DNA from: an uncultured Verrucomicrobiae bacterium
Lineage (GTDB): Bacteria > Verrucomicrobiota > Verrucomicrobiia > Chthoniobacterales > JAATET01
Direction of reading: 5' to 3'
NCBI GenBank assembly: GCA_963719495.1
Contig: CAVRCI010000013.1
Span: 352,001-416,000 of the forward strand
DNA: 64,000 nucleotides
In this document: in pieces, positions 1 to 64,000 of the stretch
Layout of the letters: each line of letters opens with the position of its first letter
Numbering within the stretch: the stretch's first letter is position 1
Made by a program: the position numbers and the translations under genes
Notes under the pieces: generated by a model
What the model saw: the letters and a program-made list of their open reading frames with translations, nothing else
Databases searched by the model: none
What the model was told of the DNA's origin: nothing

Positions 1-3000
1 GGTTCGGTGCGGTAGGCGTCCGCCTGGCCGGCGGAGCGGATGTATTCGGCGTTGACGGTGAGGATGACGTCCCGGATGCGGATGAGCTTGCGCATGACCG
101 CCACCAAGTCCTCGAGTTCGCGGGCGGAGTAGCTGCCTTCGAGTTCGATTCCCTCCGATTCGTCGCCGGAGGCCATTGCGATGATGCCGAGGATGTCGGT
201 GCGGGAGCGGGTCGCGAGGGGGTTGAGGAGGGCGTTGGAGGTGAGGGCGTTTTCGAGGTAGCTGAGTTTGAAGGCGTCAAGGTTGGCGCCGGTGGCGAGG
301 TCGCCGAGATTGTAGGTGTCGGCGCGGTTGGCGAGCATGTCGGGGATGCGGAACTTTTCGCCGCTCTCGGTGTAGGGGTTGCCGGCCATGACGACGGCGA
401 CTTTGCGTCCGCGCAGGTCGTAGGTGCGAGCCTCTCCATTGTGGACGCCTTCGATGCGGCGCTGGCCGTCGCAGAGGGAGATGAACTTCTGGAGGAACTC
501 CGGGGCGCAGTGCTGGATGTCGTCGAGGTAGATCATGACGTTGTCGCCCATCTCGAAGGCGAGGTTCAATTTGATCAATTCCTCGCGCGACGCGGCGTTC
601 GGGGCTTCGGCGGGATCGAGGGAGGTGACGGCGTGGCCGATGGACGGGCCGTTGATCTTCATGAAGACGACGCCGAGGCGGTTGGCGACGTATTCCATGA
701 GGGTCGTCTTGCCGTAGCCGGGGGGCGAGACGAGGAGGAGGAGGCCCATGCGGTCGGTCCGGGTGTTCTCCCCGGCGGTGCCCATCTGTTTGGCGAGGTT
801 CGCGCCGATGAGCGGGAGGAAGACGCGGTCGACGAGCTGGTTGCGGACGAAGGACGAGAGGACGCGGGCGGCAAATTGCTCGGGGCGGAGGCGGCGCCTG
901 GCGTCGTCGACGGCGCGGCGCTTGGCGGCCTGGAAGCGCTCGAAGGCGGGGACGGTCTCGTCGGCGTGACGGCCGAGGCGGTCGATGAAGTCGAGGTAAT
1001 CGAGGCGGATGGTGCCGTTCTCGACGGTGGGGTGCTGGCCGAGGATGGGGGCGATCTGAGCCTCGAGCGTGACGTCGACGATCTCGGCGTTGTCGCGTTG
1101 GAGGAGGAGGACGATTTCGTCGCGGTAGCGGTTCTCTGGCCCGGCGGACGCGACGCGAGAGGGCGACGGACCCTTCGGCGAAGGGTCCCTACCGTGGGTG
1201 GGGGCTGCCAGGAATCCGCCCACCCAATCGCGCAGTATCTCAAAATCGTCGTCCACCGAAGCCCGGAGCGCGGCGAAGCGGTCGTCGGCCTTTTGCTCGG
1301 CGAGCGACTTGACGAACTGGCCGCGCAGCGATGCGGCGTCCTGACTGAAACGGAAGGTTTTGTCGCCGGTGAGGACGTCGAACAGATACGCGGCCGCGGC
1401 TGGCGCGGTCGTGGTGTCGAAGTGGGGGGCTTCGCGGCAGATGGCATCGAGGCGGGCGAGGTAGTCGGTCGGTCGGTTGCTCGTCGGGTAGAGCGCGCGC
1501 ATGGCGCCGAAGCTGGCGAGCTGCTGGCGGAGCGTTTCGTCGGGGTGCGCTTCCCACGCGACGACTCCGTGGGCGCGGGCGGGCGGGGCGTGGCGGAGGG
1601 TGCCGATGGACGCGTGAATTTCGGTTAATGCGGTGAGGATGAGGGTGGCGTCGTGGTCGTGGACGCCCTTGACGTAGCCTTCGGCGTAGCGGGGGGCCAT
1701 GAAGTCGGCGACCCATTCGGGGGACACGGTCGAGGGGGCGGGACGCCCCCTCCCCTCTTGATCCAGTGCGCGGAGGCACTGGTAGGCGAGGTATTCCGCG
1801 CGGTAGACGGTGGGGGATTCGGAGGGGACTTCGAGGTCCCAGTGGGGTTCGAGGGCGGTGAGTTCGGGGTCGGTGATGGGCGCGAAGTAACGGGTGCCGG
1901 TGAGGTGGATGGCGAGGTGGTCGGCGCGGCGGAGGACGGTGAGTTCGACGGGCTGGACGTTGACGTTGAAGTGGTGGGGGCCGAAGGCGATGACGTTGTC
2001 GCCGCCGACGAACAGTTCCCTTCTGTCGCGGAGTTGGCGGACGGCGTTTTCGCGGATTGTTTTGAGTTCGCTCTGGATGCCGTCGGCTTTAATGGGGTCG
2101 CCGAGGTCGAGGAGCTGGGTGACGACGTCGCGGAGGCGGTCGACCATTTGGTCGGAGGCGTAGAAGCCGTTGATCTCGGGGACGCCGGGGAGCGAATCGA
2201 CGCGGTGGGCGATGCTGTTGAGGAGCCGGTCGGCGACGGATTGGAGGGCGGTGGCGCGGCGGTTGCGGGCGTCGACGAGGGCGAGCTTCCGGGCCTCGAA
2301 GGCGCTCTGGATCTCGGTGCGCTTCTCGGTGAGCTGGATGAGGTATTCGTCGGTGTCGGCGAAGCGGCTCTCGAGTTCTTCGACCTGGACGAGGAGGCGG
2401 TTGAGGAGGTCGTCGCACTTGTCGGGGGTGTCGCAGCGCTCGATGGAATTTGCGACGGCCTGGCCGATGAGGCGGAGCTGGGCGGCGAATTGGGCGGCGT
2501 CTTCGGTGGCTCGGAGGTCGCGCAGGCGCTGGCGGAGGCGGGCGAGGATCTGGTTGAGGGTGGCGTAGATGGCCGAGATGCTCTCGACGATGCGGGTGGT
2601 CTGGGTGGCGTCGTCGATGCGGAGATTGCTGACGATCTCGATGAGGAGTTCGAGGTCGACGCCGGCTTGCTCGATGCAGGTCTCGAGGTCGCGGCCCTGG
2701 ACGACCTTTTCGACGGTGGCGGACTCGGCCGCGAGGGTGGCGGTTTTCTCGCGGTAGGGTTCGAGGGCTTCGTCGCGGAGGAGGAATTGGACGCAGTCCG
2801 CGGCGAGGGCGTCGGATTTTTCGGCTACGGCGGATTCGAACTCGGCGATGGAGTCGAGGTCGACGTAGCGGACGTCGCGGAGGGTGATGAGCTCGGCGCG
2901 GACGGTGCGGAGGTCGATGAGGGCGGCGACGTAGGCGTCGATGGACTGGAGGCTGCCGGGGATGAGGCCGTCGACGAGGGTGCGGGCGCGGGTGCCGAGG

Positions 3001-4538
3001 CGGTCGACCTCGGCGGCGGCGTGGCGGCGGAGCTCGAGGACTTTTTCGAATTCGTCGACGGTGCGGGCGGCGGCTTCGCGGAGGGCGGTGAGGGGCGCGG
3101 CCAGGTCGTGGGCCTCGGGGCTGTCGAGCCAGAAGTAGGCGTCGAGGAGGTCGCCAGCGCGCTTGCGGAGGTCGAGGTAGAGGCCGGCGTAGCTGTCGTC
3201 GCGGTGGAGGAGGGCGAGGATTTCGTGGGCCTCGGCCATGCAGCGGACGAGGGGGGCGTGGCCGATTTTGTAGAGGTAGGAGTCGGTGCGGGTGGCGGTC
3301 TCGTAGCCGGAGCCGGTGAAGGGGGTCTGCCAGATCTGGACGGTGTGGTGCTTCTGCGGCTCGGGGTCAGAGCGGAAGAGGGCGAGCTGGCCGTTGGCGA
3401 AGGTCGAGAAGCCGTTGCAGTGGATGGGGGTGTCGACGCGCTGGGTGATGACGTTGTAGGCCATGAGGACGTAGTCGCCGCGCTCACGGTTGTAGAAGAC
3501 GTAGAGGAAATCTTCGCGATTCGGCGACTGGATGCGGCGCTCGAAGAGCATGTCGGTCGAGTTGGCGTCGAAGAGTTTCAGCTCGCCGTTGCGGAGGTAG
3601 TAGCCGCGCGAGAAGATGATGCCGTGGTCGTCGGGGAGGAGGACGCAGGATTCCTCGATGGCGTCGACGCGGTGGATCTCGTCGAGCTTGTCGTTGAAGA
3701 CGAAGTAGCGCCACGCCTTCTCCTGGTAGGGGCGGATCCGGAGGAGGATGAGGTTGCCGAGGCTGGCGTAGAAGATTTCGGCGTCGTCGAGGGTCTGGTC
3801 GGGGTCGTCGACGGGTTCGCGGTAGAGGCCTTCGCCGGAGGTGGTGTTGTCCTCGATCTTGATCGTGAGGTCGCCGCCGATGCACTCGACGAAGAGGCGG
3901 TCGTCGACGGCGATGTGCGGGTGGACGCCGCCGCGGTGAAAGTCGCGGTGGGTGCGGGTCCACGTGAATTCGTGCTGGGGCGGGAAGATGAATTCGTGGT
4001 CGCTGCGGTTGCCGAGGTAGGTGAATTTGCCGTGGTCGAGCGCCCACTTGAAGGTCTTGATGTCGGTGATGCGGCCGCCGACGCGGAAGACCATGAAGAG
4101 GTGCGGGCCGATGAGGCCGAACTTCGCGAAGACGGTCTCGCGGTAGAATTTGAAGAGGCTCCGGAAGTCGTTCTGGAACTCGGGGTCGGCGAGGAAGTCG
4201 AGCGGGAGGGGGTGGAAGGTCTCGCCGGCCCATTCGAAGGCGGAGAAGACGTCGGCGAGTTGGGTCTCGGTGCGGAGGCCGAGGTGGACGTTGTAGCCGA
4301 GGAGGAAACGGTTGTCGCCGATGGCGACAAGGTCGCGGGGCAGGCAGTTGTTGTCGGTGGTGACGCGGTCGGTGGCGACGAGGGCGGTCTCGATGGAGCC
4401 GAAGACGGCCTGGCGGTCGGCGTTGAGGGCGTCGAGGCGGGTGCGGAGGTCGCGGCCGCAGTCGGTGAGGCGTTGGCGGAGGATCTCGTAGGTGCCGGTT
4501 TCGAGGGTTGGGGCCTCGGGTGGGGTTGGTGCCGGCAT
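1..4538 (-). CDS. Large AAA-type ATPase of the flotillin-associated ('DNA repair ATPase') family, 3' end runs off the window
   Basis: Not in the ORF track, presumably because its stop lies outside the window. ATG at 4538 gives MPAPTPPEAPTLETGTYEILRQRL. The Walker A segment MGLLLLVSPPGYGKTT (about 702-749) is in the same frame, followed by Walker B MIYLDDIQH (about 511-537). About 1510 codons visible; lies downstream of the flotillin gene. Confidence 0.85.
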   Translation of the reverse strand, partial: MPAPTPPEAPTLETGTYEILRQRLTDCGRDLRTRLDALNADRQAVFGSIETALVATDRVTTDNNCLPRDLVAIGDNRFLLGYNVHLGLRTETQLADVFSAFEWAGETFHPLPLDFLADPEFQNDFRSLFKFYRETVFAKFGLIGPHLFMVFRVGGRITDIKTFKWALDHGKFTYLGNRSDHEFIFPPQHEFTWTRTHRDFHRGGVHPHIAVDDRLFVECIGGDLTIKIEDNTTSGEGLYREPVDDPDQTLDDAEIFYASLGNLILLRIRPYQEKAWRYFVFNDKLDEIHRVDAIEESCVLLPDDHGIIFSRGYYLRNGELKLFDANSTDMLFERRIQSPNREDFLYVFYNRERGDYVLMAYNVITQRVDTPIHCNGFSTFANGQLALFRSDPEPQKHHTVQIWQTPFTGSGYETATRTDSYLYKIGHAPLVRCMAEAHEILALLHRDDSYAGLYLDLRKRAGDLLDAYFWLDSPEAHDLAAPLTALREAAARTVDEFEKVLELRRHAAAEVDRLGTRARTLVDGLIPGSLQSIDAYVAALIDLRTVRAELITLRDVRYVDLDSIAEFESAVAEKSDALAADCVQFLLRDEALEPYREKTATLAAESATVEKVVQGRDLETCIEQAGVDLELLIEIVSNLRIDDATQTTRIVESISAIYATLNQILARLRQRLRDLRATEDAAQFAAQLRLIGQAVANSIERCDTPDKCDDLLNRLLVQVEELESRFADTDEYLIQLTEKRTEIQSAFEARKLALVDARNRRATALQSVADRLLNSIAHRVDSLPGVPEINGFYASDQMVDRLRDVVTQLLDLGDPIKADGIQSELKTIRENAVRQLRDRRELFVGGDNVIAFGPHHFNVNVQPVELTVLRRADHLAIHLTGTRYFAPITDPELTALEPHWDLEVPSESPTVYRAEYLAYQCLRALDQEGRGRPAPSTVSPEWVADFMAPRYAEGYVKGVHDHDATLILTALTEIHASIGTLRHAPPARAHGVVAWEAHPDETLRQQLASFGAMRALYPTSNRPTDYLARLDAICREAPHFDTTTAPAAAAYLFDVLTGDKTFRFSQDAASLRGQFVKSLAEQKADDRFAALRASVDDDFEILRDWVGGFLAAPTHGRDPSPKGPSPSRVASAGPENRYRDEIVLLLQRDNAEIVDVTLEAQIAPILGQHPTVENGTIRLDYLDFIDRLGRHADETVPAFERFQAAKRRAVDDARRRLRPEQFAARVLSSFVRNQLVDRVFLPLIGANLAKQMGTAGENTRTDRMGLLLLVSPPGYGKTTLMEYVANRLGVVFMKINGPSIGHAVTSLDPAEAPNAASREELIKLNLAFEMGDNVMIYLDDIQHCAPEFLQKFISLCDGQRRIEGVHNGEARTYDLRGRKVAVVMAGNPYTESGEKFRIPDMLANRADTYNLGDLATGANLDAFKLSYLENALTSNALLNPLATRSRTDILGIIAMASGDESEGIELEGSYSARELEDLVAVMRKLIRIRDVILTVNAEYIRSAGQADAYRTE
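1168..1192 (-). repeat. GTAG-type REP palindrome inside the ATPase CDS
   Basis: Minus strand reads GTAG-GGACCCTTCG-C-CGAAGGGTCC; translated in frame as GRDPSPKGP. Confidence 0.65.
1732..1752. repeat. GGGCGTCCCGCCC-type REP hairpin inside the ATPase CDS
   Basis: gagggggcg-gga-cgccccctc; matches intergenic copies at 36741, 39136, 48897 and 50576. Confidence 0.6.
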
Positions 4539-4572
4539 TTTCAAAAGGAGTGGTGGGGTGACGGTGCGGTGA

Positions 4573-4686
4573 GGTGCGATCCCTTCGGGATCGATGATCG
4601 CGCATTCACCCGCCGTGTCCCCGGGGTGTCGTGGCCTAGCGGCCGACTCAACCCCGTGCTCCTGTGGATGCCATCCCTTCGGGATG
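4573..4686 (+). repeat. Three-hairpin repeat unit (family B), copy 1
   Basis: 114 bp beginning ggtgcgatcccttcgggatc; direct repeat of 5307-5420. Confidence 0.85.
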
Positions 4687-4747
4687 AGACGATCCCGGAG
4701 GGATCTGAGCCGCAGGAGCGCGGGATTGTGGCCCTTCGGGATGATGT

Positions 4748-4848
4748 GATCCCGGAGGGATTCCACCTGCGGGAGGCGGTGGTTGAGCGGAGCGACACCA
4801 CCGTGATACGGTCCGCCTCGAAAGGAATGCACCCCGGAGGGGTGCCAG
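4748..4848 (-). repeat. Family B repeat, diverged inverted copy directly upstream of the transposase
   Basis: gatcccggagggat...ggttgagcggagcgacacc...gcaccccggaggggtgc aligns by eye with the copy at 52652-52755. Confidence 0.7.
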
Positions 4849-4852
4849 CCCC

Positions 4853-5296
4853 GTGTCCACCTACCTGAGCCTCCATTACCACATCGTGTTTTCGACGAAA
4901 GGGCGGAAGCCCTGGCTCGCACCTTCGGTTCGCGTGCGGATGCACGAATACCTTGGCGGCACCGTGAAGGGACTCGGCGCCGAGACGCACGGGGTTGGCG
5001 GGACCGGGGATCACGTGCATTTGCTCGTTTCTTTGCGCGCGACTCATCGGTTGGCGGATTTCATGCGGGAGTTGAAGAAGGCGTCTTCCGCTTTCGCGAA
5101 GGAGGAATGCCGCCTGCCGGGATTCGCCTGGCAGGAGGGGTATTGCGCGATCACGGTGAGTCCGTCGGCGCGGCCTGCGGTTCACGATTACATCTCGCGG
5201 CAGGAGGAACATCACCGGACGCGGACGTTTCGCGAGGAGTTGGTCGAGGTGCTCGAGAAGGCGGGGGTGGCGTATGAGGATCGGTTTTTGGAGTGA
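4853..5296 (+). mobile_element. tnpA: IS200/IS605-like Y1 (HUH) tyrosine transposase flanked by palindromic repeats
   Basis: 147 aa with motifs HYHIVFSTK, DHVHLL (HUH), WQEGY and YISRQEEHH (catalytic Tyr). No tnpB. Lies antisense between the flotillin and ATPase genes. Confidence 0.9.
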
Positions 5297-5306
5297 ACGG
5301 GCGGTG

Positions 5307-5420
5307 GGTGCGATCCCTTCGGGATCGATGATTGGGTTGCGACGGTTTGCGTCCCCGGGGTGTCGTGGCCTAGCGGCCGACTCAACCCCGCGCTCCTGTG
5401 GGTGGGATGCCTTCGGCATC
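5307..5420 (+). repeat. Three-hairpin repeat unit (family B), copy downstream of the transposase
   Basis: 114 bp; hairpins and central segment near-identical to 4573-4686. Confidence 0.85.
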
Positions 5421-5422
5421 GT

Positions 5423-7350
5423 TTAGAGTTTGGTTGATTCCACGCCGAGGGTCTTGGCCTGGTGGAGGAGGTTTCCCAAGAAGGTGCGCTGCTCGAGGTC
5501 GTCGGTTTGGGCGATGAGCTTGCCAAGGGCGGCGGCGATGGTGAGGTTTTTCACGTCTTCGGTCTTGATGCCGAACTTTTTGATCAGGCCGTCGAGTTGG
5601 GCGCGGAAGTCGTCGGGGTCACCGGTGAGGAAGGTGTCTCGCACGTTGGTTAAGGTGCGGCTGTTGTCGACGAGGCGGTCGATGGCTTTGCCGTTCGTGA
5701 TCGCGCTGGTGATGCGGTCGAAGAATTGGGCTTCGCCTCCGACGATGTCGATTTTGGCGTATTTGAGGGCTTCGCCCAGGACGTAGGCCTGGTGCTCGGC
5801 GATGTCTTTGCGGACGTGGATGTTCGCCAGCTCGATCTCTTTTTCCTTTTCGAGTTCGAGTTTGAATTCCTCGTGCTCGCGGCCGACTCCGTCGAGGGCC
5901 TTCATGGACTCGGCTTTCTCGGCGATGCCTTTGGCCTCGGCGGCGTATTGCTTCTCGGCGGCGGCGGCTTTGGCCTCCATGACCTCGGCCTCCGCCAGGC
6001 CGCGGGCGGCTTCTTCGGCGCGGATGGCCTGGGTGAGGGTGCGGCGGGCTTCGGCTTGCTTGGTGGCGGCGGCTTGCTCCGCTTCGGCGGTGATGAGGAT
6101 CTCCTCGGCGTGCAGGGCGGCGGCTTGCTTGGAGGCTTCGGCGGCTTTGATGTCCTTGACGAGGGCTTGCTCGGCCAGCATCTCGGCGGCGGTGATCTCG
6201 ACCTTTTTCTTTCGGTCGGCGGCGGCGAAGGCTTCGGTGTCGTTGATTCGCTCCTGCTCTTCGACGGCGGCCTTTTCGACGACGAGGCGCTCGCGGATGA
6301 CGTCCTGGATGATCTTCTGCTCGGCTTCGACGGCTTTGTTCTTCTCGATGACCGCCAACTCGACGATGCGCTCGCGCTCGGTGACTTCGATGAGGCGGTC
6401 GCGCTCGACGCGCTCGGTCTCGATGGCGTCGGTGCGCTCCTTGTTCTTGCGGGCGACGATGACCTGGCGGGCTTTGTTTTCCTCGGCGATGGCGATTTCT
6501 TCCTCGGACTGGATGCGGGCTTGCTCGGAGCGGAGGAGTTGCTCGGCCTGGACCTTCTTGGATTCGGCCTGTTCGCGAGCGGTGACGATGGCGACTTCGC
6601 GGGCTTGTTTTTCCTCGGCTTCTTTTTGTTGGCGCTCGAGTTCGAGGATGGCTTCGCGGGCTTCGACGTCCTGCTGCTTGATGGTCTTCTCACGGTCGCG
6701 GTCGATGCGGTTGGCGAGGACCTTTTGGGCGGCCGTCAGCTCGGTGATCTTCTTGATGCCCTCGGAGTCGAGGATGTTGTCGGGGTTGAGGAGGTTGAGG
6801 GGGTCTGCTCGAGGTAATCGATGGCGACGTCTTCGAGGACGAAGCCGTTGAGGTCGTTGCCGATGAGCTTGATGATGTCGTCCTTGAGGAGCTCGCGGGA
6901 GTTATAGAGTTCGACGAACTCGAACTGGCGGCCGACCGTTTTGAGAGCTTCCGAGAAATTGGCGTCAAAGAGTTCGATCATGGCCTCCTGACTGGAGGCG
7001 CGGACGCAGCCGATGGATTGGGCGACTTTGAGGACGTCCTGGCTGGTCTGGTTGACGCGGACGAAGAAGGCGACCTTGATGTCGGCGCGCATGTTGTCCT
7101 TGCAGATGAGTCCGAACTGGCCGTGGCGGTCGATTTCGACGCGCTTGACGGAGATGTCGATGAACTCGGCCTTGTGAATGACCGGGAGGACGACGATGCC
7201 AGAGAACGCGACCTTGGTGCCGCCGAGGCAGTTGCGGACGAGGGCCTGGCCGTGGTCGACCTTCCGGTAGCACCGGACGATCATGATGATGAATCCGAAG
7301 AGGACTAAGAGGACGAATGCGCCGATGAGGACGCCGAGTGAAGTGATCAT
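5423..7350 (-). pseudogene. Flotillin/SPFH (YqiK-like) protein with a 1-bp frameshift (real lesion or sequencing error)
   Basis: N-terminal TM segment plus SPFH domain (6736-7350 ORF) and C-terminal coiled coil (5423-6358 ORF). Adding one C to the run at 6799-6803 restores DYLEQTPLNLLNPDNILDSEGIKKITELTA and a protein of about 642 aa. Confidence 0.8.
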
Positions 7351-7378
7351 GGTGAGTGGAAGGGTTATTGGTTGGTGG

Positions 7379-7963
7379 TTATTGGTCTAGGCTGGATGCG
7401 GTGACGGGGCGGACGAGGTAAGTGCTGGTCGCCGGGTCGCCGCTGACGATGAGGGCGGTGGTGCCGAGGGGGAGGCTGGTGCCGTCGTGGGTGCGGATCT
7501 GGACGGTGAGCGGCGCGCCGTCGGAGGCGACTTCGCCCTGGCCGTAGGTGGCGTTGGCTTCGCGGGTGCGGACGACGCAGGTCTGGCCGACGAGGGTGCG
7601 GTCGGTGGGATTCGGGGCGTTGAGGAGGCGGAAGACGCCGCGCAGGGGCATCGTGGCGTAGCGGGTGACGACGGTGCTGATGAGGAAGGCGGGGACGAGG
7701 TAGCCGAGTCCGAGGAGGATGGAGGCGGACGGGTTGAGGTAGGTATTCGCCAGGATGCCGCAGACCCACGTGGTGAGGTTGAGGGTGGAGAGGATGACGA
7801 GGAGTGGGACTTCGCCGACGTTGAGGAAATGGAGGTAGCTGCCGAGGGGGCCGGGGGTGGCGTCGAGTTCGGCGTCGGCGTCGGAGAGGTCGAAGATGCC
7901 GAAGCTGACGAGGATCCAATAGCCGGCCAGGCCGAGGAGGATGACGGTGAACGGGAGGGTCAC
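7379..7963 (-). CDS. YqiJ/NfeD-like membrane protein with C-terminal OB-fold, flotillin partner
   Basis: Several TM segments, FLNVGEVPL motif, C-terminal GQTCVVRT...YGQGEV. Immediately upstream of the flotillin gene. True start may be near 7996. Confidence 0.75.
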   Translation of the reverse strand: MTLPFTVILLGLAGYWILVSFGIFDLSDADAELDATPGPLGSYLHFLNVGEVPLLVILSTLNLTTWVCGILANTYLNPSASILLGLGYLVPAFLISTVVTRYATMPLRGVFRLLNAPNPTDRTLVGQTCVVRTREANATYGQGEVASDGAPLTVQIRTHDGTSLPLGTTALIVSGDPATSTYLVRPVTASSLDQ

Positions 7964-8118
7964 CGGGAAGAGGGAGGCGGTGAGGAGTTCGGTCTTAGCG
8001 TTTTCGGTTTTAAGCGGGATAGGTGGTTTGTGCTTTTTAAATTTTCGTGTTTTTTTTCAGCACTTTTGGGGTGGGGCGTGGAGGGTGAGGGGTTTGACGC
8101 TTCGCGTTTGGGGAGGAG

Positions 8119-8166
8119 GCTCCGAGCTGGAAGCTCGAAGCGGCGGGCTGGAAGCCCGCGGTCCCC
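8119..8166 (-). repeat. Family A REP (double CTTCCAG hairpin)
   Basis: gctccgagctggaagctcgaagcggcgggctggaagcccgcggtcccc; same family as the repeats in and around alaS. Confidence 0.9.
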
Positions 8167-8215
8167 GGCGCTGCGCGCTTGTGAAGGTGAGGATTTTGTG
8201 GGTTTGCTGACCTTT

Positions 8216-8716
8216 ATGCAGGATTCGCACGTGGTGCTGAGGGAGGCTTTCGAGGTCGTGGGGCCGAAGGCGATTGCGGCGGAACTCGGGGTGTCGCTTT
8301 CCATCGTTTATAAATGGATGCAGGTGGCTGGGGAGGGGCAGAGCGGGACGAAGAATCCGCTGGATCGGATTGCCGTCGTGATGCGGCTGACGAAGGATCC
8401 GACGATCGTTCAGTGGCTCTGTCACCAGGCGGGGGGGGTTTACGTGGAGGATCCGAATGGGGGTGGCGTTTGCCAGGAGCTGATTCCGGCGACGACGGAG
8501 ATCATTCAGAAATTTGCCGACATGATGTCGGTCATCGCGACGGCGGCGGCGGACGGGCAGATTTCGGAGGTGGAATCGCGCGGGGTGCGTCAGCGTTGGG
8601 TGGAGCTGAAGACGGTGACGGAGGGGTTCGTGCGGTGCTGCGAGCAGGGGCACTTCGGACCGCTGCGGGAGGCGACGCGGAAGCCGCTGAAGGAGATCGA
8701 GGGGGAGTTGTGCTAG
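8216..8716 (+). CDS. Phage regulatory CII-like HTH protein
   Basis: ATG at 8216; KAIAAELGVSLSIVYKW helix-turn-helix, NPLDRI motif, C-terminal ADGQIS..E helical region; 166 aa. Confidence 0.65.
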   Translation: MQDSHVVLREAFEVVGPKAIAAELGVSLSIVYKWMQVAGEGQSGTKNPLDRIAVVMRLTKDPTIVQWLCHQAGGVYVEDPNGGGVCQELIPATTEIIQKFADMMSVIATAAADGQISEVESRGVRQRWVELKTVTEGFVRCCEQGHFGPLREATRKPLKEIEGELC

Positions 8717-8916
8717 GCGGCGGGCGCGGCGGAGGGGGACTCCTTTGAATAAGCGCTAAACTGGCGGGCTCGATCGTTGAGAAGCTCGATGACGGCGATT
8801 TTTTTCGCAAAGGGAAGGGCGCGAAATTTGCGGTGTTGATCGAGGCGCGCTCCCTCGAACGTGCAGGTCGACCAGTCGATGGTGGGGTCCGTGAAAAGAT
8901 CAGCGTCGGTTTTCAT
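8713..8916 (-). CDS. Small hypothetical protein, putative partner of the adjacent nucleotidyltransferase
   Basis: 67 aa MKTDADLFTDPTIDWSTCTFEGARLDQHRKFRALPF...; overlaps the end of the nucleotidyltransferase. Confidence 0.55.
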   Translation of the reverse strand: MKTDADLFTDPTIDWSTCTFEGARLDQHRKFRALPFAKKIAVIELLNDRARQFSAYSKESPSAAPAA

Positions 8917-9416
8917 AGCTTCCGTCTCGAATGAACTCCAATTCCTCGACGTCGGCAAGGTCGCGCTGGCGACCGGCGGAGCGCTTCATCGCGAGAAGTG
9001 AATCGAATTGGAGGAAGCGCACCGGGATGTCGGTGTCGACCTGTTGGATGAAGGCGGCGGTGTATTCCGCTTCGAAGTCGAATGGCTCGGTGACGAAAAT
9101 ATCAAGCGGACTGTGTTGGTGCCGATCGCTCCAGAATTTGAGCACGATCATGTGCTTTTCGAGTCGGAGACGCTCGCGGGTTTCCGCGTTGCCAAATTGC
9201 TCGGCGCTGACCGGAACAGCGGGATGGTAGTCGACGGAATCGAGGGCGGCGAATGCTCGCGCGACAGTTTCGGAATCGAGTCGGATGACCACGTCGGATG
9301 TCGTCGGTGAGGCGTCCGTAGCCATGAGCCACAACGGCTAAACCGCCGACGACTATGAATCGAACGTCGGCGTCGTGAAGCGCTCTGGCGACGGCATAAA
9401 AAGCGTTCGTGATCAT
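8900..9416 (-). pseudogene. Pol-beta-like nucleotidyltransferase with a 1-bp frameshift
   Basis: FIVVGGLAVVAHGYGRLTDDI in one frame continues as DVVIRLD...LDIF...MKRSAGRQRDLADVEEL in another. One extra base at 9296-9297 breaks the TxDxD motif. Confidence 0.75.
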
Positions 9417-9422
9417 CGGTGA

Positions 9423-11708
9423 TCAATGCGCCATCAGATCGCCGATGGTGTCGGCCCAGGCGTGGTGGAGGTCGGCGAGGGGCCAGACGTGCGGCGTGTC
9501 GCCGACGGTGATCTCGAGGGTGTTGGCGGCGGTGACGGTGCCGATTTTTTGGGCGGGGACACCGGTGGTGGCGAGGTGCGCGAGGGCTTCGTCGGCGTGG
9601 GTGGGGTCGACGGAGATGACGATGCGGGATTGGGTTTCGCTGAAGAGGGTGACGAGGGGCGGGTGGCTGGTGGCGAGGGCGAGGCTCGCACCGAGGGGCG
9701 CGGGGGCGGCGCTGAAGCAGCTTTCGGCGAGCGTGACGGCGAGGCCGCCTTCGCTGCAATCGTGGGCGCTGGCGACCAGGCCCTTTTGGATGAGGTCGCG
9801 GAGGGCGTCGTGCAAAGCGATTTCTTTGGCGTAGTCCATCGCGGGAGGTGGCCCCATTTTTTCGCCGTGGAGAACTTTGAGGTAGTGGCTCGCGCCCATG
9901 CCTTGGGCGGGGGTGTCTTCGATGAGGTCGCCGAGGAGGAGGATGAGGTCGCCGGGCTTTTTGAAGGCTTGGGTGGTGACGTGGGCGGGGTCGGCGATGA
10001 GGCCGACCATGCCGACGGTGGGCGTGGGGTCGATGGCCCCGGCGGGGTTTTCGTTGTAGAGGCTGACGTTGCCGCCGGTGACGGGGACGTCGAAGGCGTG
10101 ACAACCTTCGGCGAGGCCTTCGACGGCTTCGCGGAGTTGGAAGAAATTCTCGGGTTTGTGGGGGTTGCCGAAGTTGAGATTGTCGGTGACCGCGAGCGGG
10201 ACGGCGCCGGAGCAGGCGAGGTTGCGGGCGGCTTCGGCGATGGCGATGCGGGCGCCTTCGCGGGGATCTTGGCGGCAGTAAATCGCGTTGCAGTCGGTGG
10301 TGGCGGCGAGGATTTTGTCGCACTCGCGGACGTGGAAGACGGCAGCGTCGGAGCCGGGGAGGACGGTGCCGCCGAGGCGGACCATGTGGTCGTATTGACG
10401 CCAGACCCAGCGCTTGCTGGCGATACTGGGATCGGCGAGTAATGCGGTGAGGGTTTTAACCGCGGATGGCGCGGATGGTGCGGATGTGAGGGAATGCAAT
10501 TCATCCGCGAAATCTGCGTAATCCGCGGTTCCCTTGGATGCTTCCCTCGAATACAGCGGTGCTTCGTCGGCGAGTTGGCGGGCGGGGATTTCGACGACCG
10601 TTTCGGTGCCGACTTTGACGCGCATCATCCTGTCGTCCTTGACTTCGCCGACCTGGGCGTAGGGGAGGTCCCACTTTTCGAAGATGTCGCGGACCGTCTG
10701 TTCTTCGCCTTTGTTGACGATGACGAGCATGCGCTCCTGGCTTTCGCTGAGGAGGATTTCGTAGGGGGTCATTCCGGTCTCGCGCTTGGGGACGAGGTCG
10801 AGGTCGATCTCGACGCCGGTGCCGCCGCGGCTGGCGGTCTCGCACGTCGAGCAAGTGAGGCCGGCGGCTCCCATGTCCTGAATACCGGCGACGCAGCCGC
10901 TGGCGAGGAGTTCGAGGCAGGCTTCGAGGAGGAGCTTCTCGCGGAAGGGGTCGCCGACCTGGACGGCGGGGCGGTCCTGCTTGGATTCTTCGGTGAGTTC
11001 GCGGCTTGCAAAGGCGGCTCCGGCGAGGCCGTCGCGACCGGTTTCGGCGCCGACGTAAAAGACGGGGTTGCCGATGCCGACGGCACCGCCGCGGGCGATC
11101 TGGTCGTGGCGGAGGACGCCGAGGTTGAAGACGTTGACGAGGGGGTTGCCGGCGTAGGATTCGTCGAAGTAGATCTCGCCGCCGACGGTGGGGATGCCGA
11201 TACAGTTGCCATAGTGGGCGATGCCGCTCACCACTCCGGCGAATAGGCGGCGGTTGGCGGCGGCGGAGGATGTGATTGGTGACTGGTGATTGGTGATGGG
11301 TGGGTTGTTGATGGGGCCGAACCGGAGGGAGTTCATGGAGAAGACCGGGCGGGCTCCCATGGTGAAGATATCGCGGATGATGCCGCCGACGCCGGTGGCC
11401 GCGCCTTGGAAGGGTTCGACGGCGCTGGGGTGGTTGTGACTCTCCATTTTGAACGCGATGGCCCAGCCATCGCCGATGTCGATGACGCCGGCGTTTTCCT
11501 CGCCAGCTTTGACGAGGACGCGGTCGCCGGTGGTGGGGAACTTCTTCAGCTCGAGCTTCGAGTTTTTGTAGGAGCAATGCTCGCTCCACATGACGGAGAA
11601 GACGCCGAGTTCCGTGAAGTTCGGGGCGCGACCGAGGATGGACTCGATGCGGTCGTATTCTTCGGGCGTGATGCCGTGCTTGGCGATGATCTCGGGAGTG
11701 ATTTTCAA
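9423..11708 (-). CDS. purL: Phosphoribosylformylglycinamidine synthase subunit PurL
   Basis: [29 protein letters not shown] and GGNVSLYN motifs; 761 aa with repeat-derived insertions. Confidence 0.98.
10458..10530. repeat. 73-bp palindromic element with 9-bp-period arms, in frame inside purL
   Basis: aaccgcggat-ggcgcggat-ggtgcggat...atccgcgaa-atctgcgta-atccgcggtt; encodes [24 protein letters not shown]. Confidence 0.8.
11273..11300. repeat. Heptamer tandem repeat (TGATTGG-like x4) inside purL
   Basis: tgattgg tgactgg tgattgg tgatggg; encodes [10 protein letters not shown]. Confidence 0.75.
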
Positions 11709-11746
11709 CGAATTGGAAATTTGAAATGCGGACTGAGAAATGGCGA

Positions 11747-12427
11747 TCAGGCCAGGAGGCTTTCGAAGATGTTGCGGCCGTCGGTGCCGCCGAGATCGGC
11801 GTGGCAGGCTCGCTCGGGGTGGGGCATGAGGCCGAAGACGTTGCGGGCTTCGTTCGTGATGCCGGCGATGTGGCGGCGGGAGCCGTTGGGGTTGGCGTCG
11901 TCGGTGGTGCGTCCGCGTTCGTCGCAGTAGCGGAGGACGACCTGGCTGTGGTGGTCGAGGTCGTCGAGGGTGGCCTCGTCGGCGAAGTAACAGCCTTCGC
12001 CGTGGGCGATGGGGAGGCGGAGGACCTGGCCGGTTTTACAGGTCTTCGTGAATGGGGTGTCGTAGAGTTCGACGCGGACGTGGCGGTGCTCGCAGATGAA
12101 GTGGAGGTCGCGGTTGCGGACGAGGGCACCGGGGAGGAGGCCGGCTTCGCAGAGGATCTGGAAGCCGTTGCAGATGCCGATGACAAGGCCGCCGGCTTCG
12201 GCGTGCGTCTTGACGGCGGCCATGATGGGGGAGAAGCGGGCGATGGCTCCGCAGCGGAGGTAATCGCCGTAGGAGAAGCCGCCGGGGACGATGACCGCGT
12301 CGGCGTCGCCGAGGCTGGTTTCCTTGTGCCAGCGGAGGTCGGCGGCGAGGCCGGGGACCGTGGGGATGGCGCGGAGGACGTCCTGGTCGCAGTTCGAGCC
12401 GGGGAATTGGAGAACGGCTAGTTTCAT
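11747..12427 (-). CDS. purQ: FGAM synthase glutaminase subunit PurQ
   Basis: [24 protein letters not shown] and MPHPER motifs. Confidence 0.98.
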
Positions 12428-12477
12428 GAGGTTTGAACCGCGAATGGACGCGAATGGACGCGAATGGTGAGTCTCAT

Positions 12478-12708
12478 TTAGCTGATGATTTCCAACGTGT
12501 AGTCCTCAATGACTGGGTTGGAGAGGAGGTCTCGGGCGATTTCGTGGAGTTTGGCTTCGTCGGCTGCTCCGATGTCGATTTCGATGATGCGGCCGACGCG
12601 GACCCGGCCGACGCCGGGGAGGCCGAGGTGTTCCATCGCGGGGACGAGGGCGGCGCCCTGCGGATCGAGGACGGTGGGCTTGGGTAGGACGGTGACGAGA
12701 GCTTTCAT
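12478..12708 (-). CDS. purS: FGAM synthase subunit PurS
   Basis: 76 aa with VLDPQG and [10 protein letters not shown] motifs; upstream of purQ. Confidence 0.95.
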
Positions 12709-14345
12709 CGGGTGGAGTGTGGTGGGTCGGCGCTCGGAAGACGAGTTAGAGGTTTGCGGTGCCGGACGAGCCGGGTGCGGAGGGAGAGGATGGTGACGAA
12801 GAGACAGCCGATTGAAAAGATTTCGCCGTAGCGACTGTAGAACGTGAGGGGTGGCTTGATCGGGACCTGGATTTCGTTGGCGAGGACGCCCTCGATGAAG
12901 GTGCTGCCGGAGACGGGGTCGGCGAGGATACTGGTGACGCGGCCGAGGCGGTCGATGAAGCAGGTGACGCCGGTGTTGGCGGCCCGGACGAGCGGGAGCT
13001 TGGTCTCGACGGCGCGGAAGACGGCGTTGGCGAGGTGCTGGTGGGAGCCGGCGCTTTGGCGGAACCAGCCGTCGTTCGTGATGGTGACGAGGAGTTCGGC
13101 TCCGCGGATGGCGAATTGGCGGGTGAGGTCGCCGACGGTGTCTTCGAAGCAAATGAGCGGCGCGACTTTGATCGGCCACGAGCGGAGGGTGAAAACGACG
13201 GGCTCGGTGCCGGCGGTGAAATCGCTGGGGACGAGGTCGCCGACGATCCACGCGAAGAGCGGGAAGGTGTGGCGGAAGGGGACGTATTCGCCGAACGGGA
13301 CGAGGTGGATCTTGTGGTAGAGCTGGATCGAGCCGGAGGGTGCGAGGGACACAGCGGAGTTGTAGCCGCCCTCGTGGTCGTAGTGAATGGTGCCGAGGAG
13401 GAAGTCGCCGTGGAATTTGGTCAGCGTGGCGGCGGCCATTTGTTTCATGTCCTCGTCGAGCAGGAGCGGTCGCGGCGTCGAGGCTTCGGGCCAGATGAGG
13501 AGGTTGGGCTGGCCGAGGACGGCGACGTCGGTGAGTCGCTCGTAGGTGTCGAGGATGTGGTTCTCGAACTCGTCGTCCCATTTCTGGTCCTGCGGGATGT
13601 TCGCCTGGACGGCGGCGATCTTGACGGCGACTTTTTCGCCGGGGGCCGGGGTGTAGTAATGGTGGACGCCGTAGGCGAAGGCGGCGGCGATGAGACCGAC
13701 GGTGAGCGTGAAGTCGTAGTGCGGTCGGAGGCGGGTGCGCCCGACTTCGAGCTGGATGCGGCGAACGGTGATGACGGCCATGACGTTGGCCGCCATGACG
13801 AGAAACGAGACGCCGCCGACGCCGGTGATGTCGGCGATCTGGATGAGGGCGGTTTGTTCGTGGAGCGCGGTGCCGAGGTTGTTCCAGCCCCAGCCGGTAA
13901 ACAGGACGCCGCGGATCCATTCCAGGCCGACCCAGGCGGCGGACGCGCCGACCGTCACACGAAGATTTCGGAAGGAATCCAGGAACGGCGATGGCTCGGT
14001 CGGGCTTGGCGGCGCGATGGGCCGACCGATGAAGGCGAGATACGTCGCCCAGCACGCGGGGTAAAGTGCGAAGTAGAGGGAAACGAGGACCCAGCCGCCG
14101 ACGGTGACATTCGTCAGCCAACTGAAGGCGATCACGAAGAACGTGACTCCGAAGGTGAAGCCGAGGAGGAAGGGCTGGAGCCCGGCGCGGCGGGCGGGAC
14201 GGGGGCCGAACCAGACGGCGACGATGAGCGGGATGAGCGCGAGCCAGGCGAGCCACGCCTGGTCGAAGGGCGGGAACGCGAGGGCGAGGAGCAGGCCGCC
14301 GAGGGCTGCGGCCAGGTAGGGCCAGAGGCGGCGGAGAACGGTCAC
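12705..14345 (-). CDS. lnt: Apolipoprotein N-acyltransferase
   Basis: TM helices plus nitrilase-fold motifs WPE, YHKIHLVPFGEY, ICFED, TNDGWF and RAANTG. Confidence 0.96.
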   Translation of the reverse strand: MTVLRRLWPYLAAALGGLLLALAFPPFDQAWLAWLALIPLIVAVWFGPRPARRAGLQPFLLGFTFGVTFFVIAFSWLTNVTVGGWVLVSLYFALYPACWATYLAFIGRPIAPPSPTEPSPFLDSFRNLRVTVGASAAWVGLEWIRGVLFTGWGWNNLGTALHEQTALIQIADITGVGGVSFLVMAANVMAVITVRRIQLEVGRTRLRPHYDFTLTVGLIAAAFAYGVHHYYTPAPGEKVAVKIAAVQANIPQDQKWDDEFENHILDTYERLTDVAVLGQPNLLIWPEASTPRPLLLDEDMKQMAAATLTKFHGDFLLGTIHYDHEGGYNSAVSLAPSGSIQLYHKIHLVPFGEYVPFRHTFPLFAWIVGDLVPSDFTAGTEPVVFTLRSWPIKVAPLICFEDTVGDLTRQFAIRGAELLVTITNDGWFRQSAGSHQHLANAVFRAVETKLPLVRAANTGVTCFIDRLGRVTSILADPVSGSTFIEGVLANEIQVPIKPPLTFYSRYGEIFSIGCLFVTILSLRTRLVRHRKPLTRLPSADPPHSTR

Positions 14346-14409
14346 GAGGTGCGGATTTGAGGCTTCGCCTTGGGGTTGGTGATCGGCTGGAAGCCCGATG
14401 CCACCGGGT

Positions 14410-14781
14410 TTATTTCGGTGCGGTGGCGGAGTCGATGCTTACGGCGGCCGGGGCCGACGTTTCCGCGGTGTCTTCGGGCGGGGTGTGGTCGAGGACGATG
14501 ACCACGGAGTCGTCCGGGTTGACTGTCTCGATCATTCCGGTCATCCGCAGGCCAGGGAAGCTCGTGCTCGACACGATCGCGCCGGTGCCGACGACGAACG
14601 GGGTCGACCGCTCGTCGCGGTCGGGGAATTTTGCTTGGACGATCCATTGACCCTCGCGTCGGGAGAGCGTGGCGTCGGTCGTCGTTGGGTTGTCGGCGGA
14701 ATAGAACCACCACGTTCCGGCACCGAAGGCGACGGCGATGAGGACGATGAGGACAACGAGATTGGAGCCGGAGGATTTCAT
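14410..14781 (-). CDS. Hypothetical membrane-anchored protein
   Basis: ATG overlaps the upstream stop (ATGA); N-terminal TM segment LVVLIVLIAVAFGAGTWWF; 123 aa. Confidence 0.6.
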   Translation of the reverse strand: MKSSGSNLVVLIVLIAVAFGAGTWWFYSADNPTTTDATLSRREGQWIVQAKFPDRDERSTPFVVGTGAIVSSTSFPGLRMTGMIETVNPDDSVVIVLDHTPPEDTAETSAPAAVSIDSATAPK

Positions 14782-15806
14782 TCTAGGTCGGTCGGGGTTT
14801 GGGTGAGCAGCGCGACGAGCCGCTGACCGGAGTCGGAGAGGACCGGGCTGCCCGCCGATCCGGTGATGATGTTTTTTGTCGCCCGGGAATACGGGACGCG
14901 GGAATCGCGGACGAAGAGGACTTGCGGTTCGGTGATGCGGACGGCGTAGGGTTCCACGCGGACGGGCGCGCCCTCGCGAGTGAAGGAGACGACCCAGGTG
15001 GGCGGGTTCGGGTTGACGCCTTCGAGCATCCACGGGTAGCGCTTCGCGAGCGTGAAGCCGGGGGCGGCCGGGATGGCGATCTTGTAGTAGATGGGCTGGG
15101 CGCGCAGGTAGTCGCCGAGGTTGAAGGTGGTGGGGTTCTCGCGGATGGCGAGCAGCAGGTCCGCGGGGTTGAAGCCGGCGAGGTTCTGGCCGTTGAAGTT
15201 CCCGTGCGGGTTCGCGTCGCCGCGATAAACGACGTCGTGCCATCCGTCGAAAAATTCCGACATCATGATGGCGAACTCGAAGTGGACGTGGGCGCGGGTG
15301 CGGTCGAGGCCGCGTCCGGAGTAACCCATGATCCCGAGCGTCTGGCCTTGGGCGACGCGTTCACCGTCGGCAACGGCGATGGACGCGAGGTGCGCGTAGA
15401 GAGTGTAGTATTTCGACCCATCGGCGACGTGCTCGACGACGACGTAGCGGCCGTAATTCGACCCACTGGGCGAGCTGCTGGCGTAGACGACCGTGCCGGT
15501 GGCGGCGGCCAGCACGGGGTCGAGCGGATTGCCGGACGGGTCGCGGCGGAGCGGCTTGATGTCGATCCCCTCGTGGACGCGGGTGTAGACGACGGTGCCA
15601 TCGGATTGGCTGGGATTCCGCACGAAGCCGTAGGAACCGCCCTCCCAAGGCTGCGACGTTTTTCCACCGAAGGTCCGGTCGACGTATTGATAGAACGCGT
15701 CGGGGCGCCCGGCGGTCAGCGCGCGGTTCTCCGTGGGGAAATCCAGCAGCAACCCGGCGCGGGCGGACAGGGTGACGGCGAGCAGGAGGACGATCGTGAG
15801 CCTCAC
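14778..15806 (-). CDS. M23 family metallopeptidase
   Basis: Signal peptide; HEGID (HxxxD), YAHL and HVH zinc motifs. Confidence 0.9.
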   Translation of the reverse strand: MRLTIVLLLAVTLSARAGLLLDFPTENRALTAGRPDAFYQYVDRTFGGKTSQPWEGGSYGFVRNPSQSDGTVVYTRVHEGIDIKPLRRDPSGNPLDPVLAAATGTVVYASSSPSGSNYGRYVVVEHVADGSKYYTLYAHLASIAVADGERVAQGQTLGIMGYSGRGLDRTRAHVHFEFAIMMSEFFDGWHDVVYRGDANPHGNFNGQNLAGFNPADLLLAIRENPTTFNLGDYLRAQPIYYKIAIPAAPGFTLAKRYPWMLEGVNPNPPTWVVSFTREGAPVRVEPYAVRITEPQVLFVRDSRVPYSRATKNIITGSAGSPVLSDSGQRLVALLTQTPTDLE

Positions 15807-16348
15807 GAGGGCAGCGGGGTCGGGGCGGGATCTTTTTCCTTTTTCACCTTCTCGATCTTCGGGCGTTTCGGGAGCTTCTCACCCTCTTTTCCGATGACGG
15901 GGAAATCGTATTGAAGCAGGTCGGCTTCCATCGGCAGGAGCCCACGCGGGATGGCGAAGAGGCCGTCCCGCACGGGCTGGTCGATGAAGAGATCCGTGAC
16001 GTGCCGACCATTGAAAAAGACGAGCAGGTAGGTGCCGCGCTTGGAGAGCGTTTGTTGTTCCAGCAGCTTCGCGCCGTGGGGCTCGAGTTGAAAATACGCG
16101 CCGAATGTGCCGCTCCCGGCGGGGTCCGGGAAGGCGTAGGCCGCGCTGACGTCCTTCTCGTTGAGCATCGGCATGGTTGCCATGTTCACGGTTTTTTTCG
16201 GGTAGATGAGTTCGACGGGTTTGGAGAATTGCCCACCCTCGGTGCCGCCTTCGGGGTAGACCCGCAGCGAGACGGCATTCTGTTTTTTGGCTCCGGCGGT
16301 CAGCGAGACGCACGCGACCGCGACGAGGAGCAGGGTGAGACGATGCAT
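15803..16348 (-). CDS. Hypothetical exported protein
   Basis: Signal peptide MHRLTLLLVAVACVSLTAG; stop overlaps the M23 start. Confidence 0.7.
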   Translation of the reverse strand: MHRLTLLLVAVACVSLTAGAKKQNAVSLRVYPEGGTEGGQFSKPVELIYPKKTVNMATMPMLNEKDVSAAYAFPDPAGSGTFGAYFQLEPHGAKLLEQQTLSKRGTYLLVFFNGRHVTDLFIDQPVRDGLFAIPRGLLPMEADLLQYDFPVIGKEGEKLPKRPKIEKVKKEKDPAPTPLPS

Positions 16349-16416
16349 GGTCGCGGTGTAGCCCACGAGGATAGGATTTGCAACCGCCCGCGCACTGGGA
16401 TAACCGAGGGGGGACC

Positions 16417-17145
16417 ATGTTGTGCCGCCAATTTCTCATCCTCGCGCTGGCGACCGGCTCCCTCACGGCCTCGGCGCAGTCCGAGCAATCCGTCATCCCG
16501 GTCATCCCCGATGAGGAGAGTCCGTTCTTCGTCGTCCGCGATCCGGACTCCGAGCCGGGGACCCGTCGGAGCCAGCGTCAGAAGGGCGCGCAGGAATCCT
16601 TCCCGCGGAACAAGGGCTCGGATCGCAGCGCCGGCGAGACGTTTACCGGGTTTTTCACCGAGATGTTTGCGTCCGTCACGTTGCCCGGCGAAAAGAAAAG
16701 CTCCGGCAGCAAACTCGTGGTCGAGCCGTCCGAATTTTCGCTCGACGACCGTCGCGAGGTCGCGGTCGATTTCACGATCTACAACAAGACGAAGAAGCTC
16801 CTCCGGCTGGAATTTCCCACCAGTCAGCGCATTGAAATCGTGATTAAAGACCCCGCCGGTGCCGTGATCGAGCGCTGGTCCGACGACCGCGCCTTCGACG
16901 ATCAGGAAGGCATCGTGATGATCAATCCAGACGAGCGCGTCGAGTATCAGGAAAAAATCGCGACCCGCGAAATGGTCCCGGGCACGACCTACGTGATCGA
17001 AGCCTCCGTTGCGAACAACGAGGAATTCACCCGCACGACGACGGTCACTCCGACCGGCAAGCTCGAGCTACCGCCGACGCCGACGGCTCCGACCGAAGGC
17101 GAACAGCCCGGCGACGACAGCGCCGAAGGCCAGACCGCGACCTAG
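16417..17145 (+). CDS. Exported protein with a BsuPI-like (proteinase inhibitor) Ig-type domain
   Basis: Signal peptide; FTIYNKT..LRLEFPTSQRIEIVIKD..G..IERWSDDRAF resembles BsuPI. Confidence 0.65.
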   Translation: MLCRQFLILALATGSLTASAQSEQSVIPVIPDEESPFFVVRDPDSEPGTRRSQRQKGAQESFPRNKGSDRSAGETFTGFFTEMFASVTLPGEKKSSGSKLVVEPSEFSLDDRREVAVDFTIYNKTKKLLRLEFPTSQRIEIVIKDPAGAVIERWSDDRAFDDQEGIVMINPDERVEYQEKIATREMVPGTTYVIEASVANNEEFTRTTTVTPTGKLELPPTPTAPTEGEQPGDDSAEGQTAT

Positions 17146-17652
17146 GATGCCCCCCACCCGGCTCGTCGTCGACGGGATCGGATCCGGCATCACCGACCCG
17201 TCGAAGTAGTCGCGAGTCGCCTTGTGCCGCGCGACGAAGGTCACGCCGAAGACCGCCCGCAGGACGGTCTCGCTCACGAGCCAGCCCAGCACGCCACCGG
17301 GCAACGCATATTCCACCCGGTCGGTCATGCGCGTCCGCGCCCCGATCTCGATGGACTCGAATTCGTGCCGGTGCTGGAAGCTCGCGAAGGGCGATTCGAG
17401 AGCCCGGTCCCACAGCGCGACCGGATGCTCGGCCCGGTCCCAGACACCCTCCCAGCGGATCGGCACGAAGAATTGCGAAGCCTCGACACGGAAGGTCTCG
17501 CCGGCCACCGCTTCGGCGTTGGCCTCGATGTGGTGGACCCGGAGCGACGAAGGGCTGATCTTCACGAGGTTGTGCGGGTTCTCGTGGAAGGCGTAGACGG
17601 CTTCGATCGGGGCGTCGAGAATGGTGGATTTTTGGAAGACGGAGGTTTTCAT
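17068..17652 (-). CDS. SRPBCC family protein
   Basis: ILDAPIEAVYAFHENPHNL, PFASFQHRHEF and TRMTDRVEYALP motifs. Confidence 0.85.
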   Translation of the reverse strand: MKTSVFQKSTILDAPIEAVYAFHENPHNLVKISPSSLRVHHIEANAEAVAGETFRVEASQFFVPIRWEGVWDRAEHPVALWDRALESPFASFQHRHEFESIEIGARTRMTDRVEYALPGGVLGWLVSETVLRAVFGVTFVARHKATRDYFDGSVMPDPIPSTTSRVGGILGRGLAFGAVVAGLFAFGRSRRRRR

Positions 17653-17774
17653 GGTTGGAAATTCGCTTGACCCATTTTGCAGAACGCGTTTTCTGCCCTG
17701 CCAACAAATAATTGTTGCCAACGCGGGATGGCGATCCTATCTGCTACCCCACCGCACTAACCAAACCCAAACAA

Positions 17775-18020
17775 ATGTCCGAAAAATCCATCGAAGAAAA
17801 AGTCAAAGATATCATCGTCGAGCAGCTCGGCGTCACGCCCGAGCAGGTCACACCAGCCGCTTCGTTCATCGAAGACCTCGGTGCCGACTCGCTTGACACC
17901 GTCGAACTCGTGATGGCTTTCGAAGAAGAATTCAGCGTTGAAGTCCCCGACGAAGACGCGGAGAAGCTCCAGACCGTTGGCGACGTGAACAAATACATCG
18001 AAGAGCGCGTCAGCAAGTAA
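17775..18020 (+). CDS. acpP: Acyl carrier protein
   Basis: [20 protein letters not shown]; 81 aa. Confidence 0.98.
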
Positions 18021-18050
18021 GTGCCTCTTCGGTCGAACGACCGATTTTGG

Positions 18051-18083
18051 AACGGGCCGCGCCGCGAGGTGCGGCCCGTTTTG
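18051..18083 (+). terminator. Probable intrinsic terminator after acpP
   Basis: aacgggccgcgcc-gcga-ggtgcggcccgtt hairpin ending in a short T run. Confidence 0.6.
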
Positions 18084-18099
18084 CGATTTGGTGAAGGGG

Positions 18100-18373
18100 C
18101 CTCGCGCAGAGACGCAGATGCGCAGAGGTGAAAATGCGAAGCATTGCCGCGTCCTCCGAAATGTCATTCTGAGCGAAGCGAAGAATCTCTGGCTTCTCAC
18201 CCTCGCCGCGCGCAAATGCGGTGTCAGTCAGAGATTGCCTTTGGATTTGGAGCTTCGGAAATGAAAGGCGGTCGGTGTCTCTTCGCTTCGCTCAGAATGA
18301 CCGTAGGGGGCTGGGAAAAGCTGCGCTTTCCCATTCTCTCCCAACCTTTTCCTCTCCGCGCCTCCGCGTGAGG
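18100..18373. repeat. Nested repeats: 9-bp-period inverted arms (18100-18128, 18351-18373) enclosing a TGTCATTCTGAGCGAAGCGAAG inverted pair (18162-18190, 18281-18301)
   Basis: Both pairs of arms are visible between the convergent acpP and acs genes. Confidence 0.75.
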
Positions 18374-18385
18374 AAAAATCCTCCC

Positions 18386-20332
18386 CTATTCGTCCGTCGC
18401 GCTCAACTTCGCGAGGACGCTGAAGTCCTCCATCGTCGTCGTGTCGCCGGTCACGTCGTCGCCGGCCGCGAGCTGCTTGAGGACCCGACGCATGATCTTG
18501 CCGCTTCGCGTCTTCGGGAGCGCTTCGGCGAAGCGGACTTCGTCCGGCTTCGCGATGGGTCCGATGATCTCGCCCACGTGCTTGCGGAGCGCTTCCTTGA
18601 GCACCTTCGTGGGCTTTTGACCCTCCTTGAGCGTGATGAACGCAACGACGCCCTGCCCCTTGATCTCGTCCGGACGACCGACGACCGCAGCCTCCGCGAC
18701 CGACGCGTGGGAGACGAGCGCACTTTCGACTTCGGCGGTGCCGAGACGGTGACCCGCGACGTTGAGCACGTCGTCGATGCGACCCACGATCCAGAAGTAT
18801 CCGTCCTTGTCGCGCCGCGCGCCGTCGCCGGTGAAGTAAGCGCCCGGGACTTCGCTCCAGTAGGTTTTCTTATAGCGGCCCTTCGCGCCGTAGATCCCGC
18901 GCAGCATCGATGGCCACGGCTTGCGGATCACGAGTTTACCGCCCTGATTCGCGGCGACTTCGTTGCCGTCGTCGTCGACGATGGCCGCGTCGACTCCGAA
19001 GAACGGGAGCGTCGCGGTGCCGGGCTTGAGCGGCGTCGCGCCGGGAAGCGGCGTGATCATGTGGCCGCCCGTTTCGGTCTGCCACCAAGTGTCGACGATC
19101 GGACAGCGACCGCCGCCGATTTTTTCGTGATACCACATCCACGCCTCGGGATTGATCGGTTCGCCGACCGTGCCGAGTAGGCGAAGACTGGAGAGATCGT
19201 GTTTGGCGGGCCATTCGTCGCCCCACTTGATGAAGGCGCGGATCGCCGTCGGCGCGGTGTAGAGGATCGTCACGCCATACTCGGCGACGAGTTGCCAGAA
19301 ACGATCCGGCTCGGGCCAATTCGGCGCGCCTTCGTAGAGCAGGCAGGTCGCGCCGTTCGCGAGCGGACCGTAGACCAAATAGCTGTGACCGGTGATCCAG
19401 CCCACGTCGGCGGTGCACCAGAAGACGTCTTCTTCCTTGAGATCGAAGACGTATTTCGTGCTCGTCGTCGTGCCGGTCAGGTAGCCGCCGGTCGTGTGAA
19501 GGATGCCCTTCGGCTTCCCGGTCGAGCCGCTCGTGTAGAGAATGAAGAGCGGGTTCTCGCTGTCGAATCCCTCGGCCGGACATTCGGTATTCACGTATTC
19601 CATCTCGCGGTGCCACCAGACGTCGCGACCTTCTTCGATGTGCGTGGGCGTGTTCGTGCGGCGAAAGACGATGACGCGACGCACCGACTTGTTACCCTTG
19701 AGCGCGTTGTCGACGTTCTGCTTGAGCGTCACGGTCTGGCCGCGCCGGTAGCCGCCGTCGGCGGTGATGACGAGCTTCGCTCCGCAATCGTGCACCCGGT
19801 CCTTGATGCTCTCCGAACTGAACCCGCCGAAGATCACGGAATGCACCGCCCCGATCCGCGCGCACGCCAGCATGGCGATCACCGCTTCCGGGATGAGCGG
19901 CATGTAAATGATCACGCGGTCGCCGCGCTTGACCTTGTTGCGCTTGAGGACGTTCGCGAATTTGCAGACCTCGCGGTGCAACTGGTGGTAGGTGAGCGTG
20001 CGCTTCTCGCCGGGTTCCCCTTCCCAAATGATCGCCGCCTTGTTGCGGCGCGGCCCGTCGAGGTGCCGGTCGAGGCAATTCTCCGCCGCGTTGATCTTCC
20101 CGCCGACGAACCACTTCGCGTCGGGGCACTTCCAATCCAGCACCTTTGTCCACTTTTTCTGCCAGTGGAGTTCCTTCGCCTGCGCGGCCCAGAATTTGTC
20201 CGGCTTGGCGATCGACTCGTCGTGGAGACGTTTGTATTCGGCCATGCTGCCGACGTGCGCGGCTTTGGCGAAGGCCTTGGAGGGTTTGAAGATGCGTTTC
20301 TCGACGAGGTGCGATTCGATGTTCTGGCTCAT
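18386..20332 (-). CDS. acs: Acetyl-CoA synthetase
   Basis: [27 protein letters not shown] and [12 protein letters not shown] motifs; 648 aa. Confidence 0.98.
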
Positions 20333-20342
20333 GGGGAATTAA

Positions 20343-22676
<2,334 letters not shown>

Positions 22677-22685
22677 TCAAGCGAC

Positions 22686-22747
22686 GACGCTCGCGGCGCG
22701 AAGCGCCCTAGCCTTGGATGGTAGGGACGGTCGCGCCGCGCCATCCG
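22686..22747. repeat. Diverged pair of GTAG-type REP palindromes
   Basis: gacgctcgcggcgcgaagcgccctagc followed by ggtagggacggtcgcgccgcgccatccg, between the convergent icd and fbaB genes. Confidence 0.5.
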
Positions 22748-22814
22748 TCGCCATTTCGTGACGTCCTCGATCCTCCGATCAGCGCCGCCACGCCGCCCAA
22801 TCGCCCAACCCCGA

Positions 22815-23879
22815 TCAAGCCACCGTCACGCCGTCGCACAGATACACGTCCTGCACGGCGTTGAGAATCTTCACGCCCTCGTCCATCGGTCGCTGAAACG
22901 CCTTCCGCCCCGTGATGAGACCCATCCCGCCGGCGCGCTTGTTGATCACCGCCGTCGTCACCGCCTGTTTGAAATCGTCCTCCCCCGACGCGCCACCGCT
23001 GTTGATCAGACCCGCGCGCCCCAGGTAGGAATTCACCACCTGATACCGGCAAAGGTCGATCGGATGGTCGGTCGTCAGCTCGGTGTAGATCCGTTCGTCC
23101 AGCTTCCCGTAGCTGGAATCCCCCGAGTTCAGCGCCTTGTAGCCGCCGTTATTTTCCGGAAGTTTCTGCTTCACGATGTCCGCCTGGATCGTGCTGCCAA
23201 CGTGGTTCGCCTGCCCCGTGAGATCAGCCGACACGTGGTAATCCTTATCCTGCTTGAAAGCCGGATTCCGCAGATAGCACCACAGCACGGTCGCCATCCC
23301 GAGATCGTGCGCGTGCGCGAACGCCTCCGCGACCTCGACGATCTCGCGCGCCGCGTCGTCCGAACCGAAGTAAATCGTGGCCCCGACCGCCGCCGCCCCC
23401 ATGTCGTGCGCCTGCTCGATTGTTCCGAAGAGGATCTCCTGATGCTGATTCGGATAAGTCAGCAGTTCGTTGTGATTGATCTTCACGAGGAACGGGATCT
23501 TGTGCGCGTATCTCCGCGAGACCGCCCCCAGCACGCCGAACGTCGAGGCCACGGCATTGCACCCGCCCTCCATCGCCAGCTTCACGATATTCTCCGGATC
23601 GAAGTAGATCGGGTTTTTCGCGAAGCTCGCCCCCGCCGAATGTTCGATCCCCTGATCGACCGGCAGGATCGAAACGTAACCCGTCCCGGCCAACCGTCCG
23701 GAATTCAGAATCCAGTTCAGGTTGTTGAGAACCCGCTGATTCCGATTCGTCGGAGCAAAGATCCGATCCACCCAATCGCCACCCGGCAGGTGCAACAGAT
23801 CCTTGGAAACGGTCCCGCAAGAATGCCGAAGCAACGAATCCGCCGAATCACCAAGAGTCTCAACGATCGAATCAATCAT
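22815..23879 (-). CDS. fbaB: Class I fructose-bisphosphate aldolase
   Basis: [25 protein letters not shown] and GRKAFQ motifs. Confidence 0.96.
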
Positions 23880-23898
23880 GGAGCGAATTTCATACAGT

Positions 23899-23997
23899 TT
23901 GTCCGCAAATTAAACAGATTAACGCAGGTTTCTATTCCTCTTCAGGTCATTCAGAACTCGAATTCAATCTGCGTCCCTCTGTTTAATCTGCGGACAA
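23899..23997. repeat. Inverted repeat with 9-bp-period arms, related to the purL insertion
   Basis: ttgtccgcaaattaaacagattaacgcag ... ctgcgtccctctgtttaatctgcggacaa. Confidence 0.7.
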
Positions 23998-24004
23998 CCT
24001 CACC

Positions 24005-25075
24005 TCAGTTCCGCCCCACGCAATTCAAATCCTCGAACGAAACCAGCAGCCGCTTCGTGAACGCCGCCTCCGCCGCACCGAGCCAGACCCGCGGATCGTA
24101 TTGCTTCTTGTTCGGCGCGTCCGGCCCCTTCGGGTTCCCGATCTGCCCCTGCAAATAATCGTGATTCGCCGCCTCGTATTCGCGAATCCCGTCCCAGAAT
24201 GCCCACTGCAGATCCGTGTCCAAATTCATCTTGATCGCCCCGTAGCCGATCGCCTCGCGAATCTCCGCCCGCGATGACCCCGACCCGCCGTGAAACACGA
24301 AATTCACCGGCTTCGGCCCCGTCCCGAACTTCTTCTCGATGTAGTCCTGCGAGTCCTTGAGGATCGTCGGCTTCAGCTTCACGTTCCCCGGTTTGTAGAC
24401 GCCGTGCACGTTGCCGAACGCCGCCGCGACGGTGAAGTTCGGACTCACCTTGCTGAGCGCCTCATACATCGCCGCGACTTCTTCCGGCTGCGTGTAGAGC
24501 CGCGCTTCGTCGACGTCGGAATTGTCCACGCCGTCCTCCTCGCCGCCGGTCACGCCCAACTCGATCTCGAGCGTCATTCCCATCTTCGCCATCCGCTCGA
24601 GGTAGCGGCAGCACGTCTCGACATTTTCCTCCAGCGGCTCCTCCGAGAGGTCGATCATGTGCGAGCTGTAGAGCGGCTGCCCCGTCCCAGCGAACGCCTT
24701 CTCGCTCGCGTCGAGCAGCCCGTCGATCCACGGCAGCAACTTCTTCGCGCAGTGGTCGGTATTCAAAATCACCGGAATCCCGTAGGCCTTCGCCGCCTGA
24801 TCGACGTAGGTCGCGCCCGCGATTCCGCCCAGCACCGGCCCCAGCTGATTGTCGCCCTTGATCGTCTTCCCGATGAAAAATTGCGCCCCGCCGTTGGAGA
24901 ACTGAATCATCATCGGCGAATTCACCTCGCGCCCCGCGGCCAGCGCCGCGTTCACGGAACTCGTCCCGATGCAGTTCACCGCCGGCAGCGCGAATTGCTC
25001 CGCCTTCGCCGTATCCAGCAATTCCTTCACCTCATCACCAAACAACACACCGGCCCGAAAACGTTTTTCGCTCAT
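24005..25075 (-). CDS. fbaA: Class II fructose-bisphosphate aldolase
   Basis: TDHCAKKLLPW, SSHMIDLSEE, GNVHGVY and FVFHGGSG motifs. Confidence 0.97.
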   Translation of the reverse strand: MSEKRFRAGVLFGDEVKELLDTAKAEQFALPAVNCIGTSSVNAALAAGREVNSPMMIQFSNGGAQFFIGKTIKGDNQLGPVLGGIAGATYVDQAAKAYGIPVILNTDHCAKKLLPWIDGLLDASEKAFAGTGQPLYSSHMIDLSEEPLEENVETCCRYLERMAKMGMTLEIELGVTGGEEDGVDNSDVDEARLYTQPEEVAAMYEALSKVSPNFTVAAAFGNVHGVYKPGNVKLKPTILKDSQDYIEKKFGTGPKPVNFVFHGGSGSSRAEIREAIGYGAIKMNLDTDLQWAFWDGIREYEAANHDYLQGQIGNPKGPDAPNKKQYDPRVWLGAAEAAFTKRLLVSFEDLNCVGRN

Positions 25076-25172
25076 GCCAATCGGTTTAGCACACCGTCCC
25101 GTCTTGCGCCCGACGAAAATTCATCGCATCACAGTCCCTTCACCATTCACCCCTCACCAATCACCAACTCCC

Positions 25173-25904
25173 ATGGGAAGACAATGGCTCCACGCCAAAA
25201 AAGAAGTCGCGCACCTGAAAAAAGGCCAGGCCGTCGGTAAGCTCGTCAAAGAAATCATGGTCGCCGCCAAGACCGGCGGCCCCGACCCCGAGTCGAACGC
25301 CCGCCTCTTCGCCGCCTGCGAGAAGGCCCGCAAACAAAGCGTCACCCGCGACGCCATCGAGCGCGCCATCAACAAAGGAGCCGGCATCGGCGACGACAAA
25401 GCCGTCTTCGATCACGTCGTCTTCGAAGGCTACGCGCCGCACAAAGTCCCCGTCATCGTCGAGGTCCTCACCGACAACATGAACCGGACCGCCCCCGAGA
25501 TCCGCGTACTTTTCAAAGCCGCCCAACTCGGCGCGCCCGGCAGCAACAAATTTCTTTTCGAATACGTCGGCCTCGTCGAAGCCCACCACCCCGACATCTC
25601 CATCGACCGCGAAGAAGCGGCCATCGAAGCCGGCGCCAACGAAGTCGAACCCCTCACCGCCGACGAGAACGACGACATCCCCGCCGACGCCGCCGGAGCC
25701 CGGTTCATCACCGAACGCACCGCGACGGCCGAAGCGTCGAAATGGCTAACCGACCACGGCTGGACGGTCGTCACCAGCGAACTCGGCTACGTCCCAAAGC
25801 AGTTCCCCGAATTAACCGAAGACCAAAGCACCGAAGCCGCGGAGTTCCTCGAAGCGGTGGAAAGCCACGACGACGTCCACCGAGTCTGGGCCGCACTCAA
25901 ATAA
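25173..25904 (+). CDS. YebC/PmpR (TACO1) family protein
   Basis: GGPDPESNARL, IERAI..G, EGYAP, LTDNMNRT and DDVHRVW motifs. Confidence 0.92.
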   Translation: MGRQWLHAKKEVAHLKKGQAVGKLVKEIMVAAKTGGPDPESNARLFAACEKARKQSVTRDAIERAINKGAGIGDDKAVFDHVVFEGYAPHKVPVIVEVLTDNMNRTAPEIRVLFKAAQLGAPGSNKFLFEYVGLVEAHHPDISIDREEAAIEAGANEVEPLTADENDDIPADAAGARFITERTATAEASKWLTDHGWTVVTSELGYVPKQFPELTEDQSTEAAEFLEAVESHDDVHRVWAALK

Positions 25905-25925
25905 ACGGGGGGGCGCAGCCCGCCG

Positions 25926-26004
25926 GGGGACCGCGACCTTCCAGGTCGCCGCTCCGGGCTTCCAGCCCGGAGCCACGTCCAAAACCGGCGAAGCCGCACT
26001 TCCC
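25926..26004 (+). repeat. Family A REP abutting the alaS stop codon
   Basis: ggggaccgcgaccttccaggtcgccgctccgggcttccagcccggagcc...ccggcgaagccgcacttccc. Confidence 0.9.
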
Positions 26005-29000
26005 TCACCCCGCCAAAACCCGCTCCGCCTCCGCCAGCGCCTCGCGCAATTTCGTCACATCCTTCCCGCCCCCACGCGCCGCTTCCGGTCGTCCGCCCCC
26101 CTTGCCTCCGACGACCGGCGCGATCGCTTTGATCACATCGCCAGCCCGAACCACCCCGACGAACTCCAGCGACACCGTCGCCACCAAGGCCACAACCCCA
26201 TCCGCCGCCCCCGCAAGCACCAACGCCCCCTCGAACCGCCCCTTCAGCGAGTCCGCCATCGCCTGCAACTCATCACCCGAAGCCCCCTCGATCTCCTCGA
26301 TGATCGCGGGCACGAGCAACCCCGCGCTTCGCACCCTGTCGAGCAGCGCACCCGCCGCCGCGGCCGCCTGTTTCTGGCGCAGCGCCGTCACCTGTTTTTC
26401 GAGATCCTTCTGTCGAGCCAACGTCGCCTCCAGCTTGCGCTCCAGCTCCACGACCGGCGCGCCCACCATCGCGGCCAGCGCCCCGAGCTGCCCGGCATCC
26501 GCCGCCCCGCGATCCAGCGCGACGAAACCCGCCACCGCCTCGATCCGCCGCACGCCCGCCGCGATCGCCGACTCCGCCAGAATCCGGAACGGCCCGATTT
26601 CGCCCGTCGCCCGCACGTGCGTTCCGCCGCACAACTCCATGGAATACCCGTCCAGCTCGCCCGCCGCCCCGCCAATCTGCACGACCCGCACGACGTCGCC
26701 GTATTTATCCCCGAAGAACTGCATCACGTCCGCGCGCCCCGCCACGTCGGCGTGCGGCACCTCGGTCCAACTTACCGGCGCGTTCTCGAGAATCCGTTCG
26801 TTCACCAGCCGCTCGACGTCGCGCACCTGCTGATCGCTCAGCGCCGCGCCGTTGAAATCGAACGTCAGCTTTTCCGCCCCCACGTAGGACCCCTTCTGCG
26901 AAGCCTCGCGGTTCACGACCTCGTGGATCGCCCAGTGCAGCAGGTGCGTGACCGTGTGGTGCCGCGCCACCGCCGCCCGCCGCTCGCAGTCGATCACCAC
27001 CGAGACCCGCGAGCCCGTTTCCGGCGCGTCGTCGCCGTCGATGAAGTGTAAAAACGTCGCGCCCGCCTTGCGCACGTCAGTCACCGACCAACTCGCCGCC
27101 CCGTGCGAGATAAGACCCCAGTCGCCGACCTGCCCGCCCATCTCCGCGTAGCAAACCGTCGCGTCAAGGACCACCGCCGTCCGGTCTTTCACCGCCACGA
27201 CATCCAGCACCTCGGCGTCCATTTCGTCCGTCTCGAACCCTTCGAACCGCGTCACCCCCGACCCGTCGAAACTGGCCAGACTGATCACCTCCTTCTTCTG
27301 AGCCGCCCGAGCCCGGCTGCGCTGCGCCTCCATCAACGTTTCGAAACCCGCCGTATTCACCGAGAGCCCCCGCTCCCGCGCCATCAGCTCCGTCAGATCC
27401 AGCGGGAACCCCTGCTCGTCATAGAGCTTGAACGCAAACTCCCCGGAAATCACCCCGGGAGCGCCAGCACCCCGGGGACCGCGACCTTCCAGGTCGCCGC
27501 TTCGAGCTTCCAGCTCGGAGCCACGTTCCAATCCCGGCGAAGCCGCACTTCCCGCACCCGCAGCCTCCGCCCGCCCCCGAAACCAAATCCACGAATAATC
27601 CTCCTCCGGTCCCACGACGTCCGACCGCCAGGGATTCGAAAGCACGTAGTGAAACTTTTCCTCCACGTCGGCATCCGACCGCATGAGCCGGTCGTGATAT
27701 TCGTTCTCCCAGAGTTGCTCCCCTTCTCGACCCTCCAGCTTGTTGACCTCATTCGCGGTGAACGATTTCAGCGAATGGAAAATCTCCGCCAGTCCAAAGA
27801 AGCTCGGCTCTCCAACGGCATCCCCGCCGTTGACCATAGGCTGAAGCAAAACGTGCACGTGGTCCGGCATCACGCAAGCCGCGTAGAGTTCGTAGCGTCG
27901 GCCATCGAAGTGCCGAAGCGAGTTCATGACGACGTCGCGCGCCGGCTCGGTCAGGATGCGATGGTCCCGTGTCGAAAAAGTCACGTGGTAGATGCCGTGC
28001 GGACGTTCGTAGTGCGGGAGGCGGCGTTTCCAGTAGCGAGCGCCCGCGGCGGGCGATTGGGGGGAAGCTCCGAGCTGGAAGCTCGAAGCAGCGACCTGGA
28101 AGGTCGCGCTCCCCAGCCTTTCGGCTTCGCTTTCGAACATCGCGATCCCGCGATCCAGCGTCCGATTGAACGCCTCCTCCTCCATGTGCAGCACCTCGCG
28201 AATGTGCCCCTGCTGCCGCCGCAACTCCGGAAAGACATCGCCCATCGATCGCACGACCACGTCCGACAATTTGTAGAAAAACGGCTCGTGAAACCCCAGC
28301 TCCCGCCCGTATTTCACCGCCCGCCGCAGGATTCGCCGCAGGACGTAATTTCGGTCCGAGTTCCCCGGCTGAATCCCATCCGCGATGGAAAACGTCAACG
28401 TCCGGATGTGATCCGCGATCACCCGAAACGCCACGTCACCCCGCTCCTGGTCCGATTCACCCGCCGACCCCGCCATCGGCAGAGTCGACCCGTATTTCCG
28501 CCCGCTCATCGTCTCCAGCTCGTCGAAGATCGGCCGGAAGATATCCGTTTCGTAATTCGAGATCTTCGCGTTCGCAAAATCCGTGAACCCCCGTGTCCCC
28601 TGAATGATCGAAGTCACCCGCTCGAACCCCATCCCCGTATCCACGTGCTGCGCCGGCAGCGGCACGAACGACCCGTCCGGATTCGCGTTGAACTGAATGA
28701 ACACGAGATTCCAAATCTCGATGCACCGCGCGTCCCCCGCGTTCACCAGCGACCCCCGCGTATCCCCGGCGGGCGTCAAATCGACGTGCAGCTCCGAGCA
28801 AGGCCCGCACGGCCCCGTCTCGCCCATCATCCAGAAATTATCCGCCTTGTTCCCGTTGACGATTTGCACCGCCGGATCGAGTCCCACCGCGCGAAAAAGC
28901 TCCGCCCAAAGATCCCACGCCTCCTGGTCGAACTCGCTCGGATCCCCTTCCCCCGGGGCGTAAACCGTCGCGTAAAGCCGCTCCGCCGGGAATCCCCACC

Positions 29001-29376
29001 GCTCCACCACCAGCTCCCAAGCCCACCGGATCGCCTCCGCTTTGAAGTAATCGCCGAAGCTCCAATTTCCCAGCATCTCGAAGAACGTCTGGTGGTAGGT
29101 ATCCAGCCCAACATCCTCGAGGTCGTTGTGTTTCCCGCCCGCGCGAATGCACTTCTGCGTGTCCGTCGCCCGCGTGTCGCGCCCCGGCACGCCCCCCGCC
29201 CAGCGGCTCACGTCCGGTGCCTTCTGACCCAGGAAGATCGGGACAAATTGGTTCATCCCCGCGTTCGTGAAGAGCAGGTTCGGCGAGTCCGGCATCAGGC
29301 TGGACGACGGCACCACCGAGTGCCCCTTCGAAGCGAAAAAATCCAAATACGACTGCCGAATCTCAGAACTGGTCAT
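26005..29376 (-). CDS. alaS: Alanine--tRNA ligase with an in-frame RAYT transposase insertion (1123 aa)
   Basis: LLFTNAGMNQF, FFEMLGNWSFGDYFK, DTGMGFER, VIADHIR, editing motifs HHTVTH and ELCGGTH, and C-terminal GGKGGG are all present. Residues about 422-640 are foreign. Confidence 0.97.
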   Translation of the reverse strand: MTSSEIRQSYLDFFASKGHSVVPSSSLMPDSPNLLFTNAGMNQFVPIFLGQKAPDVSRWAGGVPGRDTRATDTQKCIRAGGKHNDLEDVGLDTYHQTFFEMLGNWSFGDYFKAEAIRWAWELVVERWGFPAERLYATVYAPGEGDPSEFDQEAWDLWAELFRAVGLDPAVQIVNGNKADNFWMMGETGPCGPCSELHVDLTPAGDTRGSLVNAGDARCIEIWNLVFIQFNANPDGSFVPLPAQHVDTGMGFERVTSIIQGTRGFTDFANAKISNYETDIFRPIFDELETMSGRKYGSTLPMAGSAGESDQERGDVAFRVIADHIRTLTFSIADGIQPGNSDRNYVLRRILRRAVKYGRELGFHEPFFYKLSDVVVRSMGDVFPELRRQQGHIREVLHMEEEAFNRTLDRGIAMFESEAERLGSATFQVAASSFQLGASPQSPAAGARYWKRRLPHYERPHGIYHVTFSTRDHRILTEPARDVVMNSLRHFDGRRYELYAACVMPDHVHVLLQPMVNGGDAVGEPSFFGLAEIFHSLKSFTANEVNKLEGREGEQLWENEYHDRLMRSDADVEEKFHYVLSNPWRSDVVGPEEDYSWIWFRGRAEAAGAGSAASPGLERGSELEARSGDLEGRGPRGAGAPGVISGEFAFKLYDEQGFPLDLTELMARERGLSVNTAGFETLMEAQRSRARAAQKKEVISLASFDGSGVTRFEGFETDEMDAEVLDVVAVKDRTAVVLDATVCYAEMGGQVGDWGLISHGAASWSVTDVRKAGATFLHFIDGDDAPETGSRVSVVIDCERRAAVARHHTVTHLLHWAIHEVVNREASQKGSYVGAEKLTFDFNGAALSDQQVRDVERLVNERILENAPVSWTEVPHADVAGRADVMQFFGDKYGDVVRVVQIGGAAGELDGYSMELCGGTHVRATGEIGPFRILAESAIAAGVRRIEAVAGFVALDRGAADAGQLGALAAMVGAPVVELERKLEATLARQKDLEKQVTALRQKQAAAAAGALLDRVRSAGLLVPAIIEEIEGASGDELQAMADSLKGRFEGALVLAGAADGVVALVATVSLEFVGVVRAGDVIKAIAPVVGGKGGGRPEAARGGGKDVTKLREALAEAERVLAG
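27457..28114 (-). mobile_element. REP-flanked Y1 tyrosine transposase (RAYT-like) cassette embedded in frame in alaS
   Basis: RRLPH, YHVTFST, VMPDHVHVLL (HUH), LKSFTA, LWENEYHDRLMR and HYVLSNP (catalytic Tyr). Inverted repeats at 27474-27521 and 28067-28114 match at 46 of 48 positions. Confidence 0.92.
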
Positions 29377-29415
29377 CACGTAAAACACCGTCCCCAAAAC
29401 CAAAAAGAAAAGCAA

Positions 29416-29490
29416 GGGGACCGCGACCTTCCAGGTCGCCGCTTCGAGCTTCCAGCTCGAAGCCCCCCAAACCCGGCGAAGCCGCACTCC
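29416..29490 (+). repeat. Family A REP 40 bp upstream of the alaS start
   Basis: ggggaccgcgaccttccaggtcgccgcttcgagcttccagctcgaagcc...ccggcgaagccgcactcc. Confidence 0.9.
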
Positions 29491-29496
29491 AGCCTC

Positions 29497-30495
29497 TTAA
29501 ATCTCCGGAATCAGATCCACCACTTCCCCCCGCGAGAACCGCACCCCGCTCCCCGCCAACCCCTCACCCTCCACGCGCAGCTCCATCCGCTCCACCCCGT
29601 CCAGCTCCCCCGCCCCACCCGATATCACCTCGACCCGCCGCCCCCGCCACACCGCGCCCCCGTCCTCCGTCGGCGACACGCCCCCCACGAACCGCGCCGC
29701 CGCCCGCGGCGTCCCCGACGTCGTCACGACCGCCATCACCTCCGCGTCCCGATCGACCCCACGCGAGATCACCATCCGCACCGCCTCGCCACCCAAAGTC
29801 CCCGGATAAGCCAACCCCGTCGCCAACCGCTCCCGCAAAGCCGCCTCCGCCTCCGCCGCCCGCCGCGCAAAAGCCGCCTCCCAGTCCGCCCGCAACGCCT
29901 CCAACCCAGCGACGACCACGCCCACCTCCGCCAAAGCCCGCCCCGCCGCCTCCGTCCCGACGACCGGAATCTCGGGCCGCACCACCGTCTCGCCCGTCAG
30001 CTCGAGCGTGTTCCCCGATTCCTCGATCACCCAGCCGCCCTCCACCGTCGGCCGAAGTTCCAAGGTCACCAGCGCCGGCAGCTCCGACCCCGCCGAATGC
30101 TCGACCCGCTTGAGCAAAAATCCATACCGCGCCTGCTGCCACGTCCGCTCGATCGACGTCCGCAACGCCGCCCCCTCCGGCAAACGTCCCGCCGCCCAAT
30201 CTCTTACCGCGTCCAGCCTCGCCGCCAGCGCCCCGGCACTCTCCACCCCAAACCCATCGAAGATCGTCACCATCTCCCGCCGCGTCCGATACCGCACCGG
30301 CACGGACGTCCGAAAGCGCCCGTCGCCGATGGCCTCGAGCGGAAACTCCCCCGTCACCTCGACCAGCGAAGCGTTCTCCGGCGGATTCCCCGCCACGAAT
30401 TCCCGCACCAGATCACCCCGCCGATCCGAGCACCCAACGACCGCCCCCAGCACGACCGCCACCGCGGCCCATCGCACCCATTGCCGAACCATCAT
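29497..30495 (-). CDS. Hypothetical lipoprotein
   Basis: Signal peptide ending in the lipobox-like VVGC; about 332 aa; codon style matches neighbouring genes. Confidence 0.65.
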   Translation of the reverse strand: MMVRQWVRWAAVAVVLGAVVGCSDRRGDLVREFVAGNPPENASLVEVTGEFPLEAIGDGRFRTSVPVRYRTRREMVTIFDGFGVESAGALAARLDAVRDWAAGRLPEGAALRTSIERTWQQARYGFLLKRVEHSAGSELPALVTLELRPTVEGGWVIEESGNTLELTGETVVRPEIPVVGTEAAGRALAEVGVVVAGLEALRADWEAAFARRAAEAEAALRERLATGLAYPGTLGGEAVRMVISRGVDRDAEVMAVVTTSGTPRAAARFVGGVSPTEDGGAVWRGRRVEVISGGAGELDGVERMELRVEGEGLAGSGVRFSRGEVVDLIPEI

Positions 30496-30539
30496 CCGAG
30501 AACCCATCGCAGCCCGCTCTCCGCCCGGTCGTCGCCGCG

Positions 30540-31106
30540 TTAGTTGCCGAGCAGACCCTGCTTGAGCGACTCCGCCGCCGGCTTCGGCCCAAAGAACAAA
30601 CTCAGAAACGCCTGCTGGAAATCCTTCCCCTCCACCGAGCCTTTGTAAGACCCACCATCGTAGACCTTCGTCTCATCGCCCACCAACACGACCCGCTGCG
30701 TCTCCAGCTTCCCGATCGGATCGAACATCGCCACGAACGCCTTCCGGTCCGCCTCGAACCCGTCGTAGGGATCGGTCACGCTGAAATCGAACTGCTTGTT
30801 CCAACCATCGTCGACCTGCCCCTGATTCGCCGATCGCAGGAACGTGAAATGGAACTCGAGCGGCCCCTCGGAGCCCATCACCGCGCCCGCCGATCCCAAT
30901 TGGGAAGGCGCAAAGAACGCCGCCACGTAAACCTTGATCGGAATGAACGCCAACTTGATCGACCGCACCCCCGTGCCGTTCAGTTTCAATGAAGTCCCCG
31001 CGACCGTCACCGACCCCGGCACATCCACCCCCTCGACCGATTTCGCGCTCAGCGTCCCCATCGCCACCAATCCACAGATCGTCACCGCACTGAAAAAATT
31101 TCTCAT
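30540..31106 (-). CDS. Chalcone-isomerase-like exported protein
   Basis: Signal peptide; LKLNGTGVR, KVYVAA and F..AFLSLFFG.KP....LKQGLLG motifs. Confidence 0.85.
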   Translation of the reverse strand: MRNFFSAVTICGLVAMGTLSAKSVEGVDVPGSVTVAGTSLKLNGTGVRSIKLAFIPIKVYVAAFFAPSQLGSAGAVMGSEGPLEFHFTFLRSANQGQVDDGWNKQFDFSVTDPYDGFEADRKAFVAMFDPIGKLETQRVVLVGDETKVYDGGSYKGSVEGKDFQQAFLSLFFGPKPAAESLKQGLLGN

Positions 31107-31199
31107 CCGAAATCAGTATCTGTCCGCCGCGACGACCGCAATCCACGAGATCCCAGCGGAAACTCGCCGAGTCCACCGATTCCGTGTAACCTCCAAACC

Positions 31200-31943
31200 G
31201 TGATCAATAACCTCCCGCGCCTCGCGGCCATCCCCGTCCTCGCCCTCCTCGCCAGCTGCGCCTCCGTCACCGCCGTCAAGACCGACGCCGTCCCGATGGA
31301 GAATCCCGACAGTCTCCCCGAGCGCATCTACGTCCGCGACTTCGCGACACCCGCCGAGAATATCCGCGCCGACCGCGACGGCGAGCGGCTTGCCGCCTTC
31401 CAGCGCGACATCGCCGACAAGCTCACCGCCCAGCTCGTCAAGAAGATCGACCGCAGTCTCACCGCCGCCGAGCCCCTCGCCGCCGACGCCGACCTCCCCC
31501 GCGGCAACGCCTGGCTCATCACCGGCGAGTTCGACCGGGTCAACCAAGGCAGCCGCGCCCTGCGCACCATCTTCGGCTTCGGCTCCGGCGGCACCAAGGT
31601 CGTGACCACCGCCAGCGTCTACGACCTCTCGACCAACCCACCCACCCCACTCTTCGCGGTCCGCACCAGCGGCGGATCGAACGCCATGCCCGGCGTCATC
31701 GTCAGCGCAAATCCGTTCACCGTCGTCGGCCCCATCATCTTCGGCGTTGGGGGAGTCGTCGCCGGCGCGGGAGCCGGTATCCTCCCCGGTCTCACCGACG
31801 ACATCCGCCGCACCGCCCGCGAGATCACCGCCACCCTCTCCGCCTACTCCGCCCAACAAGGCTGGATCCCCGAAGATCAAGCAATGAACCCCAAAAAGCC
31901 CGGCACCGGAGCCATCCGCATCTCCGACCCCAAGCGGCGCTAG
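31200..31943 (+). CDS. DUF4410-like lipoprotein
   Basis: Lipobox LASC; IYVRDF and ITGEFDRVNQGSRALR..FGFGSG motifs. Confidence 0.75.
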   Translation: MINNLPRLAAIPVLALLASCASVTAVKTDAVPMENPDSLPERIYVRDFATPAENIRADRDGERLAAFQRDIADKLTAQLVKKIDRSLTAAEPLAADADLPRGNAWLITGEFDRVNQGSRALRTIFGFGSGGTKVVTTASVYDLSTNPPTPLFAVRTSGGSNAMPGVIVSANPFTVVGPIIFGVGGVVAGAGAGILPGLTDDIRRTAREITATLSAYSAQQGWIPEDQAMNPKKPGTGAIRISDPKRR

Positions 31944-31968
31944 CCCCGCCGGGGATCGCGACCCGCAG

Positions 31969-32043
31969 GGGGACCGCGAGCTTCCAGCTCGCCGCTTCGG
32001 GCTTCCAGCCCGAAGCCCCCCAACCCGGCGAAGCCGCACTCCC
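31969..32043 (+). repeat. Family A REP between convergent genes
   Basis: ggggaccgcgagcttccagctcgccgcttcgggcttccagcccgaagcc...ccggcgaagccgcact. Confidence 0.9.
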
Positions 32044-32048
32044 CCCCG

Positions 32049-33017
32049 CTACATCACCCGATCCACCAACCCCTCCCCCGCCTCGAAACGCCGCAGATTC
32101 GCCACGAAATGCTCGACCAGAGCGAGCGTCTCATCCCCCCGCCCGCCCGCGATGTGAGGCGTAACGAAGCAATTCCCCAAAGCCCGCAGCGCATGATTCG
32201 CCGGCAGCGGCTCCGGCTCCGTCACGTCCAACCAAGCCGCCCCCAGCGCACCCGACCCCAACGCCGCCCCCAGCGCGTCCTGATCCACCGTTGTCCCCCG
32301 CCCGATGTTGTAGAGCACCGCCCCGCGTTTCATCCCACCGATCCGCTTCGCGTCGAAAAACCCGCCCGTTTCCGCGCTCGCCGGCAGGATATTGATCACG
32401 TGATCCGCCCGCGCCAATTCCGCGTCGACCTCCCCGGCCGTCTCGACCACCGGCACCCCCTCATCCCCCCGCCGCTTCCGCCGATAAGCCACCACCTCCG
32501 CACCGAACGGAACCAATAATTCCGTCAATCGCCGCCCGATCGCGCCGAATCCCAGAATAAGAATCCGGTCCCCGCGCAACGTCCCACAATCCGCCCGTAG
32601 CGCCTTCCATTCCTCCGACCCGTTCGCGCACGCGTTCCCGAGGGCCAAGGGCAAAGTCCGCACCTGCGCCAGTATGAATCCCAGCACGTGCACCGCGCAC
32701 GCCTCCGCGTAGACCGCCGAGCTGTTCGACACCACCACGCCCGCCGCCTCCATCGCCCCACGAAACTCCGCGTTGTCATACCGAGTGATCCCGGCCGAAC
32801 TCAGTTGCACGAACCGCAGCCGATCCGAAGTCACCAGCGCCCCCGCGTCCGGCTGACCGAACACCACCTCCGCCTCGCCCACCCCCGGGTCGACCGCGCC
32901 GGCCGCCAGGACCGACGTCGACAACTTCGACCCAAATTGAAGGTCGTGCCCCACCGTCCCGGCCCGCAAAGCCTCCGCCGCCCGCTCCGAAATCTCGAAA
33001 TCCACAAAAATCCGCAT
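32049..33017 (-). CDS. D-2-hydroxyacid dehydrogenase family protein
   Basis: GFGAIG, NIGRG, LDVTEPEPL and TPHIAG motifs. Confidence 0.92.
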   Translation of the reverse strand: MRIFVDFEISERAAEALRAGTVGHDLQFGSKLSTSVLAAGAVDPGVGEAEVVFGQPDAGALVTSDRLRFVQLSSAGITRYDNAEFRGAMEAAGVVVSNSSAVYAEACAVHVLGFILAQVRTLPLALGNACANGSEEWKALRADCGTLRGDRILILGFGAIGRRLTELLVPFGAEVVAYRRKRRGDEGVPVVETAGEVDAELARADHVINILPASAETGGFFDAKRIGGMKRGAVLYNIGRGTTVDQDALGAALGSGALGAAWLDVTEPEPLPANHALRALGNCFVTPHIAGGRGDETLALVEHFVANLRRFEAGEGLVDRVM

Positions 33018-33037
33018 CCGCCGCTATAAGCCTCCCC

Positions 33038-33838
33038 TCACCGACGATCAACCCCGACCCGCACCTCCGCCCGCCCTCCGACCCCGGAATCACCCACCCC
33101 CCGCTCGATCAACCTCTGCGCGAACCGAAATTTCCCCATCGCCACGCCCCAAAATTCCCGCCCCGACAGCCCCGCCAACCGCATCACCCGCCCGTGCCCC
33201 ACCCAAACGGCGCCGCACACCATCAAATAAAACGCCATTTCGACCAAACCGATCCCGCGCCGAATCCACGGCGACAGCCCCCGCCGCGTCACCGCCAGAT
33301 GCTCGCACTGAAACTGAATGTGCCGCACCTCCTCCCGCAGAATCCGGTCACAGTCCGCCCGCAGCCGTGGACAATGCGTGATCCGCCGAACCGCCGCGTA
33401 ATAAATCTCCGCCATCGACTCCACCATCACGACCACCGAGGCCCACACCGCGTAATTCGGAATCGCGTATCGGCACGCGCGAAACAATCCGTCACCCAGA
33501 TCCCGCGACTTCCTCGGAATCCCCACCCGGTCCAGCCAATCCCCCAGCGCCGCCCCGTGCCGCTGCTCCTCCTTGATGAAAAGGTCCACCGCCTCCAGAA
33601 ATTCCGCATCCCCGTGCGCCAGGGCGAATTGCCGCGCCGCCGCCCGCAGGTGCCGCCCATCCGAAGTCTCCCCGAGCTGCCACGCCGGCAACGACCCCGC
33701 CAAAGCCCGCCGCACCTCCGTCGGCATGATCCGATCCGCCCCCGGCTTGAAATCCTCGCTCGTCACCGAAAGCGCGTTCTTCCGAAAGTATGCGATCCAC
33801 TCACGCGACGACAGCAGCCGAATCCGGTTCGTTTCCAT
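33038..33838 (-). CDS. Ferritin-like domain protein
   Basis: QLGETSDG and two ExxH motifs (EEQRH, EEVRH). Confidence 0.8.
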   Translation of the reverse strand: METNRIRLLSSREWIAYFRKNALSVTSEDFKPGADRIMPTEVRRALAGSLPAWQLGETSDGRHLRAAARQFALAHGDAEFLEAVDLFIKEEQRHGAALGDWLDRVGIPRKSRDLGDGLFRACRYAIPNYAVWASVVVMVESMAEIYYAAVRRITHCPRLRADCDRILREEVRHIQFQCEHLAVTRRGLSPWIRRGIGLVEMAFYLMVCGAVWVGHGRVMRLAGLSGREFWGVAMGKFRFAQRLIERGVGDSGVGGRAEVRVGVDRR

Positions 33839-34004
33839 GCGTCGACCCTCCCACCTCCCCATGAACGCCCGACGAACCGACCGTGAAAAGAAGGTGAAAA
33901 ATCGGACTCCATCACCCTTCGAATTCTTTGCGACCTTTGCGACCTTTTGTTCAAAAAGCATCCGCATTGTATTCCTCCCTCCATTACCTTTTGTTCAGAC
34001 CCGC

Positions 34005-34766
34005 ATGCCGCCCGCGATCCACACCGAAAATCTCAGCCGCGTCTTCGACGGCACGCGCGCCGTGGACGACCTCACGCTCTCCGTCGCCCCCGGCACGTTC
34101 TACGGCTTCCTCGGCCCGAACGGAGCCGGCAAGTCGACCACGATCAAAATGCTCACCGGCCTCCTCGCGCCGACCAGCGGCACGATCCAGCTCCTCGGCC
34201 ACGACCTCGCCGACCCCGCCGCCGCCAAGGCCGTCAAATCTCGCATCGGCGTCGTCCCGGAGAACCTCGCGCTCTTCGACAACCTCACCGGCGGCGAATA
34301 CCTCACCTTCGTCGGCCGCATGCACCGCCTCCCCGCCGACACCCTCCGCACCCGCCGCGAAGAGCTCCTCGCCGTCATGCAGCTCGACACCCAGAAGGGC
34401 AAGCTGACCGTCGAATACAGCCACGGCATGAAGAAAAAACTCTCCCTCGCCGCCGCCCTCATCGCCCGTCCCGACCTTCTCTTCCTCGACGAACCCTTCG
34501 AAGGCGTCGACGCCGTGAGTGCCCGCATCCTCCGCGACATGCTCCGCCGAGCCTGCGCCAGAGGAGCCACCGTCTTCGTCACCTCCCACGTCCTCGAGAT
34601 CGTGGAAAAACTCTGCACCACCGTGGGAATCATCGCCCAAGGCAAACTCGTCTACGAAGCCACCATGGAGACCATCGCCGCCACCGGCTCCCTCGAAGAC
34701 CGCTTCCTCGCCGCCGTAGGCGACGAGTCCGCCGACCTCGGTCGCCTCAGCTGGCTGGAGGACTAA
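34005..34766 (+). CDS. ABC transporter ATP-binding protein
   Basis: GPNGAGKST, YSHGM, LFLDEP and H-loop. Confidence 0.95.
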   Translation: MPPAIHTENLSRVFDGTRAVDDLTLSVAPGTFYGFLGPNGAGKSTTIKMLTGLLAPTSGTIQLLGHDLADPAAAKAVKSRIGVVPENLALFDNLTGGEYLTFVGRMHRLPADTLRTRREELLAVMQLDTQKGKLTVEYSHGMKKKLSLAAALIARPDLLFLDEPFEGVDAVSARILRDMLRRACARGATVFVTSHVLEIVEKLCTTVGIIAQGKLVYEATMETIAATGSLEDRFLAAVGDESADLGRLSWLED

Positions 34767-34992
34767 AACCCCTGGAACCCGCCGTAGTGGTCGACGTAAG
34801 GAAACCCGACGCCGACGCGATCACCTCGTCCAGCAGAGCGACCAAAGAGTCCTCGAATTGCTTCAATCCCCAAGGCAACCCGCGCCAGCGGGAGCCCAAG
34901 AAATCCCCTTTCACCCCTTTGCGTTCTTCGCGCCCTTCTGTTCAAAAACTGTATTGTATCCCCCTCGCCAGCCTTCCGTTTCAAACCACCCG

Positions 34993-36687
34993 ATGGATAC
35001 CGCCCAATTCCGCACCATTCTCTGGCTCCGCTGGCGGTTGGCCGTCAACCAGTGGACCCGCAACAGCGGCCTCGGCGCCATCGTCGCCACCCTCCTCGGA
35101 GCCGGCGCCACCCTCTCCGCGCTCTCCGCCTTCGCCACCGGCATCCTCGTCGGCTCGACCGCCCTCACCAAAGCCTCCCCCGACATGCTCCTCCTCGTCT
35201 GGGACATCGTCGTCGTCGTGTTCCTCTTCTTCTGGATCATCGGGATCGCCAGCGAGCTTCAGCGCTCCGAGATCGTCGACCTCCCCCGGCTCATGCACCT
35301 GCCGGTCTCCCTGCGCGAAGCCTTCTTCATCAACTACCTCGCGTCCCACGTCACCCTCAGTCTCATCCTCGTCGCCCCCGCCATGGCGGGCCTCGTCGCC
35401 GGCCTCGTCGTCGGCCGCGGTTGGGAATTCGCCCTCATCGCGCTCCCCGCGTTCGGCCTCCTCTTCGCCGTCACCGCCTGGACCTACTGCCTCCGCGGCT
35501 GGCTCTCCGCCCTCATGATCAACGCCCGGCGCAAACGCTCCGTCATCGTCTGGGTCACCGTCGCCGTCATGCTCGTCGCGCAGGCGCCCAATCTCTACTT
35601 CAACCTCATGCGCGACCCCGACGCCGCCCCGACGTCCTGGGCCGGTGAGGCCAGCCTCCCGGCCACGCTCGAGACCGCCCACCGCTTCGCCCCGCCCCTC
35701 TGGGTCGGATTCTCCGCCCGCTCCATCGCGTCGGCCGAAGTCAACGTCCTCCCCGCCCTTTTCGCCGGCGGAAGCCTCTTCCTCCTCGCCCTCCTCGGCT
35801 TCAACCAAGCCTACCGCTCCACGGCCCGCTTCTACGCCGGCTCCAACGACGGTTCCAAAAAATCCAACCCCCGCGCCGCCTCCGAATCCGTCGCCTTCCT
35901 CGAACGCACCCTCCCCGGCGTCACCGACGAAGTCGCCGCCATCGCCACCGCCACCCTCCGTTGCATCGGTCGCGCCCCCGAGCTCAAGATGGCCCTCGGC
36001 AGCGCCGCCGCCATGGTCGTCATCTTCGCCATCCTCTTCCTGCGACCCGGCCCCGAGGTCCTGCCCGATTCCCTGCGCCCCTGGTCCCTCTTCGGCGGCA
36101 TCACGCTCGCGCTCATGATCGTCAATCAGCTCTACGCCAACCAATTCGGAGCCGACCGCGACGGCTTCCGCACCTTCGTCCTCTCGCCCCTCGCCGGACG
36201 CGACATCCTCCTGGGCAAAAACCTCGCCCTCTTCCCGCTCGTCCTCGGACTCGTCGCGACCCTGCTCGGCCTCCTCGCCCTCGTCTGGGACGTCACGCCG
36301 CTCGCCCTCGTCGAGGCCTTGTTCCAAGGCGCCGCCGCGACCCTGCTCGTGCTCGTCGCCGGCAACGCCACGTCGATCTACCTCCCCTACCACGTCCAAC
36401 CCGGCACCCTCAAACCCTCCCAGACCTCCCCCCAGGTCATGGTCGCCCTGCTCGTTTTCACCTTCACCCTTCCCATCCTCCTCCTCCCGGTCGCCGCCCC
36501 CCTCATCGCCGAAACCCTGGCCGGCGTCATCCTCGGCCGACCCGCCCCCTGGATCGGCATCATCGGCTCGCCCTTGATCCTCCTGATCGTCGCCGCCCTC
36601 TACTGGCTCACCCTCACCCCACTCGGAAACGCCCTCGAGCAACGCCAGCTCAAGATCCTCCAAGCGGTCACAAGGGCCGTCGAGTGA
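34993..36687 (+). CDS. ABC-2-type permease-like membrane protein
   Basis: About 12 TM segments; NQFGADRDG and ILLGKN motifs; follows the ABC ATPase. Confidence 0.8.
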   Translation: MDTAQFRTILWLRWRLAVNQWTRNSGLGAIVATLLGAGATLSALSAFATGILVGSTALTKASPDMLLLVWDIVVVVFLFFWIIGIASELQRSEIVDLPRLMHLPVSLREAFFINYLASHVTLSLILVAPAMAGLVAGLVVGRGWEFALIALPAFGLLFAVTAWTYCLRGWLSALMINARRKRSVIVWVTVAVMLVAQAPNLYFNLMRDPDAAPTSWAGEASLPATLETAHRFAPPLWVGFSARSIASAEVNVLPALFAGGSLFLLALLGFNQAYRSTARFYAGSNDGSKKSNPRAASESVAFLERTLPGVTDEVAAIATATLRCIGRAPELKMALGSAAAMVVIFAILFLRPGPEVLPDSLRPWSLFGGITLALMIVNQLYANQFGADRDGFRTFVLSPLAGRDILLGKNLALFPLVLGLVATLLGLLALVWDVTPLALVEALFQGAAATLLVLVAGNATSIYLPYHVQPGTLKPSQTSPQVMVALLVFTFTLPILLLPVAAPLIAETLAGVILGRPAPWIGIIGSPLILLIVAALYWLTLTPLGNALEQRQLKILQAVTRAVE

Positions 36688-36740
36688 GGATCTTCCAGAG
36701 CATCAACTCAAGGGGCGCAAGCCCTCGTTCGCAAACGGGG

Positions 36741-36795
36741 TGAGGACGTCTCGTCCTCACAACCCTGAATCGAGAAGGCGGGACGCCCTCCCCCC
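36741..36795. repeat. GGACGTCTCGTCC/GGGCGTCCCGCCC double-hairpin REP (family C)
   Basis: Related copies at 39136-39193 (inverted), 48897-48950 and 50576-50635. Confidence 0.75.
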
Positions 36796-36799
36796 CTCC

Positions 36800-38509
36800 C
36801 TAATTCGAAACGAACACCGCCATCTTCCGGCCCTTGAACTTCAACCCGTTGCACTCCGCGATCACGTCCTGCACCGCTTCGTCCGCGACGTCGACCGTCG
36901 TGTGTTTCTCCGCCAGCACGATCGCCCCGATCTTCTCTTTGCCGAAGCTCGTCTGCCCCGTGATCATCCCGACGATGTCCGCCGGACGCATGCTGCTCAA
37001 CTTCCCGGCCATGAACACCAACCGCGTCATCCCCGCCTCGACCGCCTCGTCGGCCCGCCCGCGCGGTCCCCGCGCCGGGCGCGAATCCCGGTCGCCGTAG
37101 CTGCCCCGGTCGTCCCGGTCCCGCGGACCCCGGGATTTTCGATCACCCCGATCCCCCCGGTCACCCCGATCCTGATACTCGCGGCCCATCGGAATGTCCT
37201 CGTTGGCCGCCCCCGATTTCGTCTCGGCGACCAGCAGATGCAAAGCCGCGCTCGCGATGTCGGTCGGCGAGAAATCCTGACTCAACAACCGGTCGATCAG
37301 ATCCTCCTGCTTCGGAAAATCCCCCTTCTCGAGCGTCTCGCGCAATGATTCGAACGTCACGTTCGCCCGCTTCTCCTCGAGTTGCTCGAGGGTCGGCACC
37401 CGCTCGCGACGGATCTTGCCGCCAGTGTATCGGATCATGCTCTCGAGCTTCCGCACCTCCCGCCCAGCCACGAACGTGATGGCCCGCCCACTGCGACCCG
37501 CCCGGCCCGTCCGACCGATGCGGTGAACGTAATCCTCGCCGTCGTGCGGCAGGTCATAGTTGAACACGACCTCGATGTCGTCCACGTCGAGGCCGCGAGC
37601 CGCCACGTCCGTGGCGACCAGGAATTCGATCCGGTGCTCCTTGAACCGTTTCATCACCCGCTCGCGCGCCGATTGCGTGATGTCGCCGTGCAATTTGTCC
37701 GCGACGTATCCCCGCGCCGCCAGGTGCTCGGTGAGCTGATCGCACATCATCTTCGTCGCGCAGAAAACGATCGAACACCTCACGTCTTCGAGATCGATGA
37801 TCCGGCACAGCGCCTCGAGCTTCGAGCGGCGGTCGACTTCGTAATAAATTTGATCGATGTCCGGAGCGGTCGTCCCCTTCGACTCGATCCGCAGCATCAC
37901 CGGATCGTTCGTGTAGCGTTTGACGAGTTCCTGAATCCCCCGCGGCATCGTCGCCGAGAAGAAAACCGTCTGCCGATCCTCCGGCGTTTGGTCGAGAATA
38001 GTTTGAATGTCGTCGCGGAAGCCCATGTCGAGCATCCGGTCGGCCTCGTCGAGCACCATGGTGGACAGTTGATCCAGCTTGAGCGTCCCGCGATCCAGGT
38101 GATCCATCACTCGCCCCGGCGTGCCAATGATGATCTGCGCCCCATCGCGAAGGCCGCGATTCTGCCGCTCATACGAGGCGCCACCGTAAATCGGCAGCTC
38201 GCTCACGCCGCGCTTGCCGGCGGCGAGTTTCGCCACTTCCTCGGCGACCTGCACCGCAAGCTCCCGCGTCGGGCACAGGATCAAAGCCTGCGGCACCTTG
38301 TTCGCCGCGTCCACGCGCTCGATCACCGGGATCGCGAATGCCGCCGTCTTGCCGGAGCCGGTCTGCGATTGCCCCACCACGTCGCGTCCCTCGAGCAAAA
38401 TTGGGATCGCCTCCGTCTGAATGGGCGAAGCCTCCTCGAACCCCATCTTCTCCACCGCCTTGAGCACCTCGGGCGAAAGACCCAGCTCCGAAAATTTCTT
38501 CTTCTCCAT
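36800..38509 (-). CDS. DEAD-box RNA helicase (DeaD/CsdA-like, DbpA-type C-terminal domain)
   Basis: QTGSGKT, PTRELA, TPGR, DEAD, SAT, ARGLD and HRIGRTGR motifs. Confidence 0.96.
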   Translation of the reverse strand: MEKKKFSELGLSPEVLKAVEKMGFEEASPIQTEAIPILLEGRDVVGQSQTGSGKTAAFAIPVIERVDAANKVPQALILCPTRELAVQVAEEVAKLAAGKRGVSELPIYGGASYERQNRGLRDGAQIIIGTPGRVMDHLDRGTLKLDQLSTMVLDEADRMLDMGFRDDIQTILDQTPEDRQTVFFSATMPRGIQELVKRYTNDPVMLRIESKGTTAPDIDQIYYEVDRRSKLEALCRIIDLEDVRCSIVFCATKMMCDQLTEHLAARGYVADKLHGDITQSARERVMKRFKEHRIEFLVATDVAARGLDVDDIEVVFNYDLPHDGEDYVHRIGRTGRAGRSGRAITFVAGREVRKLESMIRYTGGKIRRERVPTLEQLEEKRANVTFESLRETLEKGDFPKQEDLIDRLLSQDFSPTDIASAALHLLVAETKSGAANEDIPMGREYQDRGDRGDRGDRKSRGPRDRDDRGSYGDRDSRPARGPRGRADEAVEAGMTRLVFMAGKLSSMRPADIVGMITGQTSFGKEKIGAIVLAEKHTTVDVADEAVQDVIAECNGLKFKGRKMAVFVSN

Positions 38510-38627
38510 CGCAGCTTGTAGGCAGGTCCCCCAGGCCACGGCGAGCAAGAAGGCGTCTTCGTATGAGGGAGTCCCCTTATACCCGGCTCGGGTGGCGGCT
38601 TCCGCCCAATCCCGACATCCTGCCCCC

Positions 38628-39080
38628 ATGACCAACGACGAAATCCTCAAAGTTCTCGATGACCTCACCCAGACCGCCAAAGACGGGGCGGAAGGCTACC
38701 GACTCGCCGCCGATTCGACCGAAGACGCCGATCTCTCGGCGATCTTCACGACCTTCAGCTCCCGGCGCCAGGCCTTCGTCTCCGAACTCCAGGGCCTCTC
38801 CGCCGGATTTGGCGGCGACCCGTCGGCATCCTCCAGTGTCGTTGCCACGCTCCACCGTGGCTGGATCAACCTCAAGCAGGCCATCAGCTCCAACGACCGC
38901 GCCGCCATCCTCGCCGAGTGCCAGCGAGGCGACGAACACGCCGTGGAATCCTACAGCGACGCCCTCGACACGCCACTACCCATGTCGATTCTGGAGATCC
39001 TGCGCTCGCAGCTCGCCCTCATCAACGAAACACTGCAAAAGATCACCCACCTCGCCGACCTGGGTCGCGAAGCGAGCTGA
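38628..39080 (+). CDS. PA2169/DUF2383-like four-helix-bundle protein
   Basis: DGAEGY, LHRGWINLK and ILAECQRGDE motifs. Confidence 0.85.
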   Translation: MTNDEILKVLDDLTQTAKDGAEGYRLAADSTEDADLSAIFTTFSSRRQAFVSELQGLSAGFGGDPSASSSVVATLHRGWINLKQAISSNDRAAILAECQRGDEHAVESYSDALDTPLPMSILEILRSQLALINETLQKITHLADLGREAS

Positions 39081-39135
39081 CCTCGGGATCCGCTGGAACA
39101 TCTTCAACTGTTCCAGACGATTCGATCAGCCAAAC

Positions 39136-39193
39136 GGGGGGAGGGCGTCCCGCCCTCCCGATCCAAACCCGAGGACGAGACGTCCTCGCCCCG
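39136..39193. repeat. Family C REP
   Basis: gggagggcgtcccgccctccc...gaggacgagacgtcctc. Confidence 0.75.
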
Positions 39194-39238
39194 TTTTCAT
39201 CGGCTCCCGCGGAGACCGCCAGATCCTCTAGAAATGCT

Positions 39239-39757
39239 CTAAGCCGCAATCGGAGCGGACTCGACGCGCAGCGACTCGGCGACGCCACCAAACTTCGGAT
39301 AAACGAACCTCGCCGCCGGCGATACGGTCGGAATCAGGCCCCGTGCGACCTCCAATCCCTCATCCCGCAACCGGCTGAGCGACGCCTGCAGTAGGACCGA
39401 TCCGATGCCGCGGCTGCGGTATTCGTGCAGGACGCTGGGGCCGGTCAGCAGATGATTCGCGGCGTCGGGTGCCGCACTCAGCAACGAAGCCGCAATGATC
39501 CGCGCCCCGTGCTGGATCACGATGCAAAGCGCGGGATCGACCGAAAACGCCGTCGCGCACTTCGCCTCCAAACCCTCGAGGTAAACGCGGGAATCCTCGC
39601 TCCACCCCAAATCCTGCGAAAACGCAGTCAGAATCGTCCGGGCAACCACCGACGCCTCGTCCGGCTCCGCTCCGCGGATCGTGAACGGATCGAGCGAAGG
39701 CTCGGTCGCCGGTAAGTCCGCCAATCGCCAGCGGAAAGTTTTCCAATTATCGCGCAT
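39239..39757 (-). CDS. GNAT family acetyltransferase
   Basis: VLHEYRSRGIGSVLL acetyl-CoA motif; FVYPKFG. Confidence 0.8.
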   Translation of the reverse strand: MRDNWKTFRWRLADLPATEPSLDPFTIRGAEPDEASVVARTILTAFSQDLGWSEDSRVYLEGLEAKCATAFSVDPALCIVIQHGARIIAASLLSAAPDAANHLLTGPSVLHEYRSRGIGSVLLQASLSRLRDEGLEVARGLIPTVSPAARFVYPKFGGVAESLRVESAPIAA

Positions 39758-39982
39758 TCATCCGTGCGCGGTCGCCTTCTTCGATCCCCACCCGGATCGC
39801 CGGCGTCCGCGTTGCTAGGAGACGTCCTCGTCGTTGCGGCAGACCCACCACACACACCCGAGCAGAGTGCTCGCCATCACCGTAAACGCCGTCAAAGTAA
39901 ACATAATCGCAGGCAGACTCTTGATTCTCCGCGCCCCGTCAAACTTATTTGCATTAACGCGACAACAAATTCGCCGAAACGT

Positions 39983-40432
39983 TCAGATTTCGATGCCAAA
40001 AAAATCACGGAGCACCTCGCGATACACCCCGCGCTTGAACTCCGGCACCCATTCGAGCCGGAATTCCCCCGGCTCGATCCACCGCACCGCCCGGAACTCC
40101 GGCGTCTCCGGATCCCTCATAATTCGCGCCTCGTTTCCCACCAGCTCCGCCAGAAAATAAGTCTGCTCCTGCCCGCCAAACCCATGCTTCGTCCGCCCCC
40201 CCGCAAACTCGTAGCGGTAGGGCCCCTTCCGATCCACCACCCGGTAATCCGCCGCACCGAGCGAGATTTCCTCCCGCACCTCCCGCTCCAGCGCCACCTC
40301 CACCGACTCCCCCGCGTCGACGCCGCCCTGCGGAAACTGCCACGCCCCCGCCACGTCGATCCGCTCGCCAATGAGAATCCTCCCCTCGGCATCGCGTAAT
40401 ATGAGCGCCACGTTCGGTCGGTATCGGATCAT
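39983..40432 (-). CDS. NUDIX hydrolase, RppH-like
   Basis: YRPNV, WQFPQGGVDAGES...REVREE Nudix box, GQEQ.YF and PEF motifs. Confidence 0.9.
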   Translation of the reverse strand: MIRYRPNVALILRDAEGRILIGERIDVAGAWQFPQGGVDAGESVEVALEREVREEISLGAADYRVVDRKGPYRYEFAGGRTKHGFGGQEQTYFLAELVGNEARIMRDPETPEFRAVRWIEPGEFRLEWVPEFKRGVYREVLRDFFGIEI

Positions 40433-40481
40433 TGACCGAGTGTTGAACAAAAACGCCCACACCAGCAAACCAATCACCCCT

Positions 40482-40517
40482 TCAAGGAGCGGCGATTTGC
40501 AATCGCCGACCCAACCC
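40482..40517. repeat. GGAG-type REP (tcaaggagcggcgatttgcaatcgccgacccaaccc)
   Basis: 35 of 36 bases identical to 59865-59900. Confidence 0.8.
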
Positions 40518-40657
40518 AAGTGGCGAAGCCACCACTTCCCCAGCGAGAAGCGCCCCCAATAAAACCTGTCATGCTGAGCGAAGCGAAGCATCTCTGGCTT
40601 CTCACCTCACCCGCAACCAGCTACGAGCCACCCACCACCACCACCTCACCCACCACC

Positions 40658-41155
40658 ATGACCCGCAAAACCATCCTCCTCGCCGCCTCCATCCTCGCAC
40701 TCCTCGCCGCAGCGTGGTGCGTCTTCGAATTCCAACCCCGCCGTCAGATCCAAAAGGCCACCGAACGTCTCCTCACCGACGTCGAGAACCGCGATTGGGA
40801 CGACGTCCGCGACACCCTCTCGCCCGACTACGCCGACGCCTGGGGCCTCGATCGCTCCGGCATCATCGAACTCGCCTCCCAGGGCTTCAGCCAATTTTTC
40901 TACCTCGAAATCACCCCCACCGACTGGCAAATCGCCCTCACCGGCGACGACTCACCCCGCGCCACGGTCAGCGTGAAACTCGCCTTCCAAGGGAACGGCA
41001 CCGGCCTCGCCCAGCTCGCCCTCGGTCGCCTCCAAGCCATCGACGAGCCCTTCGTCTTCCACTGGCGCAAGGAAAGCTGGCAACCGTGGTCGTGGCATTT
41101 ATATTCCGCCGGACAGCCGGAACTTCGCCTCTCGCGTGACCTGCTGCCACTCTGA
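40658..41155 (+). CDS. Hypothetical membrane-anchored protein (possibly NTF2-like)
   Basis: N-terminal TM segment; LSPDYADAWG; typical codon usage. Confidence 0.7.
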   Translation: MTRKTILLAASILALLAAAWCVFEFQPRRQIQKATERLLTDVENRDWDDVRDTLSPDYADAWGLDRSGIIELASQGFSQFFYLEITPTDWQIALTGDDSPRATVSVKLAFQGNGTGLAQLALGRLQAIDEPFVFHWRKESWQPWSWHLYSAGQPELRLSRDLLPL

Positions 41156-41162
41156 TCCGACC

Positions 41163-41825
41163 ATGATCCGCCGACTCCTGATCCCGTCCGCCGTCCTCCT
41201 CAGCGTTGCGATTCAATCCGCGAGCGCCCAGATCCCCGGCGGCAACCCACCCACGCCCACCCCCACCCCCGAAGGCCAGGACGACACGCCCGAGCCCACG
41301 AATTACGACACGATCACCTACTGGAAGGCCGACCTCCCCGGTGGCACCTACCTCGTCGCCCACGACTCGATCAACTCCGTCAGCTCCCAGGAATACGTCC
41401 TCGATGGCGCCGCCCGCGTCACCGAGGTGAACGTCAGCACCTCCGGCGTCTTCCAGCCCCGTTTCTACTTCATCGAGCCCATCAGCGCCCCCGGCCCCGT
41501 CGGCCAGACCGCCGAGCGCGCCCTCACCGCCGCCCAGGCCGCCGCCACCCGCGTCATCCCCGGCGATCCCATCTGGGCCAAGGTCATCAAGGAATATCCG
41601 ACCACCACCCACTCGGGCACCATCGAATACCGCCTCGAAACCAAGGCCCAACTCGAAGCCCTTCACACGAGCCTCGAAGACTCCTGGCTCAAGGGGCGCA
41701 GCATCGTTTTCACCCCCGCCGGCTCCTCGGAATTCGACACGGAGAAAAAGTCCGACGACGACTCCGAAGACGGCGATTCCGAAGACGATTCGACCGATCC
41801 TTCGATCGGTCCCATGAACCCATGA
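41163..41825 (+). CDS. Hypothetical exported protein
   Basis: Signal peptide, acidic tail; stop overlaps the purF start. Confidence 0.75.
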   Translation: MIRRLLIPSAVLLSVAIQSASAQIPGGNPPTPTPTPEGQDDTPEPTNYDTITYWKADLPGGTYLVAHDSINSVSSQEYVLDGAARVTEVNVSTSGVFQPRFYFIEPISAPGPVGQTAERALTAAQAAATRVIPGDPIWAKVIKEYPTTTHSGTIEYRLETKAQLEALHTSLEDSWLKGRSIVFTPAGSSEFDTEKKSDDDSEDGDSEDDSTDPSIGPMNP

Positions 41826-43321
41826 CCCGCGAAAGCCCACAACCGCCCGCCGCCGAGCCCGAATCCGACGGCCGCCCCCGCCACGAGTGCGGCGTCTTCG
41901 CCGTCTTCAATCACCCGAACGCCTCGACGCTCAACTACTACGGCCTCTTTGCCCTCCAGCACCGCGGCCAGGAGAGCGCCGGCATCGCCTCCACCGTCGG
42001 TTCCGGAGCGCCCTTCCTCACCCACAAAGGCATGGGCCTCGTCTCCGGCGTTTTCGGCAACGACGCCCTCGACCACATTCAAGGCACCCGCGCCATCGGC
42101 CACGTCCGCTACTCCACCACCGGTTCCAGCAACCTTAAAAACGCCCAACCCCTCGTCGTCGACACCGCCCGCGGTCAGCTCGCCGTCGCCCACAACGGCA
42201 ACCTCGTCAACGCCGCCCAACTCCGCCTCGAACTCGAAAGCGAAGGCTCCATTTTCCAGACCACCGTCGACAGCGAGATCGTCCTCCACCTCCTCGCCAA
42301 GCCCGACAAAACCGCCAGCCCCCTCGCCGCCCTCCGCCGCCTCGAAGGCGCCTTCTCCATGGTCATCATGGGCGAGCACGAGATCATCGGCGTCCGCGAT
42401 CCCCACGGCTTCCGCCCCCTCTCGCTCGCCAAACTCGACGGCGCCTACGTCCTGTCCTCCGAGACCTGCGCCTTCGATCTGATCCACGCCGAATTCATCC
42501 GCGAGATCGAGCCCGGCGAAGTCGTCATCATCGACGAGAAGGGCATCCGCTCCGAGTGGCCCTTCCGCCGAGCGCGCAAATCCTTCTGCATCTTCGAATA
42601 CGTCTACTTCGCCCGCCCCGACAGCACCATCGACGACATGAACGTCAAGGAAGTCCGCGTCCAGATGGGCCGCGAACTCGCCCGCCTCCACCCCGTCGAC
42701 GCCGACATCGTCGTCCCCGTCCCCGACTCCGGCATCTACGCCGCCCTCGGCTTCTCCAACGAACTCAACATCCCCTTCGACCTCGCCTTCGTCCGCAACC
42801 ACTACATCGGCCGCACCTTCATCCAGCCCACCCAGCTCATCCGCGACTTCAACGTCCGGGTCAAGTTGAACCTCATCGGCGAAGCCGTCCGCGGCAAACG
42901 CGTCGTCGTCGTCGACGACTCCGTCGTCCGCGGCACCACCGCCCGGGCCCGCGTCGTGAATCTCCGCGAAGCCGGCGCCACCGAAGTCCACCTCCGAGTC
43001 TCCTGCCCCCCCCACAAACACGCCTGTTACTACGGCATCGACTTCCCCGACCCCGAGAAGCTGATCGCGAATCAAATGACGATCGAGCAGATCCGCGACT
43101 ACCTCGGAGCCGACAGCATCGGCTACCTCGACGTCGACAGCATGGTCGCCGCCACCGGCCTACCCGAGTCCAACTTCTGCATCGCCTGTTTCAACGGCCA
43201 ATACCCGCTCCCCTACGACGAATCCTTCGACAAGCTATTCATGGAAAAGCGCCGCCACCAAGCCCGCCTCTTGGAACCCGAAACCAACCAACCCCCCCTC
43301 TTCCCAGAAAGACTCTCCTAG
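41822..43321 (+). CDS. purF: Amidophosphoribosyltransferase
   Basis: ECGVF after the propeptide; QHRGQE, GHVRYST, HNGN and VDDSVVRGTT motifs. Confidence 0.98.
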   Translation: MTRESPQPPAAEPESDGRPRHECGVFAVFNHPNASTLNYYGLFALQHRGQESAGIASTVGSGAPFLTHKGMGLVSGVFGNDALDHIQGTRAIGHVRYSTTGSSNLKNAQPLVVDTARGQLAVAHNGNLVNAAQLRLELESEGSIFQTTVDSEIVLHLLAKPDKTASPLAALRRLEGAFSMVIMGEHEIIGVRDPHGFRPLSLAKLDGAYVLSSETCAFDLIHAEFIREIEPGEVVIIDEKGIRSEWPFRRARKSFCIFEYVYFARPDSTIDDMNVKEVRVQMGRELARLHPVDADIVVPVPDSGIYAALGFSNELNIPFDLAFVRNHYIGRTFIQPTQLIRDFNVRVKLNLIGEAVRGKRVVVVDDSVVRGTTARARVVNLREAGATEVHLRVSCPPHKHACYYGIDFPDPEKLIANQMTIEQIRDYLGADSIGYLDVDSMVAATGLPESNFCIACFNGQYPLPYDESFDKLFMEKRRHQARLLEPETNQPPLFPERLS

Positions 43322-43567
43322 ACCCCAACGCAACCAACCCACCCGAAGCGCCCCAAACGCCCCCCCCTCCAAACCCTGTCATTCTGAGCGAAGCGAAGAG
43401 CCATCGACAGCCTCTCACTTTGAAACCCGTCACTGAGAGGCAATCTCTGGCTTACACTAAAACACCAAGCGCCACCGTCCCCAGCCGCATCCGAATACCA
43501 ATCCGGCCATTCAGATCAGGGCAGATCGCAACCAAGCACCCGCCACGCCCCACGCACCGCCACTCCG

Positions 43568-44626
43568 ATGCCGAAAAATCCGAAATCCGAAATCCGAAAT
43601 CCGAAATCGAAAAAGGCCTACGCCACCGCCGGCGTCGACGTCGACTTGGGTAACAAGGTCAAACGCGGCATCCAGCGCCAGGTCCGCTCCACCCACGGCC
43701 CCGAAGTCCTCGGTCAGATCGGCGGTTTCGGCGGCCTCTTCCAGCCTGACCTCACCGGCATGGCCGAGCCCGTTCTCGTCTCCAGCGTCGACGGTGTCGG
43801 CACCAAGCTCAAGGTCGCCTTCCTCACCGGCCGCCACGACACCATCGGCCAGGACCTCGTTAATCACTGCATCAACGACATCGCCGTCATCGGAGCCAAG
43901 CCCCTCTTCTTCCTCGACTACCTCGCCAGCGCCAGCCTCGACCCCGCCATCTTCTCCGAGATCCTCAAGGGCTTCGCCAAAGCCTGCCGCGAAGGCGGCT
44001 GCGCCCTCATCGGCGGCGAAACCGCCCAGATGCCCGGCATGTATCAGGCTGGCGAATACGACGTCGCCGGCACCATCGTCGGCATCGTCGACCGGCCTAA
44101 AATGCTCGACGGCTCCCGCGTCACCCCCGGCGACGTCCTCCTCGGCCTCCCGTCGAACGGCCTCCACACCAACGGCTACTCCCTCGCCCGCGACGTCCTC
44201 TTCCGCCAGCTCAAGCTCAAGCCCGAGTCCATGGTCGAAGGCATCAACGGCACGTTGGCGAGCGAACTCCTGAAAGTTCACAAAAACTATCAACCCCTCA
44301 TGGCCAGCCTCCCCGAGGGCACGCTCAAAGCCGCCGCCCACATCACCGGCGGCGGCCTCGTCGACAACCTCCCCCGCGTCCTGCCGCGCAAGTGCAACGC
44401 CGTCGTCGACACGACGACCTGGACCGTCCCCCCCATCTTCACCCTCATCGGTGAAGGCGGCAAAGTCCCCACCGACGAGATGCACCAAGTCTTCAACATG
44501 GGCATCGGCATGGTCCTCATCGTCTCCGAAAAGGACGCCCCCGCCATCGCCAAAAAGACGAGAGCCAAACCCATCGGCCACATCACCAAAGGCACCGGCA
44601 AAGTCCGCCTTGTCGCTGGCTCCTGA
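43568..44626 (+). CDS. purM: Phosphoribosylformylglycinamidine cyclo-ligase
   Basis: YATAGVD, GGFGGLF, DGVGTK, GGETAQMPG and HITGGG motifs. Confidence 0.98.
   Translation: MPKNPKSEIRNPKSKKAYATAGVDVDLGNKVKRGIQRQVRSTHGPEVLGQIGGFGGLFQPDLTGMAEPVLVSSVDGVGTKLKVAFLTGRHDTIGQDLVNHCINDIAVIGAKPLFFLDYLASASLDPAIFSEILKGFAKACREGGCALIGGETAQMPGMYQAGEYDVAGTIVGIVDRPKMLDGSRVTPGDVLLGLPSNGLHTNGYSLARDVLFRQLKLKPESMVEGINGTLASELLKVHKNYQPLMASLPEGTLKAAAHITGGGLVDNLPRVLPRKCNAVVDTTTWTVPPIFTLIGEGGKVPTDEMHQVFNMGIGMVLIVSEKDAPAIAKKTRAKPIGHITKGTGKVRLVAGS
43576..43609 (+). repeat. Heptamer tandem repeat (AAATCCG)x4+ in the purM 5' end
   Basis: Encodes NPKSEIRNPKS; a related (CAATCCG)x4 lies at 48961-48992. Confidence 0.9.
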
Positions 44627-44644
44627 CCGCTCTAGCGTCCCGCC

Positions 44645-44836
44645 ATGGCAAAAAAAAAGCTGATCCCAGCTCTGCCAGCGGCAAAAAACCGAACCCGCCT
44701 CAGCGAAGCCGAGAGGATCCTCTTCGAACGAAGCCTCGCCGCCACCCCCGACGAGCGGTGGGCGCTCCACGAAAACTTCCTCCGCTCGCACGGCTTGTTC
44801 GAGCACTCGAAGCGGAAGGCATTCGGTTTCAGATAG
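44645..44836 (+). CDS. Small hypothetical protein, putative nucleotidyltransferase partner
   Basis: 63 aa with SLAATPDERW; overlaps the downstream nucleotidyltransferase. Confidence 0.55.
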   Translation: MAKKKLIPALPAAKNRTRLSEAERILFERSLAATPDERWALHENFLRSHGLFEHSKRKAFGFR

Positions 44837-45243
44837 CCGGCATGTCGGCCGCGATCCTGCAAGGGACTCCCGCCACCACCCTCGACACCGACATCTGGGT
44901 CGACCTTCCCGAGCGCCAATACGTTCGCCTCCTCGACCTCGCTCAGAAGCTCGATGCCACCATCCTCGCCCGCACCGTCATCGCTCTCAGCGACGACTCA
45001 CTCGTGAATTTTCTCTACCGCGTCGACGGACTCCAAACCTTCGACGCTGAATGGAAACGCGCCGTCCGACTCACTTGGAACGGCACCGAAGTCGCCGTTC
45101 TCCCGCTCACCCGCATCATCAAAAGCAAAGTCTTCTGCGCCCGCCCCAAAGACACCGCGCACCTTCCCCTTCTGCGAACCACCCTCCGACTCCTCCGCGC
45201 CCGCAAACAGGGCGCAACCATTCCCCCAAAGCTGTCATGCTGA
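44758..45243 (+). CDS. Pol-beta-like nucleotidyltransferase
   Basis: IAGMSAAILQG, TTLDTDIW and IIKSK....RPKDTAHL motifs. Confidence 0.75.
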   Translation: MGAPRKLPPLARLVRALEAEGIRFQIAGMSAAILQGTPATTLDTDIWVDLPERQYVRLLDLAQKLDATILARTVIALSDDSLVNFLYRVDGLQTFDAEWKRAVRLTWNGTEVAVLPLTRIIKSKVFCARPKDTAHLPLLRTTLRLLRARKQGATIPPKLSC

Positions 45244-45544
45244 GCAAAGCGAAGCATCTCTGATTTACACCTTCTCACCATCCGCCCCGCATCCTCATTT
45301 CGCGTATCCTCCGCGCCTCAGCGGAGAATCCTCACCCTCCACCCGCAATTGTATTGCCTTCGTTCCCCGCGATACTTTTTGTTCAAAGCCCGTAGTCCTA
45401 TTCCCATCGGCGGTGTTGACTCGGTCGCTCCCGCTCCTCTCGCCCTTCGGGCTGCATTCCAGAGCCAATGCAGTCTGCCCCGAGGCTTCCCAGCCTCCGG
45501 TGCTCTGTTCAAATCCAACCGTCCAATCCGCGTTGCGCCTCCCG

Positions 45545-46534
45545 TTGAAAAAGAAACCCGCCCTTGGCCTCGGTCTCGGCGTCGGCCTCCTCGGCACCGT
45601 CGCCCTCGCCGTCCGCTACCGCATGCAGCGCGCGATGCGGCAGCCGATCCCCGAGACGATTTCCCCCGCCATCTTCGCCACCCGCGTCGTTCCGACCTCC
45701 GTCGGCGAGATCGTCTACCACGTCTCCGGCTCCGGCGAGCCCATCATCTTCATCCACGGCACCTACCTCGGAGCTTCCTCCTTCGAATGGTCCCGCGTCT
45801 ACCCCGACTTCGCCGCCAACCACACCGTCATCGCCCCCGATTTGATTGGGTTCGGTGAATCCGAACGCCCCGCCCCCGGCCTCGACGCCGACGACCACGC
45901 CCTCGCCCTCGCCGAGCTCATCCGCGAACTCCTCCCCGGCCGCCGCCCCACCCTCGTCGCTTCTGGTGTCGGCGCCGCCGTCGCGCTCAAGCTCGCCGTC
46001 CAGCACCCCGAGCTCCCCCGCCAGCTCATCCTCTACGCCCCCGTCGGCCTCGACGCCACCCTCCGCCGCCTCCCGATGGGCATCGCCACCCTCGCCCGCA
46101 TCCCCGGCCTCAACGCCTTCGTTTACAAAAACTACTTCGCCCGCCGCCCCTTTATCCAATCCTGGTTGCAAAAAGTCGGATTCGCCGACCCCACCCTTCC
46201 CGCCGACGATATCGTCGACCTGCTCACCACCTGCGCCGCCCAATACGGAGCCGAGCACGCCCTCGTCGCCTTCCTCCGCGGCCGCGTCCTCTACGACGTC
46301 CGCACCCAGCTCACCCGGGTCGCCACCCCCGTCACCGTCCTCTGGCCCGACCTCCCCGACCGCTTCCCGACCGATTTCCCCGAGACCCTCCGCGCCGCCA
46401 TCCCCCGCTGCGAAATCGTCCCCGCCGACCCCCTCGGAGCCCTCGGAGCCCTCGAGAACCCCGCCCACCTCCGCGAACTGATCGAAAGCCGACTCTCCGG
46501 ATCAACCCCCGGAACCGCTGCGTTATCCAACTGA
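45545..46534 (+). CDS. Alpha/beta hydrolase fold protein
   Basis: N-terminal TM segment; IFIHG and APDLIGFGES. The nucleophile elbow reads ASGVG, which is atypical. Start position uncertain. Confidence 0.8.
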   Translation: MKKKPALGLGLGVGLLGTVALAVRYRMQRAMRQPIPETISPAIFATRVVPTSVGEIVYHVSGSGEPIIFIHGTYLGASSFEWSRVYPDFAANHTVIAPDLIGFGESERPAPGLDADDHALALAELIRELLPGRRPTLVASGVGAAVALKLAVQHPELPRQLILYAPVGLDATLRRLPMGIATLARIPGLNAFVYKNYFARRPFIQSWLQKVGFADPTLPADDIVDLLTTCAAQYGAEHALVAFLRGRVLYDVRTQLTRVATPVTVLWPDLPDRFPTDFPETLRAAIPRCEIVPADPLGALGALENPAHLRELIESRLSGSTPGTAALSN

Positions 46535-46744
46535 TAGCTAATCGCGGCATCGGAACGCTGCGGAAGGACTAGCCGCGGACCGTTGGAATCATAGTGAAAA
46601 AAAGTCGCGATGCGTGGTAACCATATCACCCGGGGACGACCACCAAATGAGCAAACACGTTGAATCATCGATCAAAGTCGGATCAAAAATGGTCCACTAC
46701 GAGCCAACTGGAACTGGTGAGTCCACCAACGGAGGTGCTGTCAA

Positions 46745-47494
46745 ATGGCGAGTGATCAATTCTGGCGGGAGATTGAAGATGCGGGCACCGAAAGCGGCGG
46801 ACTGGGTGACCTCGTGCGGCGGCTGGGAGGGATTCGAGAAGAGGGTTCACCAGTCGATTGGGCAGGACCTCGGGAGCGGACTGGTAACATACTCGAAAAA
46901 GTCCGTCTGCACTGCGGGCAAAGCTCAGAAATTGAGCGACGACTGACGGGGCTGCGATTCAAGCGCGGCGGAGCGGAACACGATCTCGTCAGGCTCGCTG
47001 ACGAACCGGGCCGGATTTTCAAGATGACCCATTCCGACTCGTTTGGGATTGTTTCCGAACTCTTCCGCGAAGACCCCGAGTTCTCCGGACGGCATTTCCA
47101 CGCCGGAGTCAATCCCGATCCTGTCCTCTATCTTCAGCGTTGGATGTTGCTCAACAGCCTGAGCGAATATCAAACCCGCTACGAGGGGATGTTACCTCCC
47201 GCGGCCAATTGCCACATTCCGAGAATCTGCGTCAGCCAACCGTTTGTCGGAGGGCCGGACGCCAACCCTCTTCTCATCCAAGATGGCTTCGCGACCTTGG
47301 AATTTTTCCAGGTCAGCCAGGATACTTTTCTGCGAGCCCCGGACCGCATCCTTCTATCCGACGCCGCCCCACGAAACGTTAAAGTCGCGGATCAGGTCCT
47401 GGTCCCGTTCGACGTTGTCGCCCAGATCGCGACGGAGGAGGTTATCGATTGGGCGACCCAACACCTATCCGCCGAGACCCCTTGGCGATCTTAG
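46745..47494 (+). CDS. Putative protein kinase resembling the polyvalent-protein kinase domain
   Basis: GGAEH, IFKMT, YLQRW.LLN, VSQPFV, DAAPRNV and PFD motifs; lies in a less GC-rich stretch. Confidence 0.6.
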   Translation: MASDQFWREIEDAGTESGGLGDLVRRLGGIREEGSPVDWAGPRERTGNILEKVRLHCGQSSEIERRLTGLRFKRGGAEHDLVRLADEPGRIFKMTHSDSFGIVSELFREDPEFSGRHFHAGVNPDPVLYLQRWMLLNSLSEYQTRYEGMLPPAANCHIPRICVSQPFVGGPDANPLLIQDGFATLEFFQVSQDTFLRAPDRILLSDAAPRNVKVADQVLVPFDVVAQIATEEVIDWATQHLSAETPWRS

Positions 47495-47576
47495 CGTCCT
47501 TCGCGCGAACCCTCACCCCGGATTTCCCTGCATCATTGCAATTCCGCGCCCCGCGACCCATAAACGCGCCTCGACC

Positions 47577-48878
47577 GTGAACGTCTCCGACCTCCGCGAA
47601 ATTCTCCAATACGTCCCGCGCTTCCGCGAACGCACCTTCGTCATCGCCGTCGACGGCGACATCGCCGCGTCCCCGAATTTCCCGAACATCCTCCTCGACC
47701 TCGCCGTCCTTCGCTCGCTCAGCATCCGCGCCGTCCTCGTCCACGGAGCGGGCAAACAGATCACCGAACTCGCCGCCGTCCGCGGCGTCGCGATCACCAA
47801 CGCCGACGGCACCGGCCTCACCGACGAACCCACCCTCGCCCTCGGCGTCGAAGCGTCCATCGGCCTCACCAACCGCATCATGGAGGGCCTCTCCGCCGTC
47901 GACCTCCGCGCCGCCTATCTCAACGCCATCATTGCCCACCCCGCCGGCATCCTGGCGGGCAAAGACCAGCTCTTCACGGGCAAGGTCGAGCGCGTCGACT
48001 CGAAAGCCCTCGAGCTCCTCCTCGAGGAAGGTATCGTCCCCGTCGTCCCCCCCCTCGGCTTCGACGGCGAAGGCCGCACCTATCGCGTGAACTCCGACGC
48101 CATCGCGGTCGAGATCGCCGAGGCCCTCCACGCCGCCAAGCTCATTTTCCTCACGACCGCCACCAACCTCGACGCCGCCACCTGGCTGCCCCACCAGCTC
48201 TCCATCGCCGAGACCACCACCCTCGTCCAGCGGCACCGCGCCACCACGCCACCCGCCCCCGCCGGCCTCCTTTCGAAACTCGAAAACGCCGCCCGCGCCT
48301 GTCGCCAGGGCATCTCCCGCGCCCACCTCCTCGACGGCACCGTCAACGAAGCCCTCCTCACCGAGATCTTCAGCCACGAAGGCTTCGGCACGATGGTCTA
48401 TTCGAACGAATACCAACAAATCCGCCGCATCTTCAAAAAGGACGTCCGCGGCATCATGACCCTCATCCGCCAGTCCGTGGACAACGAGGAACTCGTCCGC
48501 CGCACCCGCAACGAGATCCTCGAGAACCTCGAGGACTACTGGGTCCTCGAAATCGACCGCCAGCTCGTCGCCTGCGTCGCCCTCCACGTCCACGCCGCCG
48601 AGGCCAGCGGCGAGCTCGCCTGCCTCTACGTCAGCAAACACCACGAAAACCAAGGCTACGGGCGCAAACTGATGGCCTTCACCGAGACGCTCGCCCGGCA
48701 AAAGAAACTCACCAGCCTCTTCGCGCTCTCGACCCAGGCCTACAGCTACCTCCAGCAAAAAGGCGGATTCCTCGAAGCCACCGCCGACGACCTCCCCCCC
48801 GCCCGCCGCGCCCGCTACGACCAGAGCAACCGCAACAGCAAGGTCCTCCAAAAACGCCTCCCCCCCGCCAACGCGTGA
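47577..48878 (+). CDS. argA: Amino-acid N-acetyltransferase (N-acetylglutamate synthase)
   Basis: Amino-acid-kinase domain (LVHGAG, EIFSHEGFGT) fused to a GNAT domain (ELACLYV, QGYG, RNSKV). Confidence 0.93.
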   Translation: MNVSDLREILQYVPRFRERTFVIAVDGDIAASPNFPNILLDLAVLRSLSIRAVLVHGAGKQITELAAVRGVAITNADGTGLTDEPTLALGVEASIGLTNRIMEGLSAVDLRAAYLNAIIAHPAGILAGKDQLFTGKVERVDSKALELLLEEGIVPVVPPLGFDGEGRTYRVNSDAIAVEIAEALHAAKLIFLTTATNLDAATWLPHQLSIAETTTLVQRHRATTPPAPAGLLSKLENAARACRQGISRAHLLDGTVNEALLTEIFSHEGFGTMVYSNEYQQIRRIFKKDVRGIMTLIRQSVDNEELVRRTRNEILENLEDYWVLEIDRQLVACVALHVHAAEASGELACLYVSKHHENQGYGRKLMAFTETLARQKKLTSLFALSTQAYSYLQQKGGFLEATADDLPPARRARYDQSNRNSKVLQKRLPPANA

Positions 48879-48999
48879 ACCGCAAGCCAACGGGAGTGAG
48901 GACGGGACGTCCTAGCGAATGCATCCACGAGGACGGGACATCCCCGCTCCGCCGCGCGGCCAATCCGCAATCCGCAATCCGCAATCCGCAATTCACCTG

Positions 49000-50562
49000 A
49001 TGGACCCCATCCACACGAACTTCACTCTCCTCGACTGGGGCATCCTCATTGGCTACCTCGCGCTCACCACGCTCGTCGGCCACCTCATGCGCGGCAAGCA
49101 GGCGACCATCAAAGATTTCTTCCTGGCCGGCCGCTCGCTCCCGTGGCCGGCCGTCAGCGCCTCCATTATCGCCACCGAGATCAGCGCCCTCACGTTCATC
49201 GGCGTCCCCGGCATCGTCTTCGCCCTCGACGGCAACTTCACCTACCTCCAATGGGCCATCGGCTCAATCGTCGCCCGACTCATCGTCGGCATCTGGCTCA
49301 CCAAGGTCTACTACGAGCGCGAAATTTTCAGCCCCTACGACTACATGGCCCACCGCCTCGGCCCCGGCGTCAAGGTCCTCACCACCGCCATGTTCACGCT
49401 CGGCACCATCCTCGGCCAAAGCGTCCGCGTCCTCGTCACCGCTCTCATTCTTAAAACCGTCACGCCCCTCGGCATGACCGAATCCATCCTCGCGATTACC
49501 GCCTTCGCCATCGCCTGGACCCTCATGGGCGGCATGACGACCGTCATCTGGACGGACGCCATGCAGTTCGTCCTCTTCCTCTTCAGCGGCCTCCTCGCGC
49601 TCGGCTGGATCGTCGGCCACCTCGACGGCGGCTTCGACCAACTCCTCACCGTCGCCGGCGACGAGGGCAAAATGACGCTCTGGGATTTCTCCACCGATCC
49701 CGACGTCCAGTTCACCCTCTGGGTCGCCCTCATCGCGATGCCGTTCCAGAACCTCGCCGCCTTCGGCACCGACCAGCTCAACGCCCAGCGCATGTTCTGC
49801 TGCAAGAACGCCTCCGACGCCCGCAAAGCCATCATCTGCTCCTGCTTCTCGCAGGTCATCACCGTCCTCATGCTCATGGTCGGAGCCGGTCTCTTCGTTT
49901 GGTATCAGCAATTCGTCCCGACCCCCGCCGAGGCCGCCACGTTTGCCGAAGACGCTGACAACGTCTTCCCCGTCTGGATCACCACCGTCCTCCCACCCGG
50001 CCTCACCGGCCTCGTCCTCGCCGGAGCCTTCGCCGCCGCCATCTCCAGCCTTGACTCCGCCCTCGCGGCCCTCTCGCAGACCTCCATGTCCGTCATCCAC
50101 GGCGGAAAAGCCCTGGAAAGCGGCGACACGAAACGCCTCCTCCGCGACTCCCGGATCGCCGTCGTCGTCTGGGGCATCTTTCTGGCCGGAGCCGCCTTCG
50201 TCCTCTACGCGATCAAGAACTACGGCAACATCGACATCCTCAGCCTCGCCTTCGGAATGGTCGCCTACACCTACGGCCCCATGCTCGGCATCCTCGCCCT
50301 CGCCCTCGCCCGCGTCCCCGCCCGCATCGAAGGCCTCTGGCTCGGCGTCGGCCTGAGTTTGCTCCTCACCGCCGTCGTCCGCCCCGACTTCTACGTCATC
50401 TTCCGCAGTTTCGGCTGGATGTCCGCGGAGACGATGACCGCCGTCCGCCCCGCCATCAGCTTCGTCTGGCTCTACCCCATCACCTGCCTCCTCACCGTCA
50501 CCTGCGGCGCCCTCATCAGCCGCCAGCCTCCCGCGGAGAAGACGGTTTCCGACGTTCAGTAG
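49000..50562 (+). CDS. Sodium:solute symporter family transporter
   Basis: DFFLAGRSLPW, ATEISALTF, GGMTTVIWTD, GTDQ..AQR and AAAISSLDS motifs. Confidence 0.93.
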   Translation: MDPIHTNFTLLDWGILIGYLALTTLVGHLMRGKQATIKDFFLAGRSLPWPAVSASIIATEISALTFIGVPGIVFALDGNFTYLQWAIGSIVARLIVGIWLTKVYYEREIFSPYDYMAHRLGPGVKVLTTAMFTLGTILGQSVRVLVTALILKTVTPLGMTESILAITAFAIAWTLMGGMTTVIWTDAMQFVLFLFSGLLALGWIVGHLDGGFDQLLTVAGDEGKMTLWDFSTDPDVQFTLWVALIAMPFQNLAAFGTDQLNAQRMFCCKNASDARKAIICSCFSQVITVLMLMVGAGLFVWYQQFVPTPAEAATFAEDADNVFPVWITTVLPPGLTGLVLAGAFAAAISSLDSALAALSQTSMSVIHGGKALESGDTKRLLRDSRIAVVVWGIFLAGAAFVLYAIKNYGNIDILSLAFGMVAYTYGPMLGILALALARVPARIEGLWLGVGLSLLLTAVVRPDFYVIFRSFGWMSAETMTAVRPAISFVWLYPITCLLTVTCGALISRQPPAEKTVSDVQ

Positions 50563-50859
50563 CCGCAGACGGAAGCGGGGCGGGGACGTCTCGTCCCCGC
50601 GTTCGAATCGGGCGGGCGGGACGCCCCCGCCCCGTTTAGCCGATCTAATTATCCGGCTGGCGTCGAAATGCTCTCACCGATATTCCACGCCTCGTGGGAT
50701 GAAAATCGATCTCCGCCACCCACCGCAGACCCCCATAAAAGCGGCCCACCTTCCACGGTTTCGACCGGAAACCCCGAAGAAATCAGGTCCCCGACATCCG
50801 CTTCGTGCGGACACCCCCGAGCGCTCTTGATCTCCGCGTTGGTCAAGCCATTTTGCCCC

Positions 50860-51245
50860 GAAAAAGCGTCTTAAATTAAGGCGTTTTCGTCACTTTATCC
50901 TTGAGCCAATACCCCCCCATTTTTAGCCTCTCGGCGTCGTCCGGAAGGGACCGAAGGTCATTGTGAATAACTTGTGAAGTGTTCCTCTACTAAAACTCAC
51001 GACTGTTCCACGCCGCAAATCCTCACGGTCGACCCGCCACAACCCTCTCCCACCGCTCCCCAGCCCCACATTCCACGAATTCTTTCAAATCATGCTCGCA
51101 ATCAACACTTTACGCAATCCGCTTGCGCCCAACCGAGCGGGTCGTCTAGCGTCGGCAGCCGTGAATTTCGCCAAACGTGACGGAAACGTAACCCAAATCG
51201 AGTCCACTCGAGCCTCGGACCACCGAGTTTCCTGACTGTGCATAA
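50860..51245. promoter_or_regulatory. dnaA upstream region with two DnaA boxes (autoregulation or oriC candidate)
   Basis: TGTGAATAA (50962-50970) and TGTGCATAA (51237-51245) fit TTATNCACA on the minus strand; AT-rich imperfect palindrome at 50860-50887. Confidence 0.5.
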
Positions 51246-51252
51246 GTCACTT

Positions 51253-52620
51253 ATGAATGGGGATTTTCAGCAACTTTGGGGTGCCATCTCCATCGTTGTG
51301 GCGCAACGCGTCAGCGAAGATGGATTCACCCGATGGTTCAGTGACGTAGCGGTCACCGCGGACGATGGCGTCACGCTCTCCATCGCGGTCCCCAATCCGA
51401 TCCACAAATTCTTCATCGAGAGCAATTACCTGTCCCTACTTCAGGAAGCCGTGGCCGACGTCGTCGACGGCGACCGCCGGGTCGAGATCGTCGCCCGGCA
51501 GTCCGAGGATTCCGACGCCATGCCGCCCGTCGTCGAAGACGAAACCCCCGCGCCGACCCGCACCCAACGCCCGGTGCGCGCCACCGCCGGCATCATCTCG
51601 CACGGGATGAACCCGCGGAATACCTTCAATAACTTCGTCGTCGGCACGAACAACGACTTCGCCTACGCCGCCGCGCAAGCCGTCGCCCAAGCCCCCGCCA
51701 AGACCTACAACCCGCTCTTCATCTACGGCGGCAGCGGCCTCGGGAAGACCCACCTGCTCCAGGCCATCGGCCACCACGTCCTCGCCGCCCGCAAGAGCGC
51801 GAAGGTTTTTTACATCTCGAGCGAACAGTTCGCCAACGAGTTCATCGACGGTATCCAGCACGGGAGTCTCTTCAAATTCCGGAAGAAATACCGCCAGGCC
51901 GATGTCCTCATGATCGACGACATCCAGTTCCTCGGCGGCAAGGAACGTTCGCAGGAGGAGTTCTTCCACACCTTCAATTCCCTCCACGACGGTCACAAAC
52001 AAATCATCCTCTCGAGCGACCGACCCGCCAGCGAGATCGAAAAACTCGAGCACCGGCTCGTCACCCGCTTCGAATGGGGAATGACCGCCGAGCTGCAGCC
52101 GCCCGAGATGGAGACGCGCATCGCCATTCTCCAGAGCAAGGCCGCGACGCTCAACATCAAGCTCGAGAGCTGGGTCATCGAATTCCTCGCCGACCGCATC
52201 CGCAACAACGTCCGCCGCCTCGAAGGTGCGCTCATGCGGGTCGCGTCCTATTCGTCCCTCAGCGGCCGCCAGCTCGGCCGCGACGACATCGAGAATCTCC
52301 TCCGTGACATCTTCCAGGAGCAGGCCCGCCGCGCCGTCACGATCGACCAGATCCAGCGCAAAGTCGCCGAGACCTTCGACCTCCGCCTCGCGGACATGAC
52401 GTCCAAGCGCCGCCTCGCCAGCATCGCCTTCCCTCGCCAGATCGCCATGTATCTCGCCCGGGAAATGACGACCTCCACCCTCGCCGACATCGGCGATAGC
52501 TTCGGCGGCAAGGACCACGGCACCGTCATCCACGCGGTCAAACTCATCAAAAAGCGGATTGAATCCGACGAGCGCACCCGCCACCAGATTCGCTCCTTGG
52601 AGACCCAACTCTCACGGTAA
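51253..52620 (+). CDS. dnaA: Chromosomal replication initiator DnaA
   Basis: YNPLFIYGGSGLGKTHL, IDDIQF, QEEFFHTFN, RQIAMYL and DHGTV motifs. Alternative GTG start at 51238. Confidence 0.98.
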   Translation: MNGDFQQLWGAISIVVAQRVSEDGFTRWFSDVAVTADDGVTLSIAVPNPIHKFFIESNYLSLLQEAVADVVDGDRRVEIVARQSEDSDAMPPVVEDETPAPTRTQRPVRATAGIISHGMNPRNTFNNFVVGTNNDFAYAAAQAVAQAPAKTYNPLFIYGGSGLGKTHLLQAIGHHVLAARKSAKVFYISSEQFANEFIDGIQHGSLFKFRKKYRQADVLMIDDIQFLGGKERSQEEFFHTFNSLHDGHKQIILSSDRPASEIEKLEHRLVTRFEWGMTAELQPPEMETRIAILQSKAATLNIKLESWVIEFLADRIRNNVRRLEGALMRVASYSSLSGRQLGRDDIENLLRDIFQEQARRAVTIDQIQRKVAETFDLRLADMTSKRRLASIAFPRQIAMYLAREMTTSTLADIGDSFGGKDHGTVIHAVKLIKKRIESDERTRHQIRSLETQLSR

Positions 52621-52651
52621 AGCACCCACGGGCCGCCCCGCCCCAAGAATG

Positions 52652-52755
52652 GATGCCGAAGGCATTCGACCCACAGCAGCGCGGGGTTGAGCGAAGCGAC
52701 ACCCCGGGTGAGCAAATCGTGATCCCAAGAGACCCGATCCCGACGGGATCGCACC
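52652..52755 (-). repeat. Family B three-hairpin repeat, solo copy between dnaA and dnaN
   Basis: Reverse complement aligns with 5307-5420, with a central hairpin 10 bp shorter. Confidence 0.8.
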
Positions 52756-52870
52756 CCCCGGGGCACTCCATTCCAAACAAGCCCGGGAGCCACTTTGTTT
52801 TGACACGCCCGCACCCCCCCGATAAACCCCAACCGAACGCCGCGTCGCGCTGGCGGAAGCCAACCGATTC

Positions 52871-53980
52871 ATGAAGTTCAGCGTCACCAAAGAAAGTCTC
52901 CTCGAGGGTTTGTCCCGCACCCAGAACGTCGTCAGCACCCGCACGACGCTCCCCGTCCTCTCCAACGTTCTCCTCGAGACGACCGAGACCGGAATTCGTC
53001 TTAGCACGACCGACATGGAGGTTGCCCTCCGGTGCGAGATCGACGCCACCGTCGAGAAGCAGGGTGCCACCACACTCCCCGCCCGCCGCCTCCTCACGAT
53101 CATTCGCGAACTCCCCGCCGACGACATTCAGATCGAGACCGATTCAAAAAACATTTCGTCCATCCGCAGCGGCCAGAGTTTTTTTAAAATCTACGGCCTG
53201 GCCCGCGACGAATTCCCCGCCTTTCCCGAGTCGAAGCAGGCCAAGTCCGTCACCATCAAGCAGAGCGTCCTCAAGGACGGCCTCCGCAAGACCTCCTACG
53301 CGATCTCGATGGACGAGACCCGCTATGTCCTCAACGGCATCCTCTTCTCCTTCAAAGAGAGCATGCTCAAGCTCGTCGCCACCGATGGCCGCCGCCTCGC
53401 GATGTTCGAGGAAGCCATCGACGCCGAGATCGACGGCACCCTCGAAGCCGACTTCATCGTTCCGACCAAGGCGATCAACGAACTCCAGCGGCTCCTCGGC
53501 GGCGACGGCGACGTCACCCTCTCGGTCGGCGACAGCCTCGTCTCCTTCGAGCTCAACGGCTCCCTGCTCGTCTCCAAGCTCGTCGACGGCAACTACCCGA
53601 ACTACAAGCAGGTCATCCCAAACACCGAAGACGTCAAAGAGATCATCACCCTCGAGCGCGAACCCTTCGCAACCTGCGTCAAGCGCGTCTCGCTGCTCTC
53701 CAGCGACAAGACCAGCTCGATCCGCCTGAACTTCACCAAGAACAACATCGAGGTCACCTCGAACACCCCGGAAGTCGGCGAAGCCCGGGAATCCATCGCC
53801 GTCGCCTACAAGGGCCGCGACCTCTCGATCGCCTTCAATCCGGAATACCTCATGGATCCGCTCAAGGCTCTGCCAAACGACGAGATCAAGCTCCGCCTCA
53901 TCGACGAAATGAGCCCCGGCGTGATCGAGCTCAACGGCGGCTTCCTCTACGTCATCATGCCCATGCGCGTCAGCGCGTAA
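52871..53980 (+). CDS. dnaN: DNA polymerase III beta sliding clamp
   Basis: TLPVLSNVLL, RYVLNG, VATDGRRLA and YVIMPMR motifs. Confidence 0.98.
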   Translation: MKFSVTKESLLEGLSRTQNVVSTRTTLPVLSNVLLETTETGIRLSTTDMEVALRCEIDATVEKQGATTLPARRLLTIIRELPADDIQIETDSKNISSIRSGQSFFKIYGLARDEFPAFPESKQAKSVTIKQSVLKDGLRKTSYAISMDETRYVLNGILFSFKESMLKLVATDGRRLAMFEEAIDAEIDGTLEADFIVPTKAINELQRLLGGDGDVTLSVGDSLVSFELNGSLLVSKLVDGNYPNYKQVIPNTEDVKEIITLEREPFATCVKRVSLLSSDKTSSIRLNFTKNNIEVTSNTPEVGEARESIAVAYKGRDLSIAFNPEYLMDPLKALPNDEIKLRLIDEMSPGVIELNGGFLYVIMPMRVSA

Positions 53981-54046
53981 GGTTTCCGAAACGCAGGCGC
54001 AAGTTGGATGCAACCGCCACCGGCGGACATCCATCCCCCCGCAGAT

Positions 54047-54368
54047 TGTCACGTTGAGCGAAGCGAGACATCCTTGCTGACAAGGCCGCACGATCAACCT
54101 GACCGTGGCTGTAGCGGCGGTCTATGACCGCCGGTGGCCTGGCAAGAGGGGAAGATTGAATTGTCGCGGAAATCAGCGGCGGTCACAGACTCGCCGCTTC
54201 AATCGGCAGAAGTCCGCCGATCTTCGAGATTTGGGATGACTTTCCCTCCGGGACGCCCGTCTCCATCGAATAGACGACGACTCTTCGCTTCGCTGCCAAT
54301 GACACCCGTCTCCCTGGCGCGGAATCCAAACGTGAAGGCCACGGCTCGGCGGGAGCCTCGCCCTCCGG
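54047..54368. repeat. Cluster of three repeat families between dnaN and secA
   Basis: TGTCAC..GAGCGAAGCGA (54047); GTAG REP doublet gtagcggcggtctatgaccgccg / cggcggtcacagactcgccgct (54111-54198); ggctcggcgggagcctcgccctcc (54343-54366). Confidence 0.7.
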
Positions 54369-54442
54369 ATGCCCGACGCAGTCCGCCGTCGCCGTCCGAA
54401 GGCCCTCCGCGCCCCCGCCCCTCGTCCTGAATACGTCCAACT

Positions 54443-57442
54443 CTACCCGGTCCGTCCGCAGCAATTCTTGAACTTCTTCCCGCTCCCGCACGGGCACGGA
54501 TCATTACGACCCACGCGAGGCTGCTCACGCTTGGGCGGCGCGAGATCAAGCTTCGGACGCTCCGCCTCCTGCGCTTCGTCCTCGTCCTGATTCGCTTGCT
54601 CGGCCGCGGAACCCCCCAAGGTCAGATCGCCGGACAGCATCCCGTGACGCAGGCTCTGCGGCAGCGTCGACAGCAGCTTCTCGAAGGCCTGCAGGTTCGT
54701 CGTGCTGCGGAAGAGGTTGTTGAGAACCTCGCCGCGGATGTTGTCCATGAGGTCGACAAACATCGCGTAGCCGTCGTTCTTGTATTCGACGAGAGGATCC
54801 TTCTGGCCGAAGGCGCGCAACGACACGGCCTCGCGCAAACCGTCCATCGCGTAGAGGTGCTCCTGCCACAAACGGTCGATCGCGTTGAGGATGATGTAAC
54901 GCTCCAAGCCCTTGAGGGCCGCTGGCTCTTCGATGGCGGCTTTCTGCTCGTAGGCGTTTTTGATGGTCTCGATCAGATACTTCGAATTCTCGTCTAGGCT
55001 TCGACCGTCCAGGCTCGCCTTGTCGGCGGAGAGACCCAGCGGGAATGTCGTGTTCAGCCAGTTGAGCAATCCGGCGTAGTCCGCCTCGGTCTCGGCCTCG
55101 CGCACCTCCAAGTGCTCGGCGACCTTCTTCGGCACCACCTCGTCGACGACCTCGTAGATCATCGAGCGCGGATCCTCGGTGTCCATCACCTCGTTGCGGT
55201 AACCGTAAACGACTTCGCGCTGCTGATTCATCACGTCGTCGAACTCGAGGGTCCGACGGCGAACCATGTAGTTCCGCTGCTCGACCCGCTTCTGGGCCGT
55301 CTCGACGCTCTTGTTGAGCCACGGGTGCTCGAGCTCCTCGCCTTCCTTCATTCCGAAGGTCTCCATGATCTTCGTCATGCGATCACTCGCGCCAAAGTTG
55401 CGCATCAGATCGTCCTCGAAGCTGACGTAAAACTTGGACAACCCCGGGTCGCCCTGGCGCGCGCAACGTCCGCGCAGCTGCCGATCGATCCGCCGCGACT
55501 CGTGCCGCTCGGTGCCGATCACGTAGAGCCCGCCCGAGCCGATGACGCCGTCGCCGAGTTTGATGTCGGTGCCGCGGCCGGCCATGTTCGTCGAGATCGT
55601 GACCGATCCCGGGAGGCCGGCACGCTGGACGATCTCGGCTTCCTGAAGGTGGAACTTCGCGTTGAGAACCGTGTGCGGAATCTTCTCACGCTTGAGCATT
55701 CGGCTCATCAGCTCGGAGGATTCGACGCTGGCCGTGCCGACGAGCACGGGCTGCGCGCGGGCGTGGGCGACTTTGATCTCTTCGATGACGGCGTTGTATT
55801 TCTCGCGCCGCGTTTTGAAGATGATGTCGTTGCTGTCCTTGCGGGCCACCGGGCGGTTCGTCGGAATGACGTTCACGTCGAGGCCGTAGATGTCGCTGAA
55901 CTCGTTGGCCTCGGTCTCGGCGGTTCCGGTCATGCCTGCGAGTTTGTCGTAGAGCCGGAAGTAATTCTGGATCGTGATCGTCGCCAGCGTCTGGGTCTCG
56001 CGATCGATCTGGACGCCTTCCTTGGCCTCGACGGCTTGGTGGAGTCCGTCGCTCCAGCGGCGGCCGGACATTTTACGGCCCGTGAAGGTGTCGACGATGA
56101 TGACTTTGTTCTCCTCGACGACGTATTCGACGTCTTTCTCGTAGAGGCAGTAGGCCTTGAGCAGCTGCGTGATATTGTGGATCCGCTCGCTCTGCGCGTC
56201 GCAGAAGGCCTGACGCTTCGCCTTCTCCTCGGCCTTCTGCGCGTCGGTGTAGGCAGCGTTTGTCTCGATGTCGGCAAACTCGGTCAGCAGATCCGGCAGC
56301 ACGAAGGCGTCCGGATCGTCGGGATTGAGGAACGAGCGGCCCTGCTCGGTGAGATCCGCGTCGTGCTGACGCTCGTCGACCGTGAAGAAGAGTTCCTCCT
56401 TCAGCTCGATCAGCTGCTCCTTGGTCGAGTTGTCCTGGAAAAAATACAACTCCGCCTTGTCCATCATTCGGCGGACATCCGGGTCCTCCATCGCGCGATT
56501 GAGCGGCTTGTTGCGCGGTTGGCCGAATTTGACCTTGAGCAGCTGCCGCGCACCGGCCTCCTTGTCCTCCTTCGTCCCCTTCGCGATCAATTCGCGACCC
56601 TCCGTGACCAGACGGCTGCAGAGCTGGGCCTGCCGTTTGACCAACTGATCGACCAACGGCTTGAACCGGTCGTATTGGTGCGTCGAAACGGTCGCGGGTC
56701 CGCTGATGATGAGCGGCGTGCGAGCCTCGTCGATCAGGATGGAGTCGACCTCATCGACGATGGCGTAGTAGTGGCGCCGCTGCACCTGCTGCTCGCGCGA
56801 GGAGGCCATGCCGTTGTCGCGCAGGTAGTCGAAGCCGAACTGCGCGTTCGTTCCGTAGGTGATGTCGGCGTTGTATTGCTCGCGGCGCTTCGTCGGGTCC
56901 TGGTCCTCCTGGATGCAACCGACGGTGAGGCCGAGGAAGGTGTAGAGCTGCGCCATCCACTCGGAGTCGCGGAGGGCGAGGTAGTCATTGACCGTGACAA
57001 CGTGAACGCCGCGTCCGGAGAGAGCGTTCAAATAGACGGGCGCGGTCGCGACCAACGTCTTGCCTTCGCCCGTCGCCATCTCGGCGATCCGACCGCGATG
57101 GAGCACCATCCCGCCGACGAGCTGCACGTCGAATTGCACCATGTTCCACGTGATCGGCTGACCGCAGGCGACAAACTGCCGACCGCACAAACGGCGCGCG
57201 CCATTTTTCACCACCGCGAAGGCCTCGGGCAGAATCTCGTCGAGGCGCCGCTGGAGTTCGTCGTTGTCCTCGATCCGGGAGAGTTCCGCTTTCCAATTCG
57301 CCGTCTTCTGGCGCAGGCCGTCGTCGGAGAGGGACTGATATTCGACTTCGAGTTCGTTGATTCGCTCGACGAGCGGGCGCATCGACTTGAGCTCCCGGGT
57401 GTTCTTAGAGCCGACGATCGCTTTGATGATCCAATTTAACAT
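54443..57442 (-). CDS. secA: Preprotein translocase ATPase SecA
   Basis: MATGEGKT, VDEVDSILIDEARTPLIISG, TNMAGRGTDI and C-terminal GRNDPCPCGSGKKFKNCCG. Confidence 0.99.
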   Translation of the reverse strand: MLNWIIKAIVGSKNTRELKSMRPLVERINELEVEYQSLSDDGLRQKTANWKAELSRIEDNDELQRRLDEILPEAFAVVKNGARRLCGRQFVACGQPITWNMVQFDVQLVGGMVLHRGRIAEMATGEGKTLVATAPVYLNALSGRGVHVVTVNDYLALRDSEWMAQLYTFLGLTVGCIQEDQDPTKRREQYNADITYGTNAQFGFDYLRDNGMASSREQQVQRRHYYAIVDEVDSILIDEARTPLIISGPATVSTHQYDRFKPLVDQLVKRQAQLCSRLVTEGRELIAKGTKEDKEAGARQLLKVKFGQPRNKPLNRAMEDPDVRRMMDKAELYFFQDNSTKEQLIELKEELFFTVDERQHDADLTEQGRSFLNPDDPDAFVLPDLLTEFADIETNAAYTDAQKAEEKAKRQAFCDAQSERIHNITQLLKAYCLYEKDVEYVVEENKVIIVDTFTGRKMSGRRWSDGLHQAVEAKEGVQIDRETQTLATITIQNYFRLYDKLAGMTGTAETEANEFSDIYGLDVNVIPTNRPVARKDSNDIIFKTRREKYNAVIEEIKVAHARAQPVLVGTASVESSELMSRMLKREKIPHTVLNAKFHLQEAEIVQRAGLPGSVTISTNMAGRGTDIKLGDGVIGSGGLYVIGTERHESRRIDRQLRGRCARQGDPGLSKFYVSFEDDLMRNFGASDRMTKIMETFGMKEGEELEHPWLNKSVETAQKRVEQRNYMVRRRTLEFDDVMNQQREVVYGYRNEVMDTEDPRSMIYEVVDEVVPKKVAEHLEVREAETEADYAGLLNWLNTTFPLGLSADKASLDGRSLDENSKYLIETIKNAYEQKAAIEEPAALKGLERYIILNAIDRLWQEHLYAMDGLREAVSLRAFGQKDPLVEYKNDGYAMFVDLMDNIRGEVLNNLFRSTTNLQAFEKLLSTLPQSLRHGMLSGDLTLGGSAAEQANQDEDEAQEAERPKLDLAPPKREQPRVGRNDPCPCGSGKKFKNCCGRTG

Positions 57443-57563
57443 GCCAATGGGTGCCCGGCCTCATGCCCGGGAGAGGAAGAATCAAAGACGGAATCCCCCG
57501 ATTGTAAATGGCAAAACCCCCCGCCGCCACGGGCTCACCCTCCGCCACGCGGGCCGCCCGCCA

Positions 57564-58139
57564 TCAGTGGGAACCACGCTGGATCATCGGACGCGAAACC
57601 CCCGTCAGCACCGCCTCGGCATCGACTTCCACCTCGCGCTCGCTCCCGAGGATCTCCAGTAGGATGCTGACCCGCTGCCGCGCCGGCATGATCCGCGTCA
57701 CCACCGTCTGAATCCCGGCGTAGGGCCCGGACACGATCTTCACCTCGTCTCCCGGCTGGACCGAATCGGGGATCATGATGATCTCCTCGCTTGTCGGCAT
57801 GCTGTCCCGCACGGCTTGGATCACCTCCTTTGGCACAACCGCGGGGTAGCCGCCGAACCCGAGGATCTTCGTCACCCCGCGCGTCGACTGCACGTGCCGC
57901 ATCTGCTCGACGTAATCGAATTTTGCAAAGACGTATCCTGGGAACAGCGCCTCCGTTACCCACATCGTCCCCTTCCCGCGCGCCCGCTTGAACCGCACGA
58001 ACGGACTGAAAACTTCCACCCCCACATCGCTGCGCAGCGTTTGCGCGGAGATTTTTTCCTGCTTCGGCCGCGTGCGGACGCAGAACCAAGCGGGCTCTTC
58101 CGGCAACGGCGGCGGTGAGGTCGGGGCGAAAGCGGACAT
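57564..58139 (-). CDS. NusG-paralog (RfaH-like) transcription antiterminator
   Basis: WFCVRTRPKQE, ALFPGYVF, STRGV and KOW motif GDEVKIVSGPYAG. Confidence 0.88.
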   Translation of the reverse strand: MSAFAPTSPPPLPEEPAWFCVRTRPKQEKISAQTLRSDVGVEVFSPFVRFKRARGKGTMWVTEALFPGYVFAKFDYVEQMRHVQSTRGVTKILGFGGYPAVVPKEVIQAVRDSMPTSEEIIMIPDSVQPGDEVKIVSGPYAGIQTVVTRIMPARQRVSILLEILGSEREVEVDAEAVLTGVSRPMIQRGSH

Positions 58140-58196
58140 CAGCCGATCACCCTGCCGAACTCCCACCATCCGGTCGAACGAAAATCCCTCGCCCCC

Positions 58197-58583
58197 TCAC
58201 CAAATCCGTCGCAACCCGTAGCGATCGAACATCGGATCCCGACTGATCACGCGCAGCCCGCGCTCGAGCGCCTGCACCGCCATCATTCGGTCGAACGGAT
58301 CGCCGTGGATTCGCTCGAGATCCCGCACGGCGAGGGCGTCGGTCTGAGCAATTCCAAGAGTCTCGAACCCATTCTGATCCAGCAAATCAGGCAGCTCGGT
58401 CCTCAGATCGTAGGGCAGCTTCAGCTTCCCAAGACTAACCTTGATCGCCGCCTCCCAGATGCTGGCCACGCTCACAACGCATTCCTCCGACCGCTCCACC
58501 ATCAAGCGCTTCGCCTCCTTTCCGAAACGCGGGTCCCCTTCGAGAAATCCAATCCACGCGTTAGTATCGACGAGGTAAGTCAC
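58197..58583 (-). CDS. vapC: PIN-domain toxin (VapC family)
   Basis: LVDTN, SIWEAAIK..LGKL, HGDPFDRM and ISRD motifs. Confidence 0.92.
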   Translation of the reverse strand: MTYLVDTNAWIGFLEGDPRFGKEAKRLMVERSEECVVSVASIWEAAIKVSLGKLKLPYDLRTELPDLLDQNGFETLGIAQTDALAVRDLERIHGDPFDRMMAVQALERGLRVISRDPMFDRYGLRRIW

Positions 58584-58813
58584 ATGTAATCTTTGAAATC
58601 TTCGAGCGGCGCGTCGAAATCCTCAGCCATGTAAAACCCAGGACCCTTGGCGCATCCAAACTTGGCCCGCTTCCGTTCGACAACGACCGGCGACAGCTTC
58701 GCGACCTTCCTCCCGTGCTTCGTAATGTAAACCGTCTCCCCCGCCGCAACCTCGTCCAACAGCCTGGAAAGATGCGTCTTCGCGGCAAACGCCCCGACTT
58801 CGCGCTCAGGCAT
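58580..58813 (-). CDS. Phd/YefM family antitoxin
   Basis: AKTHLSRLLDEV..GE.V.ITKHGRKVAKL; stop overlaps the toxin start. Alternative start at 58843. Confidence 0.9.
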   Translation of the reverse strand: MPEREVGAFAAKTHLSRLLDEVAAGETVYITKHGRKVAKLSPVVVERKRAKFGCAKGPGFYMAEDFDAPLEDFKDYM

Positions 58814-58964
58814 CTCGTTGATCACGTCGCTCGATCCGTTCATACGATTAAACTAGTCTAACCAGAACCGAATCCGCAACCGACTTTCCCATATCTCGAA
58901 AACGTAACACTTGACGACTCGGCAGACTGGTATTCGTCAACTAATCGCAAACCCATCACGCATC

Positions 58965-59738
58965 ATGGCTGAATATCGAACCGGTTGGATCTCCGACGTG
59001 CACCTCGGCACCCGAGGCTGCCAGGCCGAAGCGCTCCTCGAATTCCTGCGCGACAACGAATTCGAGACCCTCTACCTCGTCGGCGACCTCATCGACATCT
59101 GGGCGCTCCGCCGCGCCCGCTATTGGCCGCAGGAGCACAGCGACGTCATCCAAAAGCTTCTCCGCAAAGGCCGCAAGGGCGCCGAAGTCATCTACATCAT
59201 CGGCAACCACGACGAATTCCTCGGCGGCTTCCTCGGGAATTTTGCCAGCGTCGATCTCCGCAAGAACGCGATCCACACCACCGCCGACGGCCGCCGCATC
59301 CTCGTCATCCACGGGCACGAACTCGACACCGTCGTCCAGAACATGGGCTGGCTCGCGCACGTCGGCGACGTCGGCTACCACGCCCTCATGCGGATCAACG
59401 TCGTCGTGAATTTCGTCCGTCGCCGCTTCGGCCTCGGCTACTGGTCGCTCAGCAAATACGTCAAAGCCGAAGTCAAAAATGTCGTGAGTTTCATCGGCGA
59501 CTACGAGGACTCCGTCGTCCGCTACGCCGCCGACTACGAAGTCGACGCCGTCCTCTGCGGCCACATCCACACCGCCGCCATCAACGAAGACCAGCCCGTC
59601 CCCTACTACAACACCGGCGACTGGGTCGAAAACTGCACCGCCATCGTCGAGCACCACGACGGCCGAATGGAACTCCTCCACCACGACACCGGAGCAGCTG
59701 CAACAACAGCGGCAACCCCCGAACCAGCCACCGCGTAA
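58965..59738 (+). CDS. LpxH-like metallophosphoesterase (UDP-2,3-diacylglucosamine hydrolase family)
   Basis: SDVHLG, GDLID, GNHD, HG, GHIH and NTGDW motifs. Confidence 0.88.
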   Translation: MAEYRTGWISDVHLGTRGCQAEALLEFLRDNEFETLYLVGDLIDIWALRRARYWPQEHSDVIQKLLRKGRKGAEVIYIIGNHDEFLGGFLGNFASVDLRKNAIHTTADGRRILVIHGHELDTVVQNMGWLAHVGDVGYHALMRINVVVNFVRRRFGLGYWSLSKYVKAEVKNVVSFIGDYEDSVVRYAADYEVDAVLCGHIHTAAINEDQPVPYYNTGDWVENCTAIVEHHDGRMELLHHDTGAAATTAATPEPATA

Positions 59739-59749
59739 TTCAGGACAAG

Positions 59750-59900
59750 TCAAGGAGCGGCGGCTCCCAGCCGCCGGAGCTGGGGAGCGCACGCGTCCCC
59801 GCGTGCGAGCAGCGGCGTCCCGCCGCTGCACTCCGGCAATTCGAGCGAAGCGAGAGAGCCGAACTCAAGGAGCGGCCATTTGCAATCGCCGACCCAACCC
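59750..59900. repeat. Cluster of GGAG-type REP palindromes
   Basis: tcaaggagcggcggctcccagccgccg; gggagcgcacgcgtccccgcgtgcg...gcagcggcgtcccgccgctgc; tcaaggagcggccatttgcaatcgccg. Confidence 0.75.
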
Positions 59901-59937
59901 AATCCGGCGCAGCCGGAAGCTCCCCCCCGCCCGCACC

Positions 59938-60471
59938 TCACCGAGTCTTCACCCGCCCATCCGCGTAAAGCCGGTTCATGTGCTCCCCCGGAGCCCGCTC
60001 GAAATCCAGCGCCAGACTGATCCGCGAAGGCGGCGGGACGAATTGCCCGTGGTGCGTGTAGATCTTCACGCCACCATCGATCTCATCGTCGACGATCGGC
60101 TTCCAATCGTAGCTCGACCCCTCTTTCGCGAACCAATTATGATCCGCCACGTCCGACGGACACCGCAGCGCCGCCGCCGTCAGGCCGTAGGGTTCCAGCG
60201 TCTCCAACAATGGCTTCACGTCCGGATCGTCCGGATAGATCGGGCCGCTGTTCGGCCGCGATTCGATGGTCGGATACCGGTTGTCGTTATCGACCACGTA
60301 ATTCTTCACCGCGATCCCGAGCGATCGCAGGTTCGCCACGCAAGCCGTCGTCCGTGCCTTCGCCAACGATTTCCCGATCACGGGAGTCAGCAGCGTCGCC
60401 AGCATCGCGATGATCGAGATCGTCACCAGAAGTTCGATGAGCGTGAATCCCCGCCGGGTCGGGACTTGCAT
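59938..60471 (-). CDS. Prepilin-type N-terminal cleavage/methylation domain protein
   Basis: RRGFTLIELLVTISII, CVANLRSLG, CPSD and C-terminal N.LYADG motifs. Confidence 0.9.
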   Translation of the reverse strand: MQVPTRRGFTLIELLVTISIIAMLATLLTPVIGKSLAKARTTACVANLRSLGIAVKNYVVDNDNRYPTIESRPNSGPIYPDDPDVKPLLETLEPYGLTAAALRCPSDVADHNWFAKEGSSYDWKPIVDDEIDGGVKIYTHHGQFVPPPSRISLALDFERAPGEHMNRLYADGRVKTR

Positions 60472-61544
60472 CAGCTTTCGGGAGAATTTTTAGCCGCCGC
60501 CTTGCGATCCACGTAGCGCCGGTAGCGATCCGCTCGTTTCTCCGGCCCCTGCTTTTCATCGCGGCGCGCCCGCCGTTCCTCCATCCGATCCTGCACCTTC
60601 GGGTCGCTGAAATACGCCTCCATCGCCGCGCGCCGCTCCTCCTGAGGCAAATCCCGAACCCGCCGGAAGAGATCCCGCGCCGACTCGTAAGCCTCCTTCG
60701 CCTCCGCCTGCTCCGCCGTCGGCAGCATCGCGATTTGCGCCCGCGCCCGCTCCTCGGCCCACTTCGGATTCACCTCCCGGCGCTCGCGACGCTCGGGACG
60801 ATCACCCCCCTGCCGCGACGCCTGCTGGCCACCATTCCCTTCGCCCCCGCGATTCTGATTGTCCGAGCCCGCCTGCTGACCGTCGCCACCGCCCCGGCCC
60901 CAATCCCGCCGCGACTCCGCCAGCACGAAAACTTCCTCGACCCGGCCGCCGCTCGACTTCACGAGCTTCACGATCGCGCCGCCCGCCTCGCCGCTCGCCG
61001 GCGTCCGTGCGACCGCCGGATTCCAGGCCACCGGCACGACCGTCGTCACACCCGTCTTCTGAGCCGCCTGGTCCAGGTAGCTCGCCATCACGGCCTCATC
61101 CGAAGCCGAGACCGACCACGCGATTTCCCGCGGGTCCGGCACCATCTCGGAATCCACCCCCATGCCCCACGTCGGGTAATTGAAGACGGTGAACTCCTCA
61201 TTCCGGCCGCCCGCCATCAAAGCGTCCACGCCACCCCGCACCTCCTCCTTCGTGCTCCCCGCCACGTAGGCCACCGACCACCGAGCGTCGATCCGAGCCG
61301 CGAGATAGTCGATCGCCTCCGCCGCCGGCACCTCGTGGACCGCCATGGTCACCGACGTCTCCGGATCGACGTTCGACGAAATCGTCACCCCACCCTGCCG
61401 CTCGATCGACCGGATCACCTTCGCCAGCGTCGCGCCGTCGACGTCCACCGTGACGAGTCCCCAACCCGCGATCCACTTCCAGACCAGCACCGCCGCGACC
61501 GCCACCGCGACCCCCAACAAGATTTTCAATCGACTCGAATTCAT
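60471..61544 (-). CDS. Hypothetical membrane-anchored protein (possible STN-like N-domain, charged helical tail)
   Basis: N-terminal TM segment; VTVDVDGATLAKVIRSIERQGGV; adjacent to the prepilin gene. Confidence 0.7.
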   Translation of the reverse strand: MNSSRLKILLGVAVAVAAVLVWKWIAGWGLVTVDVDGATLAKVIRSIERQGGVTISSNVDPETSVTMAVHEVPAAEAIDYLAARIDARWSVAYVAGSTKEEVRGGVDALMAGGRNEEFTVFNYPTWGMGVDSEMVPDPREIAWSVSASDEAVMASYLDQAAQKTGVTTVVPVAWNPAVARTPASGEAGGAIVKLVKSSGGRVEEVFVLAESRRDWGRGGGDGQQAGSDNQNRGGEGNGGQQASRQGGDRPERRERREVNPKWAEERARAQIAMLPTAEQAEAKEAYESARDLFRRVRDLPQEERRAAMEAYFSDPKVQDRMEERRARRDEKQGPEKRADRYRRYVDRKAAAKNSPES

Positions 61545-61601
61545 AACCGCTTCAACCGGGACTCATCGCAGAAGTTGCACCAATTCGCGCAAAAATCTTC
61601 A

Positions 61602-61655
61602 CCCACCCCTTACAAAACTTTGATGCGGCCGCACCAAAGTTTTGTAAGGGGTGGG
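61602..61655. repeat. 54-bp near-perfect palindrome
   Basis: cccaccccttacaaaactttgatgcgg|ccgcaccaaagttttgtaaggggtggg; one mismatch, no spacer. Confidence 0.9.
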
Positions 61656-62012
61656 GTGGTCGATGGAGGGCCTCCTGCGGATCAAGCTTGAAATCGCGGA
61701 AAGTCCCGCCATTAATCCTATTCGATACAGGTGTTTTTTGTTCCGTGCCCGGCGACTCCCACATCTTCGTAACCCTCGCCTCGTGCCTTCGCCACGCTGT
61801 CCGAACGGTTTCGATGCTGTTGCGAAGAGGAAGTCCCCCCGAGCCGATCAGATCCACCGCGTCGCCTGACTCATCACGGTCCCAGACCACGAGCATCCGA
61901 CGCACCACACCCGACAGCCAACCGCCGTCGCCAGGTGCCCCGGCCGGGGAAACGTTTTCCGTCACAGCGGAAATTCCCGCCGCGAGTCCCGTGCGACATT
62001 ACCTAAAACAAC

Positions 62013-62891
62013 ATGTCTACAAATTACGTTCCAGAATCCGACAACTCCTCCTCCGGAGACAACTCATCCCGCCGCGGCCCACGCCGCGGAGGCCGCTCCA
62101 ATGGCGGCGGCGGCGGACGCCGCTCCTCGGGCGGTAGCCGCAACTCCGGCAGCCGCTCCAACGGCGGCGGCAGCAGCGAATCCCGCAGCCGCAAACCCGA
62201 GCCCGAGCCCCAATCCATCGTCGAAAAGATCGCCTCTTTCCTCGGCTTCGGATCCAAGGAGCCCAAGTCCATCCCCGCCTCCCGCCCACCCCGGTCCGCC
62301 GAAGAGCTGGCCGCCACCGGCAGCGGCGGACGCCGCTCCCCCGAACGTGATCGCGGCGAGCGCGGCGGACGGGGCGAACGCAGTGACCGCGGCGACCGCG
62401 GTGGTCGCAGCGACGAAAACGACAACGGAGGCGACCGCGCCCCCCGCGAACGCTCCAGCCGCAGCCGCGGCACCGGCATGCGCTCGCCCGAGATCGTCGA
62501 GGTCACCACGCCCCGGCTCTACATCGGCAACCTTTCGTTCGACGCGACCGAGAGCGATCTCACCGAGCTCTTCAAGGGTGCCGGCATCGTCCAGAACGTC
62601 GAGATCGTGACCAACCGTCAGACCGAGCGCCCCAAGGGATTCGCTTTCGTTCAAATGGAAACCGTCGACGAAGCCAAGCGCGCCGTCACCGAGCTCCACG
62701 ACAAGGAATTCCTCGGCCGCAAGCTCGTCGTCAGCGGAGCCAAAGCCTCCGAACGCCGTGACGAAAAGGTCCGCGAAGTCGTCACCGAAGAAGCACCCCA
62801 ACAGGTCGCCGATTCCAACGAGCCCATCGAGTCGAACGATCTGACCGAGTCGAACGAGTCCCCGGAATCCACCCGCGGCTCGAACGCCTGA
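62013..62891 (+). CDS. RRM-domain RNA-binding protein with a long R/G/S-rich N-terminal extension
   Basis: RNP2 LYIGNL and RNP1 KGFAFVQM. Confidence 0.9.
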   Translation: MSTNYVPESDNSSSGDNSSRRGPRRGGRSNGGGGGRRSSGGSRNSGSRSNGGGSSESRSRKPEPEPQSIVEKIASFLGFGSKEPKSIPASRPPRSAEELAATGSGGRRSPERDRGERGGRGERSDRGDRGGRSDENDNGGDRAPRERSSRSRGTGMRSPEIVEVTTPRLYIGNLSFDATESDLTELFKGAGIVQNVEIVTNRQTERPKGFAFVQMETVDEAKRAVTELHDKEFLGRKLVVSGAKASERRDEKVREVVTEEAPQQVADSNEPIESNDLTESNESPESTRGSNA

Positions 62892-63070
62892 GACCCGCCG
62901 CCCAAAATCCAAACCCTGTCATGTTGAGCGAAGCGAAACATCTCTGGCTTCTCACCCAAACGTGAAAATCACGACGGGCACCCGGGACCCATCGCAACGC
63001 TCAAAATGACAGAAACCGACGGAAAGTAATCAACACCGTCAACCAGCCACTTCCGGGCCGACCACTCTTC

Positions 63071-63961
63071 GTGGTCGGCCCGACTGGCGTCGGGAAGACC
63101 GCTTTCGCCGTCGCTCTCGCCCAGAGCCTCGGAGCCGAGATCGTCGGAGCCGACGCCTTCCAGATTTATCACGAAATCCCGGTCCTCACCGCGGCCCCGA
63201 CCGCCGCCGATCGCGCCATCGTTCCCCACCACCTCGTCGGCACCGTCCCGGTCGCGACCGCCTTCGACTCTGCCGCCTACGCCCACGCCGCCCGCGCCGC
63301 CCTCGCCGACATTCACCGCCGCGGCAAGCGAGCCCTGATCGTCGGCGGCACCGGTCTCTACGTCCGCGCCCTCACCACCGGCCTCGACCCCACACCACCC
63401 GTCGATCCCGCCCTTCGCACCGAACTCAACTCCCTCCCGCTCCCCGCCCTCGTCGCCCGCCTCCGCGACCTCGACCCCGCCGCCCCCGATCAGGTCGAAA
63501 TCGCCAACCCCCGCCGCGTCCAGCGCGCCATCGAAATCTGCGAGACCTCCGGCCGCCCCCTCGCCGACTTCCGCACCGCCACCGCCGCCCCAAAGCCAAC
63601 GAACGGAATCCTCCTCACGCGCGACCGCGCCGACCTCCTCACCCGTATTGAAGGCAACGTGACATCCCTCTTCACCGCCAACGTCGAATCCGAGATCCGC
63701 GCCCTCGGCCCCGTCGGCCCGACCGCCGCCCGCGCCCTCGGACTGTGCGAAATCCAAGCCCTCCTCCGCGGCGAAACCACCCGCGCCGAAGCCACCGTCG
63801 CCATCTCGCTCGCGACCCGCCAATACGCCAAACGGCAATTGACTTGGTTCCGCAACCAGCTCAATTTCGCGCCGTTGGATCTCACGACGTTTCCCCACCT
63901 CCGCGACGCGGTTGACCACGCCGCGATCAACCTCGCTCACCGCCTGCCCGACCTCGCATGA
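63071..63961 (+). CDS. miaA: tRNA dimethylallyltransferase
   Basis: GPTGVGKT, ADAFQIY, PHHL, VGGTGLY and TRQYAKRQLTWFR motifs. The frame stays open upstream (PGRPLF), so the true start may be earlier. Confidence 0.95.
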   Translation: MVGPTGVGKTAFAVALAQSLGAEIVGADAFQIYHEIPVLTAAPTAADRAIVPHHLVGTVPVATAFDSAAYAHAARAALADIHRRGKRALIVGGTGLYVRALTTGLDPTPPVDPALRTELNSLPLPALVARLRDLDPAAPDQVEIANPRRVQRAIEICETSGRPLADFRTATAAPKPTNGILLTRDRADLLTRIEGNVTSLFTANVESEIRALGPVGPTAARALGLCEIQALLRGETTRAEATVAISLATRQYAKRQLTWFRNQLNFAPLDLTTFPHLRDAVDHAAINLAHRLPDLA

Positions 63962-64000
63962 TCGAGTTCGCTCCCTCCGCCACCGAGAAGGCCATTCTCG
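63958..64000 (+). CDS. 5' end of the next gene (partial, MIEFAPSATEKAIL)
   Basis: ATG overlaps the miaA stop (ATGA); too short to identify. Confidence 0.45.
   Translation, partial: MIEFAPSATEKAIL

Follow-up and report, generated by a model that had tools for sequence, protein, structure and literature searches.

The locus analysed here raises the question of how a complete nuclease domain can sit within the reading frame of an essential gene, and of whether the enzyme is made with it, is freed of it, or has ceased to function. The literature portrays REP-associated tyrosine transposases (RAYTs) as domesticated transposases, encoded by free-standing, single-copy genes and with an unknown function; in the 64,000-nucleotide stretch of DNA studied (the window; contig CAVRCI010000013.1, positions 352,001 to 416,000, assembly GCA_963719495.1) one of them lies inside alaS, the alanyl-tRNA synthetase (AlaRS) gene. 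We consider that the insert is probably a complete REPtron, lying in frame in a permissive loop of the only AlaRS of this genome and translated as part of it. The source organism is a Verrucomicrobium of soil type.

The interrupted alaS gene

The alaS coding sequence (26005..29376, minus strand) encodes 1123 aa from the ATG at 29376 (MTSSEIR...). The frame is open for 1160 aa (26005..29487, minus strand), and the 1160-aa version of the gene caller starts at a GTG at 29487 and reads through the upstream REP. The 1123-aa protein scored 796.6 bits with the alaS equivalog profile TIGR00344 (cut-off 457.05), and profile scans found the tRNA-synt_2c, tRNA_SAD and DHHA1 domains all present. The N-terminal part (aa 1-421; 28114..29376, minus strand) comprises the aminoacylation core together with the larger share of the helical subdomain for tRNA recognition, ends in a long helix (389-423) and aligns to residues 4-388 of E. 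coli AlaRS 3hxu; the C-terminal part (aa 641-1123; 26005..27456, minus strand) holds what remains of the helical subdomain, then the editing domain (with tRNA_SAD) and C-Ala/DHHA1. In the sequence alignment the insertion point falls at about residue 388 of the 441-aa E. coli fragment (PDB 3hxu), and is best read as lying in a surface loop of this helical subdomain that tolerates insertions.

Between the two parts lie 219 stop-free codons (aa 422-640; 27457..28113, minus strand), made up of a REP arm, the RAYT core and a second REP arm. The initial annotation had described 657 bp without a stop between ...FESEAERL and GVISGEF..., which is correct, and had placed the end at 28114, one base too far. 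The empty site, which was to be defined from close relatives, is clean in three relatives of the same genus, and against it the insert measures 654 bp (218 codons), with a boundary that falls inside a G run and is uncertain by 1-3 nt. Removal of the insert leaves 904 aa (1123 - 219), the size anticipated for a normal AlaRS, and the empty relative has 907 aa.

The repeats that bound the insert can mislead assemblers and the genome is in 16 contigs, so misassembly was weighed together with the decay of a dying alaS copy beside a functional one; either is very improbable. A separate 221-nt metagenome contig (run X1, 1 difference), whose source may be the sample of origin, covers 27959-28179 and bridges the 28114 junction; support had been sought for both junctions and was obtained in this way for one. 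Two other genomes (G002, of the same genus, and G014, of another genus) have the same architecture at the same codon, and among the best 120 long homologues the architecture recurs in another 114 database proteins, which come from independent assemblies. Decay is opposed by the gene itself: searched with tblastn, the AlaRS parts returned a single locus, so the 98.6%-complete genome has no second alaS of the kind that had been envisaged as an alternative source of the enzyme, and the host parts show dN/dS of 0.09-0.25 (Nei-Gojobori, three pairs), with the AlaRS domains all intact. The insert in alaS is confirmed as real.

A RAYT domain without a start codon

The catalytic domain (RAYT, HUH / Y1; aa 448-606; 27559..28035, minus strand) is predicted to be well folded. 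As proposed, the insert was compared with Y1_Tnp and RAYT profiles: it covers positions 3-145 of 146 of the NCBIfam REP_Tyr_transpos profile NF047646 (78.1 bits, curated cut-off 80), and with Pfam Y1_Tnp (cut-off 23) the isolated insert reached 24.9 bits, the full protein 20.4. The AF2 model of the insert (mean pLDDT 82.7) has a RAYT fold, its top Foldseek match in the PDB being 4er8_A (E 1.2e-7, TM 0.66 on target, 155 columns), that is, the E. coli TnpA-REP deposited as 'REP associated tyrosine transposase bound to a REP hairpin'; the TnpA structures of IS200/IS605 elements rank after it. A PDB sequence search with the insert returned weak IS200-type matches only (best 2fyx, E 0.053).

All the motifs first recognised by eye (DHVH, YVLSNP, RRLPH, LKSFTA) are found in the insert. 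The HUH motif is His506-Val507-His508 (MPDHVH; 27853..27861, minus strand) and the catalytic tyrosine codon is that of Tyr577 (YVLSNP; 27646..27648, minus strand); across 75/75 aligned AlaRS::RAYT proteins no change is seen at H506, H508, Y577 or 19 further positions of the insert. A regular expression run over the best 120 long matches recovered HUH in 112/120 and Y..NP in 101/120. It had been noted that no ATG, GTG or TTG lies between the 5' repeat and RRLPH, which is true in every frame, and that no stop codon follows the domain, which is equally so; the earliest in-frame candidate start in the insert is a GTG at codon 465, downstream of family-invariant residues. Lacking a start codon, the RAYT would have to be made by read-through from alaS.

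REP arms, linkers and the fate of the insert

The 5' REP arm (in gene orientation; 28055..28114, minus strand) consists of the foot GGGGAGC and two hairpins, GCGACCT-TCC-AGGTCGC (28091-28114 including the foot) and CGAGCT-TCC-AGCTCG, and is translated as GSATFQVAASSFQLGAS...; the 3' arm (27474..27533, plus strand) is its inverted copy, translated on the minus strand as ...GSELEARSGDLEGRGP.... The arms (60 nt) show 88% complementarity, and over the first 48 nt we recomputed 46/48, the value given for the 48-bp inverted repeats in the initial annotation. Both arms are open and in frame in the alaS ORF, in agreement with their description as translated linkers.

The 35-nt REP core occurs 5 times in the window (<=3 mismatches), compared to 0 expected (100 shuffles). 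Genome-wide there are 28 relaxed blastn-short matches, six of them within 24 kb around alaS and one on each side of the gene: just upstream of the start (29416..29464, plus strand, 98% over 49 nt) and just downstream of the stop (25926..25978, plus strand, 94% over 53 nt). Further copies in the window lie at 8118..8166 (minus strand, 92% over 49 nt) and 31969..32009 (plus strand, 93% over 41 nt). Strict hairpin matches with the stem GCGACCT number 5, and with this REP variant so scarce ongoing REP mobilisation is not evident. The unit ends are conserved in design: GGGGAGC, a 7-bp stem and a TCC-type loop were present in 10/10 alaS- or recG-nested units examined, in both arms in 9. The hairpin stems vary yet stay paired, with both sides changed in 5/7 pairs; the percentage of paired cells is biased upward by the alignment filter (<=2 stem mismatches). 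The foot GGGGAGC was found in 19 aligned arms, where the GTAG/CGTC tag of the REPs of Di Nocera et al. is absent. GTAG-tagged hairpins do accompany another RAYT subtype, which relatives carry in valS and hsdR.

When the full 1123-aa protein is modelled with AF2, the core forms a block (456-606, pLDDT 84-97) between two linkers (423-455 and 607-639) with pLDDT <50, predicted to be disordered, and the insert is flanked by the host helices 389-423 and 645-655; the tethers make no contact to AlaRS in this model.

These features bear on whether the insert is removed before the enzyme is mature, by RNA processing at the base of the terminal stem plus ligation, by ribosomal bypass of the stem-loop, or by proteolytic release of the nuclease. 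In RNA the two arms could pair into a terminal stem of about 50 bp (MFE -351.4 kcal/mol, z -6.6), a helix that brings the two host junctions together and makes an RNA-level process physically plausible, and linkers predicted to be disordered would be accessible to proteases. RNA removal or bypass would, however, need neither open nor in-frame linkers, and the linkers are both in three diverged alaS copies (DNA) and in 75 aligned fusion proteins; the missing start codon of the RAYT argues against removal as well. The absence of splicing motifs, already remarked upon, was borne out: Pfam and NCBIfam scans gave no intein/Hint family match, and, in contrast to inteins, the insert starts with Gly-Ser-Ala, ends with Gly-Ala and not His-Asn, and is followed at +1 by Gly and not Cys/Ser/Thr, the junction residues thus not being nucleophiles, so that it is presumably unspliced. 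The joined form was absent from the contigs of one partial DNA run and two same-study runs, in which coverage is very thin and most of the insert is uncovered. We regard removal as unlikely, and retain translation of the whole insert as the preferred reading.

Selection on the core and on the linkers

The proposed dN/dS estimate was about 0.14 for the RAYT core (0.14-0.15; Nei-Gojobori, three pairs, 152 codons), indicating strong purifying selection at the protein level. The linkers gave 0.56-0.79, calculated over 20-33 codons only, and their dS was 0.36-0.79, compared to 1.2-1.7 in the core. The REP-encoded linkers act as constrained DNA, not as constrained protein. Selection thus appears to keep the alaS RAYT unit intact and, from the protein-level purifying selection together with the missing start codon, we infer that the fusion protein is expressed.

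Empty sites, age and inheritance

The insert is absent from 3/5 alaS copies in the genus, and from 14/17 aligned alaS loci. With the host tree (G002,(G000,(G004,G003,G001))), supported by SH-aLRT values of 99/99/97, one clean loss accounts for the empty sites, and the clean empty site in the sister clade would fit a rare, precise excision of the DNA. Nucleotide identity between G000 and G002 is 0.72-0.78 in the insert (windows over the core) and 0.71-0.77 in the flanks; in this comparison there was no co-conversion tract, the sign of recent homing from a G002-like donor, a further difference from inteins. RAYT and host distances are correlated (Mantel r 0.51; 0/999 permutations as high), and mean pairwise identity is 0.65 for the RAYT core vs 0.70 for AlaRS. 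These comparisons show that the core diverges along with its host, and that the arrangement is old and mostly vertically inherited.

In G010, G011, G015, G012, G020, G021 and G023 the same site in alaS contains extra segments that are not RAYTs; as candidates for decayed RAYTs they were rejected, the best E value of an unfiltered hmmsearch with the core profile being >1.

RAYT domains in other sites and other genes

The initial annotation had treated the fusion as a single oddity. It is instead one member of a large, old and mostly vertically inherited set, and its suggestion that a mobile element is involved gains from the repeated entry into genes, at three alaS sites and in many other hosts. 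The survey of housekeeping genes showed that in the same genome recG and leuS also contain in-frame RAYT domains, as do thrS, valS, carB and hsdR of relatives and metH, priA and others among public proteins; PFL, birA and DNA methylases are further hosts. The search for long homologues returned 875 proteins at E<=1e-5, the best 120 of which comprise 115 AlaRS (one being the window's own), 3 MetH and 2 RecG. In these best 120, the alaS insertion sites (A to C in the tree) fall near reference residues 421-429, 300-309 and 566-569, and there are ten proteins with a RAYT at each of two sites. The window's RAYT belongs to a clade of 24 rows, all from alaS site A (SH-aLRT 99); the site-A RAYTs of doubly inserted AlaRS fall in other clades, where their neighbours are the copies from sites B and C. 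Short 'free' relatives included in this tree are possibly fragments of longer genes on short contigs.

A domain that began as an insertion could also have become a host-beneficial part of AlaRS, RecG, MetH and others, either as the cell's own REP-processing nuclease, domesticated and kept at a level set by housekeeping expression, or as an ssDNA-binding module that serves the host enzyme. The low dN/dS of the core and its invariant catalytic residues agree with such exaptation; a core nearly as conserved as AlaRS and co-diverging with it is no less compatible with an exapted domain than with a selfish one that became trapped; and Bertels et al. 2017 argue, in the available portions of their article, that RAYTs are housekeeping-like and vertically inherited (PMC5581495). 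Like units in many unrelated enzymes and at three alaS sites argue against a host-specific role, however, and close relatives thrive without the insert. The source genome moreover contains 9 further RAYT-family matches, in shorter open frames, indicating independence from the nested copy, and the tethers, predicted to be disordered, touch AlaRS nowhere in the model. Exaptation seems to us improbable, if marginally less so than removal of the insert.

How a nested REPtron could persist

In the explanation that we prefer, a REPtron translated within AlaRS, the ribosome would pass straight through the insert, yielding an AlaRS with a folded HUH nuclease (about 150 aa) attached through two disordered tethers, each about 33 aa long and encoded by a REP arm. 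By analogy with E. coli TnpA-REP in vitro, for which binding and cleavage of single-stranded REP DNA have been reported (cited in the available part of PMC5581495), the nested nuclease may still bind and cut REP hairpins in ssDNA. The unit would persist because an imprecise deletion in an essential single-copy gene would be lethal, and because the host gene would supply its expression; it could leave solely by rare precise excision, and might occasionally colonise new loops.

More tentatively, and with somewhat more doubt than confidence, we propose that nested REPtrons constitute a distinct class of intein-like, non-splicing mobile elements, in which the host frame would give both expression and protection from deletion, the REP hairpins would serve as DNA transposition sites and as flexible linkers, and the enzyme, active inside its host, would bring about seamless single-strand excision and re-insertion at preferred surface loops. 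Re-insertion of this kind would account for one and the same alaS loop having been colonised repeatedly.

Comparison with known systems

The alaS unit resembles REPtrons (E. coli TnpA-REP 4ER8; PMC5581495, PMC6006769) in its HUH-Y1 fold, HUH motif and catalytic Tyr, in inverted REP hairpins that recur elsewhere in the genome, and in mostly vertical inheritance. It differs in having no start, stop or promoter of its own, being nested in the frame of an essential gene; in REP arms that are translated as linkers; and in a REP foot, GGGGAGC with a TCC loop, that is not GTAG or CGTC. With inteins that carry homing endonucleases it shares the condition of an in-frame, selfish, nuclease-coding insert in essential genes of translation, replication and repair, and RAYT units are similar to inteins in occupying several sites per host, with two inserts in one protein, and in their patchy distribution with clean empty sites in close relatives. 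The nuclease itself, by analogy, would be an ssDNA HUH enzyme acting on hairpins, as opposed to the LAGLIDADG/HNH double-strand homing enzymes of inteins.

Rickettsia RPEs and intragenic REPs, as presented in the available portions of Di Nocera et al. 2013 (PMC3733652), also consist of in-frame REP-type hairpin DNA read as tolerated peptide; there, however, they are short and non-coding, whereas the repeats in alaS enclose an entire enzyme domain, conserved and about 150 aa long. Elements of the IS200/IS605 type (IS608, ISDra2 TnpA), which according to the accessible text of PMC6006769 move as single-stranded DNA, likewise have a Y1 HUH transposase that recognises subterminal hairpins, and provided the next-best fold matches. 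The alaS unit differs from them in its score with the NCBIfam IS200 transposase profile NF033573 (17.8 bits, below the cut-off of 55), in its inverted REP ends and absence of tnpB, and in not being a free-standing IS.

No published description of a RAYT nested in a host-gene frame was found in a search of openly accessible article texts, and the terms 'fusion', 'fused' and 'within genes' have 0 occurrences each in the available portions of Bertels 2017 (PMC5581495). An intein-like lifestyle without splicing is apparently undescribed in print for a RAYT unit.

The findings place a RAYT lineage in the reading frames of essential genes (AlaRS, RecG, MetH, other aaRS, CarB, PriA) over long evolutionary times, with catalytic residues intact. 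If the fusion is made, it would represent a second solution, besides protein splicing, for a mobile element in an essential gene; it would also offer a natural collection of sites at which aaRS and helicases tolerate an inserted domain, a handle on RAYT function through expression locked to a host gene, and a natural HUH 'tag' on housekeeping enzymes. On the practical side, such genes are prone to mislabelling by pipelines, and in the main survey, as far as its available text goes, Quentin 2018 set aside long RAYT proteins as errors ('gene fusions or annotation errors ... discarded'; PMC6006769). Annotation pipelines name these genes 'alanine--tRNA ligase-related protein' or give them double names.

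The alaS gene and its in-frame insert

The longest open frame of the locus (1160 aa; 26005..29487, minus strand) holds an AlaRS of 1123 aa that runs from the ATG at 29376 (MTSSEIR...), a start common to homologues, matches TIGR00344 with 796.6 bits (cut-off 457) and contains, in profile scans, the domains tRNA-synt_2c (two stretches), tRNA_SAD and DHHA1. The AlaRS parts match one locus only in the 98.6% complete source genome (G000), and host-part dN/dS against two relatives is 0.09-0.25; it is the only alaS of the genome and, judged from its sequence, looks functional. The GTG at 29487, where the longest frame begins and which is used by the database protein P0002 (1160 aa), is probably a wrong start; the N-terminal extension is a translated upstream REP copy (MRLRRVWGASSWKLEAATWKVAV...; 29377-29487, minus strand). 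Antisense to alaS there is an open frame of 1146 aa (27103-30543, plus strand), most likely a by-product of high G+C and codon bias and not a gene.

Between ...FESEAERL and GVISGEF... lie 219 stop-free codons (aa 422-640; 27457-28113, minus strand). The initial annotation had placed an in-frame REP-associated tyrosine transposase (RAYT) at 27457..28114; its presence and open frame stand, and its end coordinate was one base too far. One 221-nt contig bridges the junction at 28114. The insert also has no start of its own, as had been proposed: from the 5' arm to RRLPH all three frames lack ATG, GTG and TTG, and the first in-frame start candidate, the GTG of codon 465, is located 3' of family-invariant residues. 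The RAYT would therefore be made only by read-through from alaS.

The expected Y1_Tnp domain was detected in the insert alone (Pfam, 24.9 bits; cut-off 23). The NCBIfam model REP_Tyr_transpos scored 78.1 bits, just below the curated 80, and covered positions 3-145 of 146; the IS200 model scored 17.8 bits (cut-off 55). An AlphaFold2 model of the insert (52 sequences, mean pLDDT 82.7) had as its top PDB fold match in Foldseek 4er8_A (E 1.2e-7, TM 0.66 on target), the E. coli RAYT in complex with a REP hairpin, followed by IS200/IS605 TnpA structures; the PDB search with the sequence alone gave weak IS200-type matches only.

REP hairpins at the ends of the insert

The insert is bounded by inverted arms of 60 nt (27474-27533 and 28055-28114), 88% complementary in the repeat search; their first 48 nt match at 46/48 positions, in agreement with the 48-bp inverted repeats noted at the outset. 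Each arm consists of a foot, GGGGAGC, and two small TCC-loop hairpins (GCGACCT-TCC-AGGTCGC and CGAGCT-TCC-AGCTCG). The 35-nt arm core has five copies in the window at ≤3 mismatches (0 expected), and relaxed blastn gave 28 matches across the genome (4.54 Mb). Six of these cluster around alaS within 24 kb; one is just 5' of the alaS start and another just 3' of its stop. A generic genome scan, in which the foot had to be followed by a 7-bp hairpin, gave 106 matches (81 with the TCC loop, with several stems), compared with 16-41 for each of four permuted-foot controls. The REP superfamily pattern of the genome is the foot GGGA[GA]C, a 7-bp stem and a TCC loop, with strict stem counts of 24 (GCACGCG), 15 (GCGGGCT), 8 (ACAGGCA), 7 (ACAGGCT), 5 (GCGCCCG) and 5 (GCGACCT). 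The RAYT family model has 12 matches in the same genome and, at the level of sequence, these together with the several stem variants hint at cognate RAYT-REP pairs.

The ten alaS- and recG-nested units examined all open with the foot and 7-bp hairpin, and nine close with an inverted copy. The stems vary by locus with pairing kept (GCGACCT/AGGTCGC, GCGGGCT/AGCCCGC, ACAGGCT/AGCCTGT, GCACGCG/CGCGTGT, ACAGGCC/GGCCTGT, GCGCCCG/CGGGTGC). Among 19 aligned arms, changes on both sides were found at 5/7 stem pairs; the corresponding figure of 95.6% paired is inflated, because only arms with ≤2 stem mismatches were kept.

When all 1123 aa were modelled together in AlphaFold2 (alignment of 75 sequences; mean pLDDT 79), host helices 389-423 and 645-655 flanked the insert and the RAYT core (456-606) was confident, with block means of 84-97. 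Residues 423-455 and 607-639 are both below pLDDT 50, and thus the REP arms would encode two tethers of ~33 residues each, predicted to be disordered. Among solved structures, the AlaRS N part (aa 3-425) aligns by sequence with 3hxu, the E. coli catalytic fragment (441 residues), over residues 4-388 of the latter, which places the insertion site inside the helical tRNA-recognition subdomain and not at a domain border. Residues 75-109 of the AlaRS catalytic core are also below pLDDT 50 in this model, though invariant in the alignment.

Filled and empty sites in related genomes

The whole protein was searched against 30 related genomes; none of the conclusions depends on the unpublished genome G016. 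The insert is present in G002, of the same genus (80% identity over residues 1-1122), and at the same codon in G014, of another genus (core 71% identical). Three genomes of the same genus (G004, G003 and G001) have a clean empty site (...FEGEAERL|GASGEISGEFAF). At the DNA level the insert measures 654 bp and its ends fall within a G run; comparison with the empty sites revealed no clear target duplication at them. The alaS of G001 (locus L005) is split over two frames near query residue 881 (open frames of 801 and 255 aa), either by a frameshift or by an assembly error.

The host N-part tree is (G002,(G000,(G004,G003,G001))), with SH-aLRT 99/99/97, and along the gene G000 is nearer to the empty-site genomes than to G002, right up to both junctions. 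The nucleotide identity of G000 and G002 over the core (0.72-0.78) equals that of the flanks (0.71-0.77). Recent homing of the insert is not fitted by this equality, nor by the host affinities up to the junctions; these sequence relationships fit an insert inherited from a common ancestor, followed by one precise loss.

At the same alaS loop, additional segments of 50-140 aa that are unrelated to the RAYT occur in other relatives: G011, G010 and G015 (loci L006/L008/L010) have a common in-frame segment of ~60 aa, and G020 (locus L028) has ~137 extra aa at the loop and ~72 aa near residue 306-310. The RAYT-core profile does not detect these segments, so the alaS loop is simply variable.

RAYTs nested in other genes and genomes

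In the recG of G000, an open frame of 926 aa, a related RAYT (44% identical; contig C14:101508-102143, minus strand, outside the window) separates the helicase motifs GSGKT and DEQH and keeps the frame; in seven relatives, too, a RAYT occupies this site. A second RAYT subtype (LPHWQQ...MPNHVHVV...WKSFTA) is nested in frame in leuS (contig C10:2638-2925, minus strand, outside the window; 1096 aa), and more copies occur in shorter open frames of the genome. In relatives this subtype is found in leuS, valS, carB and hsdR, and GTAG-tagged hairpins follow it in valS and hsdR. A Pfam scan of 15 open frames around RAYT matches in relatives identified RecG in seven (G001, G003, G004, G005, G013, G020, G023), LeuRS in two, and ThrRS, ValRS, CarB and a type I restriction R subunit in one each; one frame was a RAYT alone, and in one the RAYT came at the C-terminal end of a cation-efflux protein, where it may be a gene next door that happens to share the frame. 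The thrS RAYT of G013 (locus L013, around 4514-4966) has a ~105-nt direct repeat (GRVGVPPADAGILPGSRSKASGGTPDAAGATPTLPA) on both sides and no inverted arms.

Searching the insert against a 5.8-billion-protein collection, restricted to longer proteins, gave 875 long-protein matches at E≤1e-5 among 5911 candidates. Among the best 120 of these 875, 115 align to AlaRS on one or both sides of the RAYT (one being the window's own), three are cobalamin-dependent methionine synthases (MetH) with two RAYTs each, and two are RecG. Most AlaRS fusions in these best 120 hold the RAYT at the window's site (site A, reference residues ~421-429). A RAYT near residue 300-309 is present in at least 12, of which nine have a second at site A, and P0011 has one at site A and another near 566-569. 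The database proteins P0003-P0015 and P0005/P0007/P0008 include AlaRS with two RAYTs at different sites and three two-RAYT MetH. The sources are Chthoniobacterales, Terrimicrobiaceae, other Verrucomicrobiota and one Nitrospirota bin; many fusions are labelled 'alanyl-tRNA synthetase/REP element-mobilizing transposase RayT' by JGI, and the NCBI label is 'alanine--tRNA ligase-related protein'.

In an exhaustive phmmer search of 1.84 billion cluster representatives, 6225 proteins matched at E≤1e-3 (65 at E≤1e-30). Thirty long proteins from the best 150 matches were assigned hosts by Pfam: 14 AlaRS, five RecG, two DNA methylases, and one each of PriA, glycyl-radical enzyme, class I aaRS, BirA, DUF1156 protein, ferredoxin-type and methyltransferase-like; the remaining two had tRNA_SAD only and Y1_Tnp only. 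When 251 genomes were sampled evenly over the phylum, 19 had a homologue at E≤1e-15, and 10/24 matches were inside open frames of ≥681 aa.

REP-flanked RAYTs are already known. In-frame intragenic REPs and Rickettsia RPEs have been described (PMC3733652). Full-text literature searches returned no description of an in-frame RAYT within a host gene, and the terms 'fusion', 'fused' and 'within genes' are absent from the text of Bertels et al. 2017 (PMC5581495).

Selection, possible working and history of the nested RAYT

Across 75 aligned AlaRS fusions at site A, the insert shows no variation at 22 positions, H506, H508 and Y577 among them; by simple-pattern search, HUH was present in 112/120 and Y..NP in 101/120 of the listed proteins. 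Core dN/dS (152 codons; G000, G002 and G014 pairs) was 0.14-0.15, with dS 1.2-1.7. Since the core is under protein-level selection, the RAYT is presumably made. The linkers, only 20-33 codons long, had dN/dS of 0.56-0.79 and a lower dS (0.36-0.79), as a constraint on the DNA hairpins, rather than on the peptide, should produce.

The unit is most likely a REPtron (a RAYT between inverted REP arms) with REP-hairpin ends; in this lineage it occupies loops of large essential enzymes, where it is sense-oriented and keeps the frame. The arms would be used twice, at the DNA level as cis sites and at the protein level as flexible linkers, and the insert would persist because, in an essential gene with one copy, an imprecise deletion would be lethal; the sister clade's single clean loss fits seamless excision. 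IS200/IS605 relatives are described as moving as single-stranded circles (PMC6006769), and endonuclease and DNA-binding activity in vitro is attributed to the E. coli RAYT (as cited in PMC5581495); translation, activity and the excision mechanism of the nested RAYT are what we infer. The insert might conceivably be removed at the RNA level, where the arms are able to form a ~50-bp terminal stem (MFE -351.4 kcal/mol, z -6.6), or the nuclease be released by proteolysis. The strong conservation of the nested RAYT suits an exapted domain as well as a trapped selfish element; a host-specific role is opposed by the variety of hosts and sites and by the relatives without insert.

In the 75 fusions, the host parts had a mean pairwise identity of 0.70 and the RAYT core one of 0.65, and host and RAYT distance matrices were correlated (Mantel r 0.51; 0/999 permutations as high), indicating largely vertical descent. 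When 121 RAYT domains were placed in a quick maximum-likelihood tree, the window RAYT fell into a 24-row clade (SH-aLRT 99) composed entirely of alaS copies at site A, one row being a duplicate of the window's sequence mislabelled 'free'. The site-A RAYTs of doubly-inserted AlaRS fall outside this clade and adjoin copies from the other two alaS sites, and the RAYTs of MetH, ThrRS and the glycyl-radical enzyme are interleaved with short 'free' proteins, which may be gene fragments. These placements indicate that the same alaS loop was colonised more than once, and that units moved between sites and genes.
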